Positions 1-64,000 of a DNA stretch of 64,000 bases are shown here, in pieces. The stretch is from the human T2T-CHM13v2.0 reference genome, Homo sapiens: NCBI RefSeq assembly GCF_009914755.1, contig NC_060930.1, one strand, 5' to 3'. Position numbers and translations under genes: made by a program. Below the pieces are notes generated by a model. The model searched no databases. It saw only the letters and a list, made by a program, of their open reading frames with translations, and had not been told where the DNA came from. Position 1 is the first letter of the stretch, and the number at the start of each line of letters is the position of its first letter.

Positions 1-210
1 TATTATTATACTTTAAGTTTTAGGGTACATGTGCACATTGTGCAGGTTAGTTACATATGTATACATGTGCCATGCTGGTGCGCTGCACCCACTAACTTGT
101 CATCTAGCATTAGGTATATCTCCCAATGCTATCCCTCCCCCCTCCCACCCACCCCACAACAGTCCCCAGAGTGTGATATTCCCCTTCCTGTGTCCTTGTG
201 ATCTCATTGT

Positions 211-4035
<3,825 letters not shown>

Positions 4036-4062
4036 TATGATGTTAGCTGGTGATTTTGCTCG

Positions 4063-5115
4063 TTAGTTGATACAGTTTCTTCCTAGTCTCGATGGTCTAT
4101 ACATTTTAGCATTATTTTGCAGCAGCTGGTACTGTTTGTTCCTTTCCATGTTTAGCGCTTCCTTCAGGAGCTCTTTTAGGGCAGGCCTGGTGGTGACAAA
4201 ATCTCTCAGCATTTGCTTGTCTATAAAGTATTTAATTTCTCCTTCACTTATGAAGCTTAGTTTGGCTGGATATGAAATTCTGGGTTGAAAATTCTTTTCT
4301 TTAAGAATGTTGAATATTGGCCCCCACTCTCTTCTGGCTTGTAGGGTTTCTGCCAAGAGATCTGCTGTTAGTCTGATGGGCTTCCCTTTGAGGGTAACCC
4401 AACCTTTCTCTCTGGCTGCCCTTAACATTTTTTCCTTCATTTCAACTTTGGTGAATCTGACAATTATGTGTCTTGGAGTTGCTCTTCTCGAGGAGTATCT
4501 TTGTGGCCTTCTCTGTATTTCCTGAATCTGAACGTTGGCCTTCCTTGCTAGATTGGGGAAGTTCTCCTGGATAATATCCTGCAGAGTGTTTTCCAACTTG
4601 GTTCCATTCTCCCCGTCACTTTCAGGTACACCAATCAGACGTAGATTTGGTCTTTTCACATAGTCCCATATTTCTTGGAGGCTCTGCTCATTTCTTTTTG
4701 TTCTTTTTTTTCTAAACTTCCCTTCTTGCTTCATTTCATTCATTTCATCTTCCATCGCTGATACCCTTTCTTCCAGTTGATCGCATTGGCTCCTGAGGCT
4801 TCTGCATTCTTCACGTAGTTCTCGAGCCTTGGTTTTCAGCTCCATCAGCTCCTTTAAGCACTTCTCTGTATTGGTTATTCTCGTTATACATTCTTCTAAA
4901 TTTTTTTCAAAGTTTTCAACTTCTTTGCCTTTGGTTTGAATGTCCTACCATAGCTCAGAGTAATTTGATCATCTGAAGCCTTCTTCTCTCAACTCATCAA
5001 AGTCATTCTCCATCCAGCTTTGTTCCGTTGCTGGTGAGGAACTGCGTTCCTTTGGAGGAGGAGAGGTGCTCTGCTTTTTAGAGTTTCCAGCTTTTCTATT
5101 CTGTTTTTTCCCCAT
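4063..5115 (-). pseudogene. ORF1: L1 ORF1 (RNA-binding protein), disrupted
   Basis: ATG at 5115; CGA>TGA stop near 4970; 260-aa ORF 4063-4845 (YVKRPNLRLIGVPE); normal stop mutated, giving a short read-through. Confidence 0.93.
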
Positions 5116-5570
5116 CTTTGTGGTTTTATCTACTTTTGGTCTTTGATGATGGTGATGTACAGATGGTTTTTTGGTGTGAATGTCCTTTCTGTTTGTTAGT
5201 TTTCCTTCTAACAGACAGGACCCTCAGCTGCAGGTCTGTTGGAGTACCCTGCTGTGTGAGGTGTCAGTGTGCCCCTGTTGGGGGGTGCCTCCCAGTTAGG
5301 CTGCTCGGGGGTCAGGGGTCAGGCACCCATTTGAGGAGGCAGTCTACCCCTTCTCAGATCTCCAGCTGTGTACTGGGAGAACCACTGCTCTCTTCAAAAC
5401 TGTCAGACAGGGACATTTAAGTCTGCAGAGGTTACTGCTGTCTTTTTGTTTTTCTGTGCCCTGCCCCCAGAGGTGGAGCCTACAGAAGCAGGCAGGCCTC
5501 CTTGAACTGTGGTGGGCTCCACCCAGTTGGAGCTTCTGGGCTGCTTTGTTTACCTAAGCAAGCCTGGGCA

Positions 5571-5753
5571 ATGGCGGGCACCCCTCCCCCAGCCTCGCTG
5601 CCACCTTGCAGTTTGGTCTCAGACTGCTGTGCTAGCAATCAGCGAGACTCCGTGGTCGTAGGACCCTCCGAGCCAAGTGCAGGATATAATCTCATGGTGC
5701 GCCGTTTTTTAAGCCCGTCAGAAAAGCGCAGTATTCGGGTGGGAGTGGCCTGA
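5571..5753 (+). CDS. ORF0: L1 ORF0 (antisense 5' UTR ORF), 60 aa, C-terminally truncated
   Basis: MAGTPPPASLPPCSLVSDCCASNQRDSVVVGPSEP... within ORF 5502-5753; matches the known primate ORF0 peptide. Confidence 0.75.
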   Translation: MAGTPPPASLPPCSLVSDCCASNQRDSVVVGPSEPSAGYNLMVRRFLSPSEKRSIRVGVA

Positions 5754-6534
5754 TTTTCCAGGTGCCTTCCGTCACCCCTTTCTTTGACTAGGAAAGGGAA
5801 CTCCCTGACCCCTTGTGCTTCCCGAGTGAGGCAATGTCTCGCCCTGCTTCAGCTTGTGCAAGGTGCGCCCACCCACTGACCTGCGCCCACTGTCTGACAT
5901 TCCCCAGTGAGATGAACCCGGTACCTCAGATGGAAATGCAGAAATCACCCATCTTCTGCGTTGCTCACGCTGGGGGCTGTAGACCGGAGCTGTTCCTATT
6001 CGACCATCTTGGCTCCTCCCCCTGAATCACCACTAAATTTTTTTAAAGTATGTTCTATTTTGGCATAATATGTAGACCCTGAAAAAATAATTTACTGTAC
6101 TACAAAAGAAAAATAAGTTATGGAAGAAAATTTTAATGTAATCAGCCTTTAACATTGGATTGTTGAAATCAGAGTATCTGTACTTTTCTTATGATGTTCA
6201 GAATCACCCCACCGTTTTTTCCAACTATTTTCCTTCTTTCCTTCCCATGATTCAGAGACAAGCAACTATTTTTATTGCCATAAATACATCAATCAGCTTA
6301 CTCTGATGTCAGTTTTGGTTCATATAAGCTATAGTCCACGTGTGTATCATCTCTATTAATGCAACTCAATCTTTTGAATTGTACTGCCACAAAAATTATT
6401 TGTTCTTCAGCTCACAGCTACTGATAAAATAATTTAGAACAATTATGTCACCCGAAGTTTAAAAGCAGCTCCGATTTTTCTACAGACTTTTGCTTCCTCT
6501 TACCTAAGTTTTGAGACCATAATTTTGATTCAGA

Positions 6535-7015
6535 ACCTGTTCTTCTTGCCTTGCAAAAATTCTAGTTGCTACAGATTCATTAAATAACATCAGCCTGTCG
6601 ATAATACCATTCAAATTTTAGTTCCCATGGCATATTAACTGTGAGTAATCACATAAAGTGCTTCACTGCTAGATTTTCACTCCACAAATCACTAGGTGCA
6701 TCATGATCCATGACCAATCATGTCACTTTTATCAAAGTTTATTGGTGATTGTTCATTGCATAAAAATTCAGTTCTGACATAGCAAAGCATGTGCTTATGT
6801 TGCCTACTTGTCTCTCAGTTTTAAATCCATGAGACATATTACAAAAATAGATACTAGAAAGAAAAAATTGGCCAACAAATATGGAAGTGCACCAAAGAAA
6901 TCAAGAGTAATAACACTGGGAGTGAAATCTGAATCAAACTTGAGTGGACTCATCAATAATTGTAGGAATGTTGCCAATGCCACCTTTAGGAAGGCTCTAG
7001 ATGTGAAGCCAGGAA
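6535..7015 (+). mobile_element. Tigger13a-like DNA transposon, left part
   Basis: Matches recalled Tigger13a (CATATTAACTGTGAGTAAT...TTGGCCAACAAA...CTCTAGATGTGAAGCCAG); continues at 15795. Confidence 0.7.
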
Positions 7016-8389
7016 ACATACTGAAAAATGACATCAACAAAATTGCAAAGTAGGAGTTCTCTGGTTTCTGTTCCCCACCAAGAAAATAAAACTAGCAACT
7101 ATCTAAAGTCAAGATTACCATCCTGAATATCCCAGAACTTCGAAGTAAAGCTGTGATATTCCCTTGGATCAATGGAGCCAAGAAAAATAGCAATCAGAGA
7201 GTAAGGGAAATAGTTCTCCTTAATCATCACACCCCTCCTCTAAGCACATACAGTGCCACTTGTGGAGAATTCTTCTGGACTGACGGTGGTTTCTACAGTG
7301 GAAAGTGTAAATTGGAGGCAGACATTTGACTTCCTCACCATTCTGTGACACTTTACAGGTGGCTCGCTCTGGAAATATTGGGAATGTTAGCAGGGCTAGT
7401 CGACCAGGAGTCAATTCTAAATGAAGAATGGGAGTGGGGCCCACAGCAATCAACATGTGAACCTTGCTGCTGGCCATAGCAGATGCCGGTTTAAACCACT
7501 CTCTAGTGCTACAACGGCTATGGCAATGATAGGCTTGGAGACCAAAACAAATAGTCTGCTCAAAGTTTCTAGTCAGGTCTACTGTAGAAAAGTAGTCACA
7601 GACAGAGGCAGGCTGCAAAGATGAAATAAATACCCTTCTATTCAATGTGCAGACATCTATGAAGAACCAAAAGTATCAGGAACAATGAGGGAAATATGAC
7701 CTCACCAAACGAAATGATATGCCAATGACTGACCCTAAAGAGACGAAGATGTACAAGCTGCCTAACAAGTAATTCAAAATAACTTTTTAAAGTAAATTCA
7801 GTAAAATTCCAGAAAATATAAATAAAGAATTCAAAAATTTATCAGAGATATATAATAGAGACTGAAATAATAAAAATATCAAAAAGAAATCCTATATATG
7901 AAAAAAATACAATGAACAAAATGAAAAATGTAGTATATTTCATTAATAGCCAAATTGAGCAGAAGAAAGAATCAGTGAGCTTAAAGATAGACTATTTGAA
8001 AACAGACAGGGAGACAAAAGAAAAAAAAATGAAAAGGAACAAAGATATCTGGTGGGATTTATGGGACAACACCAAAAGAGCAAATTTTCTAGTCATTGAG
8101 TTCAAGAGAGAGTGGAGAAAGACAAAGGGGGTAGAAAGCTTATTTAAGGAAATAATAGCAAAACTTTTCCAAATCTGGAAAAAGATAAATATCCAGGTAT
8201 AGAAATGTCAAAGACCATCAATCAAATTCAATTCAAATAAAGCTACTCCAAGACATGTTACAATTAAACTGACAAAACTCAAAGACAAAGAAAGCATCCT
8301 GAAAGCAGCAAGAGAGAAAAACAAATAACGTGTAGAGGAGTTCCAATATACCTAGCAGCATATGTCTCAGCAGAAATCTTACAGCCCAG

Positions 8390-8697
8390 GGACAGGCATG
8401 GTTACTCATGCCTGTAATCCCAGAACTTTGGGAGGCCAAGGTGGGTAGATCACTTGAGGCCAAGAGTTTGATACCAGCCTGGCCAACATGGCAAAACCCC
8501 ATCTCTACTAAAAATAATTTAAAAATTAGTTGGGTGTGTTGGCATATGCCTGTAATCCCAACTACTTGGGAGGCTGAGGGACAAGAATCACTTGAACCTG
8601 GGAGGTGGAGGTTGCAGTGAGCCAAGGTCACACCACTACACTCCAGCCTGGACAATAAAACGAGACTATCTTTTGCAAATAAAATAATAAAATAAAG
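8390..8697 (+). mobile_element. Alu (old S or J type)
   Basis: Full dimer with A-rich tail; degenerate TSD agaaatcttacag / agaaaccttacag. Confidence 0.93.
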
Positions 8698-9515
8698 AAA
8701 CCTTACAGGCCTGAAGAGAGTGAGATGATATAGTCAAAGTCTTAGAGGCAAAAAATTGCCAACAAAGAATACTGTAAAGCAAAGCTATCCTTCAAAAATG
8801 AAAGGGAGATAAAGACTATTCCAGACAAACAAAAGCTGAGGGAGTTCATCACCATCAGACCTATTTTCCTATTTTACAAGAAATGCTAAAGGAAGCTCTT
8901 CAAATTGAAAAAAAAAAAAAGCTAACGAGTAACATTAAAATCCTTGTAAATATAAAGATCACTGGTAAAAGTAAGTACATGGTAAAACTTAGAATATGCT
9001 AATATTGTAATTGTGTTATGTAAACCACCTATCTCTCTAGTATGAAGATTAAAAGATAAAATATTTTAAAATAATAATAGCTAAAACGAGTGGTTGAGGA
9101 ATGTATAATATAAGAAGTTTGTAAATTGTGACACAAAGAATTCAAACTATGAGAGGGAGTGGAGTTAAAGTGCAGAGGTTTACTTTTGTGATCAAAGTTA
9201 AGTTGTTACCAGTTTAAAACAACCTGTTATGTTTTTGGTAAACATAACAGTAACCGCAAAGCAAAAACCTATAATAGATACACTGGAAATAAAAAGCAAG
9301 GAATCAAAACATACTACTAGAGTAAATGACTTAACCACAAAAGAAAATAGTAAGGGAGGGGGGAAAAAAGGATCTAGAAAACAACTGGAAAACAGTTAAA
9401 AAAATGGCAGTGATAGGTCGTTACGTATCGATAATTACCTTAAATGTAAATAGATTAAATTCTTCAATGAAAAAGCGTTAAGTAGCTGAATAGATTAAAC
9501 AACAAGACTCAAATA

Positions 9516-10204
<689 letters not shown>

Positions 10205-10875
10205 TTATGGAGAACAGTATGGAGATTGCTCAAAAAATTAAAAACAGAAGTACCATATGATCCAGCACTCCCACTACTCAATATATATGCAGAGAAAATG
10301 AAATGAGTATGTTGAAAAGATATCTGTGTCACAAGATCCTTGGGGTGTCACTTCACCAGCCAGAAAACTTTGTAGCTAGTGGTGCCTTTATCCAAGTTTT
10401 GCTCAGGCCCACTGGGTTTGCTCTGCCCACTTGGCCCGGCAGCCTGTGATCAGCTCACACTATTGGCCCAGATCCTATGCCTGCCAAGGGCAAGCCAGGC
10501 ATGGAGTGGCAAAGGCGCAGTGCGTGAATGAGCAAGCATGGGGTCTGGCACCTGCACACAGCAGGCAGATCCAGGCGCCGGCACGGGTGCTGGCTCCCTG
10601 CAAGAATGTGGCTAGACCAGGCATATTCCAAGTGGCTTCCACTGCTGGCACTGGGGAAGGTAGTGGTGCCTGGAAGATTGCAGATGCCAGGAACTGCAGA
10701 ACCCGAAAGAGGGCGTCACAGCCCTGGCTCAGGAAGCTCCTATGTCTGGGTTCCCAGAAGGGTCACAGTTCTCTCCTTCTCTTTCTCTCCATCTTGTCAC
10801 CTGCAAAGTGGCAAGGAAGGGGGCATGTTTCAGCTCTGTTTGTGTTACAGCTCTTTCAGTCCCACCATTTGGCAG

Positions 10876-11536
10876 TGAGAGGTGAAGCTGCCTGGGCTTC
10901 TGTGTCCGGTGGGGACTTGGAGAACTTTTCTGTCTAACCAAAGGATTGTAAATGCACCAATCAGCACTCTGTGTCTAGCTAAAAGTTTGTAAATGCACCA
11001 ACAGTGCTTTGTGTCTAATGGGGTAGGGGACTTGGAGAACTTTTCTGTCTAGCTAAAGGATTGTAAATGCATCAATCAGTGCTGTGTCTAGCTAAAGTTT
11101 TGTAAACACAACATCAGCAATCTGTAAAAACGGACCAATCAGCACTCTGTAAAATGGACCAATCAGCAGGATGTGGGTGGGGCTAAATAAGGGAATAAAA
11201 GCAGGCCACTTGAGCCAGCAGAGACAACTGACTTTGTCCTCTTCCACGTTGTGGAAGCTTTGTTCTTTCCCTTTTTGCAATAAATCTTGCTGCTGCACAC
11301 TCTTTGTGTCCATGCCACTTTTATGAACTGTAGCACTCACCGCAAAGGTATGCAGCTTCACTCCTGAAGTCAGTGAGACCACGAACCCACCAGAAGGAAG
11401 AAACTCTGGACATGTCCCAACGTCAGAAGGAACAAACTCCAGACACACCATCTTAAAGAACTGTAACACTCACTGCGAGGGTCTGCGGCTTAATTCTTGA
11501 AGTCAGCAGACCAAGAACCCACAAATTCTGGACACA
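10876..11536 (+). mobile_element. Short LTR12 (ERV9) solo LTR
   Basis: TGAGAGGTGAAGC start, CACCAATCAGCACTCTG repeats, AATAAAAGCAGG, ends GGACACA; flanks gcag/gtag. Confidence 0.92.
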
Positions 11537-12103
11537 GTAGGTCCTAAGTTCTTGTCCCACGTGCAGGAAGAATGAGGTACACAGACAACTGGAGGGTGAG
11601 TGAGACAAAGAGATGTTTTATTGAGTGACAGTACAGCTCTCAGGAGCCTTTCCACAGGCAGGTCATCCCTATGTCTGCTCAGCTCTCAGCTGAGAGGAGA
11701 CCCACAGTGCCTAGCTCCTCCCTGCAGGCAGATTGTTGGGATGTCTGCTAAAGTTTGGCTAACTCTGGGCTTTTTGTGAGCTTCAGAGGGCAGGAAGTGG
11801 GTGCTTATTGGTCCATAGCTGGCCATGGACAGGCCTAGAAAAAGCCCCATTAAGTTCTCACTCTGGTCCAGGGAACTGGCAGCCTGACCCCCTAGGTTTC
11901 AGGCCATCAGTCCTAGGCCTGAAGGTGGGGCTTTGACAGGGACCTGTCCCTTTAAGCCCAGGAGCCTTTCTGCCTCTCACTGCCATCAACCTGTCATCCC
12001 CAGTGCCCAAGCTGTTCCTAACAAGGGGTACCTGCAGGCCTGTGCTGAGGCACCATCAACTCCCCCTTTGCCTCCCTCCCATGCTCATCAGAGCCCAGAG
12101 CAG

Positions 12104-12813
12104 TGACGGGGTGGGGCCACCTGGGCTTCCTGGGTTGAGTAGGGTCTCAGAAAGCTGTGAAACTCACTCATTTCCTGCATCAGGGCTTACTTCAGTCCTG
12201 GATGAATAATATTGAAGATATATGCTTTAAAAATTCCTAACACCAGGATTTGTGCATGTGATTTCTTCCCCAAGAAAGCTATAAACAGTGAAAATTTTGC
12301 TGTAAATTTCTCTGTGTCCCCCCCCGGCCTTCCTCCTCCTCTGAAACTAAACTAAAAAGAATGTTAACTGCCTGTTTTTCTGTGACCAGTGGACTTTATC
12401 TATCATCCCAATTCCAATTCCTTGAAAACGTACTTTGTAACAAAGTCCTGTAAGATCCTGTCACCATTGCCATGCTGCTGCAAGGTCATAAAGTATATAA
12501 AACCTAAGTTGCAATTCTGGTTTTCCTCAAGATCTAAGACATGTCACAAATGGTTAATTGCCTTTGTTTCTCATTCTGGTAAGATATTCCTGCCCCACGT
12601 ATTTCCCGCCTTAAAAAGTTTACAAGGCAGTCATATAATCTAACTCTGGCTACCCATTCTGGACCCCTTCCACACTATGGAAGCTCTGTACTTTCACTCT
12701 GCTCAATAAAGCCTACAGCTTTTTCTCTCTATAGGTCCGGGTCTCCATCACTCGCCATGGTCAGCCGCCACACCAATTCTATGGTGTGGCTAGGCAAAAA
12801 CCTTAGGCATTAC
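12104..12813 (+). mobile_element. LTR30 solo LTR
   Basis: CAGAAAGCTGTGAAACTCACTCATTTCCTGCATCAGG ... CCTTAGGCATTAC matches recalled LTR30. Confidence 0.82.
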
Positions 12814-13556
12814 CTCAGCACTGTCCCAAGTGTATGGACAAGATGGGTGGCAGGACCAGGCATTTCTGAGTCTGTGGGGGCAGGGGGGTTTCCCAGGCCC
12901 CCAAGAGCACAGGAAAGCCCAGTCTGCAGCAGGAGCTGGGTGGCTACAGCTGTGCCCAGGAGGGTGGGGCTCTCACCCTCACAACTCAGAAGAGATCGGG
13001 GCTTCTGCTAGCTCTGTGGAGCTCGCAGCCCTGGCTGCACCTTCTCCACTGTAGCCAGCATCTTCGCAGTGGCCACTGCAGACGGGATGCTGCTGCCATC
13101 ATCTGCACTATCTAAGTTTATTTCAGCAACATTCACAATAGCCAAGATATGGATTCAACCTATGTATCCATCAACAGATGAATGGATGAAGGAAATGTGG
13201 TTATACGTGCAATGGAATACTATTCGGCTATATAAATGAATGAAATCTTGCCATTTGTGACAACCTGGCTAAATCTGGAATACATTATACTAAGTGAAAT
13301 AAACCAGGAATAGAAAGGCAAATAGCACATGATATCACCCATATGTGAAATCTAAAAAAGTTGATCCCATAGAACTAGAAAGTAGAATGGTGTTTATCAG
13401 AGGCTAGGGTGGTTGGGGGACATGAGATTGCAGAGAGGTTGGTCAAAGGATAGAATAATTATAGTTGAGAGAAATAATTTTTAAGAAATCTAATGTATAG
13501 AAGAGTTAACTATAGTTATTCGCAATATATTTTATTCCTGAAAAATGTAAAGAGAG

Positions 13557-15614
13557 CATTTTTTCACATGCTTGTTGGCCACGTGTATGTCTTCATTTGA
13601 AAAGTGGCTGTTCACATCTTTTGCCCACTTTTTAATGGGGTTATTTGTTTTTTTGCTTTTGAATTTGTTAAATTCCCTATCATGGATATTAGAACTTTGT
13701 CAGATGCACAGCTCTCAGAAATTTCCTCCCACTCTTAGACTGTCTTTTTACTCTGCTAATGGTTTCTTTCACTGTGCAGAAGCTCTTTGGTTTAATTAGG
13801 TCCTATTTATCAATTTTTGTTTTTGTTGCAATTGCTTTTCAAATTTTCATCATGAAATCTTTCCCCAGTCTTATGCACAGACTAGTATCTCCTAGGTTAT
13901 CTTCCAGGGTTTTTATAGTTCGGGGTTTTACATTTAAGTCTTTAATCCACCTTGAAATGATTCTTGTGTATGGTGTAAAGAAGAGGTCCAGTTTCAATCT
14001 TCTGCATATGGCTGGCCAGTTATCCCAACACCATTTGTTGAAGAAGGAGTCTTTTCCCCATTGCTTGTTTTTGTCAGCTTTGTCAAAATCAGATGGTCGT
14101 AGATGTGTGGCCTTATTTCTGGGCTCTCTATTCTTTTCCATTGGTCTATGTGACTGTTTTTATACCAGTACCATAATGTTTTGGATACTGTAGCCTTGTG
14201 TTATAGTTTGAAGTCAGATAATGTGCTGCCTCCAGCTTTATTCCTTTTGCTTAGGATTGTCTTGGCTATTTGGGCTCTTTTTTGGTTCCATGTGAATTTT
14301 AAAATAGTTTTTCCTAATTCTGTAGAGAATGTAATTGTTAGTTTGATAGGAATAGCATTGAGTCTATAAATTGCTTTGGGCAGCATGGCCATTGTAACAA
14401 TATTGATTTTTCCTTTCCATAAGCACGTAATGTTTTTCCACTTATTTGTGCTATCTCTGACTTATTTGAGCAATGTTTTGTAATTCTCATTGTACGTATC
14501 TTTCACCTCCCTGGTTAGCTCTATTCCTAGGTATTTTATTCATTTGTGGCTATTATGAATGAGATTGTGTTTTGGATTTCGCTCTCAGCTTGGATGTTGT
14601 TGGTATATAGGAATGCTACTGATTTTTCTACATTGACTTTGTATACTGAAACTTTGCTGAAGATGTTTATCAGATCAAGGAGCTTTTGGACTGAGACTAT
14701 GGGGTTTTCTAAGTATAGAATCACATCCTCTGTAAACAGGGATAGTTTGACTTCCTTCCTTCTTATTTGGATACCTTTTATTTCCTTCTCTTGCTAGAAT
14801 GCTCTGGCCAGGACTTTTAGTACTATGTTGAATATGAATGTTGAGAGAGGGCATAGTTGTCTTGTTCCAACATCACTAATAATTAGAGAAATACAAATGA
14901 AAACAACAATGAGACACCATCTCACATCAGTTAGACTGGCCATTAGTAAAAAGTCAAAAAAATAAGAGATGTTGGCAAGGTTGCAGAGAAAATGGAATAC
15001 TTATACATTTTGGAAATGTAAATTAGTTCAGCCATTGTGAAAAACGGTTTGGCAATTTCTGAAAGAACTTAGAAACAGAAATACCACTTGACCCAGCAAT
15101 CCCATTATTGGGTATATACCCAAAGGATTATAAAATGTTCTGCCATAAAGACACATGCACGTGTATGTTCATCGCAGCACTATTTACAATAGTAAAGACA
15201 TGGAATAAACCTAAATGACCATAAACAGTAGACTGGATAAAGAAAATGTGGTACATATACACAATGGAATATTATGCAGCCATAAAAAAGAATGAGATCA
15301 TGTCATTTGCAGCAACATGAATGGAGCTAGAGGCCATTATCCTAAGTAAACTAACACAGGGACAGAAAACCAAATACCACATATTCTCACTTGTAAGTGG
15401 AAGCTAAACATAGGGTACATATGGACACAAATAAGATACCAGGGCCTACTTGTGGGTGGGAGGAGGGTGAGGATCAAAAAACTACCTATCAGGTACTATG
15501 CTTATAACCTGAGTGATGAAATAATCTGTACACAAAACCCCCACAACACGCAATTTAACTATATAACAAACCTGTACAAATATCCCAAAACCTAAAATAA
15601 AAGTTAAAGAAAAA
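13557..15614. mobile_element. 5'-truncated, 5'-inverted L1PA15/16-like element (13557-14869 minus; 14868-15614 plus)
   Basis: ORF2 remnants on the minus strand, then plus-strand 3' end and poly(A); 16-bp TSD aaaaatgtaaagagag at 13541-13556 and 15615-15630. Confidence 0.92.
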
Positions 15615-15794
15615 AAAAATGTAAAGAGAGTCTGAATGTTAAGTGCTCTCACCACAAAATAATATCTATGTGAGGTAATGCATTTATTAATTAGCTAGAT
15701 TTAATCATTCCACAATGCATGTGTACTTCAGAACATCTTGTTGTATACCATAAAAACATGTAATTATCTGTCACTTTAAAAAATTTAAAAAGAG

Positions 15795-16343
15795 AATATA
15801 GTGAAGGTGAAGCTATGGACATACATGAGAAAAGTAAGATGATGATGTCTCAGAGGAAGTCATGCTGTCAAGTACTTCCTATTAAAGGAAATCTTGGTGA
15901 CATTTCCAACATTAAAATTTTGAGCAAAGGATAACGAGTTGAAAGCTGATCCAAGTAAATCTAAGGAAAGAAATATGACAATTGGCTCAGGCATAGAAAG
16001 TTGTTCACTTTATATTATAAGTTATATAATGACAATAAATCAAGCAACACAGTTCAAACTACCCTTGATAAACTTTTTACAAAGAAATGAAACATGTTAA
16101 TTATTAATGTTCCCAATATTATAGATTGTGTACTAAGTAAATATTAATTTTATTATTTTTAAAGAATTTCCCTAGAAACTTAAGACCAACAGTAAGAGTG
16201 TTTCCAATGCTTTGACAACAATTTCTAATGGTCACAGAACATGATAAAATTTCCCATTTATTGTTAAGATTCCTTTGTGTGGTTTCAGTATGCATGGCTG
16301 TTTAACGTTCCTGCACTACTGTGCAAAGCAAAAACTACCTGTA
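15795..16343 (+). mobile_element. Tigger13a-like DNA transposon, right part
   Basis: GTTCAAACTACCCTTGATAA..., terminal GTGCAAAGCAAAAACTACCTG followed by TA. Confidence 0.72.
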
Positions 16344-17597
16344 ATAACATTTTTTTAACTTTAGAAAATAAATAGCTAAAAGTTGCCTGGGATTATCCAC
16401 TAGAGGTTTATTTCCAAACTATGCAGAGAGGAAAGAGGTTTACTTAGGCATTATGCTTTGATTTCACTGTCCCTATGGATATTTAATTTTAATATTTCAG
16501 CACAAAATAAATTGTCAGCTTAATTTCCCACATTTTCCACCAGAATCTTCATCTAAGTGCTATGCATGTTCTGATTTTCTTCCTTCCTGTACAGAACTCA
16601 AGTAGTTTACACTTCTGGTAACAAAGTTGTATATTGTTCTCACATGAATGCAGATGTCTACATCACCCAGGAAACCAGAGATGTGATTCTAAAAGGAGCT
16701 CTCGAGGGCTTACAATTGACTGAGTTCCATTGGATGCTGGTGCTGAATTGTGCCAAGAGAGCTCTATGTACACACTTTTGAGCCCAGTCGCGGCTGTGGA
16801 AAGACTGGCACAGCTTTGGCCAATTTGAAAGGGTGAAAAAAGCTCAGAGGGAATTGATAGAATCTTTTTCTCAAATTTGCAGATTGTCTAAATTAAACTT
16901 GCCACTCAAAATATGAACACAGTTTGTCTCTCGTTTATTCAGAGACTTACAATGGCCCAAAAGAGCAAGTGATTGCCAAACGGACAGAGTGACTAGAACA
17001 GAACGAGAAGTCCCCATCTTACAATACATTTTATTCCAAAAAATTGTTATTTGTAACTCCAAAAGCATTTTCTTCTACATTCAGTGTTACACATCATGGA
17101 CAGGCCAGCCACAGAAAACTATTTAACTCAAGGTGAAGCTTTTCTGTAGTGCTAATCATTATGTGGCAGTAACCCTTCATTTTTTCTAAAGATTGTTTAT
17201 TCAACAAGCTCAAAACAGAAAATATAGCCAGAACACTGGAGGAGCATGAAAAGTCTACAGAAACTGTCTTTAACTTTTATTATTTTGATTAAGAAACCCA
17301 CATAAACAATAAAATGTATCACTTGTAATTCTATCACCCATAGGTAACTGTGTTTAACATTTTGATGCATATTATCTGAGACTCGTTTCTATACAAACAT
17401 ATATATGTATGAATATGTATAATGTTATTTTTAACAAAACTGATTGATTGTATTAGGCATATTATTTGAAAATCTGTTTTGATTCACTTACATCACAGAT
17501 ATCACGGCAAAAACATTTATCTATATTGTTATTGTTAATGGCTTTACTCGTTATATAAATAAATCACACCTTGCAAATCAATCTGTATTTTGAACAT

Positions 17598-17897
17598 TGT
17601 TGTGGTGAGAATGTGACCCCCGCAAATTCATATGTTGAAATAGTGACTTCCAAAGTGATGGTATTAAAAGGTGGAGCCTTTTGGAAGGCTCTCAGGAAGC
17701 AGTCCTTCTTCTTCCACCATGGATACAGCAAGAGGCGCTATCTATGAGAAAGCCTGATCTCACTAGACAGTGAATCTGCCCCTGCCTTGACCTTGGATTT
17801 CCCAGTCTTCAGACTGAGAGAAATCAGTTTCTCTTGTCTATAAGCTACCCAGTTGGTAACATTGTCTTTTGTTACAGCAGCCTAAATAGACTAAGAA
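17598..17897 (+). mobile_element. MLT1A-type MaLR LTR (internally deleted)
   Basis: AAATTCATATGTTGAAA...ACAGCAGCCTAAATAGACTAAGA. Confidence 0.75.
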
Positions 17898-17899
17898 AG

Positions 17900-19500
17900 G
17901 CATTTAGATCGTTTCCTTCTTTTCGTATTATAAGTATACATATGTATACATTATTGAATATCTATCTTCACACATTTGTTTATTTTGTATATACCCCTAA
18001 AATTGAAATGCTAAGTCAAAGAGAATGCCATATTAAATGATTTTGATATAAATCTTCACAAAAAAAATAGCCTTTTAGAAAAGTTGAACTATATTGTATG
18101 TTAGCCCAGGTTCCCACGTCACTATAAAATTATTTTTTCAACTTTATAAACTTCCTAATCTGACAGTCATATAATGGCATCTCATTTGTTTTCAGTTGCA
18201 TCCTTTACTGCTGTTGAAACTGAATATTTACTATGTTTCCCAGACATTTGTATTTCTTAATTTGCAAGTATTTAAATTCTGTCCTTTGCCCATTTTTATG
18301 TTAGAATTTTTACAGTTTTCCAAACTGATATCTTTATATTAAAACCAGTAACACATATGTGCTGCAAATACTTTTCCTGGTTCATAATTTGTATTATAAT
18401 TTTTAAAAGTATGACTTTTATAATAAAATTATTTTTATTTTGTGAAAACTTTCACTCTTTTTTTTTTTTTTTTTTTTTTTGAGACAGAGCCTCACTCTGT
18501 TTCCCAGGCTGGAACGCAGTGGCGCGATCTTGGCTCACTGCAAGCTCCGCCTCTCGGGTTCAGCCATTCTCCTGCCTCAGCCTCCCGAGTAGCTGGGACT
18601 ACAAGCGCCCGCCACCAAGCCCGGCTAATTTTTTTGTATTTTTTTAGTAGAGACGGGTTTCACCGTGTTAGCCAGGATGGTCTCGATCTCCTGACCTCGT
18701 GATCCACCCCCCTCAGCCTCCCAAAGTGCTGGGATTACAGGTGTGAGCCACCGTGCCTGGCCCACTCTTTTTTTAAAAAATAGTTTCTACATTTGGGCCA
18801 TGTTGAGAATGGTCTTCTCCACCTCAAGAAAATATAAATATTACCAACATTTTTGTGTGTTATTTTATGGTTTTACTTTAAATATTTTATAATGTTATAT
18901 GTTTATACATCAAAATTATGTTTTAACATTTAAATCTTATGTCCTGGTACAAGATGTCAGGTAGAAGTCTATTGTTATTTTTCTTTTCAAATAATTAAAC
19001 AGTTATTTCTATTATTTATTAATAACGCAATTAATCTTTGATTTTAGATATTGTATATTTTTAGCTCTAGAATTTCCATTTGGTTCCTTTGTTGACTTTC
19101 TATGTCTCCTCTGAAGTTCCCCAAATTCTTCCCATTACTTTCATCTTTTTTAGTAGGTTTGTTAACAAATTAATCGTAACTATTTTAAAGTCCTTGTCAG
19201 CTAATTTCATCATCTGATTGATCAGTCATTCTGTTTCTATCAACCATATTTTTCTCTTGGCTATGAGTAACACTTTTCTGTTTCTTCAGATGTCCAGAAA
19301 TATTTTACTGTATTAGATAACACATTGCAGAGTTGTTAAAGCCACTGTCATTTTGAGGTTAGCTATTTTGGGTTTTGTTTTGTTTTGCTTTTCTGGTAAA
19401 TACAACTGAGCCAGGTATTAATGAAATATGTTTATTTGGGTTTGTTTCTGCACTATTTCATCTTATTGATCCATTTGCCCATTGAGCTTCCAGCACAAAA
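17900..19500 (-). mobile_element. Degraded ancient L1 (L1ME/L1MC-type) fragments
   Basis: T-rich antisense L1 motifs such as ataatggcatctcatttgttttcagttgcat and ttagctctagaatttccatttgg. Confidence 0.5.
18459..18762 (-). mobile_element. AluY
   Basis: GCAAGCTCCGCCTC and CCGTGTTAGCCAGGATGG; TSD cactcttttttt. Confidence 0.95.
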
Positions 19501-20944
19501 TTCTCCTATCTTTCTCAGACAAGTACGAAGTTTTGTTCTAGCAGACAAATTAGTGGGGGATCAGATTACTGGTATGAAGATGTAGTGTCAGGCTGTTAAA
19601 ACAAATCCATTTCCATTTTGCCCTTATACCTGAGATGTGATTCTTATTTCTAATCCATGGCCTTCTGGGTTCCGTGAACAGTCTGAGATGTTTTCCAAAT
19701 ATCATTAAGCTGATGGGAATCAAAGTCCTAAACTCTATCTTCCCAATATCCATGTAGCTACCAAGATCTTTGTGCAACTTTTTTTTTTTTTTTTTTTTTT
19801 TTGCTTTCAAGCAGCTGTTGCTCCCCTGGGTTCCTTGGAGTCTTGCTCCCAACATGTGCAGTTCTAAGTCAGACAAGGCTTTGAAAAGAGTTTGTACACA
19901 GAATTTGGAGCTCTTCCTTACTTCTCTCTTCTTTCTAGGATTTCCTACCCATGACCATACCTACCAGTACAAAGGCAAAGGAAGATCTTTATTCCAGGTG
20001 GCATGTATTCAGCTAACTGGTGGTCACCTTTAAATTTCAATTGTATTTTAACATATATTTCTCTATCAAGGTAAAAAAACATTTATTGACATCCACATGT
20101 AAAGAGAAAGATTAATATACTTTTAACTCCTTCTTTACCCCATCTCCAAGTTTTTGTAAAGTAATGTCTTTTAAAAAATCTAGAATGTAATTTTCTTTAT
20201 TTTCTTTTTGTATATTACGTATCTTCTAATTTAATATGTTATATTTTTGACATTTAAATTAAGGTACATTAACATTTGTTCACATTTTTCTTATTTCTAA
20301 TTTTAAAATTTTTTATCTGAATTCTTTATTTTTAAATTATAAAAGTTGTAAGATTATAGAAGTTTGGAAAATAGAAAACTCCAACAACTATTTTATTTTT
20401 TGCATATTCATTTTAGTCTTTATCTGTTGATACTTTTAGATTTCCCCTCTTTCTAACTCTCATTCCCACATCAACCAGTAGATACCTTTATAGTCTAGAT
20501 TTATAGAAGTTTTAAAACTCTGCTTAGGGACACCAACAAATGATGAGATTAGCCAGCGATCTATAGTTTGGGACATCAGTCATATGGGCTGCTCTATTTC
20601 TAAAAATCCTTCTCTCTGTCTGACACCATGACAGGGAATCTTCCCTTCTATTCCTGCTCTGCAGATACCCAATGGACAGAGTCCTTGTCCAAGTCCTGCA
20701 GGTCAGTTAGTGTCTCCTGCTGTACATTTGGGAAATAATACTCCATAGGCTTGGCTCCCATTTGGTTTTATTTGACATGGTGAGCCAGTAGCAACTCCAT
20801 TTGGCTTAATTGGCCACCCTTAATTCTTTAGCTGTCATATTGTCCAGTGTAATGACTGGCAGAGACAATTCTTTCATTGTTGGTTAAACTCCAGTTACTG
20901 ATTTAGAAAAGGGTTTCTCCAAAGATGTATTATTCTTTTTATTT

Positions 20945-20965
20945 TGTGTGTGTGTGTGTGTGTGT
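20945..20965. repeat. (TG)n microsatellite
   Basis: Direct reading. Confidence 0.95.
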
Positions 20966-21439
20966 AATTTCTACTTTTATTTTAGATTCAAGGGGTAAAT
21001 GTATATACCCAGAGGAAAATAAATCCTTCTACCAAAAGACATCTGCACTCATCGCAGAACTATGCACAATAGCAAAGACATGGAATCAATAAATGCCCAT
21101 CAACAGTGGATTGGATACATACCAGCAAATGTGGTATGTGTACACCATGAAATATACACATCCAGTAAAAAAGAACAGAATCATGTCCTTTGCTGCTACA
21201 TAGATACAGCTGGAGGCCATTATCCTAAGCAAATTAATGCAGGAGCAGAAAACCAAATACCTCATGCTCTCACTTATAAGTGAGAGCTAAACGTGGGGTA
21301 TACATGGACATAAAGATGGCAACAATAGATACTGGGGACCACTAGGTGGGGGAGAGAAGGTGGGAGCAAGAGCTGAAAAACTACCTATTGGGTACTAAGC
21401 TCACTACCTGGGTGATGAGATCATTCCTACCTCAAACCC
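20966..21439. mobile_element. L1PA17/L1PB-type 3' fragment with inversion (20966-21002 minus; 21001-21439 plus)
   Basis: Extreme L1 3' end in antisense, joined to a sense 3' UTR segment ending CTCAAACC. Confidence 0.75.
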
Positions 21440-22480
21440 ATTTCTAATATTTAATTAACATTCATCTTTATGTAACAATTTCAGGAAAGGTAAGCAGATA
21501 AAACTCTTTTTGAGCTTTTGCTTGTCTGCAAATGCCTCTAGGTTGCTCCTGCAATGAACAATGGCTTATCAGGAAACATAATTTCTTCTGCCATAACTCT
21601 GTTGACATATCTTCTTTGTCTTCTAGCATTTGGTTTTACAAAAGTATGGCAATGACTCACAGTCTTTTATGAGAACCTCTGAGTGGATGCTAGAATAATT
21701 TCCCCCTTTTGTTCTGAAATTTGATTTACTAAAATATGTCTCTTTTTATTTTAATTTTTGGTATTTTATGGGTCTTTTTATTGTGAAGACCAAGTCTTCT
21801 TTAAACTCCTGGAAATGATCTTTTGTGATTTTTTAAAAATTTTAAATTTTCTTTTCAGGTTCTCAGTTTTTTTTCCATTTGTGGCAGTGTTTCCCAAAAT
21901 TTCCTTATCATTAAAAGCATTTAATGTTTATATTTTGAAAAATAAATATGCCTAAATTGAATCCCAGACATACTGAACTTGTGTCTCTGGGGAGAGACCA
22001 AGGACGCAGAATTTTAAACAAGTTTGTGGGTGGCTGTTATACTCATATGGTTGGGAAACAGTTTTATGTATTTGTTATTCTGCCTAGATTTGACTTTCTG
22101 GCTCTATTCTCTATGTTGTATATGCCCCATTCCTTGTAATAACTCCTCTTTTTCTTTCTTTGCATTCTCTGATCATTTCTTGAACTGCTCTTCCAATTCA
22201 CTGATCCAGTTTTCTGTGGTATCTGATGTTGAATGATTCTATTGTTTTTATGGGTCACCTGAAATAAGTTTTTCCTAATTTCTAATTCCTCTGGTTATAT
22301 AAATGCCAGTTCTCCTTGAATCTGGTTGAGTTTTTTTTAAGAAAAACTGTCATTTCTCCTAAAGATGTCAGATCCACAGGAGCCATGTCTGACTTGTCTT
22401 CTTCCTTTGAATTAATGAATAATGTCACCTGTACAGTGATTTTATTGTAGTTATAAGCCATTAGAGAAATTAACTTTTCA

Positions 22481-22805
22481 GCCAGACATGGTAGTTCATA
22501 TAATTTTTCAATGCTGTAATTCCAGCGTTTTGAGAGGCCAAGGCAGGAGGATCCCTTGAAGCCAGAAGTTCAAAGCCACTTTGGGAAAAATAGAAAGATC
22601 CCCTCTCTACAAAACTTTTTTTTACAGCTGGGTGTGACGGTGTGCACATGTAGTCCCACCTGCTAAGGAGGATGAGGTGGGAGGATGACTTGGGCCGATG
22701 AATTAAAGGCTACAGTGAGCTATGATTGCACCTTTGCATGCCAGCCTGGACAACAGAGCAAGACCCGGTCTCAAAAAAAAAAAAAAGAGAGAGAGAGAGA
22801 AAAAA
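22481..22805 (+). mobile_element. AluJ
   Basis: GGAGGATCCCTTG and GCTACAGTGAGCTATGAT; A/GA tail; degenerate TSD ending aacttttc. Confidence 0.88.
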
Positions 22806-23134
22806 GATATAAACTTTTCCACTGTTAGAGATATGTTCATGTCTTTATTTAGACTAGATGGGGAAAAGGAAATCTTGGTGTTTCTATAGGTTTTGCCTGA
22901 GTCGTATAAAAGGAACTTCAACTAAATAGCAAAGACTAGCTATGAAGAAAACATTTTAATTTTTTTAATATTTGTTTAGCATCTCTAAGCTATCTGGGTC
23001 TGCAGCCCTCCTTTTCAATGAGGGTCCACTCCAAGTGCAACCAAGTAGTGTGAGTGCTTTTACTAGTTGTTTTTTGAATAATTATGCTTTCTATAAATAT
23101 TTAACTTTAACCATGTGAAAGTATATAGATATAC

Positions 23135-23600
23135 ACTATGTAACAGGATCTTGAGAATATAGCAGTAAAATAAAATAAATCCATTTTCATGGCTTCATGA
23201 AGCCTACAGTCTTGTGAGAAAAATAGATATTACACTAATAACTACCTAATTATGATTGTGATTATCACAATAATAAAAAGTTACATTATACATTAAAAGC
23301 ATTTTAAATTATATTTTATTCTGTCTAGGGGATGAAAAAAGGTTTTTCTAGGAATGTGATACTGAAGTTGAGACTTGAAAGATCTAAAAGAGTATTTGGT
23401 GTGAAAGGAGCACGTGTATTTGATCGTGCAAATGAAATATCATAACCAAAGGGGAGAATGACTCAAGAGTTGACAAGAGAGACAGACAGGCTCTTGTCAG
23501 TCATGCTAAAAATCTTCACATTTTTCCAAGAGCACCGAGAAGCTAGAGGAAAATTTTAGAAACAGTGACCCAATCAGTCTGGGGTTTGCTGGTACTTTCT
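23135..23600 (-). mobile_element. L2 fragment
   Basis: gaatatagcagtaaa...catgaagcctacagtct and gatactgaagttgagacttgaaag resemble antisense L2. Confidence 0.6.
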
Positions 23601-24089
23601 GAAATCCTGATAGAGTGAAGTATGACCCCTTCTCCCTCACTGAGCACCCATGACTCCCTCTTACTTCCAGGCATGGCCATTCTCAGAGAGGGGAGACGTT
23701 GAGATTACTATGAGAGATGGCATTAACTTATGCCCAAGAAGGGCCTTCCTAGACATGTATTTTATTGTGCGCTATTTGTTTTCCTCACTCTGGCCCTCTC
23801 TGCACAGCATCTTGAAGACACATGACTTATTCTCAGTCAGCTTTCCTGTTTTCCAGCTCCTATCATAGTTTCTTCAATGACTTTTAAATATTTCTTTCAT
23901 TATTTCATGACAGTTGGTTGAGGGGGGTGGTCATTAAACATACAGTGCTTAAATCATCTTGAGATGAAATGATTTTTTCACAGACAATATATTATTTTTA
24001 AATGTGGTAATCTGGGTGTCTGGTAGTTATCTGCATGCTCATTCCACTACAGGCTGACTGGCAGTAGCAAATCTGAAAGGAATAAGGAA

Positions 24090-24385
24090 TTTACCTTACA
24101 AATTTACTTGCACACTGCAAAACAGTTATTTATTGCAACATTGTAAGAGCAAAAATTGGAAACAACTCAAATGTTCATGAATAAGGAAAATTATGCTACA
24201 CCGACACAATGGAATACTATACAACTCTTTAGAAGGAAGCTCTCTAAATACTGACATGAGAAGATCTCCAAGATCAGATTCAGTGAAAAATTCAAGATTC
24301 AGGTCAGCGTACATAAGCAGATGAGAAAATAGACATCCATATTAGGGTTTCATTGTATCTGCATAAAGAATGCTGAAAGGATACA

Positions 24386-24431
<46 letters not shown>

Positions 24432-24560
24432 AAAATGGTTACTTATAGGGGACGGAAAGAAACAAGTAGGAGCAAAACTTCTCAATGTAAGCCTCTTTAT
24501 ATTATGTTGATTTTTGAGACATTATTTATTAGAAAAATGAATAAAATAAATATTAAAAAG
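24090..24560 (+). mobile_element. L1ME 3' end fragment containing a (CA)n run at ~24382-24426
   Basis: aaaattggaaacaactcaaatgttc...acaatggaatactat. Confidence 0.65.
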
Positions 24561-24917
24561 CATAAATATTTAAATAAATGAAGTGGAAGTACTAAGGGAA
24601 GCTACAGGAAGCCTACATTTTTTTAAAAACTATTAAACATATTATCTTTAGCAGTGGAACTAGCTGGCCATTCAATTCTCGTTTGTTTAGGATTTCTAAC
24701 TGAAAATCACCTTTTAAATAAGAGTTTCTAACAATTCCTTTAGGATTTTACTCTAATGTGTTAGCTCTTTATTAAAGTAACTATGCAGTACCTGCATCAC
24801 ACTCCGGTTTCAGAAAAGCAACAAGATTAGGCAAAGGAGAATCAGAGAACTTGATCAATACACTGCAAACTTAACAACTATACCAATTTCTAACCTCATG
24901 TTTCCTAATGAAAGGCC

Positions 24918-24962
<45 letters not shown>
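24918..24962. repeat. Compound (TA)n(TG)n microsatellite
   Basis: Direct reading. Confidence 0.95.
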
Positions 24963-24963
<1 letters not shown>

Positions 24964-25808
24964 TTTATTATCACTTATGCCAAGTTTCACACATCATGAT
25001 GGAATTTCCAAATAGTCATGTACCTTCTTAAAAACAACTTTGTCCAGATAGCAGTGTAATTCAGAGACATAAAGTCCTATCTTGGTTCCAAACTATATAA
25101 ATTAAAGGAATATCGATCTTGAAATACTAGTACAGTAAATAAGTGAGGCTTTAGCCAGCATTGCCACAGGCATTGTTAGAACTTTTGTCTTCATAATGGT
25201 CTCCCAAGCAAGCACTTAAATGGTGAAGCCCATTAGCTTTATAGAAATCAACTTTGTCAACTTATTGACAGATTTCTTTAAGCACAGATCTCTTTCTTGA
25301 GTCTGATTACTTGCCCTGGCATAGTGATGACAAAGTGCACCATATTATCAAAACACTCATTTAAAGTAGCTATAAACACTCACCTACAAAATGGATGCAG
25401 GTGCAAAAATAGTACTATTTTCTAACTGCCTCTTTTTTTCTGTTATGCACACTAGCCTGCAGGCAAAAACAGAGTATTCCTTGAAGAAACGGCAGAACAT
25501 GAATTCACTAGTATTAATTGCCTTACTACCAAGAACACCAAGGCATTTTTAATTGACAAACAAGTTGAAAATAGTCTTCATTGTATAAAAGACTCTTGCA
25601 CAGATAGTATTTTAAAGAAAAAAAATGGAACATGACATTGGAATTCTGCAGGAGAAGTAGTTATAGCCCATCCTTGTAGAAATATTTGCAGATTTAACGA
25701 GACGTTATTTTCATAATGTGATTTCAATGAATACGAGATGAATTACTAAATATTATTTAGCATAAAAAATAGTTATTTTGATGATGGAAACTTTCTCAAG
25801 ATGATCTT

Positions 25809-26171
25809 TGCAATGGATGAAATGTTTGTGTCTCCCCAAAATGCATATGTTGAAATCTTAATTCCCAAAGCGATGGTATTAAGTGGTGGGGAGTTTGAGA
25901 GGAGATTAGGGCATGAGAGTGAAGCCCTCATAAATGGGATTAATGTTTCTATAAATGGAACCCCAGAGACTTCTCTGGCCCTCTTTCTGCCATGTGAGGA
26001 TACAGTAAGTCTGCAGTGAGTAAGCTAAAAGACGGCCCTCACCAGAACCTACTATGCTGCCACCTTGATCTCAAACTTCCAGCCTCCAAAACTGCGAGAA
26101 ATAAATTTTGGTTGTTTATAAGCCACCCAGTTTATAGTACTTTGTTATAACAGCCTGAATTGACTAAGACA
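25809..26171 (+). mobile_element. MLT1A0-type MaLR solo LTR
   Basis: TG...CTAAGACA termini, AATAAA, 5-bp TSD atctt/atctc. Confidence 0.88.
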
Positions 26172-26853
26172 ATCTCTTTATTCAGAAAGAGCATTGGTCT
26201 AGAAATGAGGCCAAAACAAAACACCAAGCAGAGTATCTGACACCCAGCAACTTAGTAAGTGTTCACTGAATTAAAATCAGAATTGTGTTTTGAATCTGCC
26301 ACTCACCACTTTGTGAGCTTGGATATTTTGTATCTGTATCACACAGCTTTCTCATCTAATGTAATGCTATCTGCCTCATAGAATAACATGTTACAATGTA
26401 TATAAACATTTGAATTGTTTAAAAGGAACACATTATCTCAACATTTTACTAACACTTAGAAATTACAGTTTTATTTTGAGATGTCAGAGAACATGTTGGA
26501 ATGAGCCCAACAGTTAGCTATTTGCTTTAATTTACATGCTTGTGTGGACAAAACATTAACATAATTGATAGGATTTCACCATTTGGCATTATGTAGATAG
26601 AACTAGAAAAAATAAGCTGAGTTCCATAATTTTCTGTTTATCCCAACAGTCTTAAGCTCTAAGCAACAAAGGGCTTCCTCATGTCAGTTCAGCCCTCCCA
26701 GCACCTCAGCAAAATATTAATCGAGGGATCAAAGGTAGTGTTTCTGCTGGGATCTAGCTATTCCTCAGGTGGGTTCTGAGCATCCCATATACACCAAACT
26801 GAATCGTCCTTTTTTATTCAGTTCTTCCTCATGACTTTGCCTTGATTTTCTGA

Positions 26854-27268
<415 letters not shown>

Positions 27269-27477
27269 TAACCTAATTAAGAAAACCTGTAAGTTTTCTT
27301 AATTAGGACCCTGATGCCCTGCCTAGTTCTTACTAGTAACCTCCTGGCAAAATTTAGAGTCAATTCTCTCTATCTATGTCCCCCTACTCTCATTCCTGTC
27401 ATGTCCAGGCACTGGTGAGAGAGCTGATTCAGCATGAACTAACCTTTGAAGAGCTATAATATCACCACTTGCCATAC

Positions 27478-29078
27478 TGAGAGGTGACAGCACGCTGGCA
27501 GCCCTCACAGCCCTCGTTCGCTCTTGGCGCCTCCTCTGCCTCGGCGTCCACTCTGGCCATGCTCGGGGAGTCCTTCAGCCTGCCACTGTGCTGTGGGGGC
27601 TCCTCTCTAGGCTGGTTGAGGATGGAGCCAGCTCCCTCAGCTTGCTAGGAGGTGTGGAGGGAGACGCATGGGCAGGAACCGGGGCTGCGCCTGGCGCTTG
27701 CGGGCCAGCTAGAGTTCCAGATGGGCGTGGGCTTGGTGGGCCCTGCACTCAGAGCGGGCAGCCGGCCCCACTGGCCCCGGGCACTGAGGGGCTTAGCACC
27801 TGGGCCAGCAGCTGTGGAGGGTGCACTGGGTCCCCCAGCAGTGCCAGCCCACCAGCGCTGCACTCAATTTCTCGCCGGGCCTTAGCTGCCTCCCTGCGGG
27901 GCAGGGCTCGGGACCTGTAGCCCACCATGCCTGGGCCTTCCTCCGCCCCCACCCTGCCGTGGGCTCCTGTGCAGCCCAAGCCTCTGCAGTGAGCACCGCC
28001 CCCTGCTCCACGGCGCCTGGTCCCATCAATCACCCAAGGGCTGAGGAGTGCAGGCACATGGCGCAGGACTGGCAGGCAGCTCCACCTGCGGCCCTGGTGT
28101 GGGATCCACTGGGTGAAGCCAGCTGGATGCCTGAGTCTGGTGGGGACTTGGAGAACCTTTATATCTAGCTAAGGGATTGTAAACACACCAATCAGCACCC
28201 TGTGTCTAGCTCAGGGTTTGTGGATGCACCAATCGGCACTCTGTATCTAGCTAATCTGGTGGGGACTTGGAGAATCTGTATGTCTAGCTAGGGATTGTGA
28301 ATACACCAGTTGGCACTCTGTATCTAGCTCAAGGTTTGTAAATGCACCAATCAGCACTCTGTGTCTAGCTCAAGGTTTATAAATGCACCAGTCTGTGCTC
28401 TGTGTCTAGCTGATATGGTGGGGACTTGGAGAACCTTTATGTCTAGCTAAGGGATTGTGAATACACCAATTGGCACTCTGTATCAAGCTCAAGGTTTGTA
28501 AATACACCAATCAGCACTCTGTGTCTAGGTCAGGGTTTGTAAATACACCTATCAGTACTCTGTATCTAGCTAATCTAGTGGGGACATGGAGAACTTTTGT
28601 GTCTAGCTCAGGGATTGTAAATGCACCAGTCAGCACCCTGTCAAAATGGACCAATCAGTTCTCTGAAAAACAGACCAATCGGCTCTCTGTAAAATGGACC
28701 AATCAGCAGGATGTGGGTGGGGCCAGGTAAGAGAATAAAAGCAGGCTGCCCGAGCCAGCAGTGGCAACCCGCTCGGGTCCCCTTCCGCACTGTGGAAGCT
28801 TTGTTCTTTCGCTCTTTGCAATAAATCTTGTTGCTGCTCACTCTTAGGGTCCACGCTGCTTTTATGAGCTGTAACACTCACCACAAAGATCTGCAGCTTC
28901 ACTCCTGAAGCAAGTGAGACCACAAACCCACCAGAAGGAAGAAATTCCAAACACATCCAAACCTCAGAAGGAACAAACTCCAGACATGCCACCTTTAAGA
29001 ATTGTAATACTGACCGCGAGTTTCCATGGCTTCATTCTTGAAGTCAGTGAGATCAAGAACCCACCAATTTCGGACACA
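27478..29078 (+). promoter_or_regulatory. 5' LTR12 (1.6 kb) with tandem CCAAT/GATA enhancer repeats, AATAAAA TATA-like box (~28734) and polyA signal
   Basis: About eight intact CCAAT motifs in 28188-28705 within TCTAGCT-containing repeats; ends CGGACACA. Confidence 0.92.
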
Positions 29079-29081
29079 TTT

Positions 29082-29099
29082 TGGCGACCCAGATGGGAC
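29082..29099 (+). other. Primer-binding site for tRNA-Arg
   Basis: TGGCGACCCAGATGGGAC directly after the LTR; complementary to a tRNA-Arg 3' end, as known for ERV9. Confidence 0.85.
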
Positions 29100-30329
29100 T
29101 ATCACCTATCACTGAGCAGCGAGACAGTCACCTATCACCAAGTGGTGAGACCATTGCCTATTGCTGAGCAGTGAGACTGTCACCTATCGCCAAGCAGTGA
29201 GTACCATCGGACTCCTTTCGCTTACTATTCTGTCCTATTTTTCCTTAGAATTCGGGAGCTAAATACTGGGCACCTGTCGGCCAGTAAAAAGCAACTAGCA
29301 TGGCTGCCAGACTAAAGACATGGGTGTCAGGCTTTCTGGGAAAGGGCTCTCTAACAACCCCTGACTCTTCAGAGTTGGGAGCATTGGTTTGCCTAGAACC
29401 AGCTTCTGCTTTTCCTGTACTTCCGGGCTGAGCTGAGGGTTGACAGAGAGGAAAGCCATGCAGCTCCCGGGTCCCAACAACAAGTTGGTTGACCCTGCAG
29501 CCATGAGCAGAACTCTCAAAGGCATGTCACCCAAGAGAGACTCGCCCATCTATCCTATCTATCCTGACCCTTGACCCTGGGTCCTAATGCCTGCCAGACA
29601 AACTTCCTCTCGCCTCTCTTCTCTGAGGCTAGTCCCGCTTCTAAAAATCACTCCCTGTCTCTGGTGCTTTTCTAGTTTCTCCTATAATGACTTCTAGTAT
29701 AAACTCTGTTACCTTCTTTAGGCACCCGGGCTCACCAATCAGAAAGACATAATTTTTGCCCAAAGCCCCATCGTAGTGGGGACTACCTGGAATTTTAGGA
29801 TCCCTCCTCAGACTAACAGGCCTAACAAAACCTATTCCTGAAGCTAGGATATGAGGAGCCTCAGGAATTGTATCCTTCCTATTCATATAAGTGAGGACAA
29901 AAGGTGTCACTCTTCCAACCCTGGAGATCCCTTCCCTCCCTCAGGGTATGGCCCTCCACTTCATTTTAGGGGCATAACATCTTTATAGGACAGGGGTAAA
30001 GTCCCAGTACTAACAGGAGAATGCTTAGGACTCTAACAGGTTTTTGAGAATGCGCCAGTAAGGGCCACTAAATCCGACTTTTCTTGGTCGGTCCTCCTTG
30101 TGGTCTAGGAGGACAGGCAAGGGTGCAGGTTTTCAAGACTGCGTCAGTAAGGGCCCACTAAATCCAAGCTTCCTTGGTCCTCTATGTGCTCTGGGAGGAA
30201 AACTAGTGTTTCTGCTGCTGCGTCAGTGAGCGCAACTATTCTGACCAGCAGTGTCCAGGGACCGTTGCAGGTTCTTGGGCAGGGGGAGAAACAAAACAAA
30301 CCAAAACTGTGGGCAGTTTTGTCTTTCAG

Positions 30330-31772
30330 ATGGGAAACACTCAGGCATCAACAGGCTCACCCTTGAAATGCATCCTAAGCCATTGGGACCCATTTGACCC
30401 ACAAACCCTAAAAAAGAGGTGGCTCTTTTTTCTGCACTATGGCTTGGCCCCAATATTCTCTCTCTGATGGGGAAAAATGGCCACCTGAGGGAAGTACAAA
30501 TTACAATACTATCCTGCATCTTGACCTTTTCTGTAAGAGGGAAGGCAAATGGAGTGAAATACCTTATGTCCAAGCTTTCTTTTCATTGAGGGAGAATACA
30601 CAACTATGCAAAGCTTACAATTCACATCCCACAGGAGGACCTCTCAGCTTACCTCCATACCCCAGCCTCCCTATATCTCCCCTTCCTATTAATGATAATC
30701 CTGCTCTAATCTCCCCTGCCCAGAAGGAAATAAGCAAAGAAATCTCCAAAGGACCACAAAAACTCCCAGGCTATAGGTTATGTCCCCTTCAAGCTGTAGG
30801 GGGAGGGGAATTTGGCCCAACCCAGATACATGTCCCCTTCCCTCTCTGATTCAAAGCAGATCAAGGCAGACCTGGGGAAGTTTTCAGATGATCCTGATAG
30901 GTACATAGATGTCCTGCAGGGTCTAGGGCAAACCTTCGACCTCGCTTGGAGAGATGTCATGCTACTGTTAGATTAAATGCTGGCCTTTAATGAAAAGAAT
31001 GCAGCTTTAGCTGCAGCCTGAGAGTTTGGAGATACCTGATATCTTAGTCAAGTAAATGATAGAATGACAGCCAAAGAAAGGGACGAATTCCCTACCAGTC
31101 AACAAGCCATCCCCGGTATGGATCCCCACTGGGACCTTGACTCAGATCATGGGGACTGGAGTCGTAAACATCTGTTGACCTGTATTCTAGATGGACTAAG
31201 GAGAATTAGAAAAAAGCCCATGAATTATTCAATGATGTCCACCATAACTCAGGGAAATGAAGAAAATCTTTCTGCCTTCCTCGAAGGGCTACAGGAGGCC
31301 TTAAGAAAATATACTCCCCTGTCACCTGAATCACTCGAGGGTCAATTGATTTTAAAGATAAATTTATTATCCAATGAGCCACAGATATCAGGAGAAAGCT
31401 CCAAAAGCAAGCCCTGGGCCCTGAACAAAATCTAGAGGCATTATTAAACCTGGCAACCTCAGTGTTCTATAATAGGGACCAAGAGGAACAGGCCCAAAAT
31501 CAGAGAAAGGCCACAGCCTTAGTCATGGCCCTCAGACAAACAAACCTTGGTGGTTCAGAGAGGACAGAAAATGGTGCAGGCCAATCACCCGGTAGGGCTT
31601 GTTATATGTGTGGCTTACTAGGACACTTTAAAAAAGATTGTCCAATGAGAAACAAGCTGCCCCCTCATCCATGTCCACTATGCTGAGGCAATCACTGGAA
31701 GGTGCACTTCCCCAGAGGATGAAGGTTCTCTGAGTCAGAAGCCCCCAACCAGATGATCCAACAACAGGATTG
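30330..31772 (+). pseudogene. gag: HERV9 gag (disrupted)
   Basis: MGNTQAS start, WPPEGS, zinc knuckle CYMCGLLGHFKKDC; multiple stops and frameshifts. Confidence 0.92.
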
Positions 31773-32718
31773 AGGGTGTCCAGGGCAAGCGCCAGCTTGT
31801 GTCATCACCCTCACTGAGCCCCGGGTATGTTTAACTATTGAGGGCCAGGAAATTGACTTCCTCCTGGACACTGGCGTGGCCTTCTCAGTGTTAATCTCCT
31901 GTCCTGAATGACTGTCCTCAAGGTCCATTACCATCCGAGGAATCCTGGGACAGCCTGTAACCAGGTATTTCTCCCACCTTCTCAGTTGTAACTGGGAGAC
32001 TTTGCTCTTTTCACATGCCTTTCTTGTTATGCCTGAAAGTCCCACATCCTTATTAGGGAGGGATATATTAGCCAAGGCTGGAGCTATTATCTACATGAAT
32101 ATGGGGAACAAGTTACCCATTTGTTGTCCCCTACTTGAGGAGGGAATCAACCCTGATGTCTGGGCATTGGAAGGACAATTTGGAAGGGCAAAAAATGCCT
32201 GCCTAGTCCAAATCAGGTTAAAAGATCCCACCACTTTTCTTTCTCATAGGCAATATCCCTTAAGGCCTGAAGCTCATAAAGGATTACAGAATATTGTTAA
32301 ACATTTAAATGCTCAAGGTTTAGTAAGGAAATGCAGCAGTCCATGCAACACCCCAATTCTAGGAGTATAAAAACCAAATGGTCAGTGGAGACTAGTGCAA
32401 GATCTTAGACTCATCAATGAGGCAGTAATTCCTCTGTATCCAGTTGTACCAAACCCCTATAACCTGCCCTCTCAAATACCAGAGGAAGCAGAATGGTTCA
32501 CAGTTCTGGACCTCAAGGATGCCTTCTTCTGTATTCCCCTGCACTCTGACTCCCAGTTCCTCTTTGCCTTTGAGGATCTCACAGACCACATATCCCAACT
32601 TATGTGGACGGTCTTGCCCCAAGGATTTAGGGATAGCCCTCATCTATTTGGTCAGGCACTGGCCCAAGATTTAGGCCACTTCTCAAGTCCAGGCATTCTG
32701 GTCCTTCAACATGTGGAT
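31773..32718 (+). pseudogene. pol: HERV9 protease and N-terminal reverse transcriptase (truncated)
   Basis: LLDTG (31861), LLGRD, QDLR, DLKDAFF, LPQGFRDSP; ends at the HVD remnant of the YXDD motif. Confidence 0.92.
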
Positions 32719-32736
32719 CTTCAACCCATATCTGCC

Positions 32737-33350
32737 TCTCAGACAGTTTGCAAAAAATAACAAAATCTATCCTTACTCTACAATCCCAAATAGAGTCTTT
32801 GGCAGCAGTGACTCTCCAAAACTGCCAAGGCCTAGACCTCCTCAAAGCTGAGAAAGGAGGACTCTGCACCTTCTTAGGGGAAGAGTGTTGTTTTTACACT
32901 AACCAGTCAGGGATAGTATGAGATGCCATCTGGCATTTACAGGAAAAGGCTTCTGAAATCAGGCAAATTTCAATTTCTTGCCTTTCAAATTCTTATACCA
33001 ACCTCTGGAGTTGGGCAACGTGGCTTCTCCCCTTTCTAGTTCTGTGGCAGCCATCTTGCTGTTACTTGCATTTGGACCCTGTATTTTTAACCTTCTTGTC
33101 AAATTTGTTTCCTCTAGAATCGAGGCCATCAAGCTACAGATGGTCTTACAAATGGAACCCCAAATGAGTTCAACTAACAAGTTATACCGAGGACCCCTGG
33201 ACCGACCCACTGGCACTTTTACTGGCCTAGAGAGCTATCCTCTGGAGGACACTACAACTGCAGGACCCCTTCATCGCCCCATCCAGCAGGAAGTAGCTAG
33301 AGCGGTCATCAGCCAAATTCCCAACAGCAGTTGGGGTGTCCTGTTTAGAC
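32737..33350 (+). pseudogene. env: HERV9 env transmembrane-subunit remnant
   Basis: Immunosuppressive-domain-like LQNCQGLDLL, CX6CC motif (CTFLGEECC), FGPCIFNLLVKFVSSRIEAIKLQ. Confidence 0.9.
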
Positions 33351-33357
33351 ATGGGAT

Positions 33358-34000
33358 TGAGAGGTGACAGCGTGCTGGCAGCCCTCACAGCCCTCGCTCA
33401 CTCTTGGTGCCTCCTCAGCCTCAGCGTCCACTCTGGCCATGCTTGGGGAGTCTTTCAGCCCACCACTGCACTGTGGGGGACCCTCTCTGGGCTGGTTGAG
33501 GCTGAAGACAGCTCCCTCAGCTTGCTGGGAGGTGTGGAGGGAGAGGCATAGGCAGGAACCAGGGCTGCACGTGGTGCTTATGGGTCAGCTAGAGTTCTGG
33601 ATAGGCGTGGGCTTGGTGGGCCCCTCTCTTGGGGTGAACCCATTTCAGAGCACCCTGCCCTTCACAAAGAAAAGAGAACTCTCCCCGGGGCTCCAGCTGG
33701 CTTCTCCGGGATCAGTCACGTTACCACACTGTGGAAGCTTTGTTCTTTCACTCTTTGCAATAAATCTTGCTGCTGCTCACTCTTTGGGTCCACACTGCCT
33801 TTATGAGCTGTAACACTCACTGTGAAGTCTGCAGCTTCACTCCTGAAGCCAGCAAGACCATGAAACCACTGAACACATCTGAACATCAGAAGGAACAAAC
33901 TCCGGACACACCACCTCTAAGAACTGTAACACTCACCGCGAGGGTCCGCAGCTTCATTCTTGAAGTCAGTGAGACCAAGAACTCACCAATTCCAGACAAA
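33358..34000 (+). mobile_element. 3' LTR12 with ~1.04 kb replaced by a 28S rRNA fragment
   Basis: Colinear with the 5' LTR up to 33623 and again from 33724. Confidence 0.93.
33618..33731 (-). rRNA. 28S rRNA fragment (non-functional captured copy)
   Basis: Minus strand reads GGTAACGTGACTGATCCCGGAGAAGCCAGCTGGAGCCCCGGGGAGAGTTCTCTTTTCTTTGTGAAGGGCAGGG...ATGGGTTCACCCCAAGAGAGGGGCCC. This matches recalled mammalian 28S, with differences mostly at CpGs. Confidence 0.9.
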
Positions 34001-34396
34001 ATACTATTCATTAATTGATCCATTAATCATCCCAAAGTCCTTTCAGTTGTTGTGAGTACTATTTTACTGATAAAATTGAAAGAATTAGAAGAGAAATTCC
34101 AGATCCCTAGCTGCATCTACATACACATGCTCTGCCTTCTTTTTTGTTGCTAAAAATGAACTACCCCTGCAACCATCTAAACCAGGTCATCCACGTGAGC
34201 ACTGGATTCCATCCCTTCTTTCCTAGTCAAAGATATTATTATAGCAATTCTCTTCCGTCTCTCCTATGTCAACATGTATTTACTAGTTTATTAGCATACA
34301 AATGTATAAGTATTCCTTCCACATTACAAAATAACGAGCAAATTTTCCTTCCTCTCATTGCCTGCTTCCTTTTTCTCACTCTGCTGCTTTGCTTTC

Positions 34397-35648
34397 TGTA
34401 TAATAGGAAGAAAAAAGAAAACTTCTACTATACTATCAATGCTCTCCATACTTCACTTCTGACACCAGACATGTGTGATTTTTCCCCATGCATCAATCCA
34501 ATTCAGCAGAAAAAAAAAAACTGGGTTTCCTGTAAGCTAACTAAATTCTGACATTATCTGGAGATGGCATCAGATCCCACACGTTAAGTGGTCAGTCCCA
34601 CAAGACTGTCCTCCACTTCAGACATCAGTTGCAAGCAGTAGGTCCACAGATTCTGTACAACTTTTGGCCAAGTTGGCTACAAACCAGAGGTTCTTAGATA
34701 CTCCCTTCTTGAGTTCAGTCATTTGCTAGAGTGGCTCACAGAATTTAGGGAAAACATTTACTTAATAGATCAGCAGTTCATTAAAAAGGATATAAATTAG
34801 GAACAGCCAGATGGAAAAGATGCATAAGACAAGGTCCGAGGAAAGGGGCACAGCACTCTGTGCCCTTTCTGAGTGCACCACTCTCCAGGAACTGCCTCCC
34901 CAACCATGTCCAGCAATCTGGAAGCACTCTAAACCCAGTAGGTTAGGGATTTTTATGGAGGCTTCATCACATAGGCACAATTAAGCTGAAGAGGAGACTC
35001 CTGCTCTTCTCTCCTTCCCAGAGGATGGCAATGATGCTGACAGTTCCAGGCATCTAATCATGGCCTGGTCTTTCTTGTGACCAGCTCAAATCCAGAAGCC
35101 CATGAAGGGTCACCTCATTAGAAAAAAAGTAATACACTTCTATTGATATGGTTTGGATATGTGTCCCCTCTAAATTTCATGTTGAAATATAATCCCCAGT
35201 ATTGAAGGTGGTGCCTGGTGGAAGGTGATTGGGTCATGGAGGCAGATCCCTCATGGCTTAATGTTGTCCTTGTGATAGTGAGTGAGCTCCCATGTGATCT
35301 GGTTGTTTAAAGTGTGTGGCTTCTCCCCCACTCTCTCTCTCTTGCTCCTTCTTTCACCATGTGACATTCAAGCTCCTGCCTTGCCTTCAACCATGAGTAA
35401 ACACTCCCTGAGGCCTCTCCAGAAGCCAAGCAGATGCTTGCACCGTGCTTGTACAGCATGCAGAACCTTCAGCCAATTAAATCTCTTTTCTTTATAAATT
35501 ACCCAGTCATAGGTATTTCTTTATAGCAATGCAAGAATGGCCTAACACAGCTATCACCCAGGAAATTCCAAGGGATTAAGAGCTCTGTTTCAGGAACTAG
35601 GAATGAAGATCAATATGTGTACTTCTTATTTTAAAGTACAATATCACA
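34397..35648 (-). mobile_element. MER21-family LTR, interrupted by an MST LTR
   Basis: CAGATCCCACA...CCCACAAGACTG, ends CAATATCACA; ctttc duplicated at both flanks. Confidence 0.8.
35144..35549 (+). mobile_element. MSTA/MSTB MaLR solo LTR
   Basis: TGATATGGTTTGGAT...GGCCTAACACA; TSD (t/g)ctat. Confidence 0.9.
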
Positions 35649-35748
35649 CTTTCCTGGCACATAATGTCTTGAAAGCATTGTGTTCACCCACTGTCTCCAA
35701 TTATTCTCTTCCTATCCTCTCTTAAACCCACTCCACTGTGTCTGTGTC

Positions 35749-36050
35749 TTTTTTTCTTTTTTTTTTTTTTTGAGATGAAGTCTCACTCTGTCACCCAGGC
35801 TGCAGTGCAGTGGTGCGATCTCAGCTCACTGCAACCTCTGCACCCCAAGTTCAAGCAATTCACTGCCTCAGCCTCCCAAGTAGCTGGGATTACAGGTGAA
35901 TGCCACCAAGCCTGGATAATTTTTGTATCTTCAGTAGAGACGGGGTTTCACCATCTTGGCCAGGCTGGTCTTGAACTTCTGATCTCATGATCCACCCACC
36001 TCAACCTCCCAAAGGGCTGGGATTACAAGCATTAGCCACTGCGTCCGGCC
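35749..36050 (-). mobile_element. AluS
   Basis: Full dimer; TSD tccactgtgtct. Confidence 0.93.
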
Positions 36051-36619
36051 TCCACTGTGTCTTTTACGGTGAACTTCACCAAATTTACTCCTCTCTAGGT
36101 CACCAGTGACATCCACATTGCCCATTTTTGTTTCTCAGTCCTCATGCTCCTTGGCCTCTGGGCAGCATCTGACATGGGTGAGCACTCTTCCTCCTCTATA
36201 CACTTGGCCAAGCTTCTCCTCCAGTGGAAGAGTCCCCCCTTCTCTGCAACACTTAATCCAGGAAACCCCTTGGCTCTGCCTTTAAAATATATCTAGGATC
36301 TGACCACACTCACCATGTCCACTACTAATACCTGGAGTCACCATCATCTCTCTCTAGATTATTGTGTTGACGTCCTAACTAGCCTTTCTGTTTCCACCCT
36401 ACCACATTAGAATCTCTTCAACACATCACCCAAAGCAATTCCTTTAACATTTAAGTCAGATGATGTCTTTCCGCTCATGATCTTCCAAAGGTTTTCCATC
36501 TACAAGGACTTGCAGGATGTGATTGCCAATTCTTTCCCCTGAAACCCTCTTCTCATGGTTCTGCTCCAGAACATGAGTCATGTTAATTTTCTCAAACATG
36601 CTCCCAGGAGGCTCCTTCT

Positions 36620-36831
36620 CACCTGTGGTGCCACCGTGTGTTATTGCTCACTTCTGCCCCCAAGTCTTCTGTGAATATATCTGCATGGAGAAACAGAAAC
36701 ACACGTAGAACCCCAGCTGCAAGGGAATCTTAATGTTTAATTTGTAGCTGGCCAGCTTCTGAAATGTAGGGAGGCCATCTAGAAGGGGAAAGAAATGGTG
36801 CAGAGTAGGCCAATCTGATTGATATGCCACA
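36620..36831 (-). mobile_element. Ancient ERVL/MaLR LTR fragment (LTR33-like)
   Basis: cccagctgcaagggaatct...atgccaca. Confidence 0.4.
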
Positions 36832-37272
36832 GGAATCGTATGATAACTAGAGTTTCATGAGAAAGAAAGTTAGTGGAAATTAATCATAATTTACTTCACA
36901 TTAACACAAGAAAACAGAGAGGCTGCCTTTGGACACAAAAAATCAATAAAATAGCATGCATATATTACAAACAATAAAAATAAGTTTTACCTTTCTGTAT
37001 TAAGACTTTTTTTCTGTAAGCAACATTTCCAGATTGCTTTCAGGTAACAAATAAAATAGATCATTCCACATAAACTGGCTGTTCATTAATTATACATCAA
37101 AAATTTGAATAGTATAATGGATACATCTGTGAGTTATATATGTGAAATGCTAAACTTACTAGGTCCTTTATATATATGTACACTGCTCTTTCATCATTCT
37201 CAAAGGTGATTTCTTATTTCAAAATCGCACAAAATTGCAAGAACTTTCTCTGAAGAAAAAAGTTGTGCTTAC

Positions 37273-38009
37273 CTCAGGGTGTGTAACAAAGAGATTCGTA
37301 ATGACTGGCTCCATGCTACATGCACAACCATAGGTAAATTCTAAGAACTTGGTATCTCTATTCATAAGATTATTCTGATTCACATTTAAATGGAAAGTAT
37401 ATGGTTGTTCACAAAAAGGTGCTTGTTTTTCTTAAGCCTTCTTAAGCAAGAAAAGCAAGGTGTGCTTTTCTTACACTTATTGAATGGAAGTGGGCAAAGT
37501 ATTTTGTATTTTATTCATTTCCTCATGGCGGGTTTTATAGTTCAATAATTCCAAGATCCAACAGTAACATCAAAACACTGACTTGATATTACTTTCTGCT
37601 ATTACTGCATTTCTTCCACACCACCACACCAGTCTTCCTGGATTCCATTCAATCACTGATGAGACTGCCAACACAGCTCAAAAATGTTTTGCCATTGGAT
37701 CATTTCCAGGACTGTTGTGGTACTTTCCTTGGAAATAGGTTTGTTTCTCTGTCTAATATTTCTCACACATTTCAGATATCATAATTCACAATACTTTACC
37801 TCCAAGTCATTTCAAACATTCCTTTTTCTGGGACCAGCAAAAAAAATGTAACTAATTTCTCCATCATTTTCTATAGGATAGGCTTGCTGCCTTTTTTGCT
37901 GTCCTTTCTTCCTAAATGCTATTTTACTTTATTTTGATAACTTTGTAGCTTCTTACTTTTATAATTTTATTGCTTCTTTATAGTTCATTGAATGAATAAA
38001 TATTGATAT
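37273..38009 (-). pseudogene. Possible fossil pogo/Tc2-type transposase coding remnant
   Basis: Hand translation gives FAGPRK..., VRNIRQRNKPISKE...VLEMIQ and QNTLP...EK, resembling the POGK/CENP-B-type HTH region; many stops. Confidence 0.3.
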
Positions 38010-38339
38010 CTATAATGGAGAAACTGAAGTAGATTGCTTCAATGGCTTCATTGAAGAAGAGAGCCTCTAATAAAAATGATAAATTTTTAATCCCAGGATT
38101 AGCTTCAGTCTAACAAGTAATGTTCCAAGGAGTTTTCTCTACTTTGTCACCTTTTGACAATAGCTGCTGATTGTTAAAGAAAGCAATTGGCAAATACTTA
38201 TTATGCATTTACTAAATAACAAAAATATTTTGGATAATAAGAGATGCAAATAACAGTCATAATTTTTGTTGCAAATTATAAATTTATAAAACATTAAATT
38301 ATGCCTTTATATCTTAGTGCTAATTAAAAGTAGAACAAC

Positions 38340-39885
38340 TAAAAGGAATGATATACAATGACCAAGTAAGATTTATCTTAGATAGGCATAGCTAGTTCAG
38401 CTTTCAAAAATCAATCACATCAACAGCCTAAAGGAGAAAAATCATATGATCATACCAACTGATGTGGAAAATGCATTTCAAAAAAATTCATCACCCATTC
38501 ACAACACACACTCTCAGCAAGCTCAAAATGAGGGAGAATTACTTCAACTTAATGAAGAACATCTATAGAAACTATACAGTTTTTAATATATTATGCTTAT
38601 TGGGAGAAACTGGATACTGTCTTATTAAGGTTAAGAAGAAGTCAAGGATGTCTTCTCTCATCATTCCTATTCAACATTGTACTGAAAGTCCTGGCTAGTA
38701 TGATAAGATGAGAAAAGGAAATAAAATGAACACAAATTAGGAAGAAAGAAATAAAACTTCCTTTTCACAGATTACATGGTTGTCTGCATAGAAAATCCCA
38801 AAGGATTGACAGGAAAATTCTTGGAATTAATATGCAATTATAGCAAGGTTGTAGGATACAAAGTTCATATACAAAAGTCTATTGCTTCCCTACATACTAG
38901 AAATGAACAATTAGAATTTGAAATTGAAAATACAATATCATTTACAATAGCACCCCAAAAATGAATACATCAAAATATAACCAGCAAAATGTTCAGGCTT
39001 TTCATGTTGAAAAGTGCAAAACTCTGATGAAGAAAATCAAAGATATCTAAACAAATGCTGAGATATTTCATAGTCATTTATTAGAAAACTTAATATTTTA
39101 AGATGTCAATTTCTTCCCAATTTGACCTATAGATTCAAAGAAATCCCAATCAATACCCCAAGTAGCAATTTTGTGCATATTGGCAAACTGATTCTAAAGT
39201 TATGCAGAAAGACAAAAGATCTCAAATAACTAACACACTCCTGAAGAAGAACAAAGTTGCAGGACCGACCCTTCTCAACTTCAAGACTTCCTAAGCTACC
39301 ATAGTCAGAACAGTCTGGTACTGGTGAAAAAATAGGTACATATTAATAAATCACTGAAAAAGAATAGAAAGCCCGGTAACAGATCCACACATGTAGAGCC
39401 AACTGGTCTTTCACAAAAGAGTAAAGGCAATTCAAAGAATCATCTTTTCAACAAATGAAGTTGGAACAAAGAAATTTTAGATGCAATACAAAAGTATCAT
39501 CTGTAAAAGAAAAATGCGGGACTCTATTAAAATTAAAAACATCTTCTTTGTGAAAGACAGAAGAAAATGAAAAGGCAAGCCCCAGTCTGAGTGATAATAT
39601 TGGCAAACCCATATCTGATAAAGGACTGCAAACTAAAATATACAAAGTACCCTTAAAACTAACATGCAATTATAGCAACATTAAAAAACAAACAACCAGT
39701 TAAAAAGCAAGCAAAAGATCTGAATAGACACTTCAATAATGAAGATATACAGATAGCAAATAAGTGTATAAAAAGATGTTCAACATCAGTTATCATTAGA
39801 GAATTGCAAATTAAAACGATGATATAACACTACATTTCTATTATTAGAATGGCTAAAGTTCAAAAACCTGACACTACTAAAAGCA
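38340..39885 (+). mobile_element. Old L1M (L1MC/MD-type) ORF2 fragment
   Basis: RT-region remnants (MVVCIENPK..YSKVVGYKVHIQKS). Confidence 0.85.
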
Positions 39886-40074
39886 GAAAGTTATATATTG
39901 TGAGAAATTAGAGACAAATTTCTTACAATTCCCTCTTCCAATAAGTAATCTTTAAGAAGGGGCTGAAGAAGGAACTTATTGATAAAGACTACTTTCCTTG
40001 AAATGCTTTAGAAAATCTTTTCTATCTAGGGAACAAAAGTAGATGTGGAATGACTTTGTTATAATGCTGGGTAG

Positions 40075-40106
40075 AGAACACACACATACACACACAAACA
40101 CACACA
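40075..40106. repeat. Imperfect (CA)n microsatellite
   Basis: Direct reading. Confidence 0.85.
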
Positions 40107-41693
40107 GTCTCTGCATGTCTAATGTGGAAAATAGGATTTAAGCAACATCTTATAGGTAAAAGTGGCAAATAAACAGATACGGCTGAGCTATGAGAAACAA
40201 AAAATTATCAGGCCTCCTAAAGCCAAAACTCTCAGAAGACAACATGGCCAGCCATTCAGAATATAAAATGTGACAATGTGCATTATATGGTTATGTGACA
40301 TGGACAAAGTATCATAAAATCATTTACAGTTCTCCTCTTTTCTTCCTTCTAAGGTATCATCTTCATTCACACTGTCTGGGCCCTTTATTTTCTTAATTAG
40401 GCTGAGGAGTAGAGAAAATTGGAATATAAATTTAGTAAGTAGCTTTATATGTTAAAAAGACATGGAACACTAGATAATAATATTATTAAGAATTTCTACT
40501 CATCAGAAAAATACTAAGAGTAAAAAGGAAGCACATGGAGTAGAAAAAGGTATTAATAACACATATATGCAAAAAATTCTATCCTGAATATGTAAAAACT
40601 CCCATGAATCAACAGGAAAGGACACACAAAGCCAGCAAAAATTGGGTAAAAATTTCTGAACAAGGGTGGAGCCAAGATGGCCAAATAGGAACAGCTCCAG
40701 TCTACAGCTCCCAGTGTGAGCGACACGGAAGATGGGTGATTTCTGCATTTCCAACTGAGGTACTGGGTTCATCTCACTGGGGAGTGTCAGACAGTGGGTG
40801 CAGGACAGTGGGTGCAGCCCACCAAGCATGAGCCAAAGCAGGGTGAGGCATCGCCTCACCCAGGAAGCACAAGTGGTCAGGGAATTCCCTTTCCTAGTCA
40901 AAGAAAGGGGTGACAGACAGCACCTGGAAAATTGAGTCACTCCCACCCTAATACTGCAATTTTCCAATGGTCTTAGCAAATGGCACACCAGGAGATTATA
41001 TCCCACACCTGGCTCAGAGGGTCTTATGCCCAAGGAGCTTCACTGATTGCTAGCACAGCAGTCTGAGATCAAACTACAAGGTGGCAGCAAGGCTGGGGGA
41101 GGGGTGCCCGCCATTGCCGAGGCTTGAGTAGGTAAACAAAGCAGCCGGGAAGCTAGAACTGGCTGGAGCCCACCGTAGCCCAAGGAGGCCTGCCTGCCTA
41201 CCTCTGTAGACTCCACCACTGGGGGCAGGGCATAGCCAAACAAAAGGCAGCAGAAAACGCTGCAGACTTAGATGTCCCTGTCTGACAGCTTTGAAGAGAG
41301 TAGTGGTTCTCCCAGCACACAGCTGAAGATCTGAGAATGGACATACTGCCTCCTCAAGTGGGTCCCTGACCCCCGAGTAGTCTAACAGGGAGGCAGCCCC
41401 CAGTAGGGGCAGACTGACACCTCACACAGTCTGGTACTCCTCTGAGACAAAACTTCCAGAGGAATGATCAGAGAGCAACATTTGCTGTTCACCAATATCT
41501 GCTGTTCTGCAGCCTCTGCTGCTGATACTCAGGCAAACAGGGTCTGGAGTGGACCTCTAGCAAACTCCAACAGACCTGCAGCTGAGGGTCTTGACTGTTA
41601 GAAGGAAAACTAATGAACAGAAAGGACATCCACACCAAAACCCCATCTGTACATCACCATCATCAAAGACCAAAGGTAGATAAAACCACAAAG

Positions 41694-42705
41694 ATGGGGA
41701 AAAAACAGAGCAGAAAAACTGAAAACTCCAAAATTCAGAGTGCCTCTCCTCCTCCAAAGGAATGCAGCTCCTCACCAGCAATGGAACAAAGCTGGACAGA
41801 GAATGACTTTGACGAGTTGAGAGAAGAAGTCTTCAGATGATCAAACTAGTCCGAGCTAAAGAAGGAGTTTCAAACCCATGGCAAAGAAGTTAAAAACCTT
41901 GAAAAAAAATTAGATGAATGGCTAACTAGAATAACCAATGCAGAGAAGTCCTTAAAGGACCTAAAGGAGCTGAAAACCAAGGCACGAGAACTACATGACA
42001 AATGCACAAGCCTCAGTAGTCAATTCGATCAACTGGAAGAAAGGATATCAGTGATGGAAGATCAAATGAATGAAATGAAGCTAGAAGAGAAGTTTAGAGA
42101 AAAAAGAATAAAAAAAATGAACAAAACCTCCAAGAAATATGGGACTATGTGAAAAGACCAAATCTACGTCTGATTGGTGTACCTGAAAGTGATGGGGAGA
42201 ATGGAACCAAGTTGGAAAACACTCTGCAGGATATCATCCAGGAGAACTTCCCCAATCTAACAAGGCAGGCCAATATTCAAATTCAGGAAATACAGAGAAG
42301 GCCACAAAGATACTCCTCGAGAAGAGCAACTCCAAGACACATAATTGTCAGATTCACCAAAGTTGAAATGAAGGAAAAAATGTTAAGGGCAGCCAGAGAG
42401 AAAAGTCGGGTTACCCACAAAGGGAAGCCCATCAGACTAACAGCGGATCTCTCGGCAGAAACTCTACAAGCCAGAAGAGACTGGAGGCCAGTATTCAACA
42501 TTCTTAAAAGAATTTTCAACCCAGAATTTCATATCCAGCCAAACTAAGCTTCATAAGTGAAGGAGAAATAAAATACTTTACAGACAAGCAAATGCTGACA
42601 GGTTTTGCCACCACCAGGCCTGCCTTACAGGAGCTCCTGAAGGAAGCACTAAACATGGAAAGGAACAACCAGTACCAGCCACTGCAAAATCATGCAAAAT
42701 TGTAA
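41694..42705 (+). pseudogene. ORF1: L1 ORF1, disrupted
   Basis: MGKKQSRK start, stop at ~41840, piece 42149-42547. Confidence 0.92.
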
Positions 42706-42768
42706 AGACCATTGAGGCTAGGAAGAAACTGCATCAACTAACGAGCAAAATAACCAGCTAACATCATA

Positions 42769-46100
<3,332 letters not shown>

Positions 46101-48210
46101 ACAATGAGAACACATGGACACAGGAAGGGGAACATCACACACCAGGGCCTGTTTTGGGGTAGGGGGAGTGGGGAGGGATAGCATTAGGAGATATACCTAA
46201 TATTAAATGAAGAGTTAATGGGTGCAGCACACCAACATGGCACATGTATACATATGTAACAAACCTGCACGTTGTGCACATGTACCTTAATACTTAAAGT
46301 AAAATAAAAAAAAAATAAAAAATAAAAATAAAATAAATTTTCTTTAAAAAAAGAAAAATTTCTGAACACTTTACAAAAGACAATGCTCAAAAAGCCAACA
46401 AAGATAACAAAGATATGAAAAGGTGTTCAACTTCATAGTTCATCTCATAAATGCAAGTTAAAACTACAAAAAGGTTTTATTACATGCTTACCATAATGGT
46501 AAAGAGGAAAATAAACAACAACAGAACAAAAATGGAAAATAAGTGTTAATAACATCTTACACACTTATACACTTCTCCTGGGAGAGTAAAATACTACAAT
46601 CACTTTGTAAAACTTTTTGGCAGTATCTACTAAAGCCACCCATGCTGGGAAGAAAGAGTTCAAGTAGCTGGGTTTTAATTCATTCATTATCCTCACAAAT
46701 GGAAGCCCTTGGGTGACAGAAAGGCTCTTTAGTCCATCCACTCTAATCTTCATAACTGGACCTCCAAATAAATAGATTAATAATATTTGCTAGGAAGAAG
46801 TGACTTTATCTCCAAAATGTCCCTGGCAGGATGTCCTGGTTCAGGATTACCTATGAAAAACAAACCCAAGATATACAAGAAATGGCTCTCATGAGAATGT
46901 CATTTAAGTTACATAATTCTTTGACTTCAAAATTTTTTGACTTCCCAATTTAAATGCTCCCGCTGTGTGAAATGGTGCTGCAAACTTAATATAGAGGTCT
47001 CATCTTTTATTCTGAGCCAGAAAGACATGTCTCACAGAAGAAAACAGAACCTGGGAAGCCAGCCTCAATGCCCCTATCTTATCTCTGCTTTTTCTGAAAT
47101 GATTGTTTTCAAATTGAAATTAATTAGTAAAGCTTGCTAAGGTGTAAGATCTCTGATATATTGAGTTTGATTTGATACTTTTATTCTGTGTCTTAGCTTA
47201 TATGTATACAATAAGACCCAACAATTCTACTCTTAGGTAAATGCCAAACAAATCATTCACTGTGCTCTGCTAAACCTTGGAATTGTTATATTCATAACAG
47301 CACTATTCTTAATGGTCTCGAACTGGAAAATATCAAATGCCAATACAGAAAAATGAATAAATTGTGGTATATTCACACAATGGAATTCTATTCAAGAGTT
47401 AATGGCTTCAACTTGTTAATGTGTAAAGACTCAGATATATTACTATGCATGTTTCTATTTATATAAAGCATAATCAATATATGATACAGACAAAATGCAA
47501 ACTAGATGTTGAGTTATAAAATTCATTGTTGCCTCTGTAACAGGCTTCTGAAGACATGCATATAACCTTCTGTGTTTTTTAAAGTCAGATAATGTATCTG
47601 TTCAATGTGACAAAATGTGGAGATGAATGATGAGAACAAAAACATACTAGGATTATAATTGAAAAGGAAAAAAAAACTTGTCAAATAGATAAAAACTTTG
47701 GAGATGACAAGTCATCTAATTGTTAATAGTTCTAATGCTTTTTACTTGGCTTTAAGAAAATATCCTTGCATGGAGTTTTAATGAAATATCAAACTGTTAT
47801 ATTTTAGTGGGGTTTTTTTTTGGTTAAGAGTATGTAAAAAACTGACTCACATTGCTTTACTGCCACCTGATGGGAAGAACTAAAATTACAGGCACAGGAG
47901 ATCATTCTTTCACTAGTTCCATCACTAGTTTATACTCATTTATTTTCACTAAAGTTTTGAAAGGTAACACTTATATATAGCTCACATGAATGTATAACTT
48001 AGGAAAAAATATTTCACTCCATATTGTCAATTTCTTAATTTTTTTCTAGTGTCATTGAAGAACCTTAAAACATTATCACTTAACTAATAATTCCAAATAC
48101 ATATTCCTACCTTCTGAAATGATGAAATTGGTCATGATGGTGTTGGTAATAATTGTAACATCAAACACCTTAAGCCCCTATTCAAAACATACTATGCTAA
48201 ACCCTCTAAT

Positions 48211-48627
48211 ACAGGACATTTTAACTCAGATTTCAGTAGAATCTAGGAATCCATATGTTTGAATAGGAAAAATTACATCATTATTTTTACTAAACCTTAA
48301 CTGAAATTTATCATTTCTTCCAATAGAATTCTATTATTTCCCTCTATAGAAACAACAAATTATTTTCATCATACATTATACTTACAACAACTATCTCTAA
48401 AAACTTGTTTATGTTCGTTACTACATTGAAACTTTGTTATTTGACTCATGATTAAAACTTGTTAATGTGTAAAGATTCACATATATTACTATTTCACATG
48501 ATCTTTAATATTTTGATAACTATATTTCAATATAATTGAATATAACTGGTTTTCTCTATAACTCTATATATGATATTTTCCAATTATACCAAAGGCTTCT
48601 ATGACCCTCCAAAATTAAGAATCCCTG
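48211..48627. mobile_element. MER113-like hAT-Charlie DNA transposon inserted in a MIR
   Basis: aaaaattacatc...ctgaaattta...atattttgataactatatttcaatataattg...ttaagaatccctg. Confidence 0.7.
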
Positions 48628-48629
48628 AA

Positions 48630-48810
48630 ATATCTCATTTACTCCTTATAACATCATGTCATTGACATTATCATCCCCATTTTAGAACTAAGGAAAATGA
48701 AGCATGTAAAGTTAAATGACTCTCCCAAGTTCACAAGACCAGTAACTCCCAGGGCTAGGATTAGAACCCAAATCCGTCTGGCTTCAGAGCAGGATTCCTT
48801 AACCACCGGT
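48630..48810 (-). mobile_element. MIR
   Basis: atccccattttaga...aggaaaatgaagc...gttaaatgactctcccaag core. Confidence 0.8.
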
Positions 48811-49344
48811 CTATTGTGGCCTTTGGGAATTTAAAACCTGGGAGAGTGACTTTCACACTTATCTACAGAGGCCTGGGGTTCTTTGTATGTGCTACATTAG
48901 ATGTAATGGGAAGCAGGAGGAACCATATCACAGGCAGATCAGTCCCTCATTGATAATTGGAATTCTATTTAAAATTTTGTTTTACAAACATGCATCCTCT
49001 AATATTTTTTTAAAAAAGAAGTTCCAAACTGTTGCCTAAAATGATAATGGACAAGTCTTAGTCATAAAACATACTTCTAAAAATTAGATATCAGACAGAT
49101 AATTTCATTATCAGCCATTTCAGTAAGCCAATGCCCCAAATAAATTATTTTACTGGTAATTTGATCCTTCAAAATCTTAATCTGAGAAGCAACTAGGTTT
49201 TTACAGATGTAATAGAATATCCCCAGTTCTGACTCCTCAATTTCAACTATAGAACAGAGGAAAAATCACAGTACATCTCAACATTACATCCACCCTATGC
49301 ATCCCCAACACTAAGCCCCTAAGTTTATTCTATAATTTGTATAA

Positions 49345-49750
49345 GACTTTAACTTTTTAAAATTTTAAGTTCAAGGGTAAAAGAGCAGATTAGTTACATA
49401 GGTAAACTTGTATTATGGGGGTTTGTTGTACAGATTTTTTCATCACCCAGGTATTAATCCTAGTACCCATTAGTTATTTTCCCTGATCCTCTCTCTCTTC
49501 CTACCCTCCACCTTCCAGTAGGCCCCCATGTGTGTTGTTCCCCTCTTTGGGTCCATGTGTCCATGTGTTCTCATCATTCAGCTCCCACTTATAAGTGAGA
49601 ACATGAGATATTTGGTTTTCTGTTCCTGTGTTAGTTTGTTATGGATAACTCCATGTCTATCCATATCCTTGCAAAGGACACAATCTCATTTTTTATGGCT
49701 GTGTAGTATTCCATGGGGTATAAGTTCCACATTTTCTTTATCCAGTCTAT
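49345..49750 (-). mobile_element. L1PA12/13-like 3' end fragment
   Basis: ggtttgttgtacaga...catcacccaggtatta...gctcccacttataagtgagaac. Confidence 0.88.
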
Positions 49751-51229
49751 TGGACTGGGAGATATGCTGAAAATATCTGATGACTGTCAACACGCTAGAC
49801 ATGGCTACAGTATATGTTTAATATACAGTCACTCAACCTCATTTCTACCTTATTTTTGTTATTAAATTAAACTGCTTGGCTTAATTGCTTCCTGTGGAAT
49901 TTCTGTGTGTTTTCTGGAACAATTTCAAGATTATAGATTAAGCAGAGTTTTAGCTTTATGAGGATATCTTGCATGTTTGGAAATGCTACCTATTCAATTA
50001 AGAAGGCTTAAATTGAGGCAAGAAATCTTTTTTTTTAAGCATTTGATTTTTCCTTTCAGAGATCTTATTAGAGTTCACAAGCAGTAGACATGGGTTAGGA
50101 AAAAACTGATGAGTCATTTTTAAGGTTCACCCATTTTGTGTTGAGTCAGAAAGAGGTGCAGGAGCTGCCTAGGTCAGAATAAAAAGCAGAAGTTGATCCA
50201 GTATCTTTGTTTCTGTCATTAAATATATTACAGTGACCAATAGGTATGTCATTCAGCACTATTAGATTTCCCAGAAAATATTAAACTGATCTTTGAACAT
50301 TATATTCCAGTGTCCCAAGATATAAAGAAATGAATGAAAAATAACTTGAAACACAGATGCTGCTAGATGAGAGAAAGAATATGATAAAATTGGAGGAAAA
50401 TAAAACCATAGCTGTGGAGTATGTCTGCCCAAAAATCTTGTGAGTAAAATAGAGCGTCTCTGCACAGACTTTTCACTGATCCTAGATTTCTTAGAACTGC
50501 AACAAGGAGAAAAGCCTTCTATAATCCCTGGCTGGCCAGTAGCTTACACATCTGCTTTCAGATGAAGATCTCATTTCCTTGTAATCTCTCCTCTCCACCC
50601 CCAAGTCCCTGCAAAGCAACACAAAGAGCATGTAACTGATGTACATGTAGCACTGCATATATTACATGGCACTTTAAGTACAGACTAGTCTTCACAAACT
50701 GAACAAATGCTTATTGTATAAACAAAAACTTCATATGGAGTGGATTTGATTACCCTAGTATTCTCTTTTCTTTTATAGATTACCTCTAATCAATAATTAC
50801 CAACCTTAAGAACGGGTAAATCATTTCTTCTTCCCTCCCCCAACTGCCTGCATTAAAATATCAGACAAATATCAAAGGACAGAAAAAATTTAAGCGAACA
50901 TCCAAGCCACAGTGAGAGGTCCAATAAGTGCCATAGGCATTAGTGATGGACAAAGGAGACAGGCAGGGCCAGAGGCAGAATTGCAGCCATGAGACAAGGA
51001 AGCAAAAACTGAAGTTGCTAAAGGGAATATGGCACAGCAGTTCAAGATTTCAAGGAACAATATCTCAGTTCTCTCTACAACATAATCAACATTTTGACCT
51101 CTCACATGATCTACCTCACCATCTCGACACTGAAACTTTTTCATCCCCATCTTTCCATTTTCATGTTTCACCAGCATGTGCTCAACACCAAACTGCCACA
51201 GAGTAAAATACACACCTTATTCTTTGAAA

Positions 51230-51630
51230 TAAAATCTCTTTGTTTGCTGCGATAGCCCCAGAGCCTAATACAGTGCCTGGAACACAGTGCATTCTCAATA
51301 TGTATGTTAAATGAATGAATGTTTTACTAGTCATTCGGCAAAACTTGTTGATTCTCAAAACATTCATATTTATATAGTATATGAACCCCACAACCACATA
51401 CAAATATGTATTAAATGAATATATGTGTAGGGAAATTTATGTGGATGGCAATGTTAACATAAAGGCTTTCATCCAGGGACTTATAACCTAGATGGAGGGA
51501 AGGATACATGTATAACAGGTTAAACCATGCAATTCAGCATGTGATATTTGCAGAAATAAAGTTATATGCTCTTCACATGCTTACAGAGAAAACTATCACA
51601 GTTAGAAGAATCCAGAGAGGAAAACTTCAT
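51230..51630. mobile_element. L2 3'-end fragments (opposed orientations)
   Basis: cagtgcctggaacacag...atgaatgaat, followed by antisense L2-like sequence. Confidence 0.55.
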
Positions 51631-51634
51631 AATA

Positions 51635-52140
51635 AGAATAACGATAGCCATGCTTATTCAGTTTTTCAGTAAGTGCTTTATGAATATTATCTAAGATAAT
51701 TCAAATTATTTCCTGCTACCTTACAAAGTACCTACTCCTGTCCATTAGACAGATGAGGAAGCTAAGAGTCAGGCTGCTTAAGGAACTTTTCTCAGGTCAC
51801 ATACCTAGCAAATGTGGACCTGGCATTAAAGCCCATGCTCTTACCTAATATGCTGTACATAAAGAATATAGGCATATGTTTATTTCTAATAATAAAATGA
51901 TAAGTTTTAATATTTAGTGAGTTCTTCCTATGTGCTATGCACTATAGTAAATGCTTTATATATATTTTATTTAATTCACACAATTCTATGAGGTAAATGC
52001 AATCATGATGCCCACTTTACAGCGGAATAAGCTAAGACTTTGAGAGGTTAAGTAATGTGCCTAAGTTTCACAAGTAATGATGAAGCCAGAATATAGGGTG
52101 ACTTAGCCTAGTTGGAGACCCTGCACACTTAACCAATACA
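51635..52140 (-). mobile_element. Two tandem MIR elements
   Basis: acagatgaggaagctaag core (~51750) and cccactttacagcggaataagctaag core (~52020). Confidence 0.75.
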
Positions 52141-52458
52141 CAACAGAGACAAGTCACACATGGCAGGCAGCTTTAGAAATTAAACCATGGAGTGGCAAAT
52201 AATAGAATTCTACATGAGCATTTAAACCCAACTATATTTTCCACCTCTTTTAAAGAAATGTGAACTCTCTGAAACTTCTGTTTGAATGAAGATGATCTTC
52301 TGCAAGGGAAAGTGACTTGGGGCTGTTAAGCAGAGATCTATTCGATACAGAATTCATTGTTGTAAAGAGGTTGTTGCTGCAGAGTTCTGAAATCTGGTCC
52401 AAGGTTGGTCACCAGAAGTACCTTCACAGAGCAACATGGATAGCCTTCGAAATGGGTG

Positions 52459-53210
52459 CTGTAGTCCCTGCTTATCCACAGTTTCAGTTATCCGTGGTCA
52501 GCCAGGGTCTGAAAATATGTACAACAAATTATTTTGAGAGAGAAAGACCACCTTCACACAACTTTTATTCCACTATACTATTATAATTGTTCTGCTTTAT
52601 TATTGATTGTTGTTAATCTCTTACTTTGCCTAATTTATAAATTAAACTCTATCATAGGTATGTATATGTGAAAGGAAAATAAAAACTTGGGACCCCAATT
52701 TACTATGCCAAAAGGAAAAAGTTAAGCTGAAAACTGAGTCATGCAAACAATTGCCTTTCCTTTTGTTCCTAAGCAGATAGCTACAGATAAAAGGTTAAAT
52801 ATCTCCACACATACCTACTCTGTGTTCATTGCATCTTATGTAAAATGCCAATTTATTGAGTATGAGATGAAAACATAATTGACTATTACCCTACCTGCTC
52901 TTTTTTTCGGACACCATGTGGATTTGGTAACATGACCATGCCCTCCCTTTTTCCCTTCCAGCCCACTTTTTCCCTTTAAATACTGAAGCCCTCAAAATCA
53001 TCTTTGGAGAAATGCACAGACCTCTCTCCTGGGCATGTACTTAACCTTAACAAAATATAGTTCTAAATTGATTGAGACCTGTCTCAGATACTTCTTTGTT
53101 TACATATGAATAGGAAAAAAAACATAGTGTATACTTCAGTACTATCTGGAATTTCAGGCATCCACTGGAGGTCTTGGAACATATCCTCCATGGATAAAGG
53201 GAAAGTACTG
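52459..53210. mobile_element. Tigger4 (Zombi)-type MITE, interrupted by a MER4 LTR
   Basis: gtagtccctgcttatcc and ggataaagggaaagtactg terminal repeats. Confidence 0.82.
52667..53104 (+). mobile_element. MER4C-like ERV1 solo LTR
   Basis: TGTGAAAGGAAAATAAAAACTTGGGACCCC...GTTTACA. Confidence 0.82.
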
Positions 53211-56200
53211 TACATGTCAGCTAAAGAAGTAAATGTTCCTCTTGTGACATGTACTAGTATGGTCATGTCAGAAATAAAATATTGCAACGAGATGAAATGA
53301 CAGTCTAGTCAGCATGAAAAGTAGAGCACGAAAAGGCTTTGTGATGACTTCCAGTTCCAAAATAGTGGTGTAGAAACAAGTTGGCTTAACTCCCCCACTC
53401 CCCACAGAAAACCAAAAGCAAATATATAGTGCTTAAATTATCGCCAGAAATAACCCAGAACTCAAATATGAGGAGGAAACATTTCCCAGGGTCACAGAGA
53501 AATGAAAAAACTCCAAACAGATAATAAGAGAATAAGACTTCCATGTCTGCAATGCCTCTATCCACAGTCTGCCCAGCACTAAATATGCAGAAAATTTCCC
53601 TCTGACTCATGGTTTCTACACTGGAAAAAGTGAGATTGAGGTAAACAGCCAACTTCCCCATCATCTTGGTTTCCCTACCAGAACCTGTGTCTGCCTCAAC
53701 CTACAAGAAGTATCAGGAGTGCCTGAAGAGAGAAATGTCCCTGAGGACAGCCAGAAACAAACAGGGGTGGCAGGGCTACCATCCCTAGACCTGGAAACTC
53801 TGCCCTGTTACTCGGTCAAAGGAGACACCAAATCAGAGTGGCTGTTGAGCAGCAGCATATTACTGCAGGAGGTGATTCCACAGGTCCCCTGGGCACTAAT
53901 CCCTAGCTAGCCTTCCAACACTACTGGGACATCCTTTTTGGGACCTCCCTCTTTGGGGACAGACAGCACTCTGTTTACTAGAACTGAGGCAAACAAAAAA
54001 AATCTCTAAGCATCACATTAAAAATAAAATAAAATAAAACGTGCCAGATAGAGAAGACTGGACAAAATGACTAAGCATTCAATGTAAAGACACTCAAAAC
54101 AAAAAAAAAGGAAGAAGAAAACAGAAAACCATGTCTTTCCAAACAGGCAAAGGAACCAGTGACTGACTCTAAAAGACTACAATATGTGAACTCTAACCAA
54201 GAATTCAAAACAGCAGTTTCAAGTTTGAAGGACACTCAGTGGTCACCAAAATAGCACAGAAAAGCAATTCAGAAATTTATCAGAGAAACGTTTAAAAGAG
54301 ATTAAAATACATAGTCCAAGGATACAAAAGAAAAAATAAAAAGGAACGAAGATGGCCTATAAAATATACCTAAAAATTACAAAATTATATAATAAGTTAC
54401 CTTAAATAGCCAAATCTAAGAATTACTGTGTTCAAGAGGGAGTTAAGCAAGAGTAAGGGGAGAGATTGCATTCAAAGAAATAACACAAAACTTTCCAAAA
54501 CTTGAGAAAGAGGAAAATATCCAGGTACAGGAAGGTCAGAGAATACCAAACAGATTCAACCCAAATAAGACTACCTCAAGGCACATAAAAATTAAACTTT
54601 CAAAGGTCAAGAAAAAGAAAGGAGCCTAAAAACAACAAGAAAAAAGAAGGAAATAACATGTAAAGGAGTACCGACTTATCTTACGGAAACCATACAGTCA
54701 AGAAGGGAGTAGGACAATATTTTCAAAGTGCTGAAAGAAAAAACCTGCCATCCAAGAATACTGTATCCAGTAAAACTATCCTTCAAATATGAAGGCAAGA
54801 TAAACTCTTTTCCAGAAAAACAAAACAGAGAATTTTCCATTCTTACAAGATGGCCTTGTAAGACCCATCTTACAAGAAATGATAAAGAAAATTTATTAAT
54901 CAGTCTAAAAAGAAAAAACACAAACATGCTAAAAGAAAACACTCAAAGGTATAAACCCCCCTGGGTAATATTAAGTACATATACCAACCTAGAATACTCT
55001 AATAGTATAAGTATAGTATGCAATCCTTTTATAACTCTAGTGAAACCCAAAAGTCAAGTCTATCTAAAATAATAATAGCTACAGAAACCTTCTAAGAGAA
55101 GGCAGTATAAAAATATGCAAAATGAGACAACTAAAAGTCAAAATATCTGGAGGTTAGAGTGAAAGTGTAGAATTCAGGGTTTTGTCTTTGTTTCTGTTCT
55201 TTTCTTTGTTATCTAGTATAAGCCATCTCTTTAAAATAACATTTTATATCTATAAGATATTTTTGTAAGCTTCATGGTAAACACAATGCAAAAATTATAT
55301 TCACTAAAAGTAATAAACAAAGAATTAAGAGGGAGGAGCAAAGATGGCCAAAAAGGAACAGCTCCTGTCTACAGCTCCCAGCATGAGCGACGCAGAAGAT
55401 GGGTGATTTCTGCATTTCCATCTGAGGTACCGGGTTCATCTCACTTGGGAGTGCCAGACAGTGGGCACAGGTCAGTGGGTGCGTGCACCGTGTGTGAGCC
55501 GAAGCAGGGCGAGGCATTGCCTCACTTGGGAAGTGCAAGGGGTCAGGGAGTTCCCTTTCCAAGTCAAAGAAAGGGGTGACGGACCCACCTGGAAAATCGG
55601 GTCACTCCCACCCGAATACTGCGCTTTTCCAACCAGTTTAAAAAACGGTGCACCACGAGATTATATCCCACACCTGGCTCAGAGGGTCCTACACCCACGG
55701 AGTCTCACTGATTGCTAGCACAGCAGTCTGAGATCAAACTGCAAGGTGGCAACGAGGCTGGGGGAGGGGCGCCTGCCATTGCCCAGGCTTGCTTAGGTAA
55801 ACAAAGCAGCCAGGAAGCTCGAACTGGGTGGAGCCCACCACAGCTCAAGGAGGCCTGCCTGCCTCTGTAGGCTCCACCTCTGGGGGCAGGGCACAGACAA
55901 ACAAAAAGACAGCAGTAACCTCTGCAGACTTAAATGTCCCTGTCTGACAGCTTTGAAGAGAGCAGTGGTTCTCCCAGCATGCAGCTGGAGATCTGAGAAC
56001 CGGCAGACTGCCTCCTCAAGTGGGTCCCTGACCCCCGAGCAGCATAACTGGGAGGCACCCCGCAACAGGGGCACACTGACACCTCACACAGCAGAGTATT
56101 CCAACAGACCTGCAGCTGAGGGTCCTGTCTGTTAGAAGGAAAACTAACAAACAGAAAGGACATCCACACCAAAAACCCATCTGTATATCACCATCATCAA

Positions 56201-56227
56201 AGACCAAAAGTAGATAAAACCACAAAG

Positions 56228-57243
56228 ATGGGGAAAAAACAGAACAGAAAAACTGGAAACTCCAAAAAGCAGAGCGCCTCTCCTCCTCCAAAGAACGCAT
56301 TTCCTCACCAGCAACGGAACAAAGCTGGATGGAGAATGACTTTGACGAGCTGAGAGAAGAAGGCTTCAGATGATCAAATTACTCTGAGCTACGGGAGGAC
56401 ATTCAAACCAAAGGCAAAGAAGTTGAAAACTTAGAAAAAAATTAAAAAGAATGTATAACGAGAATAACCAATACAGAGAAGTGCTTAAAGGAGCTGATGG
56501 AGCTGAAAATCAAGGCTCGAGAACTACGTGAAGAATGCAGAAGCCTCAGGAGCCGATGCGATCAACTGGAAGAAAGGGTATCAGCAATGGAAGATGAAAT
56601 GAATGAAATGAAGCGAGAAGGGAAGTTTAGAGAAAAAAGAATAAAAAGAAATGAGCAAAGCCTCCAAGAAATATGGGACTATGTGAAAAGACCAAATCTA
56701 CATCTGATTGGTGTACCTGAAAGTGATGGGGAGAATGGAACCAAGTTGGAAAACACTCTGCAGAATATTATCCAGGAGAACTTCCCCAATCTAGCAAGGA
56801 AGGCCAACGTTCAGATTCAGGAAATACAGAGAACGCCACAGAGATACTACTCGAGAAGAGCAACTCCAAGACACATAATTGTCAGATTCACCAAAGTTGA
56901 AATGAAGGAAAAAATGTTAAGGGCAGCCAGAGAGAAAGGTGGGGTTACCCTCAAAGGGAAGCCCATCAGACTAACAGCGGATCTCTCGGCAGAAACCCTA
57001 CAAGCCAGAAGAGAGTGGGGGCCAATATTCAACATTCTTAAAGAAACGAATTTTCAACCCAGAATTTCATATCCAGCCAAAGTAAGCTTCATAAGCAAAA
57101 GAGAAATAAAATCCTTTACAGACAAGCAAATGCTGAGAGATTTTGTCACCACCAGGCCTGCCCTAAAAGAGCTCCTGAAGGAAGCACTAAACATGGAAAG
57201 GAACAACCGGTACCAGCCGCTGCAAAATCATGCCAAAATGTAA
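56228..57243 (+). pseudogene. ORF1: L1 ORF1, early frameshift and stop; the C-terminal 248 codons are open
   Basis: ORF 56497-57243 ending NHAKM. Confidence 0.93.
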
Positions 57244-57299
57244 AGACCATCGAGACTAGGAAGAAACTGCATCAACTAACCAGCAAAATAACCAGCTAA

Positions 57300-61133
<3,834 letters not shown>

Positions 61134-63668
61134 ACAATGAGATCACATGGACACAGGAAGGGGAATATCACACTCTGGGGACTGTTGTGGGGTCGGGGGA
61201 GCGGGGAGGGATAGCATTGGGAGATATACCTAATGCTAGATGACAAGTTAGTGGGTGCAGCACACCAGCATGGCACATGTATACATATGTAACTAACCTG
61301 CACAATGTGCACATGTACCCTAAAACTTAAAGTATAGTAAAAAAAAAAAAAATTCCAAAATAAATCCAAAAAAAAACAGAAGAAGAAAAAAAGGAAAAAA
61401 AAAAACAAAGAATTAAAACATATTACCCGAGAAAATCGTCTAATCACCAAAGAAGACAGTAAAACAGGAAGAAAAGAGTTACAAGAAAACAAGCAACAAA
61501 ATGGCAGTAGTAAGTCCTTACTTATCAATAACAAAACTGAATATAAATTGACTCAATTCTCTACTAATTCAAAGGCATATAGTAGCTTAATCAATAAACA
61601 AGACTCAGATATATTCTACCTACAAGAAACCTACTTCACCCATAAATGCACACATAGACTGAAAGTGAAGGGGTGGAAAAAGACATTCTATACAACTAGA
61701 AACCAAAAAAGAGTAACAGTAGAAGTAGCTATACTCATATCAGATAAAATAGACTACACATCAAAAATTGAAAAAGAGACAAAGAAGGTCACAATATAAT
61801 GATAAAGGAGTCAATTCAGCAAGAGGATATAAATTATAAATATTCATGCACCCAACACTGGAGGTCCAAATATATAAAGCAAACAGTAATAGATATAAAG
61901 AGAGAGATAGACTGCAATACATTAAACTACACATTAGCTCTAATGGGGCTGACAATTATAGAACATTCCACCCAGTAGCTACAAAGTACACATTATTTTC
62001 ATCAGCACATGGAGCATTTTTTAGAATAGACCATATGTTAGATGGCAAAATAAATAACAAAATCAAAAAAGTAGAAATCCTATCAAGTAAATTTTCTGAC
62101 CGCTCTGGCATAAAACTAGAAACCAATAACAAGAGGAACCTCAAAAAGTACATAAACAAATGACAATTAAACAGCTTGCTCCTGAATGAGTAATGGATCA
62201 ATGAAGAAATTAGGAAGGAAGTTTAAAAATTTCTTGAAACAAATCAAAGTAGAAATATAACATACAAAAACCTATGGGATACAGCAAAAACTGTACTAAG
62301 AGGGAAGTTTATAACAATAAATGCGTATATTAAAAAAATAGGAAGACTTCAGATAAATTATCTAACCATTTGCTCAAGGGATGAGAATAGCAAGGACTAA
62401 CCAAACCAAAGTTAGTAGAAGGAAAGAAATAATAAAGATCAGAGCAGAAATAAATGAAACAAAGACTAAAAAACCATATAAAAGATATACCAAACCAAAT
62501 GTTGGGTTTTTTTTGAAAGGATAAGCAAAATCAATAAACCTTAATTAGATTAACTAAAAAAGAAAGAGAGGAGACCCAAATAAATACAATCAGAAATGAA
62601 AAAGAAGATGTAACAACTGAGACCACAACAATACAAAGATTCATTAGATACCATTATGAACAACTATATGACAAAAAATTGGAACACTTAGAGGAAATAG
62701 ATTCCTAAACACATACAATTTTCCAAAATTAAACCATGAAAAAATAGAAAACCTCAACAAACTAATGAGTAATAATATTGAAGCTGTTGTAAAAAGTCTC
62801 TCATCAAATAAAAGTTCAGGACCCAATTGGTTCACCATTGAATTCTACCAAACATTTAAAGAAGAAATATTACCAATTCTACTCAAACTCTTTGAAACAA
62901 TTGAAGAGGAGGAAATACTTCCAAATTCATTCTATGAGGCCAGCCTTACCCTGATATCAAAAGACAAGGATACAATAACTACAACAAAAACCTCAGGCCA
63001 ATATTTCTGATGAACATAGATGCAAAACTCCCCAACAAAATACTAGCAACTTAATCCAACAACATATTAAAAAGATCATTCCCCATGACCAGGTGGGATT
63101 CATTCCAGGAATGCAAGGATGTTTCAACATATGCAAATCAATAAACATGATACATCACATTAACATAACCAAGAACATAAGCCATATAATCATTTCAGCA
63201 GATGCTGAAAAAGCATTCAACGCATTTTTCATCCCTATTTGATAAAAATCTTCAACAAATGATACATAGAAGGAACATACCACAACCTATTAAAGGCCAC
63301 ATATAACAAACCCACAGCAAATACCATACTGAATGGAGAGAAATTGAAAGCCTTTCCTCTAAGACCTGGAACAAGACAAGGATGCCCGCTTTTGCTACTT
63401 TTATTCAACATAATACTGGAAGTTTTGGTCAGAGCAATTAGGTAAGAAAAAAAAATAAAGGGCATCCAAGTTGGAAAAGAAAAATCAAATTAGCCTTTTT
63501 TGTAGACAAAATAATTCCATACTTAGAAAAACCTAAAGACTCCACCAAAAACAAATCATTAAAACTGATAAACAAATTCAGTAAAGTTTCAGGATACAAA
63601 ATCAACTTACAAAAATCAATAATATTTATGTATGTCAACAGCAAACAATTTAAAAAGAAATCAAGATT

Positions 63669-63959
<291 letters not shown>

Positions 63960-64000
63960 TCAAGAAAGTAACCTCATAATAGGTACAAAAAATATAAAGT

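What the first reader, a model, noticed from the sequence alone, without database searches (positions are those of the whole stretch)
33618..33731. 28S rRNA fragment patched into the HERV9 3' LTR, replacing its enhancer and promoter
Seen: the 3' LTR follows the 5' LTR to GGGCCC (33618-33623 = 27738-27743), carries ~100 unrelated bases, then resumes at CCACACTG (33724-33731 = CCGCACTG 28785-28792). The ~1041 bp lost include the CCAAT repeats and the AATAAAA box; the polyA signal is kept. Knowledge: the insert read on the minus strand is 28S rRNA (GATCCCGGAGAAGCC...GGGGAGAGTTCTCTTTTCTTTGTGAAGGGCAGGG). As I recall the 28S sequence, it contains GGGCCC and CCGCACTG exactly at these joints, giving microhomology at both ends with no poly(A) or TSD. 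Inference: both U3 copies of a provirus come from one RNA template, so a change in only one LTR points to a post-integration germline break repaired with rRNA-derived template (RNA/cDNA or rDNA). CpG decay in the insert suggests the event is old.
Basis: partly seen in the sequence, partly recalled or inferred. Interest (0 to 1): 0.82.

Follow-up and report, generated by a model that had tools for sequence, protein, structure and literature searches.

The report
28S rRNA patch in HERV9 LTR
One end of an old, broken endogenous retrovirus on human chromosome 6 lost about 1 kb of its control region and carries instead a 100-base copy of ribosomal RNA sequence, most likely the scar of an ancient DNA break repair, a known kind of event.

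Summary
A defective HERV9/LTR12 provirus lies at 27478-34000, flanked by a 4-bp duplication (ATAC). Its 3' LTR matches the 5' LTR up to GGGCCC (33618-33623). It then carries 100 foreign bases (33624-33723) and resumes at CCACACTG (33724-33731). The 1041 bases of 5' LTR U3 without a counterpart (27744-28784) hold the 41-nt enhancer repeats, 8 CCAAT motifs and the AATAAAA box. Window 33618-33731 is antisense 28S rRNA, nt 2574-2687 of a chr13 rDNA copy, 104 of 114 identical. Real 28S carries GGGCCC and CCGCACTG at exactly the two joints, giving 6- and 8-nt microhomologies (random joining: P 0.0016 and 0.00017). No other place in T2T-CHM13 spans either junction, so this is not a propagated viral variant. 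Eight of 11 CpGs in the patch are lost, so it is old, dating from the older half of the provirus's residence. Best reading (0.65): a germline break repaired by microhomology-primed copying of rRNA or rDNA, a class 2 templated sequence insertion. This is a known kind of event, a clean example of modest interest.

The parts
27474..27477 (.). Left copy of the 4-bp target-site duplication (ATAC)
   Evidence: Read. The same 4 bases follow the 3' LTR at 34001-34004.
27478..29078 (+). 5' LTR (1601 bp), complete LTR12-type LTR, TG...CA termini
   Evidence: 41-nt repeats x10.2. CCAAT, GTGGGGA, GATA-type motifs and AATAAAA, matching the LTR12 description in PMC11853044.
27744..28784 (+). 1041-nt stretch of U3 (enhancer repeats and promoter box) that has no counterpart in the 3' LTR
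   Evidence: Ten of 10 other LTR12 copies run uninterrupted across the left site. Nine of 10 do so across the right site; the tenth had no hit in the 3 kb held.
29079..33357 (+). Defective proviral interior: gag (p30, zinc knuckle), protease, start of RT, then directly the env TM region
   Evidence: Pfam on 11 of the 13 plus-strand stop-to-stop ORFs (23 ORFs on both strands). Six of 11 hit: Gag_p30 5.5e-13, zf-CCHC 3.5e-5, RVP 1.7e-4, RVT_1 2.5e-12, TLV_coat 4.4e-21 and 1.3e-3.
33358..34000 (+). 3' LTR (643 bp), chimeric; terminal CA reads AA
33618..33623 (.). Left junction microhomology GGGCCC, shared by 5' LTR, 3' LTR and antisense 28S
   Evidence: Observed length 6; random expectation P(>=6) = 0.0016.
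33624..33723 (-). 100-nt patch; its minus strand is 28S rRNA sense. With both microhomologies it equals 28S nt 2574-2687.
   Evidence: 104 of 114 identical to rDNA. Of the 10 differences, 7 are CpG transitions, 1 is a transversion at a CpG and 2 are non-CpG transitions.
33724..33731 (.). Right junction microhomology (CCGCACTG in the 5' LTR and in rDNA; now CCACACTG here after a CpG change)
   Evidence: Observed length 8; P(>=8) = 0.00017.
33732..34000 (+). Retained end of the 3' LTR, including the AATAAA poly(A) signal at 33759
34001..34004 (.). Right copy of the target-site duplication (ATAC)
   Evidence: Read.

Best explanation
After the HERV9 provirus had integrated in the germline of a catarrhine ancestor, its 3' LTR broke within U3 (inferred). 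The ends were resected or trimmed, which cost about 1 kb. The top-strand 3' end, finishing in GGGCCC, paired with the same hexamer in 28S sequence. A polymerase copied about 100 nt of it, in the direction that makes antisense 28S. The new end, finishing in CCGCACTG, then paired with the identical octamer at the start of the remaining LTR and sealed the break. This is a microhomology-primed templated patch, of the class 2 templated-sequence-insertion / alternative end-joining kind. The template was either 28S rRNA itself or its cDNA, or single-stranded rDNA; I lean towards RNA. Candidate copying enzymes, none tested here, are polymerase theta (which can reverse-transcribe), L1 ORF2p acting without its endonuclease, or another reverse transcriptase. 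The result is a 3' LTR without enhancer repeats or promoter box but with its poly(A) signal. The patch has since decayed neutrally. Shown here: the anatomy, the source sequence, both microhomologies, uniqueness in the genome, and old age. Inferred: the break, the order of steps, the enzyme, the template molecule, and that it happened after integration.
For: 1. The patch is 28S and the donor arrays are intact: 38 chr13 rDNA copies match at 91% and E 1.8e-37, and 28 of 28 held copies are identical over the region.
2. Microhomologies of 6 and 8 nt sit at the two joints, each improbable under blunt joining (P 0.0016 and 0.00017). Imperfect homology runs further on both sides.
3. Deletion plus insertion, with no target duplication around the patch, no A-tail and no L1 cleavage-site signature, fits the class 2 TSIP description in PMC5110952 (passages). 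Experimental patches there measured 73-414 bp.
4. It is a local event, not a viral variant. Only the window itself spans the junctions: 1 of 40 scored out of 547 candidates, 1 of 31 scored out of 31 for the left joint, and 1 of 40 scored out of 313 for the right joint. Ten of 10 and 9 of 10 other LTR12 copies are uninterrupted at the two sites.
5. Both LTRs belong to one integration: ATAC duplication at both ends.
6. It is not an assembly or read artefact, because the patch carries 10 decay-type differences from rDNA.
7. LSU fragments scattered in the human genome are documented: 109 in hg19, of which 76 lack a tail (PMC4994717 passages).
8. Polymerase theta can reverse-transcribe RNA and promote RNA-templated repair (PMC8195485, title and abstract start only).
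Against: Nothing shows directly that the provirus ever existed at this locus with an intact 3' LTR; no other primate genome could be searched. The patch appears about as old as the provirus. CpG loss is 8 of 11 in the patch against an estimated 0.62 per lineage in the LTRs. Transversions are 1 of 114 against 12 of 541 between the two LTRs. The likelihood of 'same age' is 3.9 times the mean over a uniform later time, and the posterior for patch age over provirus age has median 0.85 and lower 2.5% bound 0.50. That mildly favours an event at or near integration. This estimate assumes equal CpG decay rates in patch and LTR and rests on only 11 CpGs. A 1-kb loss is large for a simple end-joining event. 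With only about 109 LSU fragments genome-wide and LTR12 covering a small fraction of the genome, such a hit in an LTR12 is itself a rare draw. RNA versus DNA template cannot be decided from the sequence.
Confidence: 0.65

Rival explanations
1. The chimera arose during reverse transcription, before or at integration. While the plus strand of the 3' LTR was being completed, the viral reverse transcriptase left the minus-strand DNA at GGGCCC and copied 100 nt of a 28S rRNA present in the particle or complex. It then returned to the minus strand 1041 nt further on, at CCGCACTG. This would leave a heteroduplex confined to the 3' LTR, which replication resolved. A close variant is that the unintegrated linear viral DNA was broken and patched by host end joining before integration.
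For: The patch is antisense 28S on the proviral plus strand, the orientation expected if rRNA was copied while the plus strand grew. In the textbook scheme of reverse transcription the 3' LTR plus strand is made last, so an error there marks only that LTR. Microhomology-guided switching is how reverse transcriptases change templates (general knowledge, recalled). The patch is not measurably younger than the provirus: likelihood ratio 3.9 for equal age, posterior median 0.85 of the provirus's age.
Against: It needs two non-homologous switches in one plus-strand synthesis, whereas most retroviral recombination is ascribed to minus-strand synthesis (recalled, not checked in a paper here). It needs rRNA at the site of synthesis and survival of a large-loop heteroduplex. 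No second example exists among the LTR12 copies found. The timing argument rests on 11 CpGs and cannot separate 'at integration' from 'within the first millions of years after'. The antisense orientation has an even chance under break repair too.
Confidence: 0.2
2. Two unrelated events occurred: a 28S fragment inserted into U3, and a separate deletion later removed about 1 kb that happened to end at the insert's edges.
For: Old LTRs do accumulate deletions. The 3' LTR has a further 17 gap columns against the 5' LTR downstream of the patch.
Against: Both edges of the 28S piece coincide with points where LTR homology stops and restarts, each through a shared 6- or 8-nt word. Two independent events would not be expected to give microhomology at both joints (P 0.0016 and 0.00017).
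Confidence: 0.05
3. The chimera belonged to a propagated LTR12 variant, or was brought in by recombination or gene conversion with another chimeric element. Alternatively both LTRs once had it and the 5' LTR was later converted back.
For: The LTR-LTR divergence is high: 68 of 541, or 12.6%.
Against: No other locus in T2T-CHM13 spans either junction. The ATAC duplication ties both LTRs to one integration. The left and right retained parts of the 3' LTR are equally distant from the 5' LTR, 12.0% and 13.4%. The genome search scores only the best candidates (40 of 547 and 40 of 313), so a very decayed second copy could have been missed.
Confidence: 0.03
4. It is an assembly or sequencing artefact, for example an rRNA or rDNA read joined into the assembly.
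For: None found.
Against: The patch differs from rDNA at 10 of 114 positions, in the pattern of long residence in methylated DNA: 8 of 11 CpGs lost. An artefact would be near-identical to rDNA.
Confidence: 0.01

Closest known systems
Class 2 templated sequence insertions (TSI/TSIP; Onozawa, Aplan and colleagues; review PMC5110952, passages read)
   Same: A short copy of a distant, still-intact sequence fills a break. There is no target-site duplication and no poly(A). The junctions show microhomology and loss of recipient sequence. The size lies in the experimental range of 73-414 bp. An RNA-derived origin is proposed.
   Different: This one is ancient and presumably fixed, not a human polymorphism. 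Its source is rRNA, which does not occur in the review's text (0 occurrences of 'rRNA' or 'ribosomal'). The recipient loss is about 1 kb rather than a microdeletion. Both microhomologies are long. The primary papers (PMC4040595, PMC4419790) were not held, so I could not check whether rRNA sources are listed there.
Dispersed 28S (LSU) fragments of the human genome, including SINE28 (Longo et al. 2015, PMC4994717, passages read)
   Same: A 28S-derived fragment lies outside the rDNA arrays. That paper found 109 such fragments in hg19, most non-3' ones without a tail.
   Different: SINE28 derives from the terminal ~500 nt of 28S and has A-rich tails and target duplications. This piece is internal (nt 2574-2687), untailed, without duplication, and replaces sequence. 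Whether this locus is among the 109 could not be checked, because Table S1 is in a PDF that cannot be read here.
Polymerase-theta-mediated end joining with templated insertions, and RNA-templated repair (PMC8195485, listing and abstract start only)
   Same: A microhomology-primed synthesis step is followed by a second microhomology annealing. The polymerase is able to copy RNA.
   Different: No enzyme can be assigned from the sequence. Typical templated insertions of this pathway are short and copied from nearby DNA (recalled).
Capture of host RNA by viral polymerases through copy choice (retroviral transduction; 28S pieces reported in RNA viruses; recalled, not read here)
   Same: A host rRNA piece lies inside a viral sequence and is joined at short homologies.
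   Different: Here it is antisense, confined to one LTR, accompanied by a 1-kb loss, and never propagated.
rDNA-like 'junk' from decaying rDNA units (Robicheau et al. 2017, PMC5381670, abstract and three passages)
   Same: rDNA-derived sequence lies outside the arrays.
   Different: Those are long degraded rDNA units with spacer, often near centromeres, ascribed to array dynamics. This is a 100-nt piece of mature 28S only, with repair-type joints.

Membership tests
HERV9 (ERV9) provirus with LTR12-type LTRs | Two direct LTRs around gag-pro-pol-env remnants of gammaretrovirus type | tested here: met
   LTR alignment. Pfam Gag_p30, zf-CCHC, RVP, RVT_1 and TLV_coat in that order on the plus strand.
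HERV9 (ERV9) provirus with LTR12-type LTRs | U3 with 5-17 tandem ~41-nt repeats carrying CCAAT, GATA-type and GTGGGGA motifs, and an AATAAAA box upstream of the start site (PMC11853044) | tested here: met
   5' LTR: period 41 x 10.2 copies; 8 CCAAT, 3 GATA-type motifs, 4 GTGGGGA, 1 AATAAAA. In the 3' LTR the only one left is a single CCAAT at 33986 in the retained end. The subfamily (LTR12, B-F) was not determined.
HERV9 (ERV9) provirus with LTR12-type LTRs | Dispersed multi-copy family | tested here: met
   30 and 39 other genomic places match the LTR parts of the two junction queries.
HERV9 (ERV9) provirus with LTR12-type LTRs | Primer-binding site for tRNA-Arg | not tested
   A TGG-initiated stretch follows the 5' LTR. 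Its match to tRNA-Arg is recalled, not tested.
Class 2 templated sequence insertion (break patch) | Insert copied from a distant sequence that remains intact | tested here: met
   rDNA arrays hold the sequence.
Class 2 templated sequence insertion (break patch) | No target-site duplication, no poly(A) tract, no poly(A) signal use | tested here: met
   Direct reading of 33590-33760.
Class 2 templated sequence insertion (break patch) | End-joining features at the junctions (microhomology, loss of recipient bases) | tested here: met
   6 and 8 nt of microhomology; 1041 nt lost.
Class 2 templated sequence insertion (break patch) | Derived from RNA by reverse transcription | not testable with these tools
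   The piece lies wholly within mature 28S, which fits RNA but does not exclude rDNA.
Class 2 templated sequence insertion (break patch) | Occurred at a chromosomal break, that is after the recipient sequence was in place | not testable with these tools
   This needs orthologous loci of other primates, and none are held.
L1-mediated retro-insertion (class 1 TSIP, SINE28, processed pseudogene) | Target-site duplication, A-rich tail, insertion without loss of target | tested here: not met
   None of the three is present, so it is not filed here.
Functional LSU rRNA gene (Rfam RF02543) | Score at or above the gathering threshold | tested here: not met
   19.1 bits against 50; no hit at gathering level. 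It is a 114-nt fragment only.

The most novel reading that the evidence does not exclude
The chimera is a fossil of a reverse-transcription accident in an ancient retrovirus. A plus-strand template switch onto 28S rRNA, frozen in the 3' LTR alone, would be a natural record of host rRNA being available to the reverse-transcription complex, and of one-LTR-only inheritance of a plus-strand error. A related bold reading concerns the template. An independent, much younger 28S patch on chr5 (28S nt 2572-2772, 98% identical to rDNA) ends within 2 nt of the same 28S position. If that is more than coincidence, it would mark a stop on an rRNA template, and so RNA rather than rDNA as the source.
Probability: 0.2. 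Interest if true: 0.6.

Novelty: new member of a known kind. Interest (0 to 1): 0.3.

Why it matters
It is a clean, fully resolved natural example of a break patch copied from ribosomal RNA sequence, with long microhomology at both joints, inside an element whose second copy (the 5' LTR) preserves the 'before' state. That built-in control is rare and makes the locus useful as a teaching case. It would also serve as a test locus once ape and monkey orthologues are compared. In practice the 3' LTR is disarmed as enhancer and promoter, and no gene is annotated downstream. The antisense-28S stretch could attract mis-mapped rRNA reads in expression or chromatin data for LTR12. The locus also shows that LTR asymmetry alone does not prove a post-integration event.

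Tried and rejected
1. Global MAFFT of the two LTRs misaligned everything after the left joint. I replaced it with segment-wise pairwise alignments.
2. Rfam on the region gave only a sub-threshold LSU hit stretched over 203 nt. It showed the family but not the joints, so real rDNA from the same genome was used instead.
4. Onozawa 2014 and 2015 were not held.
5. Table S1 of PMC4994717, listing 109 LSU fragments with LSU start and end, is in an unreadable PDF. The two readable supplements do not contain it. I therefore could not run a census of 28S fragment end points, nor check whether this locus is already listed.
6. A genome-wide census through the genome search was not attempted, because the rDNA copies fill the 40 scored places.
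7. A link between the shared 28S end point and a modified rRNA nucleotide was considered. I dropped it because I could recall no modification at that position and had no table to check.
8. The chr5 fragment was considered as donor of the patch. Its only extra agreement with the window is one CpG change in the microhomology octamer, so this is parallel decay and not evidence of descent.
9. Literature searches gave no paper on this chimera by title or abstract start: 'LTR12' with '28S rRNA' found 12 papers, 8 listed, and a five-term search on rRNA capture at breaks found 28 papers, 12 listed.

Full report
**What is there**

The window holds a defective gammaretrovirus-like provirus on the plus strand at 27478-34000.
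- The 5' LTR is 27478-29078 (1601 bp) and the 3' LTR is 33358-34000 (643 bp).
- The four bases ATAC precede the 5' LTR (27474-27477) and follow the 3' LTR (34001-34004), as expected of one integration event.
- Between the LTRs, 6 of the 11 plus-strand open stretches I submitted hit Pfam families, in the order Gag_p30, zinc knuckle, retroviral protease, reverse transcriptase, then directly the transmembrane part of Env. I submitted 11 of 13 plus-strand stretches, out of 23 on both strands; the two left out lie mostly in the LTRs. A large pol-env stretch is therefore missing.
- The 5' LTR has the marks that the LTR12 review gives for ERV9 LTRs (PMC11853044, passages): about 41-nt tandem repeats (10.2 copies at 28164-28571) with CCAAT, GATA-type and GTGGGGA motifs, and an AATAAAA box (28734).
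- I did not determine the LTR12 subfamily. The tRNA-Arg primer site is recalled, not tested.

**The observation**

Segment-wise alignment and a three-way reading with real rDNA confirm each coordinate of the finding.
- The 3' LTR follows the 5' LTR from its first base to GGGCCC (33618-33623 = 27738-27743), 234 of 266 identical.
- It then has 100 bases unrelated to the LTR (33624-33723).
- It resumes at 33724-33731, which corresponds to 28785-28792, and runs to the end, 240 of 277 aligned positions identical.
- The 1041 bases 27744-28784 of the 5' LTR have no counterpart. They hold all 8 CCAAT motifs of that stretch, the repeats and the AATAAAA box. The AATAAA poly(A) signal is kept (33759).
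- That the 5' LTR shows the normal state is supported by other copies. Of 10 other LTR12 loci fetched, 10 run uninterrupted across the left site and 9 across the right site; the tenth had no hit in the 3 kb held.

**The source of the patch**

The window's own genome (T2T-CHM13) is held, so real rDNA could be used rather than memory.
- A search with window 33590-33760 gave 547 first-look candidates, of which 40 were scored. These were the window itself (whole query), one place on chr5, and 38 rDNA copies on chr13.
- The rDNA copies each match query 29-142, that is window 33618-33731, on the opposite strand with E 1.8e-37.
- The alignment is gap-free, 104 of 114 identical.
- I fetched one rDNA copy and delimited its 28S with Rfam (LSU_rRNA_eukarya 2379 bits, 5083 nt). 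The match is 28S nt 2574-2687.
- All 28 chr13 copies held are identical over the region. They are spaced exactly 46,970 bp apart and may be modelled copies, so this says little about natural variation.
- Rfam on the window itself is weak for so short a piece: 19.1 bits against a gathering score of 50, and nothing at gathering level.

**The joints**

- Real antisense 28S reads GGGCCC at its left end and CCGCACTG at its right end. The 5' LTR has the same words at the points where the 3' LTR leaves and rejoins it.
- The G-to-A change inside the octamer in the 3' LTR is a CpG change made after the event, since both parents carry G.
- In 400,000 random joins of the real 5' LTR to real antisense 28S, microhomology of 6 or more occurred with frequency 0.0016, and of 8 or more with 0.00017. 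The joints were therefore made by annealing, not by blunt ligation of a stray fragment.
- Such shared words are plentiful: 115 shared 8-mers exist between the LTR and antisense 28S. A homology-seeking process had many options.
- Imperfect similarity continues a little beyond both words. This explains why some ordinary LTR12 copies align a few bases into the patch.
- There is no A-run and no duplication around the patch.

**Uniqueness**

Junction-centred searches found only the window itself spanning either joint.
- Left joint: 31 of 31 candidates scored, and the 30 others stop at query position 38-51 of 65.
- Right joint: 40 of 313 candidates scored, and the 39 others start at query position 21-33 of 69.
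- The tool scores only its best candidates, so a badly decayed second copy cannot be strictly excluded. A copy sharing the chimera would, however, have outscored every partial match.

The chimera is therefore not a propagated LTR12 variant.

**Age**

- The two LTRs differ at 68 of 541 aligned positions (12.6%, K2P 0.14; 12 transversions). This is an old provirus within the roughly 30 to 6 million-year window the review gives for ERV9.
- Among LTR CpG sites, 5 are intact in both LTRs and 16 in only one. This gives about 0.62 loss per lineage.
- The patch has lost 8 of its 11 CpGs. It has 2 changes at 92 non-CpG positions and 1 transversion in 114.
- I modelled the patch's age as a fraction of the provirus's age using CpG loss and transversions. 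The likelihood peaks at 1.0, and equal age is 3.9 times as likely as the average over a uniform later time. The posterior has median 0.85 and lower 2.5% bound 0.50.
- The estimate rests on 11 CpGs and assumes equal decay rates.

**Mechanism**

- A germline break in U3 of the integrated 3' LTR lost about 1 kb.
- The top-strand end finishing in GGGCCC annealed to 28S sequence and about 100 nt were copied.
- The new end finishing in CCGCACTG annealed to the other side of the break.

This matches the published class 2 templated sequence insertions. Those have no duplication and no poly(A), and show microhomology and recipient loss. Experimental sizes are 73-414 bp. Evidence for an RNA origin comes from reverse-transcriptase inhibitors and from transfected RNA (PMC5110952, passages). 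Polymerase theta can reverse-transcribe RNA in repair (PMC8195485, title and abstract start). L1 ORF2p acting at breaks is the other candidate named in the review.

Whether the template was rRNA, its cDNA or rDNA cannot be read from the sequence. If RNA was copied directly, the growing strand was the top strand. If DNA was copied, either strand could have been extended.

**The main rival**

That is not strict.
- In the textbook scheme, the plus strand of the 3' LTR is completed last, by copying the minus strand.
- A double template switch at that step onto an rRNA would give antisense 28S on the plus strand, in the 3' LTR only. This is exactly the observed orientation and placement, and it would leave a heteroduplex that replication resolves.
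- The timing result mildly favours an event at integration.
- Against it: two non-homologous switches during plus-strand synthesis are thought to be rare (recalled), rRNA must have been at hand, and no other LTR12 shows anything similar.

I give this 0.2. Only orthologous loci can separate the two readings, and no other primate genome is held here.

**Other readings, all at low odds**

- Two separate events (0.05). This does not explain microhomology at both edges.
- A propagated or converted variant (0.03). No second copy exists, the flanking duplication is intact, and the two retained parts of the 3' LTR are equally distant from the 5' LTR at 12.0% and 13.4%.
- An artefact (0.01). The patch carries 10 decay-type differences from rDNA.

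**Comparison with what is known**

- Scattered LSU fragments are documented: 109 in hg19, of which 37 come from the last ~500 nt (the tailed SINE28 group) and 33 are tailed in all (PMC4994717, passages).
- The present piece is internal, untailed and replaces sequence, so it is not a SINE28.
- It may well be one of the 72 other fragments, but Table S1 is in a PDF I could not read.
- Decaying whole rDNA units (PMC5381670, abstract) are a different thing.
- Searches for LTR12 together with 28S rRNA (12 papers, 8 listed) and for rRNA capture at breaks (28 papers, 12 listed) showed no description of this chimera by title or abstract start.

I file it as a new member of a known kind.

**A side observation that bears on the template question**

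- The one non-rDNA match, on chr5, is a 201-nt antisense 28S piece (nt 2572-2772, 98% identical to rDNA).
- It is joined without microhomology to a 3'-truncated L1 on one side and to unique DNA on the other.
- It is a much younger, independent patch, and its 28S end lies within 2 nt of the window's.
- With two cases, one of them set by a microhomology, this may be chance. A census of fragment ends would tell.

**Verdict**

The event is ordinary in kind but unusually clean. Interest 0.3.

Noticed in passing
L002 1499-1699 (G000 C5:72332171-72332371): A second, independent antisense 28S piece (28S nt 2572-2772, 98.0% identical to rDNA). It is joined bluntly to an L1 that stops about 2.8 kb short of its 3' end, and to unique DNA on the other side. 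Its 28S end lies within 2 nt of the end of the window's patch.
   Followed up: partly
window 33594-33660 and 33694-33761: Beyond the exact 6- and 8-nt words, antisense 28S and LTR12 stay partly similar for some 10-16 more bases at both joints. Ordinary LTR12 copies therefore align a few bases into the patch (query ends at 47-51, query starts at 21-24).
   Followed up: partly
window 32371-32918: The proviral interior passes from the first part of reverse transcriptase (RVT_1, profile positions 3-142 of 205) straight to the Env transmembrane region (TLV_coat positions 431-492). The rest of pol and the env surface part are therefore deleted.
   Followed up: no
window 33860-33880 against 28920-28945: The 3' LTR has a further loss of about 13-17 bases in its downstream part relative to the 5' LTR (17 gap columns). 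This is unrelated to the patch.
   Followed up: no
window 1636-3046 (+), 43752-45166 (-), 58292-59706 (-): Three L1 copies in the window are 94.6-96.3% identical over 1415 bases to the L1 next to the chr5 28S piece. Young L1s are thus dense around this provirus.
   Followed up: no
G000 C13:5.78-7.52 Mb: The rDNA copies on chr13 are spaced exactly 46,970 bases apart, and the 28 held are identical over 320 bases. They look like modelled array copies, so their identity is not independent evidence about natural rDNA variation.
   Followed up: no
window 33999: The terminal CA of the 3' LTR reads AA, a single change at the very end of the provirus. The ATAC duplication follows directly.
   Followed up: no
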